A DNA stretch of 64,000 bases. Origin: an uncultured Acidobacteriota bacterium. GTDB taxonomy: Bacteria; Acidobacteriota; Thermoanaerobaculia; UBA5066. The position numbers and the translations under genes are program-made. Below are positions 1 to 64,000 of the stretch, in pieces. Numbering within the stretch: the first letter of the stretch is position 1; each line of letters opens with the position of its first letter. The stretch covers positions 192,001 through 256,000 of the forward strand of contig CAVZYA010000003.1 of NCBI GenBank assembly GCA_963779415.1, given 5' to 3'. The notes beneath the pieces were generated by a model that worked only from the letters and a program-made list of their open reading frames with translations, searched no databases and was not told where the DNA came from.

Positions 1-2502
1 ACCGCGCCCTCGAGCTCCCCGTCGAGCTTCGCTTCCGGAGGAAGGCCGAGAAGCGTCGCGAAGGGCCCGAGCCGGGTCACGGCGAGCCGCAGCGTCGTGG
101 GCGCCCCTTCTCCCGGCGTCTCGGCACGAAGCGACGCCGCGCCCGGGGCTTCGAGGGAGGCGGTCCACCCGCCCCCTCCCGTCTTCGCGGAAAAAGCGAT
201 CGGCGCGCCGGGCTCGCCGAGGGCCGCCTCCCCGAGAGCCGCCTCGCGAACCGTCCCCGAGATGGAAAGGGCCGGCCTCTCGACCGTCCCCTCCCCCGCG
301 ACCCGCGCCGAGATCCGCCCGGAGAGCGACGGAACGCTCGCGGAGAGGCGCCCGATCGAGGACGCCGGGATGGAGTCGGCGTCGAGGGTGAGGTCGAAGC
401 CTCCGTCCGCGAAGCGGTAGAAGCCCGCTCCGTGCGCTCTCCCATCGCCGACCGCTCCTTCGGCATCCGCGATCCGGATCCGGTCTCCCTCGAAGGCGAG
501 CGTCCCCATGAGCCGGTCGAACGACTGGCCCCACGCCGCCCCTTTCTCCCAGACGACCGCCCCTTGGCCGCGGAGCGCCGGCGTGATTCCCGAGAGGGGC
601 AGCCGTCCGGTCAACGGCCCCGACATCGGAAGGTCGAAGTCGAGAAAGGCGAGGACACGCTCGAGCGGCCAGGCGCGAAGATCGGCCACGAGATCGTCGA
701 GCTTGTAGTGGCCGGCCAAGGCTCCCCCCCAACCGATCTTTCCCGTGACCGACAGAGAGGAATTGCCGTCGGCCGCGGCGAACGGGGCGAAGGTCGCGGT
801 ATTGCCGTCGACGGTGACGTTCGCCTTCACATCGCCGAAGCGGGCGCCCCTGAGGACGAAGTTCTCCGCTTCGAAGCTCGCGACGACGTAAGGGTTGCCG
901 AAGGCCCGCGTGAGCTGCGCCTCGAGGCTCCCGGAGCCGCCGAGGCCTAGCGGCGGCGTGAGCGGCTCCTTCTGGATCGCGGCGTACCAGTTCTCGGCGA
1001 CGCGCTGAAGCTCGGCGAGATCGGGCGCTTCGGCACGCAGCGTCAGGTCGGGCGTCCAGCTGCCGAGGGCGATCGTGCCGTCGAGCCGCGCCTGAAGCCC
1101 GCCCTGCGTCGTGAGCGGGAAATGATCGAAGAGGATCTTCCCGCCGCGAATGGCCAGATCCCCGCCGCCGGACGTCGGAAGGGCGTGCCGGCCGCGGACG
1201 GCAGACGGAGACGACGGGTCCGGGACGATCCGGAGCGCGCCGACGCCGTCGGCCCTCTCGATCCCGCCCGGGCCCCAGGTGAGCGTCGTGTCGAGGTCGC
1301 CACGCCCCGTCATCCCCGTCCCGGGAAGGCCGATCGCCGCGAAGAAGCTCTCGAAACCGAGATCGTGCCCATGGACGATCAGGTCGACCGGAATCGGCGG
1401 GTTCTTGAGCCGCTCGACCCGGACGTCGGCCTCGACCGTCCCGCCGAGCATCTCCGCCCGCGTCACCTTCGCGAGGACCCCCGCCTTGTCGACGTAGAGG
1501 ATTCCCGAGGCCTTCACGGGGAACGGACCGAAGGCGCCGTCGTCGACGGCGAACGACGCCCGTGCCTCGACCCCCCCCTTCTCCTTCACGAGAAGAGATC
1601 CCGCGATCCGGAGCGGGCCCGAGAGCGGCACTCCGATCCCGAAGAGCTGGCCCAGCGCCTCGCCGCGCGTCTCGATCGTCGGGAAGAGCTGAAGCGTCGG
1701 GTGGCGCAGATTGTCGATCCCGCCGAACGCGTCGAGCGAGAGCCGCTGACCGCGCAGGTGGAGGTCGTGGATCTTCAGTCGTCCCGGCGACAGGTCGGCT
1801 CCGACGCCGAAGGAGAAGTCGAGCGTCTCGTAGTCGCCGATACGGACCCGCGCCTTCCGGACGCCGAGATCGAGGTACGAGGTGGAGGAGAATCGCGAAC
1901 GGCGCGAGACGAACGCCGCCTCCGAAAGGACCGCGTCCAGCTGCGCCGACCACTCCCGGAACCGGAAGGTCGCCCGCTGGACGACAGCCTCCGAGAGAAT
2001 GACGTCGAGCCCGCCTTCCCCGTCCCCCTCCGAGAGCCGGGAAAAGTTGTTCGTCCCGTCCTCGAAGACCTCGAAGACGATCGTGGGGGCGACGAGGCGG
2101 AACTTCGGCAGCTCGAGCCGGCGTCCGAAGAGCGACGGGAGGCCCCGGAACTCGACCTCGCTCGCGGCGAAGCAGGGGCCCGGAAGGCCGCGCGGGTCGT
2201 TCCCGATCGAGACGTCGCGCACGACGAAGGCGGGGGAGAAGCGAGAGGTCGAACCTTCCGATCCTGACCGGGCGGGCCCACTTCTTCGAGAGGAAGGTCT
2301 CCGTCCGGTGCCGCAGAAGTTCCTGGAACTTCACCGAGCGAAAGACGGCGTAGAGGACGAGGATCGCGAAAAGGAGAAGAAGGCCAAAGAGGCGCAGGAC
2401 CCGGACCTGGGTCAGCGTCAGGCCGGGAATGTGCGGGTGCGGGATGCGAACCCGGCGTCCCAGGTGGCGCGTCGCCTCGGGACCGCCGTCCGGACTCGCC
2501 AT
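1..2502 (-). CDS. TamB/AsmA-like large beta-strand-rich envelope protein (partial; C-terminus runs off the window)
   Basis: Not in the ORF track. Manual translation from ATG 2502 gives MASPDGG..., one N-terminal TM segment (VLRLFGLLLFAILVLYAVF), then long alternating-hydrophobic Gly-rich strands (SLSGRISARVAGEGTVERPALSISGTV). No stop was found down to base 1. Confidence 0.75.
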   Translation of the reverse strand, partial: MASPDGGPEATRHLGRRVRIPHPHIPGLTLTQVRVLRLFGLLLLFAILVLYAVFRSVKFQELLRHRTETFLSKKWARPVRIGRFDLSLLPRLRRARRLDRERPARPSGPLLRRERGRVPGPPVALRTPARAAEVPPRRPHDRLRGLRGRDEQLFPALGGGRGRRARRHSLGGCRPAGDLPVPGVVGAAGRGPFGGGVRLAPFAILLHLVPRSRRPEGAGPYRRLRDARLLLRRRSRPVAGTTEDPRPPPARSAALARRVRRDRQSAPPDASALPDDRDARRGAGPALRDRSAALGPAPDRGISSREGEGGGRGTGVVRRRRRRLRSVPREGLGNPLRRQGGGPREGDAGGDARRDGRGRRPGRAAQEPADSGRPDRPWARSRFRELLRGDRPSRDGDDGAWRPRHDAHLGPGRDREGRRRRRAPDRPGPVVSVCRPRPARPSDVRRRGSGHSRREDPLRSFPAHDAGRASGAARRHDRPRQLDARPDAACRSARSRRASARRRELVRRDPEGAAHAAARPRRLREPRGAAHAGLRQPLRRRELRSGELRPQGRPLRRCEGERHRRRQYRDLRPVRRGRRQFLSVGHGKDRLGGSLGRPLQARRSRGRSSRLAARACPRLSRLRPSDVGAVDRTAAPLGNHAGAPRPRGGRLGERGGVGPVVRPAHGDARLRGRPDPDRGCRRSGRRWESARSGLLPLRGRRLRPHPRRRLHPGVLDRAPLRERSVALRADLGAGRGGGDGREAGPFHLGDGSRGGSRGGGPRRARRADRFFREDGRGRVDRLPRSPGRGVASCRDAGRRGAHDAAARRDPARALRDASRPSSGSEARRGARGRG

Positions 2503-2508
2503 GCCCCC

Positions 2509-3405
2509 TTAGCGGCTCCCGTTTCCGTGACCGCCGCCGAACGAGAGCTTCCCGGCGAGGACGTCGAAGAAGGAGTCCTTCGAGTGGCGGACGAGGCCGA
2601 CCGAGACCGGGGCCCGCGCCACGGAGATCCTCATCGCCGACGACACCGGGAGCCCTTCCTGCCCGTCGAGCGTCAGGTAGACGTCCGTCGGGTCCCCTTC
2701 GACGGCCAGCTCGAGCCGGACGGAGTCGGGAAGGACGAGAGGCCGGAGCGAAAGCGTGTGGGGGCAGATCGGCGTCAGGAGGAGCGCGGGCATCTGCGGC
2801 TCGAGGATCGGCCCGCCGGCCGAGAGGTTGTAGCCCGTCGATCCCGTCGGCGTCGCGATGATGATGCCGTCCCCGCGGTACCGCGAGACGACGGCGCCGT
2901 CCGCCTCCACGCGGATCACGGCGATCCGCGCGAGGGCGGAGCGAGAGACGACCGCGTCGTTGACGACCCGATACCGGCGCGGCGGCCGCCCCGGCTCACT
3001 CACCGTGACGTCGAAGAGCCGGCGACGCTCGACCGGAGCCTCGCCTCGGAGCGCCGCCTCGAGAAGCCGCGGGAACTCCTCCGGGCTGCAGGCCGTCAGG
3101 AATCCGAGAGTCCCGCCGATGTCGACGCCGAGGACGGGAACGCCCGGCGAGGGGTGCCGGGCGACGGAGAGAAGCGTCCCGTCGCCCCCCAGCGACACGA
3201 CGAGGTCGACGGCGGACGCGATCTCCGAGCGCGCGATGCCGGGCGCCCCGCGCGCCGCGGCGGACTCGGCGTCGTGGACCACGGTGAGACCGCGCCGCCG
3301 GAGCGCCCGCGCGAGGCTGCGCGACAGCTCCAGCGCTTCGGTGCTCGTGTAGCGCGTCACCAGCCCGACCCGCCTGATCCGCCGGGACTTGCGGGCAGTT
3401 CTCAT
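2509..3405 (-). CDS. nadK: NAD(+) kinase
   Basis: SLGGDGTLL, VNDAVV and GDGIIIATPTGSTGYNLSAGGP motifs. Confidence 0.95.
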   Translation of the reverse strand: MRTARKSRRIRRVGLVTRYTSTEALELSRSLARALRRRGLTVVHDAESAAARGAPGIARSEIASAVDLVVSLGGDGTLLSVARHPSPGVPVLGVDIGGTLGFLTACSPEEFPRLLEAALRGEAPVERRRLFDVTVSEPGRPPRRYRVVNDAVVSRSALARIAVIRVEADGAVVSRYRGDGIIIATPTGSTGYNLSAGGPILEPQMPALLLTPICPHTLSLRPLVLPDSVRLELAVEGDPTDVYLTLDGQEGLPVSSAMRISVARAPVSVGLVRHSKDSFFDVLAGKLSFGGGHGNGSR

Positions 3406-3414
3406 CGTCTGAAT

Positions 3415-4179
3415 TTAACGCGAATCCGCCGGATTCGCGGCCCGAAATGCGGAGAGGAACTCCTCGTTGCCGTCGGCTCCCGCGATCGGCGACGCCGTCG
3501 TCCCGATCGAGAGGAATCCGAGGTCCCCGGCGGCGGAGACGACACGCGCCACGGCGCGCGCGCGGACCGCTTCGTCGCGGACGATCCCGCCCCGCCCCAC
3601 CTCGCCGCGCGCCGACTCGAACTGCGGCTTGACGAGGAGGACGACGTCCGCCGAAGGGGCGAGGAGCGGGACGACGGCGGGGAGGATCAGCGTCAGGGAG
3701 ATGAAGGAGACGTCCGCGACGAAAAGATCCACCGGCTCGGGAACTTCGGCTTGCGAAAGATGCCGCGCGTTCACCTTCTCCCGAAGGACGACGCGCGGAT
3801 CGCCGCGAAGCTTCGCGTGGAGCTGGCCGTACCCGACGTCGACCGCATAGACCTTCCGGGCGCCCCGCGAGAGGAGGACGTCCGTGAACCCTCCCGTCGA
3901 CGCCCCCACGTCGAGGCAGACCTTCCCCGACGGGTCGATCCCGAACCGGTCGAGCCCGGCCGCCAGCTTCACCCCGCCCCGCGAAACCCAGGGATGCTCC
4001 GGGTCCGAGACCGAAATCTCCGCATCGGGGCGGACAGGCGTCCCGGGCTTCGGAACGGCGACCCCTTTCACTGTCACCCGCCCGGCGAGGATCAGCGCCT
4101 CGGCCCGCGTCCGGCTCTCCGCCATCCCCCGCTCGACGAGCAGCCGGTCCAGCCTGACTCGCGGTGCCTTTGCGGTCAC
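3415..4179 (-). CDS. tlyA: TlyA family RNA 2'-O-methyltransferase
   Basis: S4 domain RLDRLLVERG, SRGGVKL, LDVGASTGGFTD, DVSFISL, VKPQFE. True start is GTG 4179, overlapping the upstream TGA. Confidence 0.95.
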   Translation of the reverse strand: MTAKAPRVRLDRLLVERGMAESRTRAEALILAGRVTVKGVAVPKPGTPVRPDAEISVSDPEHPWVSRGGVKLAAGLDRFGIDPSGKVCLDVGASTGGFTDVLLSRGARKVYAVDVGYGQLHAKLRGDPRVVLREKVNARHLSQAEVPEPVDLFVADVSFISLTLILPAVVPLLAPSADVVLLVKPQFESARGEVGRGGIVRDEAVRARAVARVVSAAGDLGFLSIGTTASPIAGADGNEEFLSAFRAANPADSR

Positions 4180-5195
4180 CGCGTGACTATCACCTTGAGG
4201 ACGTCGCCGCGGGCGCGAGCGAGGCGGAAGGCTTCCGGGGCGTCGGCGAGCGGGACGCGGTGGGTGACGATCCGGTCGGCGCGGACGACGCCGCTCGCGA
4301 TGAGGGACATCGCCCGCTTCAGCTCCGCGGCGCCGCAGGAGTACGAGAAGCGGAGCGAAAGGTCGCGGAGGTACGCCGTGTGCGGCGCGAGGCTCCAGCG
4401 CGTCTCGGGGGGGACCGGCGAATAGAGGACGACGCGCCCCGCCGGCGCGGCGGCCTCGACCGCGGTCTCGAACGCGGAAGCGGCGTAGGGGAGGACGAAG
4501 ACGGCGTCGGCTCCCCAGCCGGCGCTCTCCTCGCGCACGACGGACGCGAGCCCTTCCGCCGGGTCGAGGAGTCGGTCGAAGCCGAGCTTCTTCGCCGAAG
4601 CCCTCCGGGCCGGATCGGGATCGCTTCCGATCAGTCGTACCGCTCCCGCCTCGCGCGCCAGAAGCCCAAGGAGGACACCACTCGACCCGAGGCCGATCAC
4701 CGCCACGAGATCGCCGGGCCTCACCGCGCCCCGGTCGACCGCCTTGAGGGCGCAGGCGACCGGCTCTGCCAGCGCCCCGTCCTCGAACGAGAGGCCGTCG
4801 GGGACGAGGAGCGTGTCCGTGGCAACGGTCTCGGCTTCCGCGCGGAAGAAGTCGGCGAGGCCCCCGGGGTGGAGGCGGTTCGGCTTCCAGGCCGGGCACA
4901 TCACCGGCTCGCCGGCCTGGCACGACCGGCAGCGCCCGCATGCCGCATGGTGGTGGACGAAGACGCGGTCGCCCGGGCGGAAGGCCGTGACCCCCTTCCC
5001 CACGGCCGCGACGACGCCCGCCGGCTCGTGCCCGAGTACCGCCGGCGCCTTCGACGCCACATACCACGGGGCGAGGTCGCTTCCGCAAAGCCCGACCGCC
5101 TTCATCTCGACGAGAAGCTCTCCCGGCCCGATCGCCGGGACCGGCACCTCGACGACCTCGATGTTGTCGAGCGAGCGGACGAGGGCGGCCTTCAC
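4176..5195 (-). CDS. Zinc-dependent (MDR) alcohol/polyol dehydrogenase
   Basis: CGSD...GHEPAG catalytic Zn site, CGRCRSC-x7-C structural Zn site, GLGSSG Rossmann motif. Confidence 0.9.
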   Translation of the reverse strand: MKAALVRSLDNIEVVEVPVPAIGPGELLVEMKAVGLCGSDLAPWYVASKAPAVLGHEPAGVVAAVGKGVTAFRPGDRVFVHHHAACGRCRSCQAGEPVMCPAWKPNRLHPGGLADFFRAEAETVATDTLLVPDGLSFEDGALAEPVACALKAVDRGAVRPGDLVAVIGLGSSGVLLGLLAREAGAVRLIGSDPDPARRASAKKLGFDRLLDPAEGLASVVREESAGWGADAVFVLPYAASAFETAVEAAAPAGRVVLYSPVPPETRWSLAPHTAYLRDLSLRFSYSCGAAELKRAMSLIASGVVRADRIVTHRVPLADAPEAFRLARARGDVLKVIVTR

Positions 5196-6205
5196 GGAAC
5201 GATCACCAGCTTCATCACTTCACCCCGCTCCACCTCGTCGAACGCCCCGCGCCACCCGGAAAGAGGGCGCGTTCCCGAGAGAACCGGCGCCGACGGCACC
5301 TCGCCCGAGGCGAGGAGCGAGAGCGCGCGGTCTGCGTCGGCCGGCGTGTAGTGGAAGGAGCCGACGACGGACACCTCCTCGTAGTGGACCCGGAACGCGT
5401 CGACGTCGAGCCGGCTTCCCGCCGCCATTCCGGCGAAGAGAAGGAGCGTTCCCCCCGGGGCGACACGCGCGGCGAGAGACGACGCGACCGCCGGCGAGCC
5501 GGTCGTGTCGATGACGAGGTCGAAGAAGCCCGGAACGGCGGACCGGATCGCGTCGGCGGAGCCGGTCCTGTCGAGGCGGACCACTTCTGCCCCCATCCCT
5601 TCGAGGCTGAGAAGCCGAACGCGTTCCACCCCTGCGACGACGACTCCCGCGGCCTTCTCTCTCAGAAGAAGATGATGCAGCGCCGCGATCGGCCCGCACC
5701 CGGCGATCAGGACGCGCGCGCCGGAGCGCGGCGGAACCCGCGAAAGGCCGTGGACGACCGAGGCGAGCGGGTCCAGAAGCGCGGCTGCCTCGAAGGAAAG
5801 CCCGTCCGGAATCTTCCGGACGGCTCCCCGGACGAGGCGCGACGAGAGGCAGACCCGGTCCGCGAAGGCCCCCCAGAGCGGCGCCTCGAAAGCCGTCTCG
5901 CAGAGATTCGCCCTTCCGGCCCGGCAGGTTGCGCAGGTCCCGCAGGGCGCCGTGACAGCCGACGTGACGCGCGCCCCCGGCGCGAATGGCGACCCTTCCC
6001 CAGCCGACACGACGATGCCCGCCACCTCGTGCCCGAGCGTCACCGGAAACGGCACCTTCGGGTGCCCGCGCCGGAGGAGCTTCAGGTCGGTGCCGCACGT
6101 CAGGGCCGCCCGGACCTCCACGACGATTTCTCCCGGACCGGGCACCGGGTCCGGCCGATCCACGAGGGAGGCCCGCCCCGGACCGTCGCAGACGAGGGCG
6201 CGCAT
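5192..6205 (-). CDS. Zinc-dependent (MDR) alcohol/polyol dehydrogenase
   Basis: CGTD...GHEVAG, CGTCATC-x7-C, GCGPIA Rossmann-like motif. Confidence 0.9.
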   Translation of the reverse strand: MRALVCDGPGRASLVDRPDPVPGPGEIVVEVRAALTCGTDLKLLRRGHPKVPFPVTLGHEVAGIVVSAGEGSPFAPGARVTSAVTAPCGTCATCRAGRANLCETAFEAPLWGAFADRVCLSSRLVRGAVRKIPDGLSFEAAALLDPLASVVHGLSRVPPRSGARVLIAGCGPIAALHHLLLREKAAGVVVAGVERVRLLSLEGMGAEVVRLDRTGSADAIRSAVPGFFDLVIDTTGSPAVASSLAARVAPGGTLLLFAGMAAGSRLDVDAFRVHYEEVSVVGSFHYTPADADRALSLLASGEVPSAPVLSGTRPLSGWRGAFDEVERGEVMKLVIVP

Positions 6206-6288
6206 CGCCCAGAAGCGTAGCAGCGTCGGCGCGGAGGTGAAGCAACCGTCTTCTTGACGGCGTCCCGGGTCACGATCAGTCTCGCGCG

Positions 6289-7227
6289 GTGACGCCGCCC
6301 AGCCCGGCCGCCGGTCCGAGCGCTCCGGCCTACGCCCTCCTCTCGGTGGCGACGGCTCTCGTCACGATCACGCTCAAGCTCGTGGCGTGGCGGCTCACGG
6401 GATCGGTGGGCCTCCTCTCCGACGCCATCGAGTCGTTCGTGAACCTGCTCGCGGCGCTCGTGGCGTTCTGGGCGCTCATGGTCGCGAAGAAGCCGGCCGA
6501 TCCGGAGCACGCCTTCGGCCACACGAAGGCCGAGTACCTGGCGAGCGGATTCGAGGGGATGGCGATCCTCGCCGCGGCCGCGGCCATCGCGGCGACGTCC
6601 GTGGACCGCCTCTTCCATCTCCAGCCCCTCACGGCGATCGGGGCCGGCCTCGGCGTCTCCGTCGTCGCTTCGGCCGTGAACGGGGCGGCGGCCTTCGTTC
6701 TCCTCCGCGCGGGGCGCCGGCTCAACTCGATCACCCTCCGCGCCGACGCATGGCACCTCTTCACCGACGTCTGGACCTCGGCGGGCGTCCTCGCCGGCGT
6801 GGGCCTCGTCTGGGCGACCGGCTGGCTCCTCCTCGACCCGGTCGTCGCCCTCCTCGTGGCCGCGAACATCGTCTGGACGGGGATGAAGCTTCTCCGCGAG
6901 ACGGGGCATGGCCTCCTCGACCGGGCGCTGAACGAGAAGGACCAGAAGAAGATCGACGCGATCCTCGACGGCTACCGCGTCCGGGGCGTCGAGTTCCACG
7001 AAGTCCGGACGCGCGCGGCAGGCCCGCGCCATTTCGTCCAGATGCACGTCCTCGTTCCCGGGGGGTGGACGGTCCAGTCGGGCCACGACCTTCTCGAGGA
7101 CGTCGAGGCCGCGATCGTCGCCACACTCCCCGGCGCCTCCGTCATCACCCACCTCGAGCCGCTCGAGGACCCGGCCTCGTGGGACGACGAAGGGCTGGAA
7201 CGGAAGCCGAAATCTCCGGCGGGCTGA
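6289..7227 (+). CDS. Cation diffusion facilitator (FieF-like) transporter
   Basis: GSVGLLSDAIES, PADPEHAFGHTKAEY, ADAWHLFTDVWTS, C-terminal THLEP. Confidence 0.92.
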   Translation: MTPPSPAAGPSAPAYALLSVATALVTITLKLVAWRLTGSVGLLSDAIESFVNLLAALVAFWALMVAKKPADPEHAFGHTKAEYLASGFEGMAILAAAAAIAATSVDRLFHLQPLTAIGAGLGVSVVASAVNGAAAFVLLRAGRRLNSITLRADAWHLFTDVWTSAGVLAGVGLVWATGWLLLDPVVALLVAANIVWTGMKLLRETGHGLLDRALNEKDQKKIDAILDGYRVRGVEFHEVRTRAAGPRHFVQMHVLVPGGWTVQSGHDLLEDVEAAIVATLPGASVITHLEPLEDPASWDDEGLERKPKSPAG

Positions 7228-7234
7228 CGTTCCC

Positions 7235-8167
7235 TCAGCGGTCGCGGCGGGCGACGTAGGTCGCGAGAGCCGAGAGGGGGCCGGCGGGCCCTTCGAAAGC
7301 GCGGGCGGCCTCGAGTGTCCACGAAAGCGCGCGCTCCAGCTCCGCCTTCGCGCCCTCGAGCCCGAAGAGGTTCGGATAGGTCAGCTTGTGCTGCTCGACG
7401 TCCTTCCCGGCCGTCTTCCCGAGCGTCGACGACTCCTGCGTCACGTCGAGGATGTCGTCGGCGATCTGGAAGAGGAGTCCCAGCCGCTCGCCGAACGCCG
7501 CGGCGGCCGAGCGAACGGAGGGGTCCGCGCCGGCGTAGAGCGCGCCCAATTCGACGGAGGCCCGGAGCAGCCGGCCGGTCTTGAGCAGGTGGATCTTCCT
7601 GAGAAGCGAGACCGGATCGGAAACGTCGCTCGCGTCCGTCGCGGCGAGGTCGAGGGCCTGCCCACCGGCCATCCCGTCGAGGCCGAGAGCGCGCGCCGCG
7701 AGGGCTCCGGCCTCGGCCCGCCGCGCCGCGAACGTGTCGCCCCGCGGGCGCGTCGCGAGGATCTCGAAGCCGAGAGTCTGGAGGGTGTCCCCGGCGAGAA
7801 GCGCCGTCGCCTCGCCGAAGACGACGTGACAGGTCGGCTTCCCACGCCTGAGGTCGTCGTCGTCCATGCAGGGAAGGTCATCGTGGATGAGGGAATAGGT
7901 GTGGAAGAGCTCGAGCGCAGAAGCGGCCGCCGCGAGCTCCCCGCGGGGCGGAAGAGACCCCGGCGGCTCACTGGCCCCGCACGCCTCGGCGGCGAGAAGG
8001 CAGAGGACCGGGCGAATCCGTTTTCCTCCGGCGAGCGTCGAATGGCGCATCGCCGCGGCCAGCCCCTTCGGATCCTCTCCTTCCGTCGGGAGTATGGTGA
8101 GGAGCGCCCGCTCGACCTCGGTCCGCCGCGCCTCGAGAAGCTCCGGAAGCGATGCCGGCGCTATCAC
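7235..8167 (-). CDS. ispA: Farnesyl/geranylgeranyl diphosphate synthase
   Basis: GGKRIRP, HDDLPCMDDDDLRRGKPT, FQIADDILD, GKTAGKD; follows xseB. Confidence 0.93.
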   Translation of the reverse strand: MIAPASLPELLEARRTEVERALLTILPTEGEDPKGLAAAMRHSTLAGGKRIRPVLCLLAAEACGASEPPGSLPPRGELAAAASALELFHTYSLIHDDLPCMDDDDLRRGKPTCHVVFGEATALLAGDTLQTLGFEILATRPRGDTFAARRAEAGALAARALGLDGMAGGQALDLAATDASDVSDPVSLLRKIHLLKTGRLLRASVELGALYAGADPSVRSAAAAFGERLGLLFQIADDILDVTQESSTLGKTAGKDVEQHKLTYPNLFGLEGAKAELERALSWTLEAARAFEGPAGPLSALATYVARRDR

Positions 8168-8439
8168 GCCTTCTCGTCCTCCTCGTCCCCGGCTTCTTCC
8201 AGCTCCTTCGTCTCGAATCCCTCGGGCGTTTCCTTGAGGACGACCTCGACGCGGCGCTGGATCTCGTCTATCTTCCCGCGGCAGAACCGGGCGAGAGCCA
8301 CCCCCTCCTCGAACAGGGCGAGCGACGACTCGAGCCCCTTCTCGGGATCCTCCAGCTCGCCAGTGATCTCCTGGAGCCGCGCGAGCGCCTTCTCGAACGT
8401 CAGGTTCTTCGGGAGAGGAGCGGCCTTACTCTTGGTCAT
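8164..8439 (-). CDS. xseB: Exodeoxyribonuclease VII small subunit
   Basis: FEKALARLQEI...LESSLALFEEG. Confidence 0.95.
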   Translation of the reverse strand: MTKSKAAPLPKNLTFEKALARLQEITGELEDPEKGLESSLALFEEGVALARFCRGKIDEIQRRVEVVLKETPEGFETKELEEAGDEEDEKA

Positions 8440-9862
8440 CGGGCACCCTCGTTTCCGTCACGCGAGCGCGAATCTCGCCGTGATCGAGAAGAATCTTCAG
8501 GGGGTCTCCGGCGGAGACCTTCGCGGCATCTCGGAGCGGAGTCCGCTCGCCCTCGCGGTAAGTCACGGAGTACCCCCGCGAGAGGACCTTGAGCGGGCTC
8601 AAGGCGTCGAGGGAGGCCGAGAGCGTTGAGAGGCGGCCCGACCCTCGGGTGAAGACCGCCTTCATCCGCTCCTCCAGCGCGTCGGCAAGCTGCCCGGAGC
8701 TTCTTCGAAGGAGGGGGAAGGCCGTCCGCGCCGGCCAGCCGCGAAGCCGCTCGTCCAGCCGCGCCAGCCGCGCTCCGAACGCAAGCGGGAGCGCTCGAAA
8801 AGTCGACAGCAGCTCCGCGGAAGCGGAGTCTGCTTCAGCCTCTCCCGCGTTGACCCTCGAAGGAAATGCGGCGAACCCCGTCGAGAGAAGCAGTCCTTTC
8901 AGCTCCCCGTCCGCCTCGGCCAGCCTCCCTCTCAGGATCTTCATCAGGTCTTTCCTCGTCGCCAGGAGCCGCATCTCGAAGTCATCCCGCCGGGCGACGA
9001 CCAGCTCGGCCGCCTGCGACGGCGTGGCGGCCCGGACGTCGGCGGCGAGGTCGGTGAGCGTCACGTCGATCTCGTGCCCGACGGCCGAGATCGTCGGCAC
9101 CCTCGACGAGGCGACCGCGCGGACGACCCGCTCGTCGTTGAACGCCGCGAGGTCCTCCTTCGACCCGCCGCCGCGGGCGACGATCAGAACGTCCGCAGCC
9201 GAGGGGACGCGCGAAAAGGCGGAGACGGCGGCCGCGACCTCCTCCGGCGCTCCCTCCCCCTGCACGCGGACCGGGTAGATCGTGACGTGCGCGTTCGGGA
9301 AGCGGAGAGAGAGGACCCGAAGGACATCGTGGACCGCGGCGCCTCCCAGCGACGTGACCACGCCGATACGCCGGGGCAGGAGGGGGAGCTTTTTCTTCCT
9401 AGAGAGGTCAAAGAGCCCTTCGACCGCCAGCCGCGCTCTCAGCTGCTCGAAGGCCACCTGGAGCGCCCCGACGCCATAGGGCTGAAGCTCCAGAACGCGA
9501 AACGAAAGCTCGCCTTTCGGAGCGTAGACGTCCGGCGTGCCTCTCGCGAGGATCTCCATTCCGTCCCCGGGGGAGAAGCGGACGCGTCGCAGGTCCGACG
9601 CCCACATCTTGGCCCTCAGCGTGGCGTTCCCGTCCTTCAGGGAAAAATAGGCGTGGCCCGAGGGCCAGACTTTCCACTGGCTCAGCTCGCCCCTCACCCA
9701 GGTGTCGGGAAAGCCCGATTTGAGAGCCGCGTCGAGCCGCGCGACGAACTCCGAGACGGTGACGGCGCGCGACGCGGGCCCCCCGTCGCCGAAGGGAAGC
9801 TCCGCTTCCGCGACTCGCGGGGCGCGCCGCGCAGCGAGGGGACGGTACCGCGGGATCGCCAC
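8426..9862 (-). CDS. xseA: Exodeoxyribonuclease VII large subunit
   Basis: SGHAYFSLKD, RGGGSKEDL, SAVGHEID, ADVRAATPS, PLKVLSRGY. Confidence 0.96.
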   Translation of the reverse strand: MAIPRYRPLAARRAPRVAEAELPFGDGGPASRAVTVSEFVARLDAALKSGFPDTWVRGELSQWKVWPSGHAYFSLKDGNATLRAKMWASDLRRVRFSPGDGMEILARGTPDVYAPKGELSFRVLELQPYGVGALQVAFEQLRARLAVEGLFDLSRKKKLPLLPRRIGVVTSLGGAAVHDVLRVLSLRFPNAHVTIYPVRVQGEGAPEEVAAAVSAFSRVPSAADVLIVARGGGSKEDLAAFNDERVVRAVASSRVPTISAVGHEIDVTLTDLAADVRAATPSQAAELVVARRDDFEMRLLATRKDLMKILRGRLAEADGELKGLLLSTGFAAFPSRVNAGEAEADSASAELLSTFRALPLAFGARLARLDERLRGWPARTAFPLLRRSSGQLADALEERMKAVFTRGSGRLSTLSASLDALSPLKVLSRGYSVTYREGERTPLRDAAKVSAGDPLKILLDHGEIRARVTETRVPDDQE

Positions 9863-9872
9863 GCGGCGGATT

Positions 9873-11027
9873 CTAGTCGCCGGCCGGGCCGGTTCCCGCT
9901 CCGACCCAGGGGAAGACGGAGAGAACCAGCGTCGGGATCAGGATCTCGACGTCGCCGAAGTTGTACTCGAACATCCCGGCGACGAAGAGCCCGGCGAAGA
10001 CGGCGACCGTCGCGCGGGCGAAGGGGCGACCCGGGTCGGCACCGGGGGCGCGCGCCCGCCGGATCCCCCCGAGGAGCGCGGCCGCGACGAACCAGAGATA
10101 GAAGGCGGCCGACGGGAGCCCCGTCTCCGCCGCGGTCATGACGACGTTGTTGTGGAGGTGGCCGACTACCGGAAGGATGAAGCCGGGCTGGCGGTAGTCC
10201 GGGTAGACCTTCTTGATCCGCCCCGGGCCGACGCCGAAGAGCGGATGGTCCGCGATCATCAGCCGCCCCGCCTTCCACATCGCGATCCGGTCGCGCGCCG
10301 TCTCGTCGCTCGGGTCGAGGACCGAGCGGGCCCTTTCCCGAACTGAGACCGGCGCGGCGAGCCACGCGACGACGAAGAGGGGGGCCAGGACGAAGGCGCT
10401 TCGGGGCTTCAGGAGAAGGACGAGGACGAGAATCCCGACCCCGAGGCCGAGATACGCGTTCCGCGTGAGGGAGAGGGCGATGGCGAGCGTTCCGAGAGCC
10501 GCCACGCCTCCGTCGAGGAGGCGGGACGTCCGGGGCTCCTCCGGCGAGAGCGCCCGCGCGAGAAGAACGAGGACGAAGAACATCAGGAGGCCCGCGTACG
10601 TCATGTGGACGGAGAGCCCCCCCGTGAGCCGGGCCCCGAGCCCTCCCCCGCTCGAAAGAAACTCGACGAACCCGCGGACGGCGAGGTAAAGAGCAACGAG
10701 GCGCCAGAGAAGGCCGAGGAGGCGGAGGTCCTCCGCATTCCGGAGCAGGGCCGCCGCGGCGACGACGAGGAGGAAAGTCAGCTGCCCCTTGACCTCGGCA
10801 ATCGAGCGGGACGGGAGCGTCGAGAACGGGATCGAAAGAAGCGTCCAGCCGACGAAGGCCGCGATCGGATACTGGACGGGAGTCCAGCTCCGGAACGGAG
10901 CGAGCGGGTCCTCCCCCGCCCGGGCCGCCCGGACGCGCCACGCCACGACGGCCGCGAACGAGATCCCCATGCAGATGTTCGCGACGGCGATCGCCACCGA
11001 GAGGGAGGCGCCGAGGAGGAGGAACAC
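9873..11027 (-). CDS. O-antigen ligase (Wzy_C) family membrane protein
   Basis: Polytopic; TRNAYLG, RIAMW, HPLFGVGPG, HLHNN...AETG motifs. Start uncertain. Confidence 0.85.
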   Translation of the reverse strand: MFLLLGASLSVAIAVANICMGISFAAVVAWRVRAARAGEDPLAPFRSWTPVQYPIAAFVGWTLLSIPFSTLPSRSIAEVKGQLTFLLVVAAAALLRNAEDLRLLGLLWRLVALYLAVRGFVEFLSSGGGLGARLTGGLSVHMTYAGLLMFFVLVLLARALSPEEPRTSRLLDGGVAALGTLAIALSLTRNAYLGLGVGILVLVLLLKPRSAFVLAPLFVVAWLAAPVSVRERARSVLDPSDETARDRIAMWKAGRLMIADHPLFGVGPGRIKKVYPDYRQPGFILPVVGHLHNNVVMTAAETGLPSAAFYLWFVAAALLGGIRRARAPGADPGRPFARATVAVFAGLFVAGMFEYNFGDVEILIPTLVLSVFPWVGAGTGPAGD

Positions 11028-11079
11028 GAACGCCGGCCGCTCGAATCCCCGGCGGCCGAGGACCGGCGAGAGCGGAGTG

Positions 11080-11337
11080 TCAGCCGAGCCGGGCCTCCGC
11101 GGGAAGCGCTTCCTCCACGAGCATCACCGGGATGTCGGAGACGATCGCGTAGACCCGGCCGCACGCCGCGCAAAAGAGCCCTTCCGTGACCACGGGCTCC
11201 TCGTCCTTCATCCGCTCCCGGTATTTCTCCACGAGCGTCTTCGCGACGTCCTCCCGGAGGCGGCAGAGCGAGACCGGCGGTCGGTCGTCGCACGCGGGGC
11301 AGGCGAGAATCTCGAGGAGCTCGGGGTCGACGGCCAT
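11080..11337 (-). CDS. Trm112/YcaR family protein
   Basis: LLEILACPAC...CAACGRVYAIVSDIPVMLVEEA. Confidence 0.88.
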   Translation of the reverse strand: MAVDPELLEILACPACDDRPPVSLCRLREDVAKTLVEKYRERMKDEEPVVTEGLFCAACGRVYAIVSDIPVMLVEEALPAEARLG

Positions 11338-11358
11338 CGCCCGAATGCTAGCAGGAGA

Positions 11359-12117
11359 TCAGAACTTGTAGCCGACGGCGGCGATCAACGACCGGTCGGT
11401 CTTCTTCAGCGTTTCGGGCTGGGGTTTGTTCTTGTAGTCGGTCAGGTACGCGACCTTCAACTCGAGAGCCTTCGACAGCGGCGAAACGAGCCCCACGTCG
11501 AAGTGAAAGAGATAGTCCGAAAAGTCGTCCATCTTCCAGAGGCCGTTGGCATTCTGGGTCAGCTTCGCCCAGGTCGAGATCTGCCACTCGAACGCCTCGC
11601 CGGCACGGAGTGCTCCGCTCGTGTTCGACGGGTACCCCGCGTCCTGCTCGATTGCGAGACCGACGCCGCCGTCGAGGGCGAGCATGACCTCCTTAGTCTT
11701 TATCACCTTGTAGCCGGCGCCGACGATGGGCGTGATCAGGTAGGTGATCCCCTTGAAACGGTCGTAGAGGTATCCCGCCTCGCCGAAGGCGAAAAAACGC
11801 TCCGTGAAGGAGTACTCATCGCGGAGGACGAAGTTGGCCTTCTGGGTGTTCGTCACGCTGTCGCTCTCGCCGTACAGGTAGTAGCCGTCCAGCTTGACGA
11901 CGTTATTCGTCTTCGGGTCGTACTTGAGGCCCAGCGTGAAGCTGAGGTTCGTCGTGTTCGTGTTTCCGCTGTTGATGCCGAGCCCGAATCCGACGCCTCC
12001 TGTGAAGGCCGGGGGCGGCGGGGGCTCCTTCTTCTCCGGGCAGGGGCAGGGCTGCTGGCCGAAGGCGGGCGCGGCGAAGGCGAAAAGGCAGACAAAGAGC
12101 GCGAAGAGTCGTTTCAT
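11359..12117 (-). CDS. DUF481/YdiY-like outer-membrane beta-barrel protein
   Basis: Signal peptide MKRLFALFV..., SGNTNT motif, amphipathic strands, C-terminal VGYKF. Confidence 0.85.
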   Translation of the reverse strand: MKRLFALFVCLFAFAAPAFGQQPCPCPEKKEPPPPPAFTGGVGFGLGINSGNTNTTNLSFTLGLKYDPKTNNVVKLDGYYLYGESDSVTNTQKANFVLRDEYSFTERFFAFGEAGYLYDRFKGITYLITPIVGAGYKVIKTKEVMLALDGGVGLAIEQDAGYPSNTSGALRAGEAFEWQISTWAKLTQNANGLWKMDDFSDYLFHFDVGLVSPLSKALELKVAYLTDYKNKPQPETLKKTDRSLIAAVGYKF

Positions 12118-12136
12118 GGCGTCTCCTGGGGTCTTC

Positions 12137-12553
12137 CTACTTTTTCGAGGCGAGGAGATCACGGATCTCGCCGAGGAGCTTCACGTCGGCGGGGGGCGCG
12201 GCGGGAGCCGCCGGCGCCTCCTTCTTGAGCCGGTTGATCTGCTTGACGAGAAGAAACACGGCGAAGGCGACGATCAGGAACTCGATACAGGTGTTCAGGA
12301 AAAGCCCGTAGTTCAGCGTCGCGAGGCCGGCCTTCTTCGCATCGGCAACGGACGTGACGTCCTTCCCGGAGAGGTTGAGGAAGAGATTCGAGAAGTCGAC
12401 CTTCCCGAGGAGGAGGCCGATCGGCGGCATGATGACGTCGTTCACGAGCGAGCCGACGATCTTCCCGAAGGCGCCGCCGATGATGATGCCGACGGCGAGG
12501 TCGACGACGTTCCCTTTGACCGCGAACTCCTTGAACTCGGAAGCCATGGACAT
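12137..12553 (-). CDS. mscL: Large-conductance mechanosensitive channel
   Basis: [37 protein letters not shown]; GGAG RBS before ATG 12553. Confidence 0.97.
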
Positions 12554-12692
12554 GGGTTCTTCTCCTTTCCGGATCTTCCCGAAGCTTTCCCGGAGAGCAT
12601 TCTGCCCCGCGAAGCAGGGGCTGTCGAACGTGCCGTGGCAAGGGAAAAGAGCTGCTTGCCATTCCTGCGACCCTGAAGCAACCTCCTCGGAA

Positions 12693-14576
12693 GTGAGCCG
12701 CCGAACGCGTCCTTTTCTTCTCGTCACCCTCCTCGTCGCGGGGGTGTCCCAGGAAGCCCGCGCCTGGATCTTCCCCGAGCACCGCGACATCACCGTGGAG
12801 GCTATTCACGAGCTTCCCCCGGCCGAGAAGGCCGTTCTCGACCGGCTCTGGGCCGAGGCGCGGCTCGGAAAGGAGGCGCGGCTCTGCGAGGATCCGGCGG
12901 CTCCCGACCCGTCGGGTCGCGTCCCCTGTCTCGACCTCGCCTCGTGGCCCGCGCTCGCCGGCGACCATTCCTGCTCTCCGGCGGAACTCCTCTCGGAAGC
13001 CCTCGACGAGCCCTGGACGCTGAACGTCGCCTCCGTCGCGGCCGAGCTGAAGCGAAAGCTCGCGAAGGCGAAGCGTCCCGACCAGATCCGGAACGCCGAC
13101 GCCTGGTCGAACCTGGAGTTCGAGCGGGTGGATCCGAAGTACTCGACGCGAGCCGGCGCCAACAACGCCCACTTCCTCCTGCCGCGCGAGGGGTCCCCGG
13201 ACGGGCAGAGCTACATACGGCGGGCGCTGGCCGACGACACCGAGATCAACGCCATCGGCCTCTACGTCTATTTCCACCTCCTCGCCCTGGAACGTGCGCG
13301 GGCGTTCGACCCGGCCGCGGGGGACGCGGCCTCCCGGTCGGCCGCCGCCCGCGAGATCCTCTCCCTCGAGTCTTTCGGCCTTCACTTTCTCGAGGACAGC
13401 TTTGCGGCGGGTCACGTCGCCGGGACCTGGGGAAGCACCGCGACCCGGAAGGGAACCCACGACTACTACAACGAGTTCGGCCTCGCGACGACGACGTGGG
13501 GAGACGCCTCGGTCGTTCTCCTCGGCGACTCGCGGATGAGCCCCGTCGACCGCGACCGGGCTGCCGCGGCCATCTCCGCGAGCCTCGGGTACGTCCTCTC
13601 CCGGGTGGGCCGCGGCGGCGCGCCCGTCCCTCTCACCCCCATCGCCCTCGACTCCTGCAAGGCCTTCACGATGCAGGTCCCGGCGAATCCTCCCCTTTCG
13701 GAAGAGGACAAGAGTGCCCTCGCCAGGGTCCTCCTGATGACGCCCGTGCCGGCGCTCGCCAGCGGCGCCGGCGCCCTCCCCCGCTTCCGATCGGAGATCG
13801 GCTCCTTCATCGGCCTCTCGACCGGAGCCGAGGGCCTCTGGAATTCCGGAAGCTTCGACCCCTCCGTCACCGGCGGATTCGCGAACGGCGCCCTCTCTCT
13901 CGGAGGACGCGTCGGCATCGGCCTCGACTCGCTTCTCGCCGATGCGGCCGACGGGCTGATCTTCCTCGAGGGGGGCATTCGTCTCGAGTCGGCGCAGAAG
14001 GCTGCGTGCCGCCCCGATTCCTGCCCCCCATCGGCGGAGGTCGGGCAGATCGTTCCGAGAGTCCCGGCGCGTACGGGCTTCTACGCCCGGCTCCGGATGC
14101 CCTTCTGGCTGATCCCCGGCGACCTCATCCTCGCCACGCCGATCCTCATCTTCACGGCGCCGAGCCTCCTGGAAAGGATGGCGATGCGCGCCGCGGACGG
14201 CGGCGCGATCGCCTGGCAGCGCGGGATCTCGACTCGCGTCGGGCGGTTCCAGTTCGTCATCGGACGGGAAGTCACCGCGACCTTCTTCGGGTATTCCGGC
14301 GGCGAGGTCCAGTTCCTCGGCCTTGCGCCGGACCTGAGCGCCGTCTACGTCGTCTCCATGAGGTCGATCCGCGTCAGTATCCCGGTCCTCGAATACCGCC
14401 CCTTCCGCGAGTTCGCCACGACGCAGGCGTCGAGCCTCTCCTTCCAGATCGGCTTCGGCTGGGACATCCCGACGAAGGTCGAGACGAAGGCGCCTCCCGG
14501 CATCGTGGCGCCCGAGCTCCACTCGACCACCTTCGGCTACCTCCGGATGCAGTTCGACTGGCGGCGGTACTTCTGA
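12693..14576 (+). CDS. Secreted zinc-metallophospholipase C-like protein with C-terminal beta-barrel-like region
   Basis: Signal peptide ending ARA|WIFPEH; [16 protein letters not shown] and HDYYNEFGL putative Zn ligands; C-terminal alternating strands ending WRRYF. Start GTG 12693 inferred. Confidence 0.6.
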
Positions 14577-14583
14577 TCCGCCT

Positions 14584-15372
14584 TCAGCCCACCTTTTCCT
14601 GGATCGGCGTGATGGTGCGGGCGGTCCCGGTCGCCTCGTCGATGTCGACGATCGCCCCACAGAGCCGGACGTCGCGCGAGGCGGTCTCCATCGAGCGAGG
14701 CGTCTGGTAGAGAAACTTCTCGAGGATGTTCTTCGGGTCGAAGCCGATGATCCCTTCGTAAGCGCCGGTCATCCCCGCGTCGCCGAGGTACGCGGTCCCC
14801 TTCGGGAGGATCCGCGCGTCGGCCGTCGGGACGTGGGTGTGGCTGCCGATGACGGCCGAGGCCCGCCCGTCGAACCACCAGCCGACCGCCTGCTTCTCGG
14901 AAGAGGCCTCGGCGTGGATGTCGACCAGGACCACTTTCAGCGCCGGATGTTTCGCGTGCATCTCCTGAAGGCAGACGTCTCCGACGCGGAATGGAGAGTC
15001 GGTGTTGACCATGAAGACCTGCCCCTGCAGGTTCAGGACGCCGACCGGGATTCCGGCCGCGGTCTCCTGCACGACCCAGCCACGCCCCGGGTTCCCCGGC
15101 GGGTAGTTCGCGGGGCGGACGAGGTTCGCGATGTCTGCAAGGAGCGGGACGAAATCCTTCTTGTCCCAGATGTGGTTCCCGGAGGTGAAGACGTCGATCG
15201 GGAGCTTCGAGAGGTCGGCGAAGATCTCGGCCGTCACGCCGAAGCCGCCGGCCGCGTTCTCGACGTTCACGACCACGAAGTCGATCCTCTCGCGCCCGAT
15301 GATCTTCTCGAGAAGCGCGAGCGCCTTCCGCCCGGGCTTCCCCACCACGTCGCCGACGAAAAGGAGCTTCAT
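14584..15372 (-). CDS. ymdB: YmdB/TIGR00282 metallophosphoesterase
   Basis: GDVVGKPG, ENAAGG, SGNHIWD, DIHAEASSEK, GSHTHVPTAD; ATGA overlap with rny. Confidence 0.93.
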   Translation of the reverse strand: MKLLFVGDVVGKPGRKALALLEKIIGRERIDFVVVNVENAAGGFGVTAEIFADLSKLPIDVFTSGNHIWDKKDFVPLLADIANLVRPANYPPGNPGRGWVVQETAAGIPVGVLNLQGQVFMVNTDSPFRVGDVCLQEMHAKHPALKVVLVDIHAEASSEKQAVGWWFDGRASAVIGSHTHVPTADARILPKGTAYLGDAGMTGAYEGIIGFDPKNILEKFLYQTPRSMETASRDVRLCGAIVDIDEATGTARTITPIQEKVG

Positions 15373-16973
15373 TTCGCGATTTCGACGGCCCGGGTCTCCC
15401 GGATCACCGTGATCTTGATCTGGCCGGGGTACTGAAGCTCGGCCTGAATCCGCTTCGCGATGTCCTTCGACATCCAGAAGCATTCGTCGTCGGTCACCTT
15501 CTTCGCGTCGACGACGACCCGCAGCTCGCGCCCCGCCTGGATGGCGAAGGTCTTCTCGATCCCCTTCATCCCCTCCGTCATCTTCTCCAGCTTCTCGATC
15601 CGCTTGACGTAGGTCTCGAGGATCTCCCGCCGGGCGCCCGGGCGGGCCGCCGAGATCGCGTCGGCCGCATTCACGAGGACGGCCTCGATCGTCCGGGGCT
15701 CGTAGTCGCCGTGATGGCACTCCATCGCGTGGATGACCGCCTCGCTCTCGCCGTACTTCTTCAGGATCTGCCGGCCCAGCTCGAGGTGCGTTCCTTCCTG
15801 CTCCCGGTCGATCGCCTTGCCGATGTCGTGGAGCAGCCCGGCCCGCTTCGTGACGGCCACGTTCGCCTTCAGCTCGCTCGCGAGATGGCAGGCGGCCCAG
15901 CCCACTTCCGTCGAGTGCTGGAGGACGTTCTGTCCGTAGCTCGACCGGAACTTGAGCCGCCCGAGAAGCTTGATCACCTCGGGGTGGAGGTCGGGGATGC
16001 CGAACTCGTACGCGGCGGCCTCGCCCGCCTGCTTGATGACCTCCCACAGCTCGGACCGGACCTTCTCGACGACCTCCTCGATCCGGGCCGGATGGATCCG
16101 CCCGTCCTGGATCAGCCTCTCGAGAGCGCGGCGCGCCACCTCGCGGCGGATCGGGTCGAAGGAGGAAAGGATGACGGCCTCCGGCGTGTCGTCGATGATG
16201 ATGTCGACGCCGGTCGCGGCCTCGACGGCCCGGATGTTGCGCCCCTCGCGCCCGATGATCCGTCCCTTCATCTCGTCCGACGGGAGGTCGAGGACCGAGA
16301 CGGTCGTCTCCACGACGTGGTCCGACGCCATCCGCTGGACCGTCATCGCGAGGAGCCGCTTCGCCTTCTGGGTCGCGTTCTCGACGGCGTCCTCCTCGAT
16401 GGACCGGATGAGGCCGGTCGCCTCGAGGCGCGCCTCGTTCTCCAGCTCGCGGACGAGGCCGCGCTTGGCCTCCTCCGCCGTGAGGCCGGCGATCTCCTCG
16501 AGCTTCCGCCGCTGCGCCGCGACCATCTCCTCGGCGGCCTTCGCGGCCTCGGCCTCGATCTCGTCGGCCCGTTTCTCGCGCTTGTCGAGGTTTTTCGCGC
16601 GGTTCTCGTTCTCCTGCTCGCGCTTTTCGACGGTGGCGATCTTCCTGTCGAGCGTCTCCTCCTTCTGGAGAATCCGCTTCTCGATGTCGGTCAGCTCGGT
16701 GCGCCGCCGGCTCGACTCCTGCTCCATCGCCTCGCGCGCCTTGAGGAGGCGCTCCTTGGCGTCGAGCTCGGCCCGCTGGGCGGCGGATTCGGCTCTCCGG
16801 ACCTCGGCTTCGGCGGCGAGGCGCGCCGCCTCGGCCGTCTTCCTGGCCTCGAGCTCGGCCTCCGTCCTCATGACGTCGGCCGCGCCCTTGGTCTTCAGGA
16901 CCCAGAGAAAGAAGGCGACGAGGCCGATCAGGACGACGGCCTCCAGGATCGCCAGGATGATTTCGATGGTCAC
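15369..16973 (-). CDS. rny: Ribonuclease Y
   Basis: N-terminal TM, coiled coil, KH (KGRIIGREGRNIR), HD (LLHDIGK), AIQAGRELRV. Confidence 0.98.
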   Translation of the reverse strand: MTIEIILAILEAVVLIGLVAFFLWVLKTKGAADVMRTEAELEARKTAEAARLAAEAEVRRAESAAQRAELDAKERLLKAREAMEQESSRRRTELTDIEKRILQKEETLDRKIATVEKREQENENRAKNLDKREKRADEIEAEAAKAAEEMVAAQRRKLEEIAGLTAEEAKRGLVRELENEARLEATGLIRSIEEDAVENATQKAKRLLAMTVQRMASDHVVETTVSVLDLPSDEMKGRIIGREGRNIRAVEAATGVDIIIDDTPEAVILSSFDPIRREVARRALERLIQDGRIHPARIEEVVEKVRSELWEVIKQAGEAAAYEFGIPDLHPEVIKLLGRLKFRSSYGQNVLQHSTEVGWAACHLASELKANVAVTKRAGLLHDIGKAIDREQEGTHLELGRQILKKYGESEAVIHAMECHHGDYEPRTIEAVLVNAADAISAARPGARREILETYVKRIEKLEKMTEGMKGIEKTFAIQAGRELRVVVDAKKVTDDECFWMSKDIAKRIQAELQYPGQIKITVIRETRAVEIAK

Positions 16974-17074
16974 GGGCGTCTCTCCCTCGCTGGTTTCAAT
17001 CGCGGGGAGGGACCCGGGTCGAGAGGCTCAGACGGGATTCCGGACTCTTCTCCCTGTCGTCGGTTCGAAAAAAA

Positions 17075-17255
17075 GGCCCCCGCATCGGCCGTGTGGGCGC
17101 TGTCGATTGAACCCTGTCAAATACAGGGCGGAGCCTTCAGGGCGTCCCATTAGTTCCCCAAAAAGGGGCTTCACAGGGAGGCCCGTCAACGAAAGCTCCT
17201 TTGATTTCATATCGGTTCAAGGACATATGCCCATTCACGCGCCGCGCAGGGCGCC
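17075..17255 (-). ncRNA. ssrS: 6S RNA
   Basis: About 180 nt between zapA and rny. Complementary ends (GGCGCCCUGCGCGGC.../...GGCCGAUGCGGGGGCC), CUUGAACC/GGUUCAA stem, AU-rich central region, 3' U7 tract; canonical synteny. Confidence 0.88.
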
Positions 17256-17591
17256 GATCGATTCGTCTCCGGTCCTCGCCGGAACGCCAAGGGGAAAAGA
17301 GCCCAGGATCTCGTCCAACCTCTCGACGAGGCGCGTGGCCCGCCGGGCGACGCGCGCCGGATCCCCCTCCGAGAGTCGGACTCGGAACTGGTAGTAGTCG
17401 TCGGCGATGTTCAGAGCCGCCAGGATCGCGATCTTCGTCGCGTCCACCGTGGCCGCTTCCTGCGCCACCTCGCGCATTTTCTTGTCGACGAACCCGGCGA
17501 GATCGTGGATGTACTCCGGATCCGCCGCGGCCCGGACCGAGTAGGTCTGGCCGAAAATCTCGACCTGGGTGGCCTGCGTGGGCTTCGTCAT
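17235..17591 (-). CDS. zapA: Cell division protein ZapA
   Basis: VEIFGQTYSV, VDKKMREV, AILAALNIADD. Confidence 0.92.
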   Translation of the reverse strand: MTKPTQATQVEIFGQTYSVRAAADPEYIHDLAGFVDKKMREVAQEAATVDATKIAILAALNIADDYYQFRVRLSEGDPARVARRATRLVERLDEILGSFPLGVPARTGDESIGALRGA

Positions 17592-17625
17592 ATCGCCGGG
17601 AACTCCCTCTCGGGAGCCCGTGGCG

Positions 17626-17634
17626 AGGATACCA
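17626..17634 (-). promoter_or_regulatory. Extended -10 element (TGG-TATCCT) upstream of zapA
   Basis: GTGGTATCCT, the same 10-mer that lies upstream of the tRNA-Val genes. Confidence 0.5.
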
Positions 17635-17670
17635 CGCCGATCCGGCGCTTCCCGCGCTTCCGCGGCGCTC

Positions 17671-17988
17671 TTACGCCCCCTCGAGCGAGGCGATCAGACG
17701 CTCGATCCGAGCCCGCACCTCGGCGCGCTCGGCCTCGTACGCCTTGAGACGCGTCGCGGCATCGCCGGCCTGCGACGCGGCCTTCTTCGCCTCGGCGATC
17801 TGCGCCTCGAGCGCCGTCCGCTCGGCGGCGGCCGCGGAAGCGGCCGCCTGCAACCGGCCGTTCTCCTCGAGGGCCGCCTTGAGGCGCGACGCCAGCGCCT
17901 CGACCCGCCTCTCGAGCTGGCCGAAGACGCTCTCGAGCGGATCGAGATCCGCGGACTTCTCGGACTTTCCTTTCGAAGCGTTCGTCAC
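17671..17988 (-). CDS. ZapB-like coiled-coil cell division protein
   Basis: Heptad coiled coil (LERRVEAL..., ERAEVRARIERLI) between pheT and zapA. Confidence 0.7.
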   Translation of the reverse strand: MTNASKGKSEKSADLDPLESVFGQLERRVEALASRLKAALEENGRLQAAASAAAAERTALEAQIAEAKKAASQAGDAATRLKAYEAERAEVRARIERLIASLEGA

Positions 17989-18003
17989 GATCTCGTCCTC
18001 CGT

Positions 18004-20109
18004 TCACACCGCCGGTCCCGGAATTCCGTCCACCCTGGTCTCCTTCATCGCGAGGAGCCGTCCGGCGGCGGCATCCCGCCAGCCGTTGATCTCCTCCCGC
18101 CCGAGAGACCTCGAAGTCGATCCGAACCGCAGCGTCATCGTCGTCTTCACGAATCCGTCCGGGACACCGGCTCCCCGGTAGCGCCCCTTCGCTTCCACGC
18201 CCAGAAGCTCGGCCGGCGCCCCGTCGCGAACCCGCTCTTCCAGCTCGCGCCACGGCACGGTGACCGCATGCGTCACGGTCAGGTCCACCTCGCTCCCCGG
18301 AAGCTTCGGGGGCGCGTCGACGGAGTCGGGCGGCGGCGGGACGCGCGACGAAAGGAGCCCGAGGTCGAGGTCCGAAACGACCGCGTCCGGGAGGTCCCAC
18401 GCGGCGCCCAGCGACCCGGCGAGGACGCCGACCCAGCCGAGCCGTCCGCCGTCCGCCGCGACGACCGCGGCGGCGCGCCCCGGCGCGAGGAACGGGAGCG
18501 AGATCGGCTCGAGCGACGGGTCCGGAATGGCGAGGCCGCGGAAGAGCGCCGTGACGGCGCCCGACCCGTCGAAGAAGTCGACCGCGCGAGCTTCCTCCGA
18601 CCAGTGGCGCCGCCGGGATCCCGCGAGGAGGAGCGCCGCGTGACGATCCTCGCGAATCCGCTCCTCGAGGCCCCCCGAGTCTCCGATCCGCCCGTAGGCG
18701 TGGCCGACCTCGAAGAGACCGAGATCCCGGATGCCGCGGCGGACGTTGTGCCGCGCGCTCTGGAGGAGGCCGATGACGGGCGTGGCACGCATCGTGGAGT
18801 AGGGCTCGGCGAGCGGGTTCTCGAGGACGACCGGCGTCCCCGGGGCGGCAGCCTCGAAGGGGCGGTTCTCCTCGCCAGAGACGAAGGAGTAGGTCGAGGC
18901 TTCGAGGAGCCCCTGCGAGACGAGGAGGTCTCGGACGCGGTCCTCGAATGCGGAGGCCCGCTTCTCCTTCGCCGGGACGTACGGCGCGGGAAGCGTCTCC
19001 GGAAGGCGGTCGTACCCCTCGCAGCGGATGACCTCCTCGACGAGGTCGACCTCGGACTCGATGTCGACGCGCCAGGAAGGGACCGCGACGCGAAGGGTGC
19101 CGTCGCGCGCCGAAGGCGAAAACCCGAGGTCCCGGAGGATCTCCTCGCAGCGCGCGGGGGGGATCGCGATCCCGAGGAAGGCGTGGAGGTGAGTGATCCG
19201 GAGTGTGAGAGACCGTGCCGCGCGCTTTCCGGGGCGGACGTCGATCACGCCTTTCGCGATCGAGCCTCCGCCGTCCCCGACGATCAGCCGCGCTGCGCGA
19301 TCGAGCCCCTCGAGCGTCGCCTCGGGATCGGTCCCGCGCTCGAAGCGATGCGAGGCGTCCGTGTGCATCCCGAGGAGGCGGGACCCGCGCCGGACGACGC
19401 CCGGGTCGAAGTGCGCCGACTCGAGGAGAACCCGCGTCGTCCGCTCCGAGATGGCCGTTTCGAGCCCTCCCATGATCCCGGCGAGGGCGACCGGCCTCTT
19501 CGCGTCCGCGATGACGAGATGCGCAGGCATCAGCGTCCGCTCGACGCCGTCCAGAGTCACGAGCTTCTCTCCGGAGCGCGCCCTTCGGACGACGATCGTC
19601 GGGAGGCCGCTCTCGTCCTTCGCCAGCTTGTCGAGGTCGAAGGCGTGGAGCGGCTGGCCGATGTCCCAGAGGACGTGATTCGTCGCGTCGACCGGAGACG
19701 AGATGAGCCCCGCGTCGAGGGCGGAGAGGCGCTCGCCGACCCGCGCGCCGACGGGACGGACGCGGAGCCCCTCGATCACTCGCGCCGAGTAGCGGTCGCA
19801 GAGCGACGGCTCCTCGATGACCACCTTCGCGAGCGTCGCAGCGGGCGTCGCCCCTTCGGGCACGGCGAGATCGGCTTCCGGGTCACGGAACTCGCGCCGG
19901 AGGGCGACGGCGGCCTCGCGCGCAAGGCCCCGGTGGCTCATCGCGTCGGGACGGTTCGCCGTGATCTCCACGTCGAAGACCGCCGACGGTCCGTCCCCCT
20001 CCACCGTTTCGACGACGAAGCCCACCGCCGTCAGCCTCTCGCGGAGGAGCGCCGTTTCGGGCGGCTCTCCCGGGAGGTACGAGGCGAGCCATTCCTGCCG
20101 GAACTTCAT
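18004..20109 (-). CDS. pheT: Phenylalanine--tRNA ligase beta subunit (short form)
   Basis: MKFRQEWL, EITANRPD, ALAGIMGG, RFERG, DLVEEV, LFEVG; true start ATG 20109. Confidence 0.95.
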   Translation of the reverse strand: MKFRQEWLASYLPGEPPETALLRERLTAVGFVVETVEGDGPSAVFDVEITANRPDAMSHRGLAREAAVALRREFRDPEADLAVPEGATPAATLAKVVIEEPSLCDRYSARVIEGLRVRPVGARVGERLSALDAGLISSPVDATNHVLWDIGQPLHAFDLDKLAKDESGLPTIVVRRARSGEKLVTLDGVERTLMPAHLVIADAKRPVALAGIMGGLETAISERTTRVLLESAHFDPGVVRRGSRLLGMHTDASHRFERGTDPEATLEGLDRAARLIVGDGGGSIAKGVIDVRPGKRAARSLTLRITHLHAFLGIAIPPARCEEILRDLGFSPSARDGTLRVAVPSWRVDIESEVDLVEEVIRCEGYDRLPETLPAPYVPAKEKRASAFEDRVRDLLVSQGLLEASTYSFVSGEENRPFEAAAPGTPVVLENPLAEPYSTMRATPVIGLLQSARHNVRRGIRDLGLFEVGHAYGRIGDSGGLEERIREDRHAALLLAGSRRRHWSEEARAVDFFDGSGAVTALFRGLAIPDPSLEPISLPFLAPGRAAAVVAADGGRLGWVGVLAGSLGAAWDLPDAVVSDLDLGLLSSRVPPPPDSVDAPPKLPGSEVDLTVTHAVTVPWRELEERVRDGAPAELLGVEAKGRYRGAGVPDGFVKTTMTLRFGSTSRSLGREEINGWRDAAAGRLLAMKETRVDGIPGPAV

Positions 20110-20113
20110 CGGG

Positions 20114-21193
20114 TCACCAGGTCCGGTCCAGGAAGCGGACGTCGTTCTCGAAGAGGAGGCGGAGGTCGGGGATGCCGTGGACGAGCATCGCGATCCGGTC
20201 GATGCCCCCCCCGAACGCAAAGCCGCTGTAGCGCTCCGGGTCGATCCCGCCGTTGGCGAGGACCTTCGGGTGAACCATCCCGGCCCCCATGATCTCGATC
20301 CACCCGGAGCCCGAGCAGACGCGGCACCCCTTCTGGTCGCAGAAGACGCACGAGACGGCCACGTCGACGCCCGGCTCGACGAACGGGAAGAAGGTCGGGC
20401 CGAATCGGACCTTTGCCTTCGGCGAGAAGAGCTGACGGAAGACCGCCGCGAGCGTCCCCTTCAGGTCGGAGAAGGTGATTCCCTCGTCCACCGTCAGTCC
20501 CTCGACCTGATGGAAGACCGGCGAGTGGCGCGGGTCGATGGCGTCCCTCCGGTAGACGCGGCCGGGAATGACGATCCGGATCGGCGGCTTCTGGCCGAGC
20601 ATCGTCCGGATCTGCACGGGCGAGGTGTGCGTCCGGAGGAGGAGCCGGTCGCGTCCCTCTCCGCCGTCCTTCACGAAGAACGTGTCGAATTCGTCGCGAG
20701 CCGGGTGGTCGGGCGGAAAGTTGAGGGCCTCGAAGTTGTACCAGTCGGTCTCGATGTCGGGGCCGTCCGCGACCTCGTAGCCGAGGGCGCGGAAGGCCTC
20801 CTCGATCCGGCGGCGGACCACCGTCAGCGGGTGGAGCCGCCCCACCGGAGGGACGCGCGGCGGGAGCGTCACGTCCACGGCCTGCGCCAGCACCCGTTCG
20901 CGCTGCTCGCGGGCAACGGCCATCTCTTCCAGGAGCGTCACCCGCTTCTCGGCGTCGGCCTTCGCCCGGTTGACGGCCGCCCCGAGGGCGGCCTTCTGGT
21001 CCTTCGGCGCCATCCGAAGCTGCTCCAGGAGGAAGCTGACGTGGCTCTGGCTCCGCCCCACGCACTTGACGCGCAGAGCCTGCACCTCGGAGGGCGTCAG
21101 CCCCCCTTTCGCAGCGGACTCCCTCTCAGCCTTCTCCAGTTCCTTCGAAAGCTGCTGGGCCGCGAACCCTACCGCCTCGGCAATCTCGCCCAA
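20114..21193 (-). CDS. pheS: Phenylalanine--tRNA ligase alpha subunit
   Basis: HPARD, LRTHTSPVQ, FHQVEGL, FPFVEP, GAGMVHP. Confidence 0.98.
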   Translation of the reverse strand: MGEIAEAVGFAAQQLSKELEKAERESAAKGGLTPSEVQALRVKCVGRSQSHVSFLLEQLRMAPKDQKAALGAAVNRAKADAEKRVTLLEEMAVAREQRERVLAQAVDVTLPPRVPPVGRLHPLTVVRRRIEEAFRALGYEVADGPDIETDWYNFEALNFPPDHPARDEFDTFFVKDGGEGRDRLLLRTHTSPVQIRTMLGQKPPIRIVIPGRVYRRDAIDPRHSPVFHQVEGLTVDEGITFSDLKGTLAAVFRQLFSPKAKVRFGPTFFPFVEPGVDVAVSCVFCDQKGCRVCSGSGWIEIMGAGMVHPKVLANGGIDPERYSGFAFGGGIDRIAMLVHGIPDLRLLFENDVRFLDRTW

Positions 21194-21202
21194 GGTCTTC
21201 GG

Positions 21203-21580
21203 TCAGGCGCTCGCGGGGGCGGCGGCTCCGAGGGCGCTCTTGGCCGAGGCGACGAGCGACGCGAAGCCCTTCGGGTCCTGGACGGCGATCTCGGCGAGCA
21301 TCTTCCGGTTCACGTCCGAGCCCGCCTTCTTCAGCCCCGCCATCAGCTTCGAGTAGCTCATGTCGTGCATCCGGGCGGCCGCGTTGATCCGGACGATCCA
21401 GAGTCCGCGAAAATCGCGCTTCCTCTGCTTCCGGTCGCGGGTCGCATAGACCATCGAGCGCTCGACCTGCAGCTCTGCGATCCGGAAGCAGTTGTGCTTC
21501 GTTCCGTAATATCCCTTGGCCAGCTCGAGCACGCGCTCGCGGCGGTTCTTTCTCTTCGGTCCACGCTTGACGCGGGGCAT
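21203..21580 (-). CDS. rplT: 50S ribosomal protein L20
   Basis: [32 protein letters not shown]. Confidence 0.98.
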
Positions 21581-21606
21581 CGTCGTTTCTCCTTATTCCT
21601 GGGGGC

Positions 21607-21810
21607 TCACGCGTACGGGAGCATCGTCCGGACGACCCGGATGTCGGCCTTCGACACGAGGGTCTCCTTGTCGAGCTGCCGCAGGCGTCCGGAGCTTTTC
21701 TTCGTGAGGATGTGCCGCTTCATCGCATGGCTCCGCTTGAACTTGCCGGTGGCGGTCTTGCGGAACCTCTTCGCGGCTCCCCGGTGGGTCTTTCTCTTGT
21801 AGGTGGCCAT
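21607..21810 (-). CDS. rpmI: 50S ribosomal protein L35
   Basis: [21 protein letters not shown]. Confidence 0.97.
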
Positions 21811-21836
21811 CTTGGATCGCTCCTTCGCGTGGGATG

Positions 21837-22385
21837 TCAGTGCTTCTTCGCCGGGCCGAGGATGAGATGCATCCGGTTTCCGAGGACCTCGGAGTTCCCT
21901 TCCGCGTGGGCCTTCGGGCCGAGGTCGCCGACGAGCCGGTCCAGGACCTTCCGGCCGTTGTCCATGCGCGACATCTCGCGCCCGCGGAACTGGACGGTCG
22001 CCTTGACCTTGTCCCCCTCTTCCAGGAACCGGATGATGTTCTTCAGCTTGAAGTCGTAGTCGTGGTCGTCGATGTTCGGCCGGAACTTGACTTCCTTGAC
22101 CTGCGTCACCTTCTGCCGCTTCTTCGACTCGTGCTCTTTCTTCTTCTTCTCGAAGATGAACTTGCCGAAGTCCATCACCTTGCAGACCGGGGGGCTGGCC
22201 TGCTCCGCGATGACGACGACGTCGAGCCCCTCCTCACGCCCCTTCGCGAGCGCCGTCTGCGGGTCGACGACGCCGAGCTGCTCTCCCGTCGAGCTGATCA
22301 GGCGCACATTGGGGAAGCGGAGGATGTACTCGTTGATCGGGGAGTTCTTCGTGGGGGGGATGCGCGGTCCGCCTCGAAAGTAAAT
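21837..22385 (-). CDS. infC: Translation initiation factor IF-3 (AUU start)
   Basis: GGAGG-7nt-ATT at 22385, in frame with [32 protein letters not shown]. Confidence 0.95.
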
Positions 22386-22462
22386 GTTGATTCCTCCTGT
22401 CTTGTTACGCGGCCTGTTGAGTTCGTTCTCTGATTCGCGCCTTCATCGATTTTGTCAGGGCA

Positions 22463-24460
22463 CTAGGAGATCTTTTTAGAAGGGGAATAAATCTGGCCCA
22501 TGGACTCGTGCCAGACGAGGGAGCGCGACGCGACGGCGGATTTCATTCTCTCGATGAGGTTCTCGAGCTTGAGGTCTTTCTCTTCCTTGCCGTGGCGCTC
22601 CCGCAGCGAGACCGTGCCGGCGCCCTGCTCCTTCTCTCCGACGATCAGGAGCGCCGGGACCTTTTCCAGCTCCCCCGCGCGGATCTTTGCGCCCAGCTTC
22701 TCGCTCCGGAGATCGCACGTCGCGCGGAGCCCGGCCCCTCTCAGCTTTCGAAGAACCTCTTCTCCGTATTGATTGGACTTCTCCGAGACCGGGACGACCC
22801 GCACCTGCTCCGGCGCGAGCCAGAACGGGAAGTCGCCCCCCGTGTGCTCGACGAGAATCCCGAAGAACCGCTCGATCGACCCGAGGATGGCGCGGTGGAG
22901 GACGACCGGGCGCTTCTTCGACCCGTCCTCGGCCGTGTAGTGGAGGTCGAACCGCTCCGGGTTCGAGAAGTCGACCTGGAGCGTCCCGAGCTGCCAGGCA
23001 CGGCCGATGGCGTCCGTCACCTGGAAGTCGAGCTTCGGGCCGTAGAACGCCCCGTCGCCGTGGTTCACGAAGTACGACCACCCCTCGAGCGTCGCCGCGC
23101 GCTCCTCGAATGCCTGTGCGAGCGCCCGCTCGGCCTTGTCCCAGTTCTCGATCACGCCCATGAACTTCTCCGGGCGCGTCCCGAGCCCCACCTTCACCTC
23201 GCCGAAGCCGAACGTGTCGTAGACCTCGCGGATGAAGTCCAGGAAACGGTCCATCTCCGCCGGCATCTGGTCCAGCGTCACGAAGATGTGAGAGTCGTCC
23301 TGGCAGAACGTCCTCACGCGCGTGAGGCCCTGCGTCACGCCGGAGCGCTCGTACCGGTGAAGGCGCCCGAAGTCGGCGTAGCGGACCGGAAGGTCGCGGT
23401 ACGAGAAGGCGTGCAGCCCGAACATCAGGAAGTGCGCCGGGCAGTTCATCGGCTTGACGCCGTACTCCCGCTCGTCGATCTCCGTGAAGTACATGTTCTC
23501 GCGGTAGTTCTGGTAGTGCCCCGACTGCTTGAACAGCTCCACGTCGAAGATCTGCGGCGTGATGACCTCCTCGTAGCCGTACTTCACGTAGAGCTCGCGG
23601 ATGTAGTCGACGAGGAGGTTGTAGACCGTCGCCCCCTTCGGGAGGAAGAAGGGCGAGGCCGGGGCCCACGGATGGAAGAGGAAGAGCGAAAGCTCCTTCC
23701 CCACCTTCCGGTGGTCGCGCCCCTTCGCCGCCTCGACCCGGGCGAGATGCTCCTCCAGCTCCTTCTGCGAGAGGAACGACGCCCCGTAGATCCGCTGGAG
23801 CATCGGGTTCCGCTCGTCTCCCTTCCAGTAGGCGCCGGCGGAGTGCGTCAGCTTGAAGACGCCGAGCTTCCCGGTCGACGGGACGTGCGGGCCGCGGCAG
23901 AGATCGATGAAGTCGGCCTGCCGGTAGCAGGAGACGGTGTCGTCCGGGATGCCCGCCACGATCTCGACCTTCAGCGGGTCCCCCTGCGCCTCGAAAATCT
24001 TCACGGCTTCGCTTTTTTTCATCTCGACGCGGAGGATTTCATTATCTTCGGCGACGATCTTCCGCATCTCGGCCTCGATCCTCTCGAGGTCCTCGGGCGT
24101 GAAGGGGCGGCCGGGGTCGAAGTCGTAGTAGTAGCCGTTCTCGATGGCCGGGCCGATCCCGATCCTGACTCCCGGGAAGAGCCGCTTGACGGCGTTGGCC
24201 GTCAGGTGGGCCGTGGAGTGGCGGTAGAGCTCGAGCGCGTCGGTATGCTTCGGCGTCACGACCTCGAACGGGCCGGACTCCGGAAGGGGGCGCGAGAGAT
24301 CGAGGAGCCGGCCGTTCAACTTGACGGCGAGGGCGTCCTTGGCCAGGCGCGCGCCGATCGACTCGGCGACCGTGCGCCCGGTCGTCCCCTTCGGGACCTC
24401 TCTTACGGACCCGTCGGGAAGCGTCAGGCGGATGGCGTCGTGGGCGATTGTTGCGGACAT
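22463..24460 (-). CDS. thrS: Threonine--tRNA ligase
   Basis: TGS domain, HSTAH, DLCRGPH, RDHRK, KPMNCP, GAFYGPK, HRAILGSIERF. Confidence 0.98.
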   Translation of the reverse strand: MSATIAHDAIRLTLPDGSVREVPKGTTGRTVAESIGARLAKDALAVKLNGRLLDLSRPLPESGPFEVVTPKHTDALELYRHSTAHLTANAVKRLFPGVRIGIGPAIENGYYYDFDPGRPFTPEDLERIEAEMRKIVAEDNEILRVEMKKSEAVKIFEAQGDPLKVEIVAGIPDDTVSCYRQADFIDLCRGPHVPSTGKLGVFKLTHSAGAYWKGDERNPMLQRIYGASFLSQKELEEHLARVEAAKGRDHRKVGKELSLFLFHPWAPASPFFLPKGATVYNLLVDYIRELYVKYGYEEVITPQIFDVELFKQSGHYQNYRENMYFTEIDEREYGVKPMNCPAHFLMFGLHAFSYRDLPVRYADFGRLHRYERSGVTQGLTRVRTFCQDDSHIFVTLDQMPAEMDRFLDFIREVYDTFGFGEVKVGLGTRPEKFMGVIENWDKAERALAQAFEERAATLEGWSYFVNHGDGAFYGPKLDFQVTDAIGRAWQLGTLQVDFSNPERFDLHYTAEDGSKKRPVVLHRAILGSIERFFGILVEHTGGDFPFWLAPEQVRVVPVSEKSNQYGEEVLRKLRGAGLRATCDLRSEKLGAKIRAGELEKVPALLIVGEKEQGAGTVSLRERHGKEEKDLKLENLIERMKSAVASRSLVWHESMGQIYSPSKKIS

Positions 24461-24534
24461 GGCTCGACCTCTCCTTTCTCTCTCCGGAAAGAAACGAGCC
24501 GGTTCGGCTTTTCCTGAGGCCTGTCGAGGGGGGG

Positions 24535-24610
24535 TGGTAGGCGCTAGCGGACTCGAACCGCTGACCCCTTCCGTGTGAAGGAAGTGCTCTACCGACTGAG
24601 CTAAGCGCCT
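24535..24610 (-). tRNA. tRNA-Val(CAC)
   Basis: AGGCGCTTAGCTCAG...CTTCC-TT-CAC-AC-GGAAG...GGTTCGAGTCC...GCGCCTACCA; CCA encoded. Confidence 0.95.
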
Positions 24611-24644
24611 GCGGAGCGGATGCCGCGCATGTCCGGGAAGCGGA

Positions 24645-24719
<75 letters not shown>

Positions 24720-24797
24720 TCTTCCGTCGTCCCGGGGGCTGCCGGCGGGAGACCCGACAGGGTGCTTGCTTACCCGCCCTCGACCCGGATCGTCTTC

Positions 24798-24845
24798 TCC
24801 AAAGAGCATTTCCCGGTATTTGCCGGGGCGGCGGAGGATACCACA
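24798..24845 (-). promoter_or_regulatory. Extended -10 promoter, short hairpin and boxA-like sequence upstream of the tRNA-Val/thrS operon
   Basis: TGTGG-TATCCT (24835-24845), CCCGG-CAAATA-CCGGG hairpin (24812-24827), TGCTCTTTGGA (24798-24808). Confidence 0.55.
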
Positions 24846-24947
24846 GCGCCCTGCTATTCAGGCCCGGGAAGGGCCCGGATCCTCCTTCCGGCGCCTCGTG
24901 CCGGTCGGCCTTCGGCGGCTCTCTCGCCGAGATAAGCTCTCAACCAC

Positions 24948-27644
24948 GTGACGCGCTGTAACCGCTGCGGATCGGAGCTGCCGGACCCGGGCCGGTTCTG
25001 CCCGTCGTGCGGCGCGGATCTCGGTTCGGCGTCGCGCCTCCCGACCGAGCTCGGCGCGGCCCCCGCCCCGCCGCGTCCTCCGTCGTCCATCGGGCGGCTC
25101 GCGACCTCCGACTCGATCGACCTCGGCGCCTTCACGCCGGGGACGATGGTCGGCGGCCGGTACCGGATCATCGGCCTTCTCGGCCGGGGCGGGATGGGCG
25201 AGGTCTACCGCGCCGACGACCTGAAGCTCGGGCAGGCCGTCGCGCTCAAGTTCCTGCCGAAGGCGGTTTCGAGCGACGAAGGTCTGCTCGCCCGTTTTCA
25301 CGCGGAAGTGCGCCTCGCGCGGCAGGTCTCCCACCCGAACGTCTGCCGCGTCTACGACATCGACGAGGTGGAGGGGCAGCACTTCCTCTCCATGGAGTAC
25401 GTGGACGGAGAGGACCTCGCCTCGCTCCTCAAGCGAATCGGCCACCTTCACGGCGACAAGGCCCTCGAAGTGGCACGGCAGCTCTGCGCCGGCGTCGCCG
25501 CCGCCCACGAGAAAGGGGTCCTCCACCGCGACCTGAAGCCCGCGAACGTCATGCTCGACGGGCGCGGCCGGGTCCGGATCACCGACTTCGGCCTCGCCGT
25601 CGCCGGCGAGGAGGCGGGCGCGGGGCGCGAGGTCGCCGGCACACCCGCGTACATGTCTCCGGAGCAGCTCGCCGGAAAGGGCGCGTCCGTCCGGAGCGAT
25701 CTCTACTCGCTCGGCCTCGTTCTCTACGAGATCTACACGGGAAAGCGCGCCTTCGACGGGCCGACCCTCGCCGAGATCCGGCGCAAGCACGCCGAAGAGC
25801 CGCCCGCGCCGCCATCCAGCGTGACCTCCGGGATCGACCCTGTCGTCGAACGGGTCATCCTCCGCTGCCTCGAAAAAGACCCGAAGGCCCGCCCCTCTTC
25901 GGCCCTGCAGGTCGCCTCGGCGCTCCCCGGCGGCGACCCGCTCGCCGCGGCCCTCGCGGCCGGCGAGACGCCGTCCCCCGAGATGGTCGCCGCCGCGGGA
26001 GAAGAGGGGACGCTCGCCGCGGGCCCCGCGTGGGCCCTCCTCGGCGGCGTCGTCGTCCTCCTCGTCGCCGTCGTCCTCGTCTCGGGCCTCTCGAGAGACA
26101 TCGGCCTCGCCCCCCCCGAGAAGTCCCGCGACTCGCTCATGGACCGGGCCCGCGACGTGACCGCCCGTCTCGGCTGGACCGAGCCCCCGGCCGACTCTGC
26201 AGGCGCGTTCGTCCGCGACTACCCGTTCCTCTCGTGGATGGCCCGGAACGCGCCGCCCCGCTGGGCGAGGCAGCTCTCCTCATCGTGGTGGACCCCGTAC
26301 TTCTTCCGGTACCGGCAGAGCCCGAGGCCGCTCGTCCCCTACGACTTCCGGGGTCTCGTCAGGGCGGACGACCCTCCGATGAACGTCTCGGGGATGGTCA
26401 CCGTCACCCTCGACACTCGGGGCCGCCTCCGGAGCTTCCTCGCCGTTCCGAACCAGGTGAAGGCCGCGGCCGTGACGACGACGCCGGCATGGGAAGCCCT
26501 CTTCTCGGACGCGGGCCTCGACTTCAAGGCATTCTCGCCGTCGGAGGCGGCGTGGCTCCCTCCCGTTGCCTACGACTCCGTCTTCGGCTGGACGGGGACC
26601 GTCCCGGGGAGAGCGGATGCCGTGCTGAAGGTCGTCGCCGCCGTCCAGCAGGGCCGGCTGGTCTACTTCGAGCTGATCGCGCCCTGGAGCGAGGCCGCGC
26701 AGGTGACGGAACGTCCGACGGCGCTTCGGACGAAGATCTCGGAGATCGTCTTCTTCGTCCTCGGTATCTGTTTCACCATCGCAGCCCTTTACTTCGCAAG
26801 GAGGAACCTGCGGCTCGGACGCGGGGACAAGGCGGGTGCTGTTCGACTGGCCACGGGGGTCTTCCTTCTCGCAATCCTCGCCCACCTCCTCGCGCGCCAC
26901 TTCAGCCTTGCGCCCGGCGCTCTCGGCCGCGCGTTCGGGGAAAGCCTCGGCGACAGCCTTCCCCCGGCGGTCATCGTCGGCGTCGTCTATCTCGCGCTCG
27001 AGCCCTACTTCCGAAGGCGCTATCCGGAGCTTCTCGTCTCCTGGGCGCGGCTCTTCTCCGGAAAGCTCCGGGACCCGCTCGTCGGAAGGGACCACCTCTG
27101 GGGCGTCATCGCCGGCCTCACCGCCTGTCTCGTCCTCTGCCTCGAGAACATTCCCCCCGCGCTCTTCCGGGCCCCCGGCCAGACGCCGGTATGGTTCGAC
27201 CCGTCTTCGGTCGCCGGCCTCGGCGGCTTCGTTTCCTATGTCGCCAGCTCGGTGGTGGCGAGCTTCGTCTGGCTCTTCATGACCACCGCCTCGCTCTTCT
27301 TCGGCCGCCTCGTCCTCCGAAAGGCCGCGCTCGCGGCCGCCGTGCCGTGGCTCGTCGTCTTCCTGAGCTTCCTCGGGGGAGAAAACCCGCTCTTCGAGCT
27401 GACCGGCGGGATCCTTCTCGCGACGCTCTTCCTCTTCCTCCTCTTCCACAGCGGTCTCCTCGGCCTCGCGGTGGGGTTCGGCGTCTTCAGCGTCCTCTCG
27501 ACGGCCCCGCTCACCCCCGACGTCTCCCGGTGGTTCTCGGGCTACGGTTTTTCCTGCGTCGCGGTCGTCCTCGCGATCGCGCTCTACGGCTTCTGGGCGG
27601 CGCGCGGCGGAGCCGTCCTCTCCGGCCTCGCGGCCGACGACTGA
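24948..27644 (+). CDS. Membrane-bound Hanks-type Ser/Thr protein kinase
   Basis: Zn ribbon CNRC..CPSC; GRGGMGEV, VALK, HRDLKPAN, DFG, GTPAYMSPE; TM, extracytoplasmic domain, then multi-TM C-terminus. Confidence 0.93.
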   Translation: MTRCNRCGSELPDPGRFCPSCGADLGSASRLPTELGAAPAPPRPPSSIGRLATSDSIDLGAFTPGTMVGGRYRIIGLLGRGGMGEVYRADDLKLGQAVALKFLPKAVSSDEGLLARFHAEVRLARQVSHPNVCRVYDIDEVEGQHFLSMEYVDGEDLASLLKRIGHLHGDKALEVARQLCAGVAAAHEKGVLHRDLKPANVMLDGRGRVRITDFGLAVAGEEAGAGREVAGTPAYMSPEQLAGKGASVRSDLYSLGLVLYEIYTGKRAFDGPTLAEIRRKHAEEPPAPPSSVTSGIDPVVERVILRCLEKDPKARPSSALQVASALPGGDPLAAALAAGETPSPEMVAAAGEEGTLAAGPAWALLGGVVVLLVAVVLVSGLSRDIGLAPPEKSRDSLMDRARDVTARLGWTEPPADSAGAFVRDYPFLSWMARNAPPRWARQLSSSWWTPYFFRYRQSPRPLVPYDFRGLVRADDPPMNVSGMVTVTLDTRGRLRSFLAVPNQVKAAAVTTTPAWEALFSDAGLDFKAFSPSEAAWLPPVAYDSVFGWTGTVPGRADAVLKVVAAVQQGRLVYFELIAPWSEAAQVTERPTALRTKISEIVFFVLGICFTIAALYFARRNLRLGRGDKAGAVRLATGVFLLAILAHLLARHFSLAPGALGRAFGESLGDSLPPAVIVGVVYLALEPYFRRRYPELLVSWARLFSGKLRDPLVGRDHLWGVIAGLTACLVLCLENIPPALFRAPGQTPVWFDPSSVAGLGGFVSYVASSVVASFVWLFMTTASLFFGRLVLRKAALAAAVPWLVVFLSFLGGENPLFELTGGILLATLFLFLLFHSGLLGLAVGFGVFSVLSTAPLTPDVSRWFSGYGFSCVAVVLAIALYGFWAARGGAVLSGLAADD

Positions 27645-28100
27645 TCAGGCCGTCTTCTTCCGCACCCAGAGCGTCTTCGTGACCCGGGCGACGAGCGTCC
27701 CGTCGTCGGCCACGATCTCTCCCGTGTAGACCGGCTCGGCGATCTCTCCCGCGTCGGCCAGCGCCTTCACCCGCGCGATCTCCTCCGGCGGGACGTGATA
27801 GCGCCCGGTGACGCGTCCGCGGCCGGGCTTGAGGAACTCGATCGTCGCCTTCTTGTCCCAGACGATGTAGCCCGGGCCGACGTGCTTCGCCACGATGAAG
27901 ACGAAGAAGGGGTCCGTCATGGCGTAGAGCGACCCGCCGAAATGCGTCCCGAAGAGGTTCCGGTTGTAAAGGCGGAGCTTCATCGAGACGACGATCGTGT
28001 ACGGGTCGTCCTTCGGATATCTCACCCGGATCCCCGCGCCGAGAAAGGGCGGGTAGAAGTTCACGAACTTCATCAAGAGGCGTTGACGGAAGCTGCTCAT
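27645..28100 (-). CDS. DUF4442/hotdog-fold thioesterase-like protein
   Basis: NFYPPFLGAGI, GTHFGGSLYAMTDPF, WDKKATIEFLKPG. Confidence 0.85.
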   Translation of the reverse strand: MSSFRQRLLMKFVNFYPPFLGAGIRVRYPKDDPYTIVVSMKLRLYNRNLFGTHFGGSLYAMTDPFFVFIVAKHVGPGYIVWDKKATIEFLKPGRGRVTGRYHVPPEEIARVKALADAGEIAEPVYTGEIVADDGTLVARVTKTLWVRKKTA

Positions 28101-28142
28101 CGTGCGAGAACGACGCGCGGTTGGCTCACCGGTGGCGTCACC

Positions 28143-28484
28143 CTAGAGCTCGCCCAGACGGCGGAGCTTTTCCTCGACTTCCTTGAGGAGAGGGCGCGGC
28201 AGAGCGCGCAGAGGACGGACGAACCGCCCGTTGTCGATGGCACGGCTCTGATCGATCATGACCTCGCACGCCTCCCGGTTCCCGGCGATCCCCCGGGGGA
28301 GAGGCACACGGAGGAGGTTCTCTCCCGAGAGCCGGGTCGTGCAGGGTACGACCCACGTCGACGGATGGCCGGCGTCGTTCAGGAGGTCCGTCTGGATGAT
28401 CAGCACCGGTCGCACTTTTCCCGGCTCGGTCCCGAGGCGCGGATCCAGATTCGCCAGATAGAGCCACCCGCGCCGGACTCTCAC
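28143..28484 (-). CDS. PemK/MazF family toxin
   Basis: RRGWLYLANLDP..GTEPGKVRPVLIIQ, DQSRAID..RF. Confidence 0.9.
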   Translation of the reverse strand: MRVRRGWLYLANLDPRLGTEPGKVRPVLIIQTDLLNDAGHPSTWVVPCTTRLSGENLLRVPLPRGIAGNREACEVMIDQSRAIDNGRFVRPLRALPRPLLKEVEEKLRRLGEL

Positions 28485-28735
28485 AGCTTGTCGAGAGATT
28501 CCCCAGCGAGGAGGTCGAGTTCCTTCAGCTCTACGGAGAGCGATGCCCTCGTAGCGTTCGAGGCGCGCCGGTATCCCTCTCGCAGGCTGACCCGGTCCGT
28601 CACTTCCTGAAGAAGGCGAAGACCACGGCGGACGACCTCGACCTTCGTCCTGGCCTTGAGCCTCGCTTGCAGAGACAGAACGAGCTTCAGCTCATCCGGT
28701 GGCAGCGTGATGCTCGACTTGGTATTCACTTTCAT
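28481..28735 (-). CDS. Putative ribbon-helix-helix antitoxin
   Basis: 84 aa, SITLP...KVEVVRRGL, 4-nt overlap with the toxin. Confidence 0.7.
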   Translation of the reverse strand: MKVNTKSSITLPPDELKLVLSLQARLKARTKVEVVRRGLRLLQEVTDRVSLREGYRRASNATRASLSVELKELDLLAGESLDKL

Positions 28736-28741
28736 ACCTGA

Positions 28742-28770
28742 ATGATACCCTCGTTCGCCCCGGGCTTCAA
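28742..28770 (-). promoter_or_regulatory. Sigma70 promoter of the MazF-type TA operon (leaderless)
   Basis: TTGAAG-17nt-TATCAT-6nt-ATG. Confidence 0.65.
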
Positions 28771-28801
28771 TGGCACGGCGGGAGACCGGGGTTCCAGGAC
28801 T

Positions 28802-29470
28802 TCACTCCCGGTGGCCGGCCTCCGGCTTCTTCATCGACGAGAAGGGAACGTCGAGGACCGGATAGTCACGCCAGTCCTTGTAGTCGAAATGCCACCATTC
28901 CCACGGATAGACGAAGAAGCCTTCCTGCTCCATCGCGTTTCGCAGCAGGTCGCGGCGCCTGAGGGCCTCCTTCGGCCCTTCCTCGTACGTCACGTACGAC
29001 CGCTTCGACATCTCGTCGTAGGCGCCCCCCATGTCGGCCTGCTTCCCGGTGGCGAGGTCGACCAGCGAGAGGTCGACCGCACACCCCCGGTTGTGTCGCG
29101 AGCCGGACCTCGGGTCGGCGACGAAGATCTTCTTGTCGTCGGGCGTCAGGTCCCAGAACTGCTTCGTCACCCTCCACGGCCGGTAGCCGTCGAAGACGAC
29201 GAGCGCCCAGCCCTTCTTCTTCAGCGCCTCGTTCACGCGGACGAGCGCCTCGGCGGCCGGGCGCTGCAGGAAGGCGCGCGCCTCCGGATAGAAAGGCCGC
29301 CCGAACTCGTTCTTCGCGCTCGCGTAACGGACGTCGAGCCGGATCGTCGGATCGAGCGTCCCCATCTCGACGAGGTCCGGCGCCCGGAGCGGGCGCATCT
29401 CCTTCGGCGGGCCCTCCTGGGCGAGAAGTGAGAGCGGAAGGAAGAGAGTAGCCGCGAGCATGCGTCGCAT
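28802..29470 (-). CDS. ddpX: D-alanyl-D-alanine dipeptidase (M15D, VanX/DdpX family) with signal peptide
   Basis: FDGYRP, SRHNRGCAVD, EWWHF; start ATG 29470 (MRRMLAATLFL). Confidence 0.88.
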   Translation of the reverse strand: MRRMLAATLFLPLSLLAQEGPPKEMRPLRAPDLVEMGTLDPTIRLDVRYASAKNEFGRPFYPEARAFLQRPAAEALVRVNEALKKKGWALVVFDGYRPWRVTKQFWDLTPDDKKIFVADPRSGSRHNRGCAVDLSLVDLATGKQADMGGAYDEMSKRSYVTYEEGPKEALRRRDLLRNAMEQEGFFVYPWEWWHFDYKDWRDYPVLDVPFSSMKKPEAGHRE

Positions 29471-29512
29471 GGAGCGCGAGCTTACCCCTCCCCTGTTACG
29501 CTTCTTCCCCGA

Positions 29513-30484
29513 ATGAAGCTCGTGATCCAGATCCCGGCGTGGGACGAGGAGGCGCAGATCGCCGCCGCCCTCGCCGAGCTTCCGACGGACGTTCCCGGAT
29601 TCGACGAGGTCGAGACGCTCGTCGTGGACGACGGCTCGACCGACGGGACGGCCGAAGCGGCGCGAAAGGCGGGGGCCGACTACGTCGTCCGCCTCCCCCT
29701 CCATCGCGGCCTCGCCACCGCGTGGCGGGCCGGGCTCGATGCGGCGCTCCGTCTCGGGGCGGACGTCATCGTCTCCACGGACGCCGACCGGCAGTACGCG
29801 GCGAAGGAGATCGGGCGACTCGTGGAGCCGATTCTCAAGGGCGAGGCCGAGATCGTCGTCGGGGACCGCGGCGTCGCGACGAAGCCGGACTTCTCGGCCG
29901 GCAAGCGGATCGCGCAGCGGCTCGGTTCGTGGGCCGTCCGCCGGGCCTCGGGGGCCGAGGTCCCGGACGCGGCCTCGGGTTTTCGCGCGCTGACGCGCGA
30001 CGCGGCGCTGACCCTGAACGTCTTCTCGAAGATGACGTATACCGTCGAGACGCTGATCCAGGCCGGCAACAAGCAGATGAAGGTGGCGGCCGTCCGGATC
30101 GAAACGAACCCTCCGGTCCGCCCCTCGCGCCTTATCCGCCGTCCCTGGCGCTACGCCGCGGTCCAGGGCGCCAACATCCTCCGGATCTCGGCTCTCTACA
30201 AGCCGCTTCCCGTCTTCTTCGGGTTCGCGGCGCTGCAGCTCCTCGCGGCGCTCGTCCTCGTCGGCCGCTACGTCCTTTTCGTCCTCACCGGACAGAACCC
30301 CGGCGGCCACGTCCAGTCGCTCCTTCTCGCCGCGGTCCTCGGCATCGCCGCCCTCTTCACGTTTCTCGTCGGCCTCGTCGCCGACCTCATCTCCATCAAT
30401 CGGACGCTTCTCGAGGAGCTGGTGCTCGAAGCGCGGCGGCGCGACGCCGACGGCGGGACGAAGAAGGACGACGCGCCTCTCTGA
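29513..30484 (+). CDS. GT2 polyprenyl-phosphate glycosyltransferase (DPM/GtrB-like)
   Basis: VVDDGSTDGT, TDADRQY, DAASGFRA, two C-terminal TMs. Confidence 0.9.
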   Translation: MKLVIQIPAWDEEAQIAAALAELPTDVPGFDEVETLVVDDGSTDGTAEAARKAGADYVVRLPLHRGLATAWRAGLDAALRLGADVIVSTDADRQYAAKEIGRLVEPILKGEAEIVVGDRGVATKPDFSAGKRIAQRLGSWAVRRASGAEVPDAASGFRALTRDAALTLNVFSKMTYTVETLIQAGNKQMKVAAVRIETNPPVRPSRLIRRPWRYAAVQGANILRISALYKPLPVFFGFAALQLLAALVLVGRYVLFVLTGQNPGGHVQSLLLAAVLGIAALFTFLVGLVADLISINRTLLEELVLEARRRDADGGTKKDDAPL

Positions 30485-30491
30485 GGCCCGA

Positions 30492-32279
30492 TCAGCCCCG
30501 CCAGGGCCCGCCCAGCATGTTGGAGGCCGGGGCGAGGAGAAGCTTCTTCCGCTTCCGCGCCCGCTCGGGGAACCGCTTGGCCACCTCGCGAGCGAAGCTC
30601 GCCTTGACGCGGGCGAAGAGCTGGCTCCATGAGTAATGGAGCGGGTAGATGCGGCGCCCCATCAGGAAGGCGCGGACGAAGAAGTAGGCGAGGAAGTAGA
30701 GCTTCGTCCATGGCCGCCGGACGAGGTGCTTCACCGCGAAGTTCCGGAGGAAGGGGAAGACGAGAAGCACCGGCCCGAGGTAGGAGACGTTGATCTGCTC
30801 CATCTTCTCCCGCTCGGTGAAGCAGCCGAAGGGCGAGCCAGACTGGAACGACTCGTTGAGCGTCTCGAAGTCGCCGTCGAAGGCGCCCGTGTCGATCACG
30901 TACTGTGTGATCGGCGCCCCCGGGAAGGGATAGAGCGTCGCGAACTCCCCCGCCGACACCCGGCAGTTCACGTTGATGTCGAGCGACTCCAGCTCGTACT
31001 CGAGGTCGGTGTGCCGGAGGCCCAGCGCCCGGAGCTGCTCCGTCACCGCCTCCCGGACCCCCATCGGGACCGCGCCCTCTCCGGCGAGCGCATTCCGAAG
31101 CTCCTCGACCGGAATCCGGAAGTGCTCCTCGAGGTGTGTCACGAGCGCGGAGGCCTTCGGACCGAAGTCCGGGTCCTCCATCCCAGGGATGAGCGGCGTC
31201 GGGACGGCGAGGATCGTGTTCGAGAAGGTGTGGACGCCGCGGCTCCGGCAGTAGTCGAAGGCGAAGCGGATGTCCTCTTCCGACATCCCGCGCTTCATCA
31301 CGTGCTTGCGGATGAAGTCGTTCCCCGACTCGATCGACATGTAGATCGAATGGAGGCCGGCCTTCTTCAGGACGTCGACGATCTCCGGGCTCTTCCGGAC
31401 GAGGTCGCACCGCGTCAGGCAGTGAAACGGCCGGCCGACGACCTTTGGGTACTTCTCCGCGAACTCCTCGAGCCAGTCGTCCACGCGGAAGACGAAGATG
31501 TCGTCGTTGAACTTGACGAACTGCGTCGGCCAGCGGCGGACGAGGTCGGAAAGCTCGGCGAGAAGGCGGTCGACCGAATAGCGGTTGATCGTCTTCCCCT
31601 TCCCCTTGTACATCTGATTGAAGCGCGCGTTGAAGCAGTAGGTGCAGGGGTAGGGGCAGCCGCGCGAGGCGATGTGCGTCCGCATCCCGAAGTAGCGGAG
31701 CTGCGTGTTGTCGTAGACGAGGGCGCGATCCAGATACGGCAAGTCGTCGAGAAAGTTCGTCCGCTCGCCGAGGAGGATCGTCCCGTCCGGCCGGCGGTTC
31801 GTCCGCGTGACCATTCCGGGAATCGCGTCCGGCGACTCGTTCTTCGAAAGGGCCCGGAGGAGAGCGGGCCACGACTGGTCCGCCTCGCCGACCGCCATGA
31901 AATCGAGCCGGGTCTCCTCGACGGGGAGGATCTCGCGCCGCTTGCCGTCCCCGTTCGCTTTGGGGTGAAGCTCCTCTCCCTCGAGCCGCATCCGCTGGTA
32001 GTTGAAGGTGGGATGGGGCCCGCCCATGATCGAGACGATCCGGTCGCCCCACGCCTCGCGCACCTCGCGGTTGACCTTGAAGAAGGTGTTGCTCTCCCCC
32101 GTCTTGGCGCTGTACGCGACGATGTCGGGACGGATCGTCCGGAGGTCCCGGTCGAGGTCCGCGTGCTCGAGGACGTTCAGGAAGGTCTCGTGCCCTTCCT
32201 CCTTCGCCAGCGCCGACAGAAGCTGGATGTTCAGCGGGTCGATATTCTCTTCCCGGATCATCACGAACAGGATCTTCAT
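30492..32279 (-). CDS. Cobalamin-binding radical SAM protein
   Basis: GGPHPT and GEAD B12-domain motifs, SRGCPYPCTYC, IESGN, PFPGA; start ATG 32279 (MKILFV). Confidence 0.9.
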   Translation of the reverse strand: MKILFVMIREENIDPLNIQLLSALAKEEGHETFLNVLEHADLDRDLRTIRPDIVAYSAKTGESNTFFKVNREVREAWGDRIVSIMGGPHPTFNYQRMRLEGEELHPKANGDGKRREILPVEETRLDFMAVGEADQSWPALLRALSKNESPDAIPGMVTRTNRRPDGTILLGERTNFLDDLPYLDRALVYDNTQLRYFGMRTHIASRGCPYPCTYCFNARFNQMYKGKGKTINRYSVDRLLAELSDLVRRWPTQFVKFNDDIFVFRVDDWLEEFAEKYPKVVGRPFHCLTRCDLVRKSPEIVDVLKKAGLHSIYMSIESGNDFIRKHVMKRGMSEEDIRFAFDYCRSRGVHTFSNTILAVPTPLIPGMEDPDFGPKASALVTHLEEHFRIPVEELRNALAGEGAVPMGVREAVTEQLRALGLRHTDLEYELESLDINVNCRVSAGEFATLYPFPGAPITQYVIDTGAFDGDFETLNESFQSGSPFGCFTEREKMEQINVSYLGPVLLVFPFLRNFAVKHLVRRPWTKLYFLAYFFVRAFLMGRRIYPLHYSWSQLFARVKASFAREVAKRFPERARKRKKLLLAPASNMLGGPWRG

Positions 32280-32392
32280 CGGTAGGCTCCCGGCGACCGC
32301 GCCCCATTCTTGAGACGCTCTCTCACTATACACGCCCCTCTCCGACACCATGGGCCCGTCCGGCCCGACGAGCGTCGGCTATTCTCTCGCGG

Positions 32393-33374
32393 TTGGACCC
32401 GAACGCCCCCCGGCCCCGCCGGACCGTCTCCCGCCTCCTCGCGCTTGCCGCCTTCGCCGCCATCGCACTCTTCGCCGTGGCCGCGGTCCGGAGCGCGCCG
32501 GAAGGGACGTTTTCCCGGCTCCGGACGGCCGATCCGCTTCTCCTCGCGGCGGGCTCCGTGGCATACGGAGGCGCCTTCTTCTTCCGGGGCGCCCGTCTGA
32601 ACTTCCTCCTTCCCGCCGAGACCCGTATCTCCGCGACGAGGGCGTGGTCTCTTTCCGCGGCGTCTCTTTTTCTCGTCCAGGTGCTTCCGCTCCGCGGGGG
32701 CGAGATCGGGACGTGGGCGGCGATCCGGGCCGCGCTCGGGACCGGCTGGCTCCGATCCGGGGCCGTCTTCCTGACGGCAAAGCTCGTCGACAGCGCCGTC
32801 CTCGTCCTCATCGGCCTCGCCGGGGGCGCCTCAGCGCTCGCCGCCGGGCGCGCCCCGGCCCTGAGCCTCGCGGCCGGCGGGGCGGCCGCCGCGGGGGCCG
32901 TCCTGCTTCTTCTCGCTCCGCGCCTCGCGGGGAAGGCGGCCGGGCGCCTCGCGGCGCGCTTCCCGGAAGGGTCGCGCCGGGCGCGCTTTTCCCGCGAGAT
33001 CTGCCGAGGCGCTCGGGGTCGCGCACGACCATCCCGGCCGCTATCTCGCGGCGGTCGCCGCCGCGGCGGCCTGCGCGTCGATCCAGGTCGCCGCGCTTTC
33101 CCTGATGCTCCACGGCCTCGGAATCGATGTCTCCCCTGCCGGCGTGGCCGTGGCGCTCCTCATCTCGGCCCTCGCCTCCTCGTCGATCCCCTCGCCCGTC
33201 GGCAACTTCGGTCCGACGGAGACAGGTTTCACCGCGGGACTCGCCCTCGCCGGCGTCCCGCTCCCCGTCGGCCTCGTCGCGGCGGGGCTTCTCCACCTTC
33301 TCGCGGCGCTCGCGTGCGGCGCCGCCGGCCTTCCGTTCTTCGTCCGCCACGGCACGGCGGTTTTCTCGGCGTGA
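32393..33374 (+). CDS. Lysylphosphatidylglycerol synthase TM (flippase-like) family membrane protein, frameshifted
   Basis: LPLRGGEI..., KLVD, and IPSPVGNFGPTE in another frame; frame break near 33000-33050. Confidence 0.75.
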
Positions 33375-33439
33375 AGCGTTCGCTTCATTTCCTCTCGCGC
33401 CCGGGCGCGATACCGTTCCGAACTCGACAAGGAGGTCCG

Positions 33440-35503
33440 ATGCGTCGCTCTCTCTTCTCGCCATCCTCGCCGTTCCAGCTCTCCTCACGGTCGTCGTGGC
33501 GCTGACCGCCCGTCGCCGCGGGCCCCGCCCGGGCGCCCGGCAAGGCCGATCGACTCCGCCAACTTCGACACGGCCGCGCTCCGTGCGCCGACTTCTACCA
33601 GTACGCGGACGGCGGCTGGCTGAAGGCGAACCCGATCCCGGCCGACAAGGGGCGCTTGGGGCTCGTTCGAGGAGGTCGTGGAGCGGAACCGCGCCATCGA
33701 GAAGACGATCCTCGAGGAGACCTCCGCGAAGACCGACTGGCCGAAGGGAAGCGTCCGGCAGAAGGTGGGCGACTTCTACGCCGCCGGAATGGACGAGGCG
33801 GCGATCGAGAAGGACGGCACGAAGTTTCTCGCCCCCTGGCTCGAAAAAGTGGACGCGCTCTCCTCGGCCGCCGACCTCCCGAAGCTTCTCGCCGAGCTCC
33901 ACTCCCGGCGCCTGCCGGCGGGCTTCGGCCTCTACATCGCGCAGGACCAGAAGGAGTCGACCCGGTACATCCCCATCCTGGGGCAGGGGGGCCTCGGCCT
34001 TCCCGATCGGGACTACTACCTCAAGGAGGACCCGAAGTCGAGGGAGATCCGCGAGCAGTACGCCGCGCACGTCGCACGGATGTTCGCTCTTCTCGGGGAC
34101 CCCTCCGACGCCGCGAGAGCGGAGGCGGACGCCGTCTTCGCATTCGAAACGAAGCTCGCGAGGGCCTCGCGGACGCGCGTCGAGCTGCGCGACCCGCAGA
34201 AGAACTACAACAAGCGGAGCCTCGCCGATCTCGCGAAGGAGGCGCCCGGCTTCGACTGGAAGGCGTACCTCGTCGCGGTCGGGATCCCGGAAGGGCAGGA
34301 GCTGAACGTCCGGCAGCCCGACTTCTTCAGGGCGTACGCGGAGATGGCCTCCGCAGAGCCGCTCTCCACCTGGAAGACCTATCTGAAGTGGCACATCCTC
34401 CACGGCTCGGCAACCCTTCTTCCGAAGCGGTTCGACGAGGAGAACTTCGACTTCTACGGCCGGACCCTGCGCGGCGTCCCGCAGCAGGAGGAGAGGTGGA
34501 AGCGCGTCCTCGCGGCGACCGACCAGGCGATCGGGGAGGCGCTGGGGCAGCTCTACGTCGAGAAGGCCTTCAGCCCGAAGTCGAAGGAGCGGATGATCGT
34601 CCTCGTCGAGAACCTGCGCGCCGCCCTGAAGGACCGGATCGAGGCGCTTCCCTGGATGGGGCCCGAGACGAAGAAGGCCGCCCTCAGGAAGCTCGCCGCC
34701 TTCGGCGTGAAGATCGGCTACCCCGACAAGTGGCGCGACTATTCCGCTCTCGAGATCACGCGCACCTCCTATTTCGAGAACGTTCTCCGCGCGCACGCCT
34801 TCGAGACGAAGCGGAACCTGGCGAAGCTGGGCAAGCCGATCGACAGGACCGAGTGGGGGATGACGCCCGCCACCGTCAACGCCTACTACAGCCCGACGAT
34901 GAACGAGATCGTCTTCCCGGCGGGAATCCTCCAGCCGCCGTTCTTCTACGCCGACGCGGACGACGCCGTGAACTACGGCGGCGATCGGCGGCGTCATCGG
35001 GCACGAGATGTCGCACGGCTTCGACGACTCCGGGAGCCAGTACGACGCCGACGGGAACCTGAAGAACTGGTGGAGCGGAGAGGACCGGAAGGCGTACGAA
35101 GTCGCGGACCGCCCTCATGGTGAAGCAGTTCGACGGCTACAAGCCCCTTCCCGACCAGGCGATCAACGGGAAGCTGACGCTCGGCGAGAACATCGGCGAC
35201 CTCGGCGGACTGAAGATCGCGTATGCCGCGCTCGCGAAGGCTCTCGGAAAGGATCCGGTCACGGCCGCGCCAATCGACGGGTTTACTCCCGCCCAGCGCT
35301 TCTTCCTCAACTGGGCGACCGTCTGGCGGAACCAGATCCGCGACGACACGCTCCGCGTCAACCTGAACACCGATCCGCACTCGCCGGGACGCTTCCGGGT
35401 CCTCGGGCCGCTCTCGAACCTCCCGGAGTTCCAGGCCGCCTTCGGCTGCGGGGCGGGGACCGCCATGAACCGCCCCGAGGCGGAACGTCCGAGCATCTGG
35501 TAG
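33440..35503 (+). CDS. M13 family (neprilysin/PepO-like) metallopeptidase, multiply frameshifted
   Basis: [58 protein letters not shown] spread over several frames. Confidence 0.88.
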
Positions 35504-35507
35504 CGGC

Positions 35508-36969
35508 GTGACGCTCCTTCTCCGCTGGGGCCGCCGGCTCGCCGTCGCCGCCGTCCTCGTCTGGGCGACGCTCGTCGTCGGCGGGGCGTTCGGCGCCCGC
35601 TCCCGCCTCCCCGACCTGAAGCCGTGGCACCGGCTCGTCCCGAAGGCCGAACTGAGAGCCTCCGACCTCGGGGAGACGGCGACGCTCGCGGACTATCTTA
35701 AGCGCGAGGACGAGACCTTCGCCGAGGTCAAGACGCGAAATCGGGGCACGGCTCACGCCGGCGGACCGCGTCGTCTCGAACCGCTACTTCGACGGGAGCC
35801 CGCTCGACCCCGACAACGCGGCGAAGAACTGGAACCGGACCTTCGAGCTGGTCCCGGAGACGATTCGCGGCGGCGTCCTCCTCGTCCACGGCCTCACGGA
35901 CTCGCCCTACAGCGTCCGGGCGCTGGCCGAGATCTACCGGGCGAACGGCTTCTATGCCCTCGCTCTCCGGATGCCGGGACACGGCACCGTGCCGGGGGCG
36001 CTGACCGAGGCGACGTGGGAGGACTGGCTCGCGGCGGTGAAGCTCGGCGCGCGGCACGTCCGGTCGCGGATCGGCGAGAAGGCGCCGCTTCACCTCGTCG
36101 GCTACTCGAACGGCGGGGCGCTCGTCCTCTCGCACGCCCTCGAGGCGCTCGACGATCCGAAGCTTCCGAAAGCCGACCGCCTCGTCCTCCTCTCGCCGAT
36201 GATCGGCGTCACCCCGTTCGCCGCCCTCGCGCGGACGGTCGGCCGGCTCGGCGTCTTCCCGTACTTCGAGAAGGCGAAGTGGACCGACGTCCTCCCCGAG
36301 TACAACCCGTACAAGTACAACTCCTTCCCCGCGAACGCCGGATGGCAGACGTGGAAGCTGACCTCCCGGCTCGAGGGACGGCTGAAGAGGCTGGCGGAGG
36401 CGGGACGCGCGGGCGAGATCCCGAAGGTTCTGACCTTCCAGTCACTCGTCGACGCGACGGTCTCGACCCCCGCCATCCTAGACCGGCTCTATTCGCGCCT
36501 CACGAAGGAAGGGAGCGAGCTCGTCCTCTTCGACGTGAGCCGGACCTCGAACCTGAAGCCCTTCCTGAAGCCCGACGGCGACGCGCTCCTCTCCCGAATC
36601 GCCGGCGACAAGGGCCGGAGGTACGTTCTGACCGTCGTCACGAACGAGTCTCCCGATACCCGCGAGGTCGCCGCGAAGAGCTACGTGCCCGGGGCGGCCG
36701 AGCCGGACGTGAAGCCCCTCGGCCTCTCCTGGCCCGCCGACGTCTACTCCCTCTCCCACATCGCCCTCCCCTTCCGGCCCGACGACCCCCTCTTCGGGAT
36801 CGATCCGGCGCTCGCCGGGACGGGCGGGTTCCACCTCGGCCTCCTCGCGCCGCGCGGCGAGAAGTCGATCCTCGTCGTCCCCGAGGAGGTCCTGATGCGG
36901 ATCTCCTCGAACCCGTTCTTTCCTTTCGTCGAGTCCCGGGTTCGCGAGGCCATCCTGCCCGCGAACTGA
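35508..36969 (+). CDS. Alpha/beta hydrolase with N-terminal anchor, frameshifted
   Basis: [22 protein letters not shown] nucleophile elbow, SLSHIALPF; frame break near 35740. Confidence 0.82.
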
Positions 36970-36998
36970 CGCGCGACCGCCCCTCACTTCCTGACCGC

Positions 36999-38676
36999 TC
37001 AGCCTCCTCGCCCCGCCCGCTCGAGGAGCTGGTCCGCCGTCCGGAGGGCCAGAGCCGTTATGGTGAGGGAGGGCGAATCCCCCGCTCCCGCTCGAAGGGA
37101 CGAGCGATCCGTCGGCGAACGCCAGATTCGGGATCTCATGGCAGAAGCCGTCGGCGCCGGAGACCGAATCCGCCGGGCCAGTCCCCATCCGGCACGTCCC
37201 GAGGACGTGTGCGGTCAGAAAGCGATCGAGGGAGGAGTATTCCTCCAACGTCTCGGCTCCGGCGGCCGAAAGGAGCGCCCGCCCCCGCTCCACCATCTCT
37301 CTGAGAAGTCGCTTCTCGTTCTCTCCGAGGCGCGACGTGATGCGTGCCACGGGGAGCCCCTGCGCGTCCGTGAGGGACGGATCCAGATCGACGAGCGTCC
37401 CCGGGTTCGGCAGCCAGTCGCCGATTCCGAGGAGGCCGACGGCGCGCCCGAAGACTTCCGCCATCCGATTCTGGTGTTCCAGCCCGAAGCCCGGGACGAG
37501 CCTTCCTGCGTAAGCCGCCGGGCCGCGCAGCCCGGCCGCGCCGTGGGCCGTGGAGAGTCGGAAACCCCCGACCGCGCCGCTTCTTCGGAGGCTCGGGACC
37601 GACTCGTCCCAGGCCGTCCCGTCGATCGGGACGCCCCGGTGCGAGTCGACCCTTTCCGGCAGGAGAGCCGTGCTCTGCCAGAGAAGCGTCTCGGTCAGAT
37701 TCAAACCGACCTGACCGGAGCCGTTCGCGAGGCCCTGCGGGAAGAGTCTCGACCTGGAGAGCAGTAGGAGCCTCGGCGTCTCGACGGCGCCTCCCGCGAG
37801 AACGACGAACCTCGCTTCGAGCCTCTGAAGCGTTCCCTCCCGGTCCATGAAGACGACGCCGGATGCGCGGCCCTTTCCGTCGACCTCGATCCGCGTGGCC
37901 GCGCTCTCGGTTCGAAGCTCCAGCCGACCCGTCCGGAGCGCTTCCGGCAGGAAGGTCACGTCGGCGCTTCCCTTGTCGCCGATGGGGCACCCCTCGGTGC
38001 ACGAGTTGCAGTAATTGCATGCCGGCCGCCCCTCGAAGGGCTCGGAGAGGATCGCGAGCGAATTGGGGACGAGCGTCAGCCCGACGGCCGAGAATGCCTT
38101 CGAGAGTCGGGTGCTGGCATACGAGAGCCGGTGAGCGGGGAAAGGTGGAGCGTTCGCTCGCGGCCGGCAGCGGATTTCCATGGGCGCCGCCACCCCCATA
38201 CGCCGTTCGGCGAGTTCGTAGTACGGCTCGAGATCCTGATACGAGATGGGCCAGTCGACGCCCGCGCCGAGAAGCGAGGACATTCTCAGGGAGTCGGGGT
38301 GATACCGGTGCGCCTCTCCCTGGAAGCGAAGCGTGCTTCCCCCGACGCCCCGGACGTGCGCGTACTGAAGGTAGAGCCGCCGGTTCCCGCGCTGCCGACC
38401 CGCCACGAGGTCGTGAGAGCGGTAATCGTCCCAGCCCGCGTCGATCTCCTGGGCGGGCCCGAAGCCGTGGCGGGGCTTGCCGCGCTCGTCTGAGTCGGGG
38501 TCGAAAGGAAAACCGCGGATCTCGAAATCGGGCGACGTCTGCGGGTAGTCGCGTTCGGGCCGGTACCGCCTTCCCGCCTCCAGGAGCGTGACGCGCATCC
38601 CCCGGGTCGTCAGCCGCCAGGCCGCCGCGAGGCCGCCCGCGCCGGCGCCGACGACGATGACGTCCGTCTCAGACAC
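36999..38676 (-). CDS. GMC family FAD oxidoreductase (gluconate/2-keto-gluconate dehydrogenase-like large subunit), frameshift near C-terminus
   Basis: VIVVGAGAGG, GVGGST, WPISY.DLEPYY, CNYCNSCTEGC cluster motif, HVLGTCRMG, SPSLTITALALR after a G5 run at about 37080; no signal peptide. Confidence 0.9.
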
Positions 38677-39850
38677 CGGGCTTCTCGGCGAAGTCCGGAT
38701 AGCCCTCCGGCTGCGGGGCGTGCGTGAACCCCACGACTTTCCAGGCTGCCGGGCTTGCGTAATGGATCTCCATCGCCCGGTTCCGGACGCTCTCATAGAA
38801 GAAGCGCGGAAGAGTTCCTTCCCCGGCGCGGGCGATCTCTCGCACGAGATCGGCGCGCCTCGCAGGGTCGAGCTCGCGAAACGACGGCGACCCGGCGCGC
38901 TTCGCGCCGCGATCGAGGAGCTCGACGCCTTCGACGAGCGCCCGCCGCGTCTGGCGCCGCTCCTCCAGTTCGGGCAGAAGCTTCGGAAGGACTCCCGTCG
39001 CCCGATGCCCCGGGAACCGGCCGTCGGGGATCAGCGTGTCCAGAAAGGCTTCCAGCGTCCTCTGCCCCGAAGCGTCCAGTCGCCCCGGGAGAAAGACCCT
39101 CTTGAGGATCCAGGCTCCGACGGCGAACGCGGCCGTTCCCAGGAGACCCTGGAGCAGGTCGCGGCGCGACCATCCGGAGGACGCGGCCGGCTCGGAACGT
39201 GGAGCCACGCCGCCCGAGACGACGAGAAGAAGGGCGACGAGGAAGACGCCGCCGGCGCATCCCGCGACGAACAGCGCCCAGGCCGCCGGGGAGCCGAGCG
39301 AAGCGGCCCGCGCCGCGACCTTCGCCACGTCGTCTCCGCGCAGGTCGAACGCCGAGGAGAATCCCGCGACCCGGGCCAGCCTCGTGATCGGGATGGACGC
39401 GGCTTCGTACGCGTCTCCCGTCAGCGACGCGACGGGCTGGAGCGCCGCCGCGAGGGCTGCTCCGAAGAAGACCGCGCTCCTCGCTCGGGCGGCTCGACGC
39501 GCCAGCGCGGCCCCGATCGTGGCCAGGAGAACGTGAGGGAGGGCGACGGTCACGAAGTAGGACACGTCCCCGGCGGGAGCGAATCCGGAGAGCCGTCCCG
39601 CGTACTCTCCCCCCGCCGAGATCCACGAAAAGTGCCGCTCGAGGAGCCGTCCTCCGAAGGCAGGTGAGATCTCGAGGCGAGTGACGGAGCCCCCCGTCGC
39701 AGCGCACCCCGCCACATGGAGCAGCTCGTGGACGGGGACGAGAATCCAGAGGCTCGCGACGAATCCGGCGAGGAGCCACGCGAGTCGCAACGCCCTGTTC
39801 TGGAGGACGGCGCCCAGCGCCGAAAGCTGGTCTTCGAGAGTTCTCTTCAG
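38669..39850 (-). CDS. Fusion of an HEXXH polytopic membrane domain (M50B/DUF3267-like) with a twin-arginine gluconate-2-dehydrogenase subunit-3-like domain
   Basis: VHELLHVAG, about 4 TMs, LTGDAYE; internal SRRDLLQGLLG; then FLDTLIP, FRELDPARR, FFYESVR..HYA..AW..VGF. Start inferred as CTG overlapping the upstream TGA. Confidence 0.65.
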   Translation of the reverse strand: MKRTLEDQLSALGAVLQNRALRLAWLLAGFVASLWILVPVHELLHVAGCAATGGSVTRLEISPAFGGRLLERHFSWISAGGEYAGRLSGFAPAGDVSYFVTVALPHVLLATIGAALARRAARARSAVFFGAALAAALQPVASLTGDAYEAASIPITRLARVAGFSSAFDLRGDDVAKVAARAASLGSPAAWALFVAGCAGGVFLVALLLVVSGGVAPRSEPAASSGWSRRDLLQGLLGTAAFAVGAWILKRVFLPGRLDASGQRTLEAFLDTLIPDGRFPGHRATGVLPKLLPELEERRQTRRALVEGVELLDRGAKRAGSPSFRELDPARRADLVREIARAGEGTLPRFFYESVRNRAMEIHYASPAAWKVVGFTHAPQPEGYPDFAEKPGV

Positions 39851-40020
39851 CGTTTCTTGCGTCGGATCGCGACCACGCCCGCCCCCATCAGCGCGAGCCC
39901 AAGGGTGATCAGCCCCGCCTCGCCGAGCGCCGGAATCCGATCCGCACGGGGCACGCCCGCCCACGACACGCCTGGCAGCAGGACGATCACGAGCAGCGCC
40001 AGCTTCACAGCCTTCTTCAT
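39847..40020 (-). CDS. 57-aa mini-protein: signal peptide, 7-aa core and IPTL-CTERM-like sorting signal
   Basis: Manual translation MKKAVKLALLVIVLLPGVSWA-GVPRADR-IPALGEAGLITLGLALMGAGVVAIRRKKR; G-rich RBS (AAAAGGGGGG) upstream; below the ORF-track size cutoff. Confidence 0.8.
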   Translation of the reverse strand: MKKAVKLALLVIVLLPGVSWAGVPRADRIPALGEAGLITLGLALMGAGVVAIRRKKR

Positions 40021-40131
40021 GTCGGTCCCCCCTTTTCGGGGAGACTATCGTGAACGGGACCTCTCCGACAACGCGAGAAGTTCCGTTCCCGGAGAATCCC
40101 GGCCCACATCAGGAATGACCTGACCTGGCCA

Positions 40132-40839
40132 TCAGCTTTTCGGGGACCAGCGCTTGGTCCGGCCGAGGACGCCCTTGATCAGCCACGGAAGCACGGCCAG
40201 AAGCGCCAGAACGCCGACGAGCGGAAGGGACCAGAGATCGGCCGGGTTCTCGACCTCCCCGAGATGAGTCCCCGCGTAGACGTAGAGCAGATAGCGGGGC
40301 AGGAGCCCGAGGAGGGAGTAGACGAGGAACGGCACGAAACGGACCGGGCTGATCGCCAGGATCACGTTCGTCACGGAGAACGGAATCACGGGGAGCAGCC
40401 GCAGCGTCAGGATGAAGTAGGAACCCTCCCGCTCCAGCCCCTCCAGCAGGTGGGGAAACCGGCGCCGCATCCTCTCTTCGACGAGATCCCATAGCAGATA
40501 GCGAAACGAGACGAACGCCACCGCGGAGGCCAGCGTGCTTCCCACGGCCACCAGCAGCAGCCCCTCCCGGAAGCCGAACAGAAGCCCGGCGGAGAGATTC
40601 ATGACCGTGCTGCCGGGCAGGCCGAAGAGTCCGAGAACCAGGTAAGCAGCCATCCAGACGCCCGGCGCCATGAGCGGACGGGCGTCCGCCCACTCGATCA
40701 GGGCGTCCTTGTGCGCCACGAGGTTGTCGAAAGTCAGGAGGCGGAGGCCCCCTGCGAGAAGGAACGCCACCCCGCCGGCCACGATCAGCACCAGCATCAG
40801 CAGGCGAAGCGGAGTCAATTCAGGCCATGGCGGCTTCAT
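40132..40839 (-). CDS. TVP38/TMEM64 (DedA/VTT) family membrane protein
   Basis: LPGSTVMNLSAGLLFG, LRLLPVIPFSVTN, YVYAG. Confidence 0.9.
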   Translation of the reverse strand: MKPPWPELTPLRLLMLVLIVAGGVAFLLAGGLRLLTFDNLVAHKDALIEWADARPLMAPGVWMAAYLVLGLFGLPGSTVMNLSAGLLFGFREGLLLVAVGSTLASAVAFVSFRYLLWDLVEERMRRRFPHLLEGLEREGSYFILTLRLLPVIPFSVTNVILAISPVRFVPFLVYSLLGLLPRYLLYVYAGTHLGEVENPADLWSLPLVGVLALLAVLPWLIKGVLGRTKRWSPKS

Positions 40840-40949
40840 GGGAGGGCTCGAGACGCACGTCCTTTTTGAAGGCTGGGCTCAGGTCTTGCACCTGTAGTCT
40901 GTCGAGTCGCCGAAGTCAGGCTTCGGTTCGAAACCATTCAATTCTTTCC

Positions 40950-41333
40950 TCAGGAACCCTTCACCTCCCCGATCGCGCTGATCTCGATGAGCGCGCCGTG
41001 GTGGAGCGGGACGGTGGGGACGACGGCGCGGGCGGGCTTGTGGGGGCCCATCACCTCGGCGTACGCCGCGTTGACGCGCCCCCAGAGGGAGATGTCCGCG
41101 ACGTAGATCGTCACGCTTACGAGGCGATCGAGGCCGCTCCCCGCGGCGACGAGAATCGCCTCGACGTTCCGGAGCGCCCGCTCCGTCTGCTCTTCGATCG
41201 AATGCGGGAGGAAGCCGGGGCGCTCCGGATCCCACGGGAGCTGCCCCGCGACGAAGACGAATCCCCCCGCGACGATCCCCTGCGAGTAGTGGCCGGCCGG
41301 CTTCGGGGCGTCCTTCGTCTCGACGACTTTCAC
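40950..41333 (-). CDS. RidA/YjgF family enamine/imine deaminase
   Basis: APKPAGHYSQG, AGQLP, KPARA, IEISAI. Confidence 0.92.
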   Translation of the reverse strand: MKVVETKDAPKPAGHYSQGIVAGGFVFVAGQLPWDPERPGFLPHSIEEQTERALRNVEAILVAAGSGLDRLVSVTIYVADISLWGRVNAAYAEVMGPHKPARAVVPTVPLHHGALIEISAIGEVKGS

Positions 41334-41351
41334 GGCCTGCCTCCCCCCGGC

Positions 41352-44300
41352 TCACTTCTCGTGGAAGAGCCGATCGGCCGGGACCGGCTCGAGCGGCTTG
41401 CCGGGGGCGTCCATCTTCAGCTCCAGGCCGACCATGTACTCGCTCTGGAACCAGCGGAGCTGGACCGGGTGGAGCCCGGGTTTCAGCGCCAGCTCGGCCC
41501 GGCGGCTGATGAAGTCGATCTGGTCGTTGAGGATCGCCCGCTCGCCGTCCACCTTCAGCTCGCTGGCATCCCGGGAACGAAGCGAGAGCGTGTAGAGCCC
41601 CTCGACGGGGATGGAGAGGAACCCCTCGCAGACGAGACCGAAGTGCCCTTTGGGGCGTTCGGCCGGAATGCCGACCTCCTTCATCGTGATCTTCCCCGTC
41701 GGCTTCAGCGCATCGAACTCCGGGAGCTTTCGCCATTCCCCTTCGTAGACCTTGCAGGAAAGGCCCGGGGCGAGCGATGCGGCCGGGACGGCTACGGACG
41801 CGTGCGGCGTCTCCTTCGTCACCTTCGCGGACGCGACGAACCGGTCGTCGAGCCCCGGCGCGAAGGCTCGCGCCTTCACGGTCGCCGTCCTGTCGAGAAC
41901 GAGAGGCCCACGGTAGACCTCCGACGTCGCGCCCGGCTCCGATCCGTCGAGCGTGTACCGGATCGTCGCCCCCGGTGTCGGGGACGTCAGCGTCATCGTC
42001 GTCCTGTCGATGAAGAGCTTCCCGGAGGCGTCGACGTGGACGAGGGTCGCGGTCGCCGGTTCGGTCAGGCTTCCGGCGAGGACGGCGTCGTCGTTCGGAC
42101 CCTTGACCGCGGTGACGGCCAGGATCCGGATCCGGTCGTCCTTCGGAAGCGTCAGCGTCTTCGCGCCGGGAGGAAGGTCGATCCGGAGGCGGAAGAGATG
42201 GGTGTAGACGTACGCCTCGTTTTCGCCGCGGGCGCCGTGCCGATGCGTCCCGACCCAGGCAACCGGGACGTCCTTCACATAAGCCGGGGCTATCTTCGCG
42301 GGATCTTCCTGCCGTTCGCCGCCGACGATGCGGCTGTTCCATTGGCCGACCGGCTCGGCCCAGTCCGGAACGGTGAGCGTCGTCGAGGTTCCGTCCACCT
42401 CGAAGCGGTCCGGCCGGTCGCCCCCCACGGCCGCGGCGAGAAGGTAGAGGCGGCTCCATTCCCCCTTCGGAAGCAGGATCTTCTGGCCGCGGCAGACCAG
42501 GACGTTCGGCTTCCCGGGCTCCTGCGGGCCGGTCCGGAGCGGGATGCCGCCCGAGACCACGGTTGCCGGAAGAAGCTCTCCCGCAATCGAGTGACCCGCG
42601 CCGTCGAAGTCGCCGTCACGGCGTGCCTCGTCGCGGCTGATGCCGTCGAGGTCGTACGGCAGGTCGACCGGCACGACCACGGGAGGAGCCACGGCGGCCG
42701 GCGCCGGCCCGAGCGTCACCGCCAGGGTCCGCGGCCGGTATGGCGCGAAGGAGAGATTCACGACCCCGTTCTTCAGCGCGAGAGCCGGGCGCGACGGCTC
42801 GGCGATGGCTCCCCCGGTGCCGTTCGGACCGAGCGGCTCCTCGGCGCCGTTCAGCTCACGAAGAGCGAGGACCGGCCTCGCGAACCGGAGCGTCACGCCG
42901 TCGACCTTCCTCCCGGAAAGCTCCTGCAGCCGGACGACGATCTCGTCGCTCTCCTCGGCTCTCTTCAGTGCGCGGACGGCTACGGAAGGCTCGCCGGCGC
43001 CAGCCCCTTCGAGCCGAAGAAGCGAAAACGACTTCCCGAGCGCCCCATCGTGCGACGGCGTCTGGAAGGCGAGGAGTGGCTGGTTCAGCCGGTCTCCTTC
43101 CGCGGCCACGCCGCTCCGGAAGTCGCCCGCGTGCCCGGCGACGGCCATCAGGACGTGGTGATGCCCGAGATCGTTCGACCCCTGCTCGGAGATCCAGCTC
43201 CAGCTCGGGATGACGCGCGGGGTGTGGACGAGCGAGAGGCGGAGCGTCCTCTCGTCGGGCCTGTCCCACCCGTGCCGGCTGTCGTTCAGGACCGCGACGC
43301 CGAACGCGCCGCCCGCGTCGGCGAGGTCCGCCCACTGCTGTGCCGGGACCTCGTAGAGGTTCGGCCGGTCCGTCCCCCGTTCGACGGTGCCGAGGCCGAG
43401 GTCGTACGTGGCGTTCCTGTTCGCCGCCGCGAGCGGGAAGGCGGCCTTGAGGAGCGTCCCCTTCGTCCGCCAGTCGACGTCGGTCGCGATCTCGACTCGG
43501 CTCCCCGCGCCGGCGGCCGCGAGCCGGATCCGCTGCGTGAAGGTCGACCCCGCGGCCCTCCGGACGACCTCGAGAGAGACCCGCGCCGGCCCGCTCTCGA
43601 CGACACGGATCGCGGCAGGGCCGGCGACGACCTCGCGCGGAGGCGCCATCAGGGGGGCGTACTCCACCTCCCACGCCGCCCACTTTCGGGGCTCGTCATC
43701 GAAGAGCTGCAGCCGAAGCGGCGCCGAGAGAAGCTCGCGGTTCAGGCTCTTGTCGAAGATCGAGGCCACGTCCCCCGCGTCGTCCAGTGCGACTCGGTAC
43801 CGCGCGTTCTCGAGTCCCTTCGCGCTCACGGAGAGTTCCCCCGCCGCCGGGGGTTTCCTCGAAGGAAGGATGCGAAAGACCGAAAAGGACAGAGAGGGAA
43901 CGTCGGCGAGGAAGACGATCCTGGCCGCCGAGCCGGTCACCCGCTCGATCTGCGCGGGGACGTCTCGTCCGTCAGGACCAATGACCCGCACGCCGTCCGG
44001 AGCTCCGCCTTCGAAGCGTATTTCCCCCTCGACGACGTCCTCTCTGGCAATCCCGAGCGGATTGAAAACGACGAGGGGAATCCCTTCCCCTCTCGTGTCG
44101 AGGACTCGGGATACGGAGCCGGCGGAGGTCGCGAGGACGTCCCCGAACTGGTTCGCCGCGATCGCCTCGTCGTTCCACGAAAAGACGTAGGCCTCGGGGA
44201 TGCTCGTCCCCGTCAGGTCGTCGTGGAACTGGTGCCAGAGGACGCGCGTCCACGCCTGGCGAAGCTCCTCGCGCGGATAGGGCGCCCCACCGAGCCACGA

Positions 44301-45323
44301 CGCGGCCACGGCCGCCCCTTCCGCCGCCGCGGCGAGACGCTGGTTCAGGCGGTTGTACGTCTTCATCGCCGCCTGCGAGGTGTAGCAGCCGGCGCCGTGC
44401 GACGTGAGGAGGAACTCGCCGCGGTACCGCTGAAGGCCCGCGACCCCCTTCCCGTCCTCGCGCGCCATCAGGTCGCGGGCGAGCCGGTCGGGTCCGTCGG
44501 AGAGGACGCGAAGCGGCCCCGGCCCCTGGAGGCTCTTCTCGAGATTCGCGACCGACGCGTCGTTCGGCGCCATCCCGACGTCGCCCGTCCCGAAGTACCG
44601 GAAGGCCGCCGGGAGCCCCGACATCGCCTTTTGCCGGTCGATCGTCGCGTAGACGTCCGGGTCGAGCGTCAGGTTTCCCTTGATCTCCGAGGCGTAGTCG
44701 CCCGGATTGAGCGCCGCGATCAGCGTCGACCCGTCGACCCCCTCCCAGAGGCCGATGTCGAACGGGATCCGGATCGACGAGCCCCACGTCAGCTTCTGCG
44801 TGGAGAAGGCGACGAGGCCGCTGTGCGCCGCGATCGCCGGGAGCGCGAAACCGAAGCCGAAGCAGTCCGGAAGGTAGACGTCGCGCGAGGTCACCCCAAG
44901 CTCGCGCCGGAAAAAGCCGTTGCCGTAGAGCGCCTGCCGGATGAGGGACTCCGGCGAAGGGAGGTTCGTGTCGACGGCGTCCACCCAGCTCCCGGCCACT
45001 TTCCAGCGCCCCGCGCGGACGTACGTCTTGAGCTTCTCCCACTCCGCCGGGTAGTACTCCTTCATGAGGCCGTACCGGAAAGCCCCCTCGAAGCTGAAGA
45101 CGTAGCCCGGGTACTTCTCGAAGAGGGCGAAATTGTCCCGGAGCGTCGCCGGAAGGAAGTCGTCGATCGTCTCCTGCACGGTCCAGCGCCACTGCGTGTC
45201 GAGGTGGGCGGTCGCGACGACGTAGAGTGACCGGTCGGGGGGAGAGGCCGGCGGCGCGTCCGCGGCCGCGAGGGGCCGAAGCGCGGAGAAGAGAAGCACG
45301 ACGAGCGCGAGACGGGATCGCAT
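41352..45323 (-). CDS. Secreted GH38 alpha-mannosidase with C-terminal FN3-associated and PA14 domains
   Basis: Signal peptide MRSRLALVVLL; AHLDTQWRW, LPDCFG, QFHDDLTG; IRYTLDGSEP; PA14-like YEGEW..LRSRDASEL. True start ATG 45323. Confidence 0.9.
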   Translation of the reverse strand: MRSRLALVVLLFSALRPLAAADAPPASPPDRSLYVVATAHLDTQWRWTVQETIDDFLPATLRDNFALFEKYPGYVFSFEGAFRYGLMKEYYPAEWEKLKTYVRAGRWKVAGSWVDAVDTNLPSPESLIRQALYGNGFFRRELGVTSRDVYLPDCFGFGFALPAIAAHSGLVAFSTQKLTWGSSIRIPFDIGLWEGVDGSTLIAALNPGDYASEIKGNLTLDPDVYATIDRQKAMSGLPAAFRYFGTGDVGMAPNDASVANLEKSLQGPGPLRVLSDGPDRLARDLMAREDGKGVAGLQRYRGEFLLTSHGAGCYTSQAAMKTYNRLNQRLAAAAEGAAVAASWLGGAPYPREELRQAWTRVLWHQFHDDLTGTSIPEAYVFSWNDEAIAANQFGDVLATSAGSVSRVLDTRGEGIPLVVFNPLGIAREDVVEGEIRFEGGAPDGVRVIGPDGRDVPAQIERVTGSAARIVFLADVPSLSFSVFRILPSRKPPAAGELSVSAKGLENARYRVALDDAGDVASIFDKSLNRELLSAPLRLQLFDDEPRKWAAWEVEYAPLMAPPREVVAGPAAIRVVESGPARVSLEVVRRAAGSTFTQRIRLAAAGAGSRVEIATDVDWRTKGTLLKAAFPLAAANRNATYDLGLGTVERGTDRPNLYEVPAQQWADLADAGGAFGVAVLNDSRHGWDRPDERTLRLSLVHTPRVIPSWSWISEQGSNDLGHHHVLMAVAGHAGDFRSGVAAEGDRLNQPLLAFQTPSHDGALGKSFSLLRLEGAGAGEPSVAVRALKRAEESDEIVVRLQELSGRKVDGVTLRFARPVLALRELNGAEEPLGPNGTGGAIAEPSRPALALKNGVVNLSFAPYRPRTLAVTLGPAPAAVAPPVVVPVDLPYDLDGISRDEARRDGDFDGAGHSIAGELLPATVVSGGIPLRTGPQEPGKPNVLVCRGQKILLPKGEWSRLYLLAAAVGGDRPDRFEVDGTSTTLTVPDWAEPVGQWNSRIVGGERQEDPAKIAPAYVKDVPVAWVGTHRHGARGENEAYVYTHLFRLRIDLPPGAKTLTLPKDDRIRILAVTAVKGPNDDAVLAGSLTEPATATLVHVDASGKLFIDRTTMTLTSPTPGATIRYTLDGSEPGATSEVYRGPLVLDRTATVKARAFAPGLDDRFVASAKVTKETPHASVAVPAASLAPGLSCKVYEGEWRKLPEFDALKPTGKITMKEVGIPAERPKGHFGLVCEGFLSIPVEGLYTLSLRSRDASELKVDGERAILNDQIDFISRRAELALKPGLHPVQLRWFQSEYMVGLELKMDAPGKPLEPVPADRLFHEK

Positions 45324-45355
45324 ACAGGGCTCCCTTCGGAAGTTCCTTCGGTTCC

Positions 45356-47872
45356 TCACGGCGCCGCTTCGCGGATCCGGTCGACGACGAATGCCTCGTC
45401 CGTCGCGGCGAGAAGCGACTCCCGAAAGTCGTCGTTCATCAACCTCCGGGAGAGCGAGGCGATGAGGCGCAGGTGCGCGTCGTCCGCAGCGTCTTCGGCC
45501 ACCGCGATCAGGATCGCCATCCGGACCGGCTCTCCGTCCGCAGAGTCCCATTCGAGAGGGGGTTCGCACCCGAGGACGGCGACTGAAGTGACACGGACGT
45601 CCCGCGATCTCGCGTGCGGGATGGCGACACCGAAGCCGACGGCGGTCGAAGCGGTCGACTCGCGCCGCCAGACGGCTTCCTCGAACCGGTCCGGGTCGGC
45701 GACCCGGTTCGCGACGTGGAGAAGGTCGACCATCTCCCGGATCGCCTCTTCGCGGCTCCGGCTTCGCGCCCGGAGCCGGACCGTCCCGGCGGCGACGAGC
45801 GACCGGTCCCTCTTCGACTCGGCGAAGGCCCGGACGAGCGCCTCCACCTCGGCGGCGCTCTCCTTCGAGAGCGCGTCGTCGAGGAGGGCGCGGCACTCGC
45901 CGAAGCCGGAGCGGGCGAGCGCCGCCTTCACCGCCGGGATGCCCGGGGGCGCGAGGCTGATCTCGTCGAGACCGAGGCCCGCGAGAAGCGGCGCGGCCAG
46001 CGGGCCCCGTCCCATCTCGCCGCAGAGGCCGATCCACCGGCCGACGCGATGCGCGTCGTCGACGATCTGCTTCAGGAGCCGGAGAAACGACGGGTGGAGG
46101 GAGCTGTAGAGGCGCGAGACCCTCTCGTTGTCCCGGTCGGCCGCGAAGAAGTACTGCGCGAGGTCGTTCGAGCCGATCGAGAAGAAGTCGGACTCCTTCG
46201 AGAGAGTCCCGAGCGCGAAAGCCGCCGAAGGGATCTCGATCATGATCCCGACCTCGATTCCGGCATCGTGCGCCACGCCTTCCCGGGCGAGGTCGGCCGA
46301 AAGACGCCGGACGAGCGCGCGCACTTCCCGGATCTCCTCGACCGAGGCGACCATCGGGACCATGATCCTCACCCTTCCGAATGCCGACGCTCGGAGAAAC
46401 GCCCGGATCTGGGCGGAGACGACCTCCCGGTGCTCGCCGTACATCCGGACGGCCCGGTAGCCGAGAAACGGGTTCCGCTCCGCGGCGAGGCCGAGGTACG
46501 GGATCGGCTTGTCGCCGCCGGCGTCGAGCGTCCGGAAGATCACCGGCCTTCCCGCCGCCATCCGGACCGCCTCGGAATAGACGTGCGCCTGCTCTTCCTC
46601 CGAGGGCGCCTGCCGCCGATTCATGAACAGGAACTCGGTCCTGAAGAGACCGATCCCCTCGGCACCGCTCGCCAGCGCGGGACGGACCTCCTCGAGAGAG
46701 GCGACGTTGGCGGCCACCTCGAGGAGCCGGCCGTCGGCGGTCCGGCCGGGTGCCGACCGGAACGCTTCGAGGCGGCTCCGGATCCTGCCGAGCTTCTCCA
46801 TCTCGGCCTCGTAGAAACGGCGGACGGCGGGAGGCGGGTTCACGACGACGAGCCCGCGCTCGCCGTCCACGATGGTCTCGCTTCCCGGAGGAACGGCCGC
46901 GCGGACGTCGCCGAGGCCCGTCACGCACGGAATTCCCGCCGCGCGGGCCAGGATGACGGTGTGCGAAGTGCGGCCCCCCGCGCCGAGGGCGATCCCTTTC
47001 AGGTGTCTCCGGTCGAGGGAGAGAAGGCCGGACGGAGCCAGGTTCTCGGCCACGAGGACGGCGTCCTCGAAGAGGGTCAACGGCGCGTCTGCGGAGTCGC
47101 CGGAGAGAACGCGGACGAGCTGTCCCGCGAGGTCACGCAGGTCGAGGGCCCTCTCCTCGAGGGAGTCGCTTCCCGAAGCCCGGAGGATGCCGGCGAAGTG
47201 CCCGACGGTCACGAGGACGCCGCGCGAGGCCGCCACGCCGTTTACGCGAATCTCGTCCTCGATCCGCGACCGGAACTCGGGATCGTCGAGGATCGAGAGA
47301 TGGGCGGCGAGGATCGCCCGCTCCGTCTCGTTCGCGGCACGGGCCGAGCGCGCCTCGAGCGCCCCGGTCGTCCGGGCGAAGGCGCGATCGAGCTTCGCGA
47401 TCTCATCTTCGGCCGAGATGGCCTCCTCCGAAGAGAAGTCGGAGAAGGCCGCGATGCTCTCCCCGAAGACGGCGCGTCCCCGCGCGATCCCGCCGCTGAC
47501 CGCGACGGCGCGAAGGACGCATTCCCCCGCGGACGCGAGGGCGCGAGGGAGCGCCGAGGTGGCCTCGGGGCCGGGCGGAGCAACCGGGAGAGCCTCTCCG
47601 GAGATCGGAAGGTCGTCGCGAACGAAGCGGCCGAGCGCCTCGGCCGCGGCCTCGTCGTCGGGCCCCTCGACCCGGAGGACGCAGGGGTCTCCCTGCCGCG
47701 TCAGGGTTCCGACGAGCGCCAACGTGCTCTTCGCGTTGGCCGTCCGCCCGCTCCGGAGGTTCACGAACGTCGCCGCGGAGAGAAAGCCGGAGGCCGCGGC
47801 GCGAAGGAGGCTGGCCGGCCGCGCATGGAGACCGCCCGGAAGGGAAAAGGCGAACTCGATCTCTAAAGCCAC
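45356..47872 (-). CDS. Multiphosphoryl transfer protein HPr-Enzyme I-EIIA(Fru) fusion (FryA-like)
   Basis: GLHARPA (HPr), SHTVILAR, GLFRTEF, NPFLGYRA, SIGSNDL, CGE (EI), VAIPHA (EIIA). Confidence 0.93.
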   Translation of the reverse strand: MALEIEFAFSLPGGLHARPASLLRAAASGFLSAATFVNLRSGRTANAKSTLALVGTLTRQGDPCVLRVEGPDDEAAAEALGRFVRDDLPISGEALPVAPPGPEATSALPRALASAGECVLRAVAVSGGIARGRAVFGESIAAFSDFSSEEAISAEDEIAKLDRAFARTTGALEARSARAANETERAILAAHLSILDDPEFRSRIEDEIRVNGVAASRGVLVTVGHFAGILRASGSDSLEERALDLRDLAGQLVRVLSGDSADAPLTLFEDAVLVAENLAPSGLLSLDRRHLKGIALGAGGRTSHTVILARAAGIPCVTGLGDVRAAVPPGSETIVDGERGLVVVNPPPAVRRFYEAEMEKLGRIRSRLEAFRSAPGRTADGRLLEVAANVASLEEVRPALASGAEGIGLFRTEFLFMNRRQAPSEEEQAHVYSEAVRMAAGRPVIFRTLDAGGDKPIPYLGLAAERNPFLGYRAVRMYGEHREVVSAQIRAFLRASAFGRVRIMVPMVASVEEIREVRALVRRLSADLAREGVAHDAGIEVGIMIEIPSAAFALGTLSKESDFFSIGSNDLAQYFFAADRDNERVSRLYSSLHPSFLRLLKQIVDDAHRVGRWIGLCGEMGRGPLAAPLLAGLGLDEISLAPPGIPAVKAALARSGFGECRALLDDALSKESAAEVEALVRAFAESKRDRSLVAAGTVRLRARSRSREEAIREMVDLLHVANRVADPDRFEEAVWRRESTASTAVGFGVAIPHARSRDVRVTSVAVLGCEPPLEWDSADGEPVRMAILIAVAEDAADDAHLRLIASLSRRLMNDDFRESLLAATDEAFVVDRIREAAP

Positions 47873-47885
47873 CAGCGTCCTTCCG

Positions 47886-49220
47886 TCAGCCTCCGAGCCC
47901 CTTGAGAATCCCCTCGGGGTTCCGGATCGCCTCCTGTACGGAGACCTCGACGATCCGCTTGCCGTCGAACCGCTCGCCGTTCCGGACCGGGATCCCGGCG
48001 GCGAGAAGGACGACGTCCGCGAGCCTCACGTCTTCATCCGAGAGGGCGTTCTCGATCCCCATCGCCCCCTGCGTCTCGACCCGGATGGAGTGTCCGAGCT
48101 TCTTCGCGGCCTTCTCGAGGCGCTCGGCCGCCATGTAGGTGTGCGCGATCCCGGTGGGACAGGCGGTGACCGCGACGACCCTCATCCCGCCCTCTCGACC
48201 TTCCTCGCCTGCGACATACGCCTTGAGGCCGTTCATCACCAGCGCCACCGTCAGGGAGCCCGCCGCGATGGCGGCCACGTAGGCCCACCGGCCGTCGACG
48301 ACGGGGAGGACGATCGGCCCGCCGTGCGGAGCGTGGTCCCCGACGCCTCCGAGCATCGCGACGACGGCGCCGATCGCCGAGCCGGCCATGATGGTCGGGA
48401 TGACGCGGACGGGGTCGGCCGCCGCGAACGGGATGGCCCCTTCGGTGATCCCCACCATCCCCATCGCGAGGCCGGCGAGTCCGGCTTCCCGCTCCTCGTC
48501 GCTCCAGAGCGTTCGCGCAAGAAGCGTCGCGAGCCCGAGGCCGATCGGCGGGATGCAGATGGCCGCGGCGCAGGCCCCCATCACCGCGTAGTTCCCCTGC
48601 TGGATCATCGCCGCGCCGAAGAAGAAGGCGACCTTGTTCACCGGCCCGCCCATGTCGAAAGCGATCATGGCGCCGAGGACGAGCGCCAGAAGGACGCTCG
48701 AACCGGTGCTCATCACCTTGAGCCACGAGGAGAGGAACGTCATCGCCGACCGGATCGGGCTTCCGAGGACCTCGTACATGAGCAGACCGACCGCGAGCGA
48801 CGAGACGACCGGAATGACGAGGATCGGCATGACGGGACGGAGGACGGCCGGCACCTTCAGCCTTTTCAGTCCCCGGACGAAGAACCCCGCGAGAAAGCCC
48901 GCGACGAGCCCTCCCAGGAAACCCGCCCCAACCTGGTTCGCGATCGCGCCGCCGACGAATCCCGCCACCAGCCCCGGCCGGTCGGCGATGCCGAAGGCGA
49001 TGTAGCCGCCGAGAACCGGAACGAGAAGCGAAAAGGCCGCCGTCCCGACGTCGAGGACGAGCTTCCAGAACGGAGCGTGCGAGAAGTCGGGCCCCGAGGG
49101 GGTCATCGGGACGAAGGCGATGGCCGCCGCGATCAGGATCCCGCCGCACGCCACGAACGGAATCGCGTACGAGACGCCCGAGAGGAGGTACTGCCTTGTC
49201 CTGCCGAGATCTGCCTGCAC
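47886..49220 (-). CDS. PTS fructose/mannose-type EIIC-EIIB fusion
   Basis: LLSGVSYAIP, FDMGGPVNK, ITEGAIPFA (EIIC), then ACPTGIAHTYMAA and ETQG (EIIB); start GTG 49220. Confidence 0.92.
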   Translation of the reverse strand: MQADLGRTRQYLLSGVSYAIPFVACGGILIAAAIAFVPMTPSGPDFSHAPFWKLVLDVGTAAFSLLVPVLGGYIAFGIADRPGLVAGFVGGAIANQVGAGFLGGLVAGFLAGFFVRGLKRLKVPAVLRPVMPILVIPVVSSLAVGLLMYEVLGSPIRSAMTFLSSWLKVMSTGSSVLLALVLGAMIAFDMGGPVNKVAFFFGAAMIQQGNYAVMGACAAAICIPPIGLGLATLLARTLWSDEEREAGLAGLAMGMVGITEGAIPFAAADPVRVIPTIMAGSAIGAVVAMLGGVGDHAPHGGPIVLPVVDGRWAYVAAIAAGSLTVALVMNGLKAYVAGEEGREGGMRVVAVTACPTGIAHTYMAAERLEKAAKKLGHSIRVETQGAMGIENALSDEDVRLADVVLLAAGIPVRNGERFDGKRIVEVSVQEAIRNPEGILKGLGG

Positions 49221-49305
49221 CGGCCCTCCCCGAACGACTCTAGCATCCGGGGGTTGAGGCATTCGCCGGGGTGACGGCGACCTCTTTCGGGGCTAGATTC
49301 CGACC

Positions 49306-50641
49306 ATGAGCACCGTCCTTTCGTCCCCCGTTCTCCACGGCGCGGCGCGCTGGGCCTTCTGGGACTGGTGGGTCGACCGGAAGAGCCGCTGGGTCCGCGA
49401 CGAGGTCCACCAGCTCGACGCCGAAAGGTTCCGGACGATCTCCGTCGGAACGGGGCTCCCTCCGATCTACCAGAAGTCGACCTTCGCCTTCCACAGCGTG
49501 AGGGACGGAGCCGACCGCTTCCTCGGGATGTCGAAGGGGGGAGAGCGCCCGTACGCCCGGATCTACACGCGCCTCGGGAACCCGACGACGGAGTACCTCG
49601 AGCGGGTCCTCTTCCGTCTCGAGGCGCAGCACGTCATCGACAAGGCGCTCGCCGAGGACGAGCGCGAGCCGACCATCGGCTGCCTCATCACGGCGTCGGG
49701 GATGGGGGCGATCTCGGCGCTCATCCTTGCGCTCACGAAGGCAGGCGACGCCGTCCTCGCAGGGAACATCTACGGCTGCACCGACAGCCTCCTCCGGAAC
49801 ATGTCGAAGTTCGGCGTGGAGGCGGTTTTCGTCGACATGGGGAGCGTCTCGCGCCGTCGAGGCGGCCCTCGAGGCGCACCCGAACGTCACGGCCGTCCTC
49901 CTCGAGTCGCCCGAGAACCCGACCCTCCGCCTGGCCGACATCGAGGCGATCTCGCGCCTCACCGAGTCGCGCGGCGTCGCCCTCGTCGTCGACAACACCT
50001 TCTGCTCCCCCTACCTCCAGCAGCCGTTCCGCCTCGGCGCGGACTTCGTCGTCCACTCGCTGACGAAGTTCATCAACGGCCACTCCACGTCCGTCGGAGG
50101 CGCCGTCCTCGGCCCCTTCCGCTTCATGAAGGAGGAGCTCTTCCCCTGGTACAAGGACCTCGGCTCCACGCCGTCCCCTTTCGACTCGTGGCTCGACTCC
50201 ATGTCGGTCCAGAGCCTCGCCGTGAGGCAGGAGGCCGAGAGCGCCTCGGCCGCGCGGATCGCCGACTTCCTCCGCCACCACCCGAAGGTCGCGAGCGTCG
50301 CCTACCCCGGCTTCCCCGACTTCCCGCAGGCCGGGATCGTCCGGAAGCAGATGCGAAACGGTGGCTCGCTCATCAGCTTCGAGGTGAAAGGGGGCGCGCC
50401 GGCCGGCGAGCGGCTGATGAACTACTTCGCCCGGAAGGAGACGCCGATGGAGCTGGCCGTCAGCCTCGGGGCGACCATCAGCTACATCCAGCACCCGGCG
50501 TCGATGACGCACGCCGTCGTCCCGGAGGCCGACCGCCTCGCACGCGGGATCACCCCCGGCCTCATCCGGATCTCGGTCGGCCTCGAAGGACCCGAAATCC
50601 TGATCGAGCACCTCGACCGCGGGCTGAATCTCCCCGCGTGA
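49306..50641 (+). CDS. Methionine gamma-lyase-like Cys/Met metabolism PLP enzyme, frameshifted
   Basis: YTRLGNPT, SGMGAI, YGCT, ESPENP, DNTF, SLTKFINGH, AVSLG, RISVGLE; frame break near 49850. Confidence 0.88.
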
Positions 50642-51109
50642 GCGAGGCAGCTCTCGGCCTCGCCGCCTCGGCGGAGGAGATCGAGACCGCGCGAGACGCT
50701 CTTCCGCGAGTACGAGAAGAGCCTCGGAATCAGCCTCTGCTTCCAGAACTTCGCCGAGGAGGTCGCGACGCTCCCCGGCGCCTACGCGCCCCCCGAGGGC
50801 CGGCTCCTTATCGCCTTCGTCGACGGGCGGCCGGCCGGCTGCGTGGCGCTCCGAAAAATCGGCGAGGGCGTCGCCGAGATGAAGCGCCTCTATGTCCGCC
50901 CCGAATTCCGAGGCATGAAGCTGGGGCGAAGGCTGGCGGAGGCCGTTCTCAACGAGGCCAGGACAATCGGCTACTGCGCCGTCCGCCTCGACACGCTCTC
51001 CACCATGACGGAAGCGCAGGCGCTTTACGTCTCCATGGGCTTCGTCGACATCCCCCCCTACAACGACCACCCGATCGAGGGGACGAGGTTCATGGAGAAG
51101 CGACTCTGA
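50638..51109 (+). CDS. GNAT family N-acetyltransferase, frameshifted near the start
   Basis: [33 protein letters not shown]; extra base near 50695. Confidence 0.85.
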
Positions 51110-51131
51110 GAGCCGGATTCCCGCGATCCTC

Positions 51132-51160
51132 TTGACGCGGACTCGTTATGACCATATCCT
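51132..51160 (+). promoter_or_regulatory. Sigma70 promoter of the Phd/VapC operon (leaderless)
   Basis: TTGACG-17nt-TATCCT-7nt-ATG; TGACCAT direct repeats at 51149 and 51163. Confidence 0.65.
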
Positions 51161-51167
51161 CGTGACC

Positions 51168-51398
51168 ATGAGCAGGGCCGCTCGTTCAGTCCCGGCCGGC
51201 GAGTTCAAGGCGAAGTGTCTGGCCCTTCTCGACGAGGTCGCCGAGACGGGTCAGGAGGTCGTCGTGACGAAGCGGGGCCGTGCCGTGGCCCGGGTCGCCC
51301 CGATCGAGCCCGCGAAAGTTCGAAGTCTCAAAGGCAGCGTTCTCAGGGAGACCGACATCGTCAGCCCGCTCGGGGCGGACTGGGACGCCGAACGCTGA
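51168..51398 (+). CDS. Phd/YefM family antitoxin
   Basis: AGEFKAKCLALLDEV, VVTKRGRAVARVAP. Confidence 0.9.
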   Translation: MSRAARSVPAGEFKAKCLALLDEVAETGQEVVVTKRGRAVARVAPIEPAKVRSLKGSVLRETDIVSPLGADWDAER

Positions 51399-51781
51399 TT
51401 CTCCTCGACACTCACGCCTGGGTCTGGTGGGCGGCCGAACCGAAGAAGCTCTCCGTCAGGGCGCGACAATCGATCCAGTCGGCGGACGACATCGGGGTGA
51501 GCGCGATTTCTCCCTGGGAGGTTGCGATGCTCACCTCCAAGGGCCGGCTCGAGCTCGATCGGGACGTTCTTCTCTGGGTCCGTCAGGCCCTGGCGCTCCC
51601 AAAGGTCAGTCTCGTCCCTCTCTCTCCTGAGATTGCGGTGGCCTCGGTCGCGCTGGGGAAGGGCTTTCCCGCAGATCCCGCCGATCGGATCCTCGCGGCC
51701 ACGGCCCTGCGTCTTCGTGCATCACTCATCACACGAGACAAAGGGCTTCGCTCCGTCCCCGAGCTCAGGACGATCTGGTAG
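51395..51781 (+). CDS. VapC (PIN domain) toxin
   Basis: ILLDTHAWVW, SAISPWEV, DPADRILAATA, LITRD; apparent CTG start overlapping the antitoxin TGA. Confidence 0.88.
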   Translation: MILLDTHAWVWWAAEPKKLSVRARQSIQSADDIGVSAISPWEVAMLTSKGRLELDRDVLLWVRQALALPKVSLVPLSPEIAVASVALGKGFPADPADRILAATALRLRASLITRDKGLRSVPELRTIW

Positions 51782-51785
51782 GCAT

Positions 51786-53561
51786 TCACGGAGCCGACTT
51801 CGCCGACCGGATCCAGGCGTCGATCCTATCTTCGAGTACCGGGAGCGTGACCGTGCCACCCGACAGGACCCTGTCGTGGAACTCACGGATGTCGAAGCGC
51901 GGCCCCAGCGCCTCCTCGGCCCGCTTCCGAAGCTCGCGGATCTTCAGCTCGCCCATCTTGTAGGCGAGGGCCTGCCCCGGCCAGGAGATGTACCGGTCCG
52001 TCTCGGTCGTGCACTCGTGAAGGGAGAGCGCCGTGTTCGCGGCCATGTAGTCGATCGCCTGCTGCCGGCTCCAGCCCATGGCGTGGAGGCCGGTGTCGAC
52101 GACGAGGCGGCAGGCCCTCCACATCTCGTAGGTCAGACGCCCGAACTGGCTATAAGGATCGGCATAGAGGCCCATCTCCAGCCCGAGCCTTTCCGCGTAA
52201 AGCCCCCACCCCTCGCCGAACGCGTCGATGTAGAGATGACGCCGGAAGCTCGGCAGCTCATTCATCTCCTTGGCGAGCGCGATCTGGAGGTGGTGCCCGG
52301 GCACGGCCTCGTGAAGGGTCAGCGCAACGAGGACGTAGAGGGGACGGGTCTCGAGCGCGTAGGTGTTGACCCAGTAAGTGCCGGCCTTCTTTCCGTCGAG
52401 CGGCGCCGGGACATAGCGCCCTCCCGTGTATTTCGGGGCGATGTCCGCGGGAACCGGCTCGACGCCGTACGGCTGACGGGGAAGCCTCCCGAAGAGCGAC
52501 GGGAGCTTGCCGTCGATCTTCTTGGCCGTAAAGGACGCCTGCTTGAGCAGCTCCTCCGGAGTCTTCGCATAGAAGCGAGGGTCCGTCCGGAGGAACTTCA
52601 GGAACTCGGCGAAGCTTCCTTCGAAGGCGGCCTCGCGAATCACCGCCTCCATCTCGGCACGGATCCGCCGGACCTCCGCGAGGCCGATCGCGTGAACCTG
52701 CTCGGGCGTCACGTCGAGCGTCGTGAAGTGCCGGACGAGAAAGGCGTAGTACTCCTTCCCCCCCGGAAGGGCCGACGCGCCCACGGTCGGCCTCGCGCCC
52801 GGAATGTACTCACGGGTCATGAACTCCAGGAACTCCGAGTAGGCCGGGAGGACCTGCTCGCGGATCGCGTCCTCCCCCGCCGTCTTCAGCCGGGCCCGGT
52901 CGGCCTCCGGGACCCCCGGCGGAAACGAAGCGAAGGGGGCGTAGAGAGGGCTCTTTTCGGGCGATGCGACGATCTGAGCCCGGATCGGCCCGTCGTAGCC
53001 AGCCAGGACGGCGCGCGGAAGGGTCCACCCCGTCCGGAGGCCTTCGCGCAGGACGTCGATGTTCTGGCGGGCGAATCCGGGGAAGGCTCTGAGGCGTGCG
53101 ACGTAGTTCTCGTAGTCGCGCGTCGTCGCAAGTGGGACCTCGTCTGCCAGCCGGGCGAACTCGGTGTGAAACCCGCTGTCCGCGTTGATCGGAAACCGGT
53201 AGGTCCCCAGCTCAAAGGCGCGGATCGCGTCGTCCAGCTCCCGGCGAAAGAGAACGTAGCTCTCCCGGTCCTCTTCGTCGAGGGCGGCCGGGTCGATCTC
53301 GAGAAGGCGCCTCCGGAATTTCCGATACTCCCCGTCCCGCCGCGCCTCGTCGGCCACGCCGACGGAAGGGAGCTGGCCGTCGAAGCGGTGGTCGCCGACG
53401 GCGGTGGCGAAGAGCGGGTCCTCGCAAAGCCGCAGCTCCCACTCGTCGTCCAGAAGCGCGTGCAACCGCGTCCGCGCCTCCTTCGTCTCGGGTGAAGGAG
53501 TTGCGGCCTGCAGCAGAAGCGGGAAAACCAGCAGCACGCAAACGAGACTCTCGAGCCCCAC
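51786..53561 (-). CDS. DUF885 family exported protein (putative metallopeptidase)
   Basis: Signal peptide, LHEAVPGHHLQ, EGWGLYAE, RACRLVVDTGLH, PGQALAYK. Confidence 0.9.
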   Translation of the reverse strand: MGLESLVCVLLVFPLLLQAATPSPETKEARTRLHALLDDEWELRLCEDPLFATAVGDHRFDGQLPSVGVADEARRDGEYRKFRRRLLEIDPAALDEEDRESYVLFRRELDDAIRAFELGTYRFPINADSGFHTEFARLADEVPLATTRDYENYVARLRAFPGFARQNIDVLREGLRTGWTLPRAVLAGYDGPIRAQIVASPEKSPLYAPFASFPPGVPEADRARLKTAGEDAIREQVLPAYSEFLEFMTREYIPGARPTVGASALPGGKEYYAFLVRHFTTLDVTPEQVHAIGLAEVRRIRAEMEAVIREAAFEGSFAEFLKFLRTDPRFYAKTPEELLKQASFTAKKIDGKLPSLFGRLPRQPYGVEPVPADIAPKYTGGRYVPAPLDGKKAGTYWVNTYALETRPLYVLVALTLHEAVPGHHLQIALAKEMNELPSFRRHLYIDAFGEGWGLYAERLGLEMGLYADPYSQFGRLTYEMWRACRLVVDTGLHAMGWSRQQAIDYMAANTALSLHECTTETDRYISWPGQALAYKMGELKIRELRKRAEEALGPRFDIREFHDRVLSGGTVTLPVLEDRIDAWIRSAKSAP

Positions 53562-53641
53562 GATGCCCCCTTCGGTCCGAGAACCATGATAGCGGAGCGA
53601 AATCGTCCGGGAACTCCAATCCACCCGATGGCCCCCGGAAC

Positions 53642-55107
53642 CTACTTCGACTCCTTCACGGTCTCGCGCGCCAGGCGCCGCTCCTCTTCCTGCTCCGCGA
53701 TGAGCTTGTAGGCGACGTAGTACTTGTAGATGTTCGAGACGTACGTCACCGTCTCCCGGCCGATCTTTTCGGAGGCGACGCGCTCCACGTTGTTGAACCA
53801 GAGGTTCGGGTCGAGGCCCCTCTTCGCCGCTTCCTTGCGTAGCGACTGGATCCGGTTGGGGCCCGCGTTGTAAGCGGCGAAGGCGAAGAGGCCCTTGTTC
53901 AGCCGGTCCATCGGCTCGTTCGCGAAGTACTGGTCGATCATGAACCGCATGTACTTGACGCCAGCCTCGATGTTCGGCCCAAGCTGGGTGATGTCGCCGA
54001 CCTTCTGCTCCTGGCCGGTGGCCGGCATCACCTGCATGACGCCGATCGCGCCGACCTTGCTCTTCGCGTTCTGGTTGAGCTGCGATTCCTGATACCCCTG
54101 CGCCGCCATCAGGAGGAAGTCCATGTCGTACTTGTCCGAATAGGTCTTGAAGAACCGGACCATCTCCTGAAACTTCTTCCTCTCGCCGCTGGATGCCGCG
54201 TTCTTCACGAACTTGGTGCTCTTCAGGTACTTCTGGAAGAGCTGGTTCCGAATGGAGGATCCCTCGGGGTATTTCGCCAGGAAGGCGTTGATCTCGGCCT
54301 TCAGGAGTGGGCTGTTCTTCCGGATCGCCCACGCAATGTCGCCGCCCGTCCGGAGCGTCACGTCGGGGTGAAGCTTGATCGCGGGGAGGACTCCGCCCAG
54401 AAACGCGCCAGATAGTCGTCCACGACGACGTACTGGACGAGCCCTGCATTCAGCATTTCGAGGAGGTCCTCGTCCTCGAGGTTGTCCGGGGCGAACCGCA
54501 GCTTCGCGGGGGTCTTGCCGCGCTTCGCGAGGTCGGCGTTCAGCTTCTCCAGGCTCTCGTGCCAGATGGAACCCTTCCGGACGTAGACCTCCCTGGCCGA
54601 GAGGTCGTCGACGGAGGCGATGGGCGGCGATGCCGGTCCGGAGACGACGATCTCGGAAACGTTCTTCAGGGCCGGGTCCGAGAAATCCACCAGCTTCAGG
54701 CGCTCGGGCGTCACCGTCAGACCAGCCGCCGCGATATCTCCGCGCCCCTCGAGCAGTGCCGATGCGAGGTCCTTCCGGCCGACCGGAATGAAGGCGACGT
54801 GGATTTTCAGGTTTCCGGTCTTGTACTTCCTGTTGATCTCGTCCTCGAACAGCTTCAGCGCTTCATACGTGATGCCGCGCGGCGTCCCCTTGTCGATGAA
54901 GTAGTTCGTCTTGTTGTAGACGACGAGCGCCCGGATCACCCGGCGCTTCCTCATCGTGTCGAAATCGCCCCCCTGGCCGAGCAATCGGCGTCCACCGGCT
55001 GTCGGATCCTTCCCGGATTCTTTCTGGGCATGAACCGGGCCGGGCCGGCCGAGGACGAGGAGCAGCGGCACCGCTGCGAGAACCCGAAACCCATTCGATG
55101 AACGCAT
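53642..55107 (-). CDS. mltF: MltF-like lytic transglycosylase (solute-binding plus SLT domains), frameshifted
   Basis: GDIAAAGLTVTPER, GDIAWAIRK, YQESQL, GAIGVMQV, AAYNAG, ETVTYV; missing base near 54390. Confidence 0.85.
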
Positions 55108-55323
55108 ATCTTCCTCCCGGAGATGTCGCCGTGACGGTTCATGTTAGTCCCGCCCCCGGGCCCGACGGATCAGCCACGGGATGGTCGAGAGCCCGGGTGG
55201 CCCGCTCGAACGCCGCTCGCGATCGTCCCGGTCGGGTCGTGATGCTTACGTCCCATTGCCCCGCCCCGCCGGGGGTGATACGAGCCCGAGAAGCAAACAC
55301 CGGGTCAGAGACAGGAGGACGCG

Positions 55324-57963
55324 ATGTCTTTCCGGACGTTTCTTCCGCTTCCCTTCTTTCTCGCCGTTGCCCTCGGGGCGCAAGCCTCCACCTTCACCGT
55401 GAACAGCACCCTCGACGCCGTGGACGTCAACCGGGGCGACGGCCTCTGCGCCGCGGCCGGCGGCGCCTGCACGCTGCGCGCGGCGGTCAACGAAGCCAAC
55501 GCGCTCGCCGGAGGGCCCCACACGATCAACATCCCCGCGGGCCACTACCTCCTGACGATCCCCGGGCCGAACGAGAACGCCGGTCTGACCGGGGACCTCG
55601 ATATCTCGAAGAGCATGACGATTCACGGGGCCGGCCCCGCCTCGACCGTCCTCGACGCGGGCGGTCTGGAACGTGTCTTCGAGATCATGCCTGGCGCGGA
55701 CGTGACGATCGACGGCCTGACGATCCGCGGCGGGAACGTCCTTGGCACCGAGTACCCCTGGGGGGGCGGAATCAGGAGCCTGGGAGGCCTGACGCTCCAG
55801 AACGTCGTCGTGACCGGAAACCGGGCAAACTCCGGCGGCGGAATCGAGGTCATCGGCAAGCCGCTTCAGATCGACCGCTCGACGATCGCCGAGAACGTCG
55901 CCTCCGACGACCGGGTCACGTCGGCCGACGGGGGCGGCGTGATCGCATGGAACTCCACGATCACGATCACAAACTCGACCGTCAGCGGGAACGTCGCGTC
56001 CGACTCGGGAGGGGGTCTCTACTTCCTGACCAGTACGGTGAACTTGACGAACGTGACGCTGTCCGGGAACGGCCGGGACGCCCTCTACGAATGGAACGAC
56101 GTCACGACCCTGACGAACGTCACGATCCTTGGCAATCGCGAGACCCAGGCCGTGAGGCATGCCGGCGCGAACGGCACCTACACATTGACGCTCCGGAACA
56201 CGGTCATCGCGAATACGGCGTTTGCAGACAACTGCTATGTCACTTCGACGCTGATCGTTTCGGAGGGCGGTAACCTCGACAGCGACGGGACGTGTCACCT
56301 CACCGGGCCCGGTGACCTCATCGGGGTCGACGCGCGTCTCGCTCCGCTCTCCTTCGCCTACGGCCCGACCGCGACGCACACTCCCCTCGCCGGCAGCCCC
56401 GTCGTGGATGCCGGGGCTCTCTCCGGCTGTCCGGCCCAGGACCAGCGCGGCTCGCCGCGGCCGGTGAACGGCCGATGCGATATCGGAGCTGTCGAGGTCC
56501 AGAACGGCGCCAGGTACACCGCAACGCGGACGATCCCGATTCTCGTCGACCGGACCGGCGCAGCCGGCTTCTCCTCGGAGATGACGATCGCGAATCGCGG
56601 CTCGCTGGCGGCAACGGTAGATTTGACGTACACCGCCGCATTGGCCCTCTCGTCGACCGGCACGGGCACGGCGTCCGAGTCGCTTCCTCCCGGTCGGCAA
56701 CTGACATTCGACGACGCCCTCGGCTACCTCCGGGGAAAGGGAATTCCGATCCCTTCGACCCCCGGACAGGGGGGGACCCTGAACCTTCAATTTTCCGGCC
56801 TCTCGTCGTCCGACGCCGGCTCCGCGAGCGCGCGGACGACCGCTCCCACGGGACCCGGCCGCGCCGGCCTGGCCTATCCCGCGCTGCGCGCCGAGGAGCT
56901 GACCGGCAACCCCGTCCACGTTTTCGGCCTGCGCGAAACGACGGACGACCGGACGAACCTCGCCCTCGCGAACACGGGAGCCTCCGGGACGATCACGCTC
57001 CGCGTGACCCTCTACTCGGGCAACACGGCCGCGGCCCCGGCCATCCTGCCGAACGTCACGCTGGGGCCCGGACAGTGGAGCCAGATCAACGCCCCGCACC
57101 TTCTGCGAGCGTCCGGCCTCACGAACGCCTGGGCCCGGGTGGAACGTGTCTCGGGGATCGAGCCGTTCCTCGCGTACGCCGTCTTCAACGACAACACGAC
57201 GGACGACGGATCCTACGTGCCGGCCGTCTCCGCCCTCCGGCGGGCGAGCCGGCTCTTCCTCCCCGTCCTCGTCGAGAGCGACCGGTACGAAAGCGAACTG
57301 ATCCTCGCGAACCCGGGAGATCTTCCGGTCCAGTTCGACCTGACCTACACGCAGTCTCGCGGACCCGGCGTCAGCGGGACGGCGATCGTCACGCTCGCAG
57401 CCCACGAGCAGCGGATCATTCCGGGCGCGATTGACTTCCTCCGGACGAGCGGCGTCCCCGTCGGTCCTTCCGGCCCGACTCTCGCGGGAATGCTCTGGGC
57501 GAAGCTGACCCCCGCGAGCGGTCTGGACGTGAACGGATTCGTCGGGGCCCGGACAGCCACCTCGGCGACCGGAGGGGACCCGTACGGCCTCTTCTACCCG
57601 GCCCTCACCTCGGGCGAGACGGCCCTCTCCGAGGCCTGGATCTATGGCCTTCAGCAGGATGGAGGGAACCGGTCGAATCTGGCCGTCGTGAACCTGGGCG
57701 CGAGCGCCGTCGGTCTCAGGATCGACGTCTTCGACGCGGCCACCGGAACCCTCGTGGGGACGTTGACCGACTCGCTCGGATCCTACGGCTGGAGCCAGCA
57801 CGACAGCGTCCTGGCGTCGTTCGGGATCTCCAACGGCTACGCGCGCGTCACGAAAAGCTCGGGGTCCGGGCGATTCGCGGCGTACGGCGTCGTCAACGAC
57901 GGGGCGAATTCCTCCCTCGGGACGAGCGACGGAAGCTACATCGCGATGACGGTCGTCGAGTAG
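55324..57963 (+). CDS. Secreted CSLREA-domain beta-helix protein with choice-of-anchor-Q-like region and duplicated C-terminal domain
   Basis: AGGAGG RBS; TVNSTLD..CTLRAAVNEAN; GGG repeats; DQRG..R..CDIGAVE; two related ~230-aa repeats each ending DGSY. Confidence 0.85.
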   Translation: MSFRTFLPLPFFLAVALGAQASTFTVNSTLDAVDVNRGDGLCAAAGGACTLRAAVNEANALAGGPHTINIPAGHYLLTIPGPNENAGLTGDLDISKSMTIHGAGPASTVLDAGGLERVFEIMPGADVTIDGLTIRGGNVLGTEYPWGGGIRSLGGLTLQNVVVTGNRANSGGGIEVIGKPLQIDRSTIAENVASDDRVTSADGGGVIAWNSTITITNSTVSGNVASDSGGGLYFLTSTVNLTNVTLSGNGRDALYEWNDVTTLTNVTILGNRETQAVRHAGANGTYTLTLRNTVIANTAFADNCYVTSTLIVSEGGNLDSDGTCHLTGPGDLIGVDARLAPLSFAYGPTATHTPLAGSPVVDAGALSGCPAQDQRGSPRPVNGRCDIGAVEVQNGARYTATRTIPILVDRTGAAGFSSEMTIANRGSLAATVDLTYTAALALSSTGTGTASESLPPGRQLTFDDALGYLRGKGIPIPSTPGQGGTLNLQFSGLSSSDAGSASARTTAPTGPGRAGLAYPALRAEELTGNPVHVFGLRETTDDRTNLALANTGASGTITLRVTLYSGNTAAAPAILPNVTLGPGQWSQINAPHLLRASGLTNAWARVERVSGIEPFLAYAVFNDNTTDDGSYVPAVSALRRASRLFLPVLVESDRYESELILANPGDLPVQFDLTYTQSRGPGVSGTAIVTLAAHEQRIIPGAIDFLRTSGVPVGPSGPTLAGMLWAKLTPASGLDVNGFVGARTATSATGGDPYGLFYPALTSGETALSEAWIYGLQQDGGNRSNLAVVNLGASAVGLRIDVFDAATGTLVGTLTDSLGSYGWSQHDSVLASFGISNGYARVTKSSGSGRFAAYGVVNDGANSSLGTSDGSYIAMTVVE

Positions 57964-58056
57964 GGGGGGGCCGCCGGCGCCCCGAAACTACGCCGGCCCC
58001 CGCCCCGGTCAGAACAAAGCCGCCCGGTTCATCGTAATCTGTTCGAAGGGCGATCT

Positions 58057-59316
58057 ATGACGAAGAAGATGAAAGTGACGCTCATTGCCGGGGGAGGCGT
58101 GGTCGTGGCTCTCGGCGCCTGGTGGTTCGTCTCCTCCCGCGACAAGGGAGTCGTCCCGGTCACCTCCGCCCCGGTCCGGGAGCAGGACATCGTCGCCAAG
58201 GTCACCGCCACCGGGAAGATCCAGGCCGAGAACCGGGTTGAGATGTCGGCGCTCGTCATGGGCCAGATCGTCAATCTCCGCGCCAAGGAAGGGGACCGCG
58301 TCAAGAAGGGGGACTTCCTCCTCCAGATCGACCCGAACCGCGCGGCCGCCGACACGGCGGGCTCCGCCGCCGCCGTGCAGGCCAGCGAAAAGGACCGGGA
58401 CTCGGCCAAGTCCGCCATGGACCAGGCCCAGCTCGACTTCGACCGGGCGAGGAGCAACTACCAGGCGAAGATCGCCTCCGAGGCCGACTACCAGAAGGCG
58501 CAGTCGACGCTCGAATCCGCCCGGGCGGCGCACGCCGCGGCGCAGCACCGGATCGACCAGAACCGGGCCGGCCTGACCGCTAACCGCGACACCCTCTCGA
58601 AGACGACCGTCCTCGCCCCGATCGACGGGATCGTCACCACCCTCCGGGTCAAGGCCGGGGAGGTGACGGTGATCGGGACGATGAACAACCCCGGGACCCA
58701 GCTCCTGACGATCTCCGACATGTCGATCGTCCAGGCGGTCCTGATGGTGGACGAGACGGACACGCCGAGCGTCCAGGTGGGGCAGAAGGCGCTCCTGACG
58801 ATCGACTCCTACCCCGGGAAGACGTTCGAGGGGACCGTCACGGAGGTCGGAAACTCCCCGATCCTGAAGGACGACGCGGACCTCGTGGGACTCACGACGA
58901 CCTCCGACGCGATCAACTTCAAGGTCAAGGTGAACCTCGCCGCGCCGCCTCCTGGCATCCGGCCCGGCTTTTCCGTCACGGCCGACGTCGTCACCGGCTC
59001 CAGGCCCAAGGTGGCCGTCGTACCGCTCGCGGCCGTCATCGTCCGCGACTCCCCAAAGGGCGAGAAGACCGAGGCGGGGAGGCTGAAGACCGAGGACGGG
59101 GTCTGGGCGATCGAGGGCGGAAAGGTGAAGTTCGTGCCCGTCCGGACCGGGCTCGCCGGCGAGCTGATGGTCGAGGTCGAGGGGATCAAGGTCGGGCAGC
59201 AGATCGTCACGGGGCCGTTCAAGGCGCTCCGCGAGGTCAAGGACGGAGATCGGGTGAAGGTGATGTCCGAGAAGGAGAAGAAGGCCGCCGAGGCCCGCGC
59301 GAGCGGCTCCGGATAA
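58057..59316 (+). CDS. MacA-like efflux periplasmic adaptor subunit
   Basis: N-terminal TM, VKKGDFLL, coiled coil, APIDGIV, VDETD, RPGFSV. Confidence 0.92.
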   Translation: MTKKMKVTLIAGGGVVVALGAWWFVSSRDKGVVPVTSAPVREQDIVAKVTATGKIQAENRVEMSALVMGQIVNLRAKEGDRVKKGDFLLQIDPNRAAADTAGSAAAVQASEKDRDSAKSAMDQAQLDFDRARSNYQAKIASEADYQKAQSTLESARAAHAAAQHRIDQNRAGLTANRDTLSKTTVLAPIDGIVTTLRVKAGEVTVIGTMNNPGTQLLTISDMSIVQAVLMVDETDTPSVQVGQKALLTIDSYPGKTFEGTVTEVGNSPILKDDADLVGLTTTSDAINFKVKVNLAAPPPGIRPGFSVTADVVTGSRPKVAVVPLAAVIVRDSPKGEKTEAGRLKTEDGVWAIEGGKVKFVPVRTGLAGELMVEVEGIKVGQQIVTGPFKALREVKDGDRVKVMSEKEKKAAEARASGSG

Positions 59317-59327
59317 GGGGGCGGGCC

Positions 59328-60541
59328 ATGAAGCTCTCCGAGCTCTTCTCCGTCGTCGTCGACGCCCTTCGCGTCAACAAGCTGAGATCCTCTCTGACGC
59401 TCCTCGGCGTGATCATCGGAGTCACGACGGTCGTCTCGGTGCTCTCGATCATCACGGGCCTGAACGACTACGTGATGAGCAAGGTGATCAACCTGAACCC
59501 GGATGTCATCATCTTCACGAAGTACGGGATCATCCGGAACCGCCAGGAGTTCATCCTGGCGCGCAAGCGCAAGCCGATCACGATGCGCGACCTGAAGCTC
59601 GTCCGGGCCGAGTGCCTCTCCTGCGGAGCCGTCGGGGGACAGGGGGACCAGGTCGCGAACGTGAAGGCGATGGGCCGGAAGCTCTCCGGCGTCCCGATCA
59701 CGGGCTACACCGCGAACGCCGCCACCCTCCTGAACGTCGACCTCGAGGCCGGCCGCTTCTTCACGCCGGCCGAGGAGGACCACTCGGCCGCGGTCGCCGT
59801 CATCGGGTACGACGTGAAGGACCAGCTCTTCCCGACGCTGGATCCGATCGGCCGGACGATCTACGTCAACGGCTACCCGCTGACGGTCATCGGCCTCCAG
59901 AGCAAGCTCGGCAACGTCCTCGGCCAGAACCGCGACAAGGTCGCCTTCGTCCCCCTCTCGTTTCTCCAGAAGGTGATGACGTCGGACGAGGGAATCTCGA
60001 TCCTCGTCCGCCCGGTCGCCGGCATGAAGGGCCTCGACGAGGCCGAGAGCGAGGTGCGGACCGTCCTGAGGTCGCTCCGGCGGACCCCGTTCCGCAGCGA
60101 CGACCCCTTCGGCGTCGTCGGCGCCGAGGCGATCCAGTCGCTCTGGCGGTCGATCTCGGCGGGGGCCTTCGCGGTGATGATGCTCGTCTCCGGCATCTCC
60201 CTCGTCGTCGGCGCCATCGTCATCGCGAACATCATGTTCGTGTCGGTCGTCGAGCGGACGACGGAGATCGGGGTGAGACGGGCTCTCGGGGCACGGCGGC
60301 GCGACATCAAGCGCCAGTTCCTTGTCGAGGCGGCCGCCCTCGCCACGCTCGGGGGCGCCGTGGGGGTGATCGGGGGGCGCTCGTCTCTCTCGCGGTCAGC
60401 CAGGTCTTTCCGGCCACCGTCCAGCTTCGCTACGTGATCCTCGGCCTCGTGACCTCGACGCTGACCGGCGTCCTCGCGGGGCTCGCTCCCGCGTCTGCGG
60501 CCGCCCGGCTGACGCCGATCGAGGCGCTCCGCCATGAGTGA
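59328..60541 (+). CDS. MacB/FtsX-type ABC permease, frameshifted near C-terminus
   Basis: RSSLTLLGVIIG, NIMFVSVVERTTEIGVRRALGA; PIEALRHE in the shifted frame after a G6 run at about 60375. Confidence 0.9.
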
Positions 60542-60550
60542 GGACGCCCC

Positions 60551-61822
60551 GTGAGCCCCCTCGTCTTCGCGATCGGCCGGGGCTTCGGCTCGAGCGTCCG
60601 CTTTGCGGCGGTCGCGATCTGGGAGCACAAGCTCCGCTCCTCGCTCACGATCCTCGGGATCGTCGTCGGCGTGACGACCGTGATCGCCATGGTCGCGATC
60701 GTCACCGGTTTCAACAACAACGTCATCGGGAACGTGCAGGCCTTCGGGGCGAACCGGGTCGAGTTCCAGAAGTACGACGACCGCTTCGGCCCCGGCGGGC
60801 CCAACGACGACGAGGAGCGGCGCCGGAGGAACCTGACCGTCGAGGACGCGGGGGCGCTGCGGGACGAGGTCCCGGAGGCCGCGGCCGTCTCGACCCTCTG
60901 CGCCTACGACGACGCCGAGGTCCAGGTCAAGAACGGCAATCTCCTCGCGAACAACCCCTACGTCCTCGGGGCGGACGAGTTCTACCCGGTCGCGACGGCG
61001 TACGGTGTGGGACGGGGCCGCTTCTTCACCGCGGCAGAGGTTGCGCACAACGCGCTCGTGACCGTGCTCGGGTCCGAGGTCGAGGAGGCGATCTTCCCGA
61101 GCGAGGACCCGATCGGCAAGGATGTCACGGTGAACGGGATGCGGTACCGGGTTGTCGGCGTCCTGGCCCGGAAGGGGGCGCAGTTCGGCTACTCGCCCGA
61201 CAACAAGATCCTCCTGCCGAGCGGGATCTTCGCGCGGCAGTTCGGCTTCCGGATCCGGCGGGACGGCGTCCGGATCTGGATCGTGCCGAAGCGGAACGAG
61301 GGCCTCGAGACGGTCATCGAGAAATCCGTCGCGGTCCTCCGGATGCGCCGGAAGGTCCCGTTCAACAAGCCGAACGATTTCGCGATCGTCACGCCCGATC
61401 AGCTCATCTCCCAGTTCCGCGCCATCACGGGGGGCGTGACCGGCGCGATGGTCTTCATCGCGCTCATCTCGCTCGTCATCGGCGGCGTGGGCGTCATGAA
61501 CATCATGCTCGTCTCCGTGACGCAGCGGACGCGCGAAATCGGCCTCCGCAAGGCGGTCGGGGCGCTGCGCCGCGACATCGTCACGCAGTTCCTCGTCGAG
61601 GCGATGACCCTCACGAGCATCGGGGGCGCGATCGGCGTCGCGCTCGGGATCGCGATCTCGGCGACCATCAAGGCGCTCGTCCCGTCGCTCCCCACGGCCG
61701 TCCCGCTCTGGTCCCCCGTCCTCGGCCTCGCGGTCTCGGCAGCCGTCGGCGTGTTCTTCGGCGCCTGGCCCGCCGTCAAGGCCTCCCGCCTCGACCCGAT
61801 CGAGTCACTCCGCTACGAATGA
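60551..61822 (+). CDS. MacB/FtsX-type ABC permease
   Basis: RSSLTILGIVVG, GGVGVMNIMLVSVTQRTREIGLRKAVGA, DPIESLRYE. Confidence 0.93.
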   Translation: MSPLVFAIGRGFGSSVRFAAVAIWEHKLRSSLTILGIVVGVTTVIAMVAIVTGFNNNVIGNVQAFGANRVEFQKYDDRFGPGGPNDDEERRRRNLTVEDAGALRDEVPEAAAVSTLCAYDDAEVQVKNGNLLANNPYVLGADEFYPVATAYGVGRGRFFTAAEVAHNALVTVLGSEVEEAIFPSEDPIGKDVTVNGMRYRVVGVLARKGAQFGYSPDNKILLPSGIFARQFGFRIRRDGVRIWIVPKRNEGLETVIEKSVAVLRMRRKVPFNKPNDFAIVTPDQLISQFRAITGGVTGAMVFIALISLVIGGVGVMNIMLVSVTQRTREIGLRKAVGALRRDIVTQFLVEAMTLTSIGGAIGVALGIAISATIKALVPSLPTAVPLWSPVLGLAVSAAVGVFFGAWPAVKASRLDPIESLRYE

Positions 61823-61869
61823 GCGCGGGGGGTCGGCCTCCACTCCGGTGACGCCGGGCCAGGCCGCCC

Positions 61870-63156
61870 TTATCCCGGGATCCGCTCGATGGAGGCGCCG
61901 AGGGAGCGGAGTTTCGCGTCCATCCCGGCGTAGCCGCGGTCGAGGTGATAGATGCGGCGGACGCGCGTCTCCCCCCGCGCCGCGAGACCGGCGAGGACGA
62001 GAGCGGCCGAGGCCCGGAGGTCTGATGCCGTGACGGGAGCCCCTTCGAGCGGTGTCGGACCCCGGACCACGGCGGCGTGGCCGGCGAGCCGGACGTCGGC
62101 GCCGAGGCGATCCAGCTCGGCGACGTGCAGAAACCGGTTCTCGAAGACCGTCTCCTCGATCCGGGAGGTTCCCCGGCCCTGCGTCATCAGGGCGAGGAAC
62201 TGGGCCTGCAGGTCCGTCGGGAAGCCCGGATGGGGCGCCGTCCGGACGTCGGTCGCGCGGAGCGGGCCATCCCGCGAGACGCGGATCGATCCCGGCCCGG
62301 TCTCGACGTCGACTCCGGCGCGGCGGAGGGCGTCGAGGAACGCCGTCAGGTCGTCGGCCACGGCGCCCGTGACGGTGACGTCGCCCCCGCTGATCGCGCC
62401 CGCCGCGAGGTAGGTTCCCGTCTCGATCCGATCGGGGAGGATGACGTGAGGGCTCGGACCCGTTCCGCCGAGCCGCTCCACCCCCTCGACCCCGATCGTC
62501 GCCGTCCCGGCTCCCTCGATCCGGGCCCCCATCGTGGTGAGAAGCCGCGCGACGTCGACGACTTCGGGCTCGACGGCGGCGTTCTGAAGCACCGTCCGGC
62601 CCCGGGCGAGCACCGCGGCGAAAAGGACGTTCTCGGTCCCCGTGACCGTCGGCTGCGGGAAGGTGATCTCGGTTCCGACGAGCCGTCCCGCTGAGGTGGA
62701 AACGCGCGAGACGTGGGCGTGGATATACCCTTTCTCGACGGCGACCCGCGCCCCCATCGCTTCCATCGCCGCGATGTGGAGATCGACCGGCCGGACGCCG
62801 ATCGCGCATCCACCCGGCAGCGACACGCGGGCTTCGCCGAAGCGGGCGAGAAGGGGCCCGAGGACGAGGATGGAGGCCCGCATCGTCCGGACGAGGTCGA
62901 ACGGGGCTTCCGTCGAGGAGACCTCGTCGGAGCGGAGCGTGAGCCTCCCGCCTTCTTCCCGCCGGACGGCGACGCCCATCTGCTCGAGGAGAACCCCCAT
63001 CGTCCGGACGTCCACCACGTCCGGGACGTTCTCCAGCACCACGGGCTCGGCGGTCAGGAGGGCCGCCGCGGCGGCCGGCAGGGCGGCGTTCTTCGCGCCG
63101 CTCGCTGCGACGGTTCCGGCGAGGCGCGACGGGCCGCGGATGAGAAAGGCGTCCAC
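61870..63156 (-). CDS. murA: UDP-N-acetylglucosamine 1-carboxyvinyltransferase
   Basis: GAKNAALP, MRASILVLG, LPGGCAIG.RP, PDRIE, PGFPTD, DLRA, HLDRGY. Confidence 0.97.
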   Translation of the reverse strand: MDAFLIRGPSRLAGTVAASGAKNAALPAAAAALLTAEPVVLENVPDVVDVRTMGVLLEQMGVAVRREEGGRLTLRSDEVSSTEAPFDLVRTMRASILVLGPLLARFGEARVSLPGGCAIGVRPVDLHIAAMEAMGARVAVEKGYIHAHVSRVSTSAGRLVGTEITFPQPTVTGTENVLFAAVLARGRTVLQNAAVEPEVVDVARLLTTMGARIEGAGTATIGVEGVERLGGTGPSPHVILPDRIETGTYLAAGAISGGDVTVTGAVADDLTAFLDALRRAGVDVETGPGSIRVSRDGPLRATDVRTAPHPGFPTDLQAQFLALMTQGRGTSRIEETVFENRFLHVAELDRLGADVRLAGHAAVVRGPTPLEGAPVTASDLRASAALVLAGLAARGETRVRRIYHLDRGYAGMDAKLRSLGASIERIPG

Positions 63157-63234
63157 GCGAGTGGAAGTCTACCGGCCCGCCGACACCGGCTGCGGACGAG
63201 AGTGCCGCTTTCTTCCAAGATAGGATCGCTTTCG

Positions 63235-64000
63235 ATGAATTCGGTCTCTCCTCCGAGGATCCGGGAGAACGTCTCTCTCCTCCGGCACCACACCTTTCGA
63301 CTCGACGTGCGTGCCCGGTACTTCGCCCAGATCCGATCCGCCGCGGAACTGCAGCTCTTCGTCGGTGAGAGACTTCGTCCCGGACGACTCCTGGTTCTCG
63401 GGAGCGGCGCCAATCTTCTCTTCACGGGGGATTTCGACGGCCTCGTCCTCAAGATGGAGCTTCTCGGCAGGCATGTCGTCTCCGAAGATTCGGAGAGCGT
63501 CGTCCTCGACGTTGCCGCCGGCGAGGACTGGCCGCGCCTCGTCGCGGACGTCGTGAAAAGGGGATGGGGCGGCATCGAGAACCTGGCGCTCGTCCCCGGC
63601 ACCGTCGGCGCCGCCCCCATCCAGCACATCGCGGCCTACGGGCACAACCTTCAGGACGTCTTCGTCTCTCTCGAGGCTTTCTCCGTCAAGGACGGGGCCG
63701 TCCGGACTTTCTCGCACGATGACTGTCAGTTTGGCTATCGGGAGAGCGTCTTTCGCCGGGAGCTTCGCGGGGCGTACGTCGTCACGAGCGTCCGGCTTCG
63801 CCTCAGCAAGCGTCCCTCGTTGAATACGAGCTATCGATCCCGGTACGAGTCGCTGGAGGACGAACTCGCGAAGGGCGGGAGCGGGCCCTGGGGCGTCCGC
63901 GACGTTTACGGGGCCGTCGTCGCCATCCGAAAGCGGAAGCTGCCCGACATCAAGCGAATCGGAACCGCGGGGAGCTTCTTCAAGAACCCCGTCGTCTCGC
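63235..64000 (+). CDS. murB: UDP-N-acetylmuramate dehydrogenase (partial; runs off the window)
   Basis: Manual translation from ATG 63235: LGSGANLLF, GIENLALVPGTVGAAP, FGYRESVF, GTAGSFFKNP. Confidence 0.93.
   Translation, partial: MNSVSPPRIRENVSLLRHHTFRLDVRARYFAQIRSAAELQLFVGERLRPGRLLVLGSGANLLFTGDFDGLVLKMELLGRHVVSEDSESVVLDVAAGEDWPRLVADVVKRGWGGIENLALVPGTVGAAPIQHIAAYGHNLQDVFVSLEAFSVKDGAVRTFSHDDCQFGYRESVFRRELRGAYVVTSVRLRLSKRPSLNTSYRSRYESLEDELAKGGSGPWGVRDVYGAVVAIRKRKLPDIKRIGTAGSFFKNPVVS

What the first reader, a model, noticed from the sequence alone, without database searches (positions are those of the whole stretch)
36999..40020. Candidate new system: minimal IPTL-CTERM-like peptide coupled to an HEXXH membrane protein-Tat dehydrogenase fusion and a GMC flavoprotein
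Seen: three overlapping minus-strand genes. (1) A 57-aa ORF made only of a signal peptide (ending VSWA), the core GVPRADR and a tail IPALGEAGLITLGLALMGAGVVAIRRKKR. (2) A polytopic protein with VHELLH and a downstream Asp, fused to a dehydrogenase gamma-subunit domain. (3) A GMC oxidoreductase. Known: the motif-TM-basic cluster tail resembles IPTL-CTERM sorting signals, normally partnered with exosortase H. Other CTERM signals are paired with rhomboid or CPBP proteases. Inference: no exosortase lies in this window, so the coupled HEXXH protein may be a dedicated processing or sorting peptidase of a new type. The doubly trimmed heptapeptide could be a RiPP-like or lipid-anchored product, possibly modified by the exported oxidoreductase.
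Basis: partly seen in the sequence, partly recalled or inferred. Interest (0 to 1): 0.82.

Follow-up and report, generated by a model that had tools for sequence, protein, structure and literature searches.

The report
Mini-peptide, membrane protease, dehydrogenase cassette
A small self-contained gene cassette, seen here in twelve uncultured bacterial genomes, joins one to three tiny membrane peptides that carry a surface-sorting tag to a protease-like membrane protein and an exported flavin dehydrogenase; this combination has not been described and its product is unknown.

Summary
The 57-aa ORF passes both IPTL-CTERM models. The next ORF is a 4-helix HELLH membrane domain fused in frame to a Tat gamma subunit (PF13618). 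A GMC flavoprotein follows, but an extra G in a G-run breaks its last 27 codons.

Exosortase H lies about 128 kb away on the same contig. It scores over cut-off in 10 of 12 cassette genomes; the other two hold XrtH-like exosortases below cut-off.

The linkage is real. Twelve genomes carry the cassette, and nothing else around it is conserved. Three layouts occur:
- gamma–GMC–mini(1–3)–HEXXH
- mini–HEXXH::gamma–GMC
- mini×3–gamma–GMC

In 11 of the 12 the last mini abuts the HEXXH gene. The HEXXH family is unnamed and matches true Peptidase_M50B proteins by profile (93.8%, 50 columns). Its closest studied analogue is TmcP, a 4-helix S2P-clan protease that trims a membrane-inserted RiPP precursor. 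All 18 minis from loci keep an Ala|Gly junction, a variable core (7 residues in 15) and a [VIAL]PxL/M tag.

Best reading (0.45): membrane-inserted precursor peptides trimmed by the HEXXH protease and XrtH, coupled to a cytochrome-less FAD dehydrogenase.

The parts
40026..40034 (-). Shine-Dalgarno-like AAGGGGGGA, 5 nt before the ATG of the small ORF
   Evidence: Read from the sequence. A G-rich run precedes the ATG in 9 of 10 mini ORFs compared.
39847..40020 (-). Mini pre-peptide, 57 aa plus stop. Signal-peptide-like residues 1-21 (40020-39958) end in VSWA. Core GVPRADR lies at 39957-39937. The IPTL-CTERM tail lies at 39936-39850.
   Evidence: TIGR04174 24.4 bits against 20.5; PF18203 22.1 against 20.8. 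In the 15-sequence alignment A3, A21 G22 P30 L32 G36 L44 G46 G48 R53 are invariant. Public sets call it as a 57-aa gene; NCBI names two relatives 'IPTL-CTERM sorting domain-containing protein'.
39203..39850 (-). HEXXH membrane domain, 216 aa as read from CTG 39850. Four hydrophobic helices. HELLH at 39716-39730 and G-D-A-Y-E at 39404-39418. The start codon is unresolved: CTG 39850 overlaps the mini stop, TTG 39790 is the nearest canonical start, and the frame is open up to GTG 39964.
   Evidence: At least 230 homologues. H41 E42 H45 C49 P139 G145 D146 E149 are invariant in 104 sequences. hhalign against 7 true PF13398 proteins gives probability 93.8%, E 1.8e-7, 50 columns. Hydropathy and loop charges. 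Junction analysis.
39152..39169 (-). Internal twin-arginine motif S-R-R-D-L-L. It heads the fifth hydrophobic segment, the Tat signal-anchor of the gamma part.
   Evidence: Read from the sequence. The stand-alone gamma subunits of 6 other cassettes start with the same S/T-R-R-x-L/F motif and h-region.
38669..39151 (-). Gamma-subunit part of the fusion (Gluconate_2-dh3, PF13618, matched at 38726-39064) and its stop, TGA 38669-38671.
   Evidence: PF13618 E 3e-8, 34.6 bits against 23.4. It is the only PF13618 match in the genome. Fusions to the HEXXH domain occur in 9 longer public proteins and in G001, L237 and L238.
37084..38676 (-). GMC flavoprotein (alpha subunit), from GTG 38676 to the G-run. 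The start overlaps the gamma stop by 8 nt (GTGTCTGA).
   Evidence: PF00732 E 1.9e-13 and PF05199 E 1.6e-12. Full-length match to FAD-glucose dehydrogenase 8hdd/6a2u (E 7e-46) and to the fructose dehydrogenase large subunit 7w2j. Three Cys of the C-x2-C-x2-C-x3-C-P-I-G motif are aligned.
37079..37083 (-). GGGGG run with one G more than the same-genus relative. It shifts the frame of the last 27 GMC codons.
   Evidence: DNA alignment of the window with L014. Sequence.
36999..37082 (-). Out-of-frame C-terminal 27 codons of the GMC gene (GDSPSLTITALALRTADQLLERAGRGG) plus stop.
   Evidence: The intact GMC genes of L014, L016 and L019 end in ...PSSG(S/A/C)GDSP(S/F)LTI(T/A)A(L/M)A(L/I)RT.D(Q/R)L(L/I)ER....

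Best explanation
This is one copy of a conserved, self-contained accessory cassette with four parts.
- One to three 'mini' pre-peptides of about 57 aa. Each has a Sec-type signal peptide ending in Ala, an invariant Gly, a short hypervariable core and an IPTL-CTERM sorting signal.
- A 4-helix HExxH...P...GDxYE membrane protein of an unnamed family related to Peptidase_M50B (S2P clan).
- A Tat gamma subunit.
- A FAD-glucose/fructose-dehydrogenase-type GMC alpha subunit. No cytochrome c subunit accompanies it.

Proposed working:
1. The mini inserts as a two-helix hairpin whose short loop faces the periplasm.
2. The signal peptide is cut at Ala|Gly.
3. The IPTL-CTERM end is handled by exosortase H, which is encoded elsewhere in the genome.
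4. The HEXXH protein has its metal site at the periplasmic ends of helices 1 and 3. It acts as a site-specific membrane-embedded peptidase on the mini, as TmcP does on the membrane-inserted precursor TmcA.
5. The alpha-gamma dehydrogenase is exported folded by Tat. It stays tethered beside this machinery by the gamma signal-anchor, which in this window is fused to the HEXXH protein. It either oxidises the peptide product or depends on it.

Shown: the parts, their family relations, the linkage, the topology logic and the presence of XrtH.
Inferred: every cleavage, the enzyme-substrate pairing and the role of the dehydrogenase.
For: Linkage.
- 12 genomes carry the cassette in three layouts, and no other conserved neighbour was found in the 7 loci compared.
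- In 11 of the 12 genomes the last mini directly abuts the HEXXH gene, whichever side the dehydrogenase pair lies on.
- HEXXH::gamma fusions occur in separate lineages (G000/G001, L237, L238) and in 9 public proteins.

Exclusivity.
- In 401 genomes of the class, full-length minis occur in 7 genomes. All 7 carry the dehydrogenase pair next to minis.
- The cassette HEXXH proteins fall in a 17-row clade with 100% local support among 165 rows.

Protease reading.
- H41 E42 H45 P139 D146 E149 are invariant in 104 sequences.
- hhalign to true PF13398 proteins gives 93.8%.
- There are four hydrophobic helices and a basic loop, RRAARARSA. The Tat RR motif follows helix 4. Together these place HExxH and GDxYE on the periplasmic side, level with the mini's loop.
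- TmcP is a DUF3267, 4-helix, S2P-clan protease. It was shown by mutation to remove the leader of a membrane-integrated precursor (PMC13712780, passages read).

XrtH substrate reading.
- 15 of 15 minis hit TIGR04174.
- XrtH is over cut-off in 10 of 12 cassette genomes.

Precursor-like pattern.
- Conserved flanks surround a variable core in 18 located copies. The same pattern holds in most of the 97 proteins of 90 aa or less, among the 150 best hits in 1.84 billion representatives.
Against:
- G185 keeps mini x3-gamma-GMC without an adjacent HEXXH gene. Its only homologue (45% identity) lies on another contig.
- 143 of the 160 HEXXH loci fetched lie outside the cassette clade and its sister group and have no full-length mini. 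The commonest neighbour of the wider family is an Amidase_3 gene, in 43 of 163 loci.
- The sister group (5 loci) sits next to a Tat molybdopterin oxidoreductase and has no mini. This points to a link with Tat redox enzymes rather than with peptides.
- The family fails the Pfam cut-offs. The best PF13398 score is 25.4 against 26 and covers only about 30 residues. The best DUF3267 E-value is 0.033.
- Signal peptidase I plus XrtH could process the mini without any further protease.
- In this window the GMC gene is frame-shifted.
Confidence: 0.45

Rival explanations
1. First reader's version. The HEXXH protein is itself the sorting or anchoring enzyme for this CTERM signal: a new, exosortase-independent sortase type.
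For: - Mini-HEXXH adjacency is conserved in 11 of 12 cassette genomes.
- The predicted active site lies at the membrane face where the [VI]PxLGE motif sits.
- Other CTERM systems use non-exosortase membrane proteases (CPBP, rhomboid); this point is recalled, not tested here.
Against: - XrtH is over cut-off in 10 of 12 cassette genomes. The other two each have three XrtH-like exosortases.
- The tail scores as an ordinary IPTL-CTERM. It resembles the tails of large proteins of the same class (partial matches, about 1e-6 to 1e-9).
- G185 has minis but no adjacent HEXXH gene.
- A hydrolytic zincin is not expected to transpeptidate (inference).
Confidence: 0.08
2. The mini is not a substrate. It is a stable small membrane subunit, which could be any of three things:
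- a two-helix hairpin that completes or gates the 4-helix protease, like the escort TmcE;
- a hairpin that inhibits the protease, like BofA on SpoIVFB (recalled);
- a membrane partner of the cytochrome-less dehydrogenase.
For: - The mini is predicted to form a two-helix hairpin with a very short loop. Its C-terminal helix has a conserved Gly pattern (L44 G46 G48 invariant), which suggests helix packing.
- The TMcin paper proposes that other 4-helix DUF3267 proteases need 2-helix partners.
- G185 keeps the minis with the dehydrogenase alone.
- The cassette has no cytochrome c subunit.
Against: - Two or three divergent tandem copies with hypervariable cores fit precursors better than a fixed subunit.
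- The Ala|Gly junction obeys the signal-peptidase -3/-1 rule in all 15 aligned copies.
- The tail passes the sorting-signal model, which predicts removal.
- TmcE has a beta-sheet between its helices; the mini has about 7 residues there.
Confidence: 0.2
3. The HEXXH protein serves the Tat-exported redox enzyme, for instance by processing or releasing its signal-anchor. The minis are separate XrtH cargo that merely travel with the dehydrogenase genes.
For: - The domain is fused directly to the Tat n-region of gamma in several lineages.
- The sister group of 5 loci lies upstream of a Tat molybdopterin oxidoreductase and has no mini.
- The cassette gammas lack an AxA site after the h-region, so they may need another protease for release.
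Against: - In the gamma-GMC-mini-HEXXH order, the HEXXH gene is separated from gamma by the GMC gene and the minis, yet it always abuts a mini.
- The wider family shows no redox neighbour.
- The sister-group loci may represent few populations.
Confidence: 0.15
4. There is no functional unit. The small ORF and the N-terminal 'domain' are by-products of long open frames in 70% G+C DNA.
For: - Long spurious frames abound in this window.
- Public gene calls for close relatives start inside the frame and omit HELLH: P0021 at 298 aa, and P0028-P0030 at 294 aa.
- No canonical start fits in 5 of 13 junctions.
Against: - The HEXXH domain has at least 230 homologues with 19 invariant columns, most of them stand-alone genes.
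- The minis keep length, frame, ATG and SD across 33-68% identity.
- The cassette recurs in three layouts.
Confidence: 0.02

Closest known systems
IPTL-CTERM sorting signal with exosortase H (NCBIfam TIGR04174 / TIGR04177; computationally defined)
   Same: - The mini's last 29 residues pass both curated models.
- It has a signal peptide, motif, helix and basic tail.
- XrtH is in the genome.
   Different: - The usual bearers are large secreted proteins. Examples are the roughly 580-aa protein at G000:C1:789291-791159 and the S-layer protein of Methylomirabilis (PMC8671808, passage read).
- Here the 'cargo' is about 7 variable residues.
- The gene is tied to a protease-like protein and a dehydrogenase, not to XrtH, which lies about 128 kb away.
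TMcin pathway of Staphylococcus aureus: TmcP (DUF3267, 4-helix S2P-clan protease), precursor TmcA, escort TmcE (mBio 2026, PMC13712780; passages read)
   Same: - A small membrane-inserted peptide is encoded beside a 4-helix HExxH + distal Asp/Pro membrane protein.
- That protein lacks the two gate helices of classical site-2 proteases.
   Different: - The HEXXH family fails the DUF3267 and M50B cut-offs.
- No ABC transporter, thiol-disulfide protein or escort gene is conserved nearby.
- The host is a diderm.
- The peptide carries a Sec signal and an exosortase signal.
- A dehydrogenase is attached.
Membrane-bound FAD-glucose dehydrogenase and fructose dehydrogenase complexes (PDB 6a2u, 8hdd, 7w2j): alpha (FAD, 3Fe-4S), gamma (Tat hitch-hiker), beta (cytochrome c)
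   Same: - The alpha subunit aligns over its full length (E 7e-46), including three Cys of the cluster motif.
- A gamma of family PF13618 with a twin-arginine motif is encoded directly upstream, with overlapping stop and start.
   Different: - No cytochrome c gene is in any cassette.
- Gamma looks like an uncleaved signal-anchor.
- In four genomes gamma is the C-terminal part of a 5-helix fusion.
- The identity of the cluster ligands and the hitch-hiker role are recalled, not tested here.
Polytopic proteins inserted jointly by Sec and Tat, such as actinobacterial Rieske proteins (recalled, no call)
   Same: Several Sec-type helices are followed by a cytoplasmic loop with an RR motif and a last helix that carries a folded periplasmic domain.
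   Different: - Here the Tat-dependent part is a cofactor-less gamma subunit that would carry a separate folded flavoprotein.
- The Sec-type part is a protease-like domain.
midcut-by-XrtH protein (NCBIfam NF033207)
   Same: 14 of 15 minis weakly match model positions about 26-64, which cover the signal-peptide end, a short spacer and an IPTL-like helix.
   Different: - Scores are far below cut-off (17 bits against 45 for the window's mini).
- The minis lack the roughly 110 further residues of that family.
- Nothing in this genome is over the cut-off.

Membership tests
IPTL-CTERM sorting domain (TIGR04174 / PF18203) | Score at or above the curated cut-off | tested here: met
   24.4 bits against 20.5, and 22.1 against 20.8. 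15 of 15 relatives match, best E 1.2e-6.
IPTL-CTERM sorting domain (TIGR04174 / PF18203) | Motif, hydrophobic helix and basic cluster at the extreme C-terminus of a protein with an N-terminal signal peptide | tested here: met
   IPALGE, a 20-residue helix and RRKKR end the ORF. The N-terminus is MKKAVK + hydrophobic stretch + VSWA|G. The signal peptide was judged by eye and the -3/-1 rule; no predictor was run.
IPTL-CTERM sorting domain (TIGR04174 / PF18203) | Exosortase H in the same genome | tested here: met
   TIGR04177 scores 123.9 bits against 86 at G000:C3:360001-360456. It is over cut-off in 10 of 12 cassette genomes.
IPTL-CTERM sorting domain (TIGR04174 / PF18203) | Cleavage of the signal by XrtH | not testable with these tools
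   Needs expression and mass spectrometry.
Peptidase_M50B-like (PF13398) / DUF3267 (PF11667), S2P clan | Score at or above Pfam's gathering cut-off | tested here: not met
   - The window's domain has no PF13398 hit at E up to 1. It scores PF02163 11.7 bits and PF11667 10.8 bits.
- 84 of 104 family members hit PF13398 weakly, best 25.4 against 26, over about 30 residues only.
- 61 of 104 hit PF11667, best E 0.033.
Peptidase_M50B-like (PF13398) / DUF3267 (PF11667), S2P clan | Homology by profile-profile comparison | tested here: inconclusive
   hhalign of A2 against 7 true PF13398 proteins gives probability 93.8%, E 1.8e-7. Only 50 columns align: the HExxH helix and the following loop. There is no sequence match in the PDB.
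Peptidase_M50B-like (PF13398) / DUF3267 (PF11667), S2P clan | HExxH within a membrane helix, plus a distal Asp with a nearby Pro in a later helix | tested here: met
   H41 E42 H45 lie at the end of helix 1. P139 and D146 lie in helix 3. All are invariant in 104 sequences. Their equivalence to the S2P motif is inferred.
Peptidase_M50B-like (PF13398) / DUF3267 (PF11667), S2P clan | S2P-like fold | not testable with these tools
The Atlas holds no model.
Gluconate 2-dehydrogenase subunit 3 (PF13618), Tat gamma subunit | Score over cut-off, twin-arginine motif, and a gene directly upstream of a GMC alpha subunit | tested here: met
   34.6 bits against 23.4. SRRDLL plus an h-region. There is an 8-nt overlap with the GMC start.
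FAD-glucose / fructose dehydrogenase-type three-subunit complex | Alpha subunit of this subfamily with the Cys-rich cluster motif | tested here: met
   Full-length match to 8hdd/6a2u (E 7e-46) and 7w2j. Three Cys align. Which Cys bind the cluster is recalled.
FAD-glucose / fructose dehydrogenase-type three-subunit complex | Cytochrome c (beta) subunit encoded with alpha and gamma | tested here: not met
   Only the cassette genes are shared by the 7 loci compared. No search of whole genomes for a cytochrome partner was made.
FAD-glucose / fructose dehydrogenase-type three-subunit complex | Intact alpha reading frame in this window | tested here: not met
   One extra G at 37079-37083 relative to L014. 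Assembly error and real lesion cannot be told apart; no sequencing run was listed.
TMcin-type membrane RiPP cluster | Precursor with a membrane helix, DUF3267 protease, escort, thiol-disulfide protein and ABC exporter in one cluster | tested here: not met
   A precursor-like peptide and a related protease-like protein are present. No further conserved genes were found. The resemblance is in working principle only.
midcut-by-XrtH (NF033207) | Score over cut-off (45 bits) | tested here: not met
   17 bits for the window's mini. The best of 15 relatives has E 1.1e-4.

The most novel reading that the evidence does not exclude
The cassette makes a new kind of ribosomal peptide product at the outer face of the inner membrane of diderm bacteria.
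- The hypervariable core lies between a Sec signal peptide and an exosortase signal and is cut out on both sides.
- The invariant N-terminal Gly then serves as the nucleophile for the XrtH acyl-enzyme. This would give a head-to-tail cyclic peptide of fixed ring size; alternatively XrtH hands the peptide to a lipid.
- The 4-helix S2P-clan protein performs one of the cuts or clears the remnant helices.
- The Tat-exported FAD/iron-sulfur dehydrogenase oxidises the product, or uses it as a redox partner in place of the missing cytochrome c subunit.

If true, this would be the first natural substrate logic shown for an exosortase and a second membrane-embedded RiPP route.
Probability: 0.15. Interest if true: 0.9.

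Novelty: new variant of a known kind. Interest (0 to 1): 0.66.

Why it matters
- Exosortases are widespread, yet what they do to their substrates is essentially unknown. The literature held here mentions IPTL-CTERM in 1 paper and exosortase H in none.
- A substrate reduced to a signal peptide, about 7 variable residues and the sorting signal is a minimal, mass-spectrometry-friendly probe of the XrtH reaction.
- The cassette gives an unnamed membrane zincin family (at least 230 members) a candidate substrate. It would extend the newly shown principle of peptide maturation inside the membrane from Gram-positive TMcins to diderm Acidobacteriota and Binatia-type MAGs.
- It offers a cytochrome-less, membrane-tethered form of the FAD-glucose dehydrogenase family used in biosensors.
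- The fusion would be a case of a folded flavoprotein hitch-hiking on an internal Tat signal of a polytopic protein.
- Automated annotation hides most of this. Relatives' gene calls drop the HELLH part because no canonical start precedes it.

Tried and rejected
Tools that gave nothing:
- Structure prediction of the HEXXH domain was switched off, so no fold search was possible.
- Co-folding of mini and HEXXH domain was unreachable and then unavailable. No verdict exists.
- Atlas: the window's domain is not held. The tool was busy on the next try. For the homologue P0054 it returned only 'hypothetical' clusters and one cluster with PF13398 on 20% of members at score 0.86, and no structure.
- Sequencing runs: none was listed, and no RNA holder was listed. 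The frame-shift and expression could not be checked.
- Promoter and terminator scan of 36300-41000: 0 promoter-like sites, and 2 terminator-like sites against 2.8 expected.
- Supplementary files were not opened. Table S1 of the TMcin paper may bear on the DUF3267 assignment.

Ideas rejected or weakened:
- 'The CGC TGA / CTGA junction is selected to create a CTG start' is not supported as stated. 9 of 10 mini copies that are not followed by a HEXXH gene also end in C TGA.
- A second mini peptide in this genome (C2:1273039-1273212) has no HEXXH, gamma or GMC neighbour.
- No midcut-by-XrtH protein over cut-off occurs in this genome.
- The protein downstream of XrtH and the one upstream of it have no NCBIfam hit.
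- A strictly constant 7-residue core is rejected by L237/L238 (10 and 11 residues) and by the wider family. There the count is 36 of 72 parsed at 7, the rest at 3-15, and 30 of 102 short proteins not parsed by my pattern.
- An internal GTG before the Tat motif, which could express gamma separately, is not conserved; relatives have Ile there.

Technical notes:
It was repeated on ORFs within 2.5 kb.
- The tree is FastTree only. Row L100 was put in the cassette group by identity (88%) although its contig has only 58 nt upstream.
- The tallies include the unpublished genomes G037 and G042. Without them XrtH is in 54 of 59 relatives. No other claim rests on them.

Full report
WHAT IS THERE. The window is G000:C3:192001-256000 of a 4.36-Mb, 3-contig genome with about 69% G+C. 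Record titles of relatives name Thermoanaerobaculia. Three tightly packed genes lie on the minus strand.

(1) The small ORF, 39847-40020, 57 aa.
- It has an ATG start, with AAGGGGGGA 5 nt upstream.
- It reads MKKAVK + hydrophobic stretch + VSWA | GVPRADR | IPALGE + 20-residue helix + RRKKR.
- It scores over the curated cut-offs of both IPTL-CTERM models: TIGR04174 24.4 against 20.5, and PF18203 22.1 against 20.8.

(2) The long frame ending at 38669.
- It carries a 216-aa membrane domain with HELLH. An SRRDLL twin-arginine motif follows, then a fifth hydrophobic segment and a PF13618 gamma-subunit domain (E 3e-8).

(3) The GMC flavoprotein.
- It starts at GTG 38676, overlapping the previous stop by 8 nt.

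- The GMC gene reaches 36999 only across a frame change. The window has five G at 37079-37083 where the same-genus relative L014 has four. The last 27 codons, conserved in L014, L016 and L019, are out of frame.
- The codon at 39850 is CTG, not a canonical start.

The neighbouring M13 peptidase gene (33678-35503, plus strand) also runs through three frames. Indel errors of the assembly are therefore a fair suspicion. No sequencing run was listed to check this.

THE EXOSORTASE. The genome has exactly one exosortase-family match. It lies at C3:360001-360456, outside the window and about 128 kb from the cassette. It is exosortase H: TIGR04177 123.9 bits against a cut-off of 86.
- XrtH is over cut-off in 56 of 61 relatives of the order, or 54 of 59 without the two unpublished genomes G037 and G042.
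- It is over cut-off in G141, G279, G365 and G185 and in the genomes of L016 and L019.
- The genomes of L237 and L238 each have three short XrtH-like exosortases at 56-77 bits, below cut-off.
- Other IPTL-CTERM bearers in this genome are a roughly 580-aa repeat protein, a weaker large protein and a second mini peptide.

The premise 'no exosortase, so the HEXXH protein must be the sorting enzyme' therefore fails.

THE LINKAGE IS REAL. Homologues of the HEXXH domain are many.
- At least 230 were found by the word-index search. Most are stand-alone proteins of 220-260 aa.
- 113 were found in species-representative genomes and 155 in metagenome contigs.
- The domain occurs in 46 of 401 genomes of the class.

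Only the closest relatives (at least 54% identity) carry the other parts. The layouts found:
- gamma-GMC-mini(xN)-HEXXH. This is seen in G365 (2 minis), G279, G141, the L016 genome (3 minis) and the L019 genome (2 minis). It is also seen on the truncated contigs of G010 and G034, where the gamma gene is beyond the contig end.
- mini-HEXXH::gamma-GMC. This is seen in the window, G001, L237 (1 mini) and L238 (2 minis). By their record titles the last two are Binatia and 'Deltaproteobacteria' MAGs.
- mini x3-gamma-GMC. This is seen in G185, whose only HEXXH homologue (45% identity) lies on another contig.

Further points on the linkage:
- In the seven loci compared, nothing but the cassette genes is shared.
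- PF13618 occurs once in this genome, so the dehydrogenase pair is not one paralogue of many.
- With a profile of 15 minis, full-length matches in 401 class genomes fall in 7 genomes. All 7 carry the cassette. One genome has an extra orphan copy. All other matches are the tails of large proteins.
- In a FastTree of 165 HEXXH rows, a 17-row clade (100% local support) holds the 12 cassette rows and a 5-row sister group.
- The sister group has no mini. It is followed by a twin-arginine molybdopterin oxidoreductase.
- The wider family has no such partners. Its commonest neighbour is an Amidase_3 gene, in 43 of 163 loci.
- Only L145/L147 show a weak mini nearby, in convergent orientation.

THE HEXXH PROTEIN.
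- 104 aligned members share 19 invariant columns. They include H41 E42 H45 C49 G53 G54, G85 R86 L87 G89 F90, P139, G145 D146 and E149.
- No member reaches a Pfam cut-off. 84 of 104 touch PF13398 (best 25.4 bits against 26, about 30 residues), and 61 of 104 touch DUF3267.
- A profile-profile comparison with seven true PF13398 proteins from related genomes gives 93.8% probability over 50 columns. These cover the HExxH helix and the loop that follows.
- Hydropathy gives helices at 20-44, 97-117, 126-147 and 189-212, and a basic loop RRAARARSA between helices 2 and 3.
- A Tat n-region must be cytoplasmic. The fusion therefore independently fixes the end of helix 4 in the cytoplasm. This puts HExxH and GDxYE at the periplasmic ends of helices 1 and 3, level with the mini's short loop.
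- The stand-alone gammas of other cassettes begin with the same S/T-R-R-x-L/F motif and lack an AxA site. Gamma is probably a signal-anchor.

THE DEHYDROGENASE. The alpha subunit aligns over its full length with FAD-glucose dehydrogenase (8hdd, 6a2u; E 7e-46) and with the fructose dehydrogenase large subunit (7w2j). Three Cys of its C-x2-C-x2-C-x3-C-P-I-G motif align. Those enzymes pass electrons from an iron-sulfur cluster to a cytochrome c subunit (recalled). No cytochrome gene is part of the cassette.

THE MINI FAMILY.
- The 15 aligned copies are 56-58 aa. They have invariant A21 G22 P30 L32 G36 L44 G46 G48 R53 and a fully variable stretch of six residues after the Gly.
- All ten ORFs compared start with ATG, and nine have a G-rich SD. 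Substitutions favour third positions, for example 16/7/21 for the window against G001.
- The L237 and L238 copies keep Ala|Gly but have cores of 7, 10 and 11 residues and the motif [VA]P[ATV][ML][DN]E.
- Against 1.84 billion cluster representatives the profile finds 158 proteins at E up to 0.001. Of the 150 listed, 97 are 90 aa or shorter.
- Where my pattern could parse the short proteins, the core is 7 residues in 36 of 72 and 8-12 in 31.
- Public sets call these ORFs as genes. NCBI names two of them 'IPTL-CTERM sorting domain-containing protein'.

Conserved flanks, a hypervariable core and tandem divergent copies are the pattern of a precursor peptide.

AN UNEXPLAINED JUNCTION.
- In 13 of 13 junctions the mini's TGA overlaps a CTG in the HEXXH frame (CTGA). 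The conserved N-terminal helix of the HEXXH protein begins exactly there. It matches the position of the ATG-initiated N-terminus of stand-alone relatives.
- In 5 of the 13 (L207, L209, L210, L016, L238) there is no in-frame ATG, GTG or TTG between the upstream stop and the first membrane helix. The next one lies 31-50 codons downstream, within or beyond the first helix; HExxH begins at codon +41 to +43.
- The protein must therefore start at a non-canonical codon, probably by re-initiation after the mini, or by some recoding.
- The CTGA itself is not evidence of selection. 9 of 10 mini copies not followed by a HEXXH gene end the same way.
- Several of the 13 junctions are close kin: L019/L105, and L008/L208/L210.

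HOW IT MOST LIKELY WORKS. See the best explanation (0.45). Shown: the parts, their relations, the linkage and the topology logic. Inferred: signal-peptidase cleavage at Ala|Gly, handling of the tail by XrtH, proteolysis of the mini by the HEXXH protein, and any role of the dehydrogenase.

The strongest outside support is the 2026 demonstration that TmcP removes the leader of the membrane-integrated precursor TmcA and needs a 2-helix escort. TmcP is a 4-helix DUF3267 member of the S2P clan (PMC13712780 and its preprint PMC13252029; abstracts and the passages around 'DUF3267' read).

The main rivals are:
- the mini is a stable partner rather than a substrate (0.2);
- the HEXXH protein serves the Tat enzyme (0.15);

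COMPARISON AND NOVELTY. Each part belongs to, or is related to, a known kind, but I found no description of the combination.
- 'IPTL-CTERM' occurs in 1 paper, on an S-layer protein.
- 'XrtH' or 'exosortase H' occurs in none with that meaning. The one preprint that holds the words has 'exosortase homologue'.
- 'exosortase' together with 'gluconate 2-dehydrogenase' occurs in 0 papers.

These searches cover the held open-access library only. I file the cassette as a new variant of a known kind: it works like a membrane-embedded peptide-maturation unit. It is not a member of the TMcin system, of the three-subunit dehydrogenases or of the midcut-by-XrtH family, because each fails a defining feature tested here.

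LIMITS. No structure, complex, expression or read data could be obtained. The contexts of most mini-family members could not be fetched. Many loci come from related populations, so counts of loci overstate independent events. I count about nine lineages: g1, g4, G141, G365, G185, and the genomes of L016, L019, L237 and L238.

Noticed in passing
window 33678-35503 (+): An M13-type peptidase gene runs through three reading frames, with frame changes near 34985 and near 35100. It is either a pseudogene or a sign of indel errors in this assembly. This bears on how to read the GMC frame-shift.
   Followed up: partly
G000:C2:1273039-1273212 (locus L004): A second mini peptide in the same genome: signal peptide, an 11-residue core and VPTLDG + helix + basic tail (TIGR04174 20.8 bits). 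It has no HEXXH, gamma or GMC neighbour. A transposase-like ORF lies next to it.
   Followed up: partly
L102:4962-8701, L103:176-3930, L104:4710-end, L015: The sister group of the cassette HEXXH proteins (57-60% identity, lower G+C) has no mini. It lies directly upstream of a twin-arginine molybdopterin oxidoreductase (PF00384 + PF01568) whose signal ends in a lipobox-like LEFAC.
   Followed up: partly
L224:4721-7666 (G185:C150): A cassette variant with three tandem minis (tails end RDRKR), then a stand-alone gamma and the GMC gene, and no adjacent HEXXH gene. A 62-aa Cys-rich ORF and a 724-aa sensor-like ORF lie upstream on the same strand.
   Followed up: partly
L145:978-1235 and L147:1348-1605 (minus strand): The same 66-aa peptide (signal peptide, DVEGTQT, IPTLGG + helix + basic/acidic tail) lies convergent to, and 38 nt from, a distant HEXXH homologue outside the cassette clade. 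This may be a second, independent pairing.
   Followed up: no
L225:6960-7132 (G365:C15): An orphan third mini in a cassette genome. Its core starts with Ser instead of Gly (A|SVDPERTA IPTLDE). It lies in a region without gamma, GMC or HEXXH genes.
   Followed up: no
window 39847-39850, and 12 other junctions in loci: The mini stop overlaps a CTG that opens the conserved HEXXH frame (CTGA) in 13 of 13 junctions. 5 of the 13 have no canonical start that would keep the first membrane helix. Public gene calls for close relatives therefore begin downstream and lose the HELLH motif.
   Followed up: yes
window 40132-40839 (-) and 35971-36969 (+): The cassette's flanks in this genome are a VTT/DedA-type membrane protein (PF09335) and an alpha/beta hydrolase on the other strand. 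Neither is conserved beside other cassettes.
   Followed up: yes
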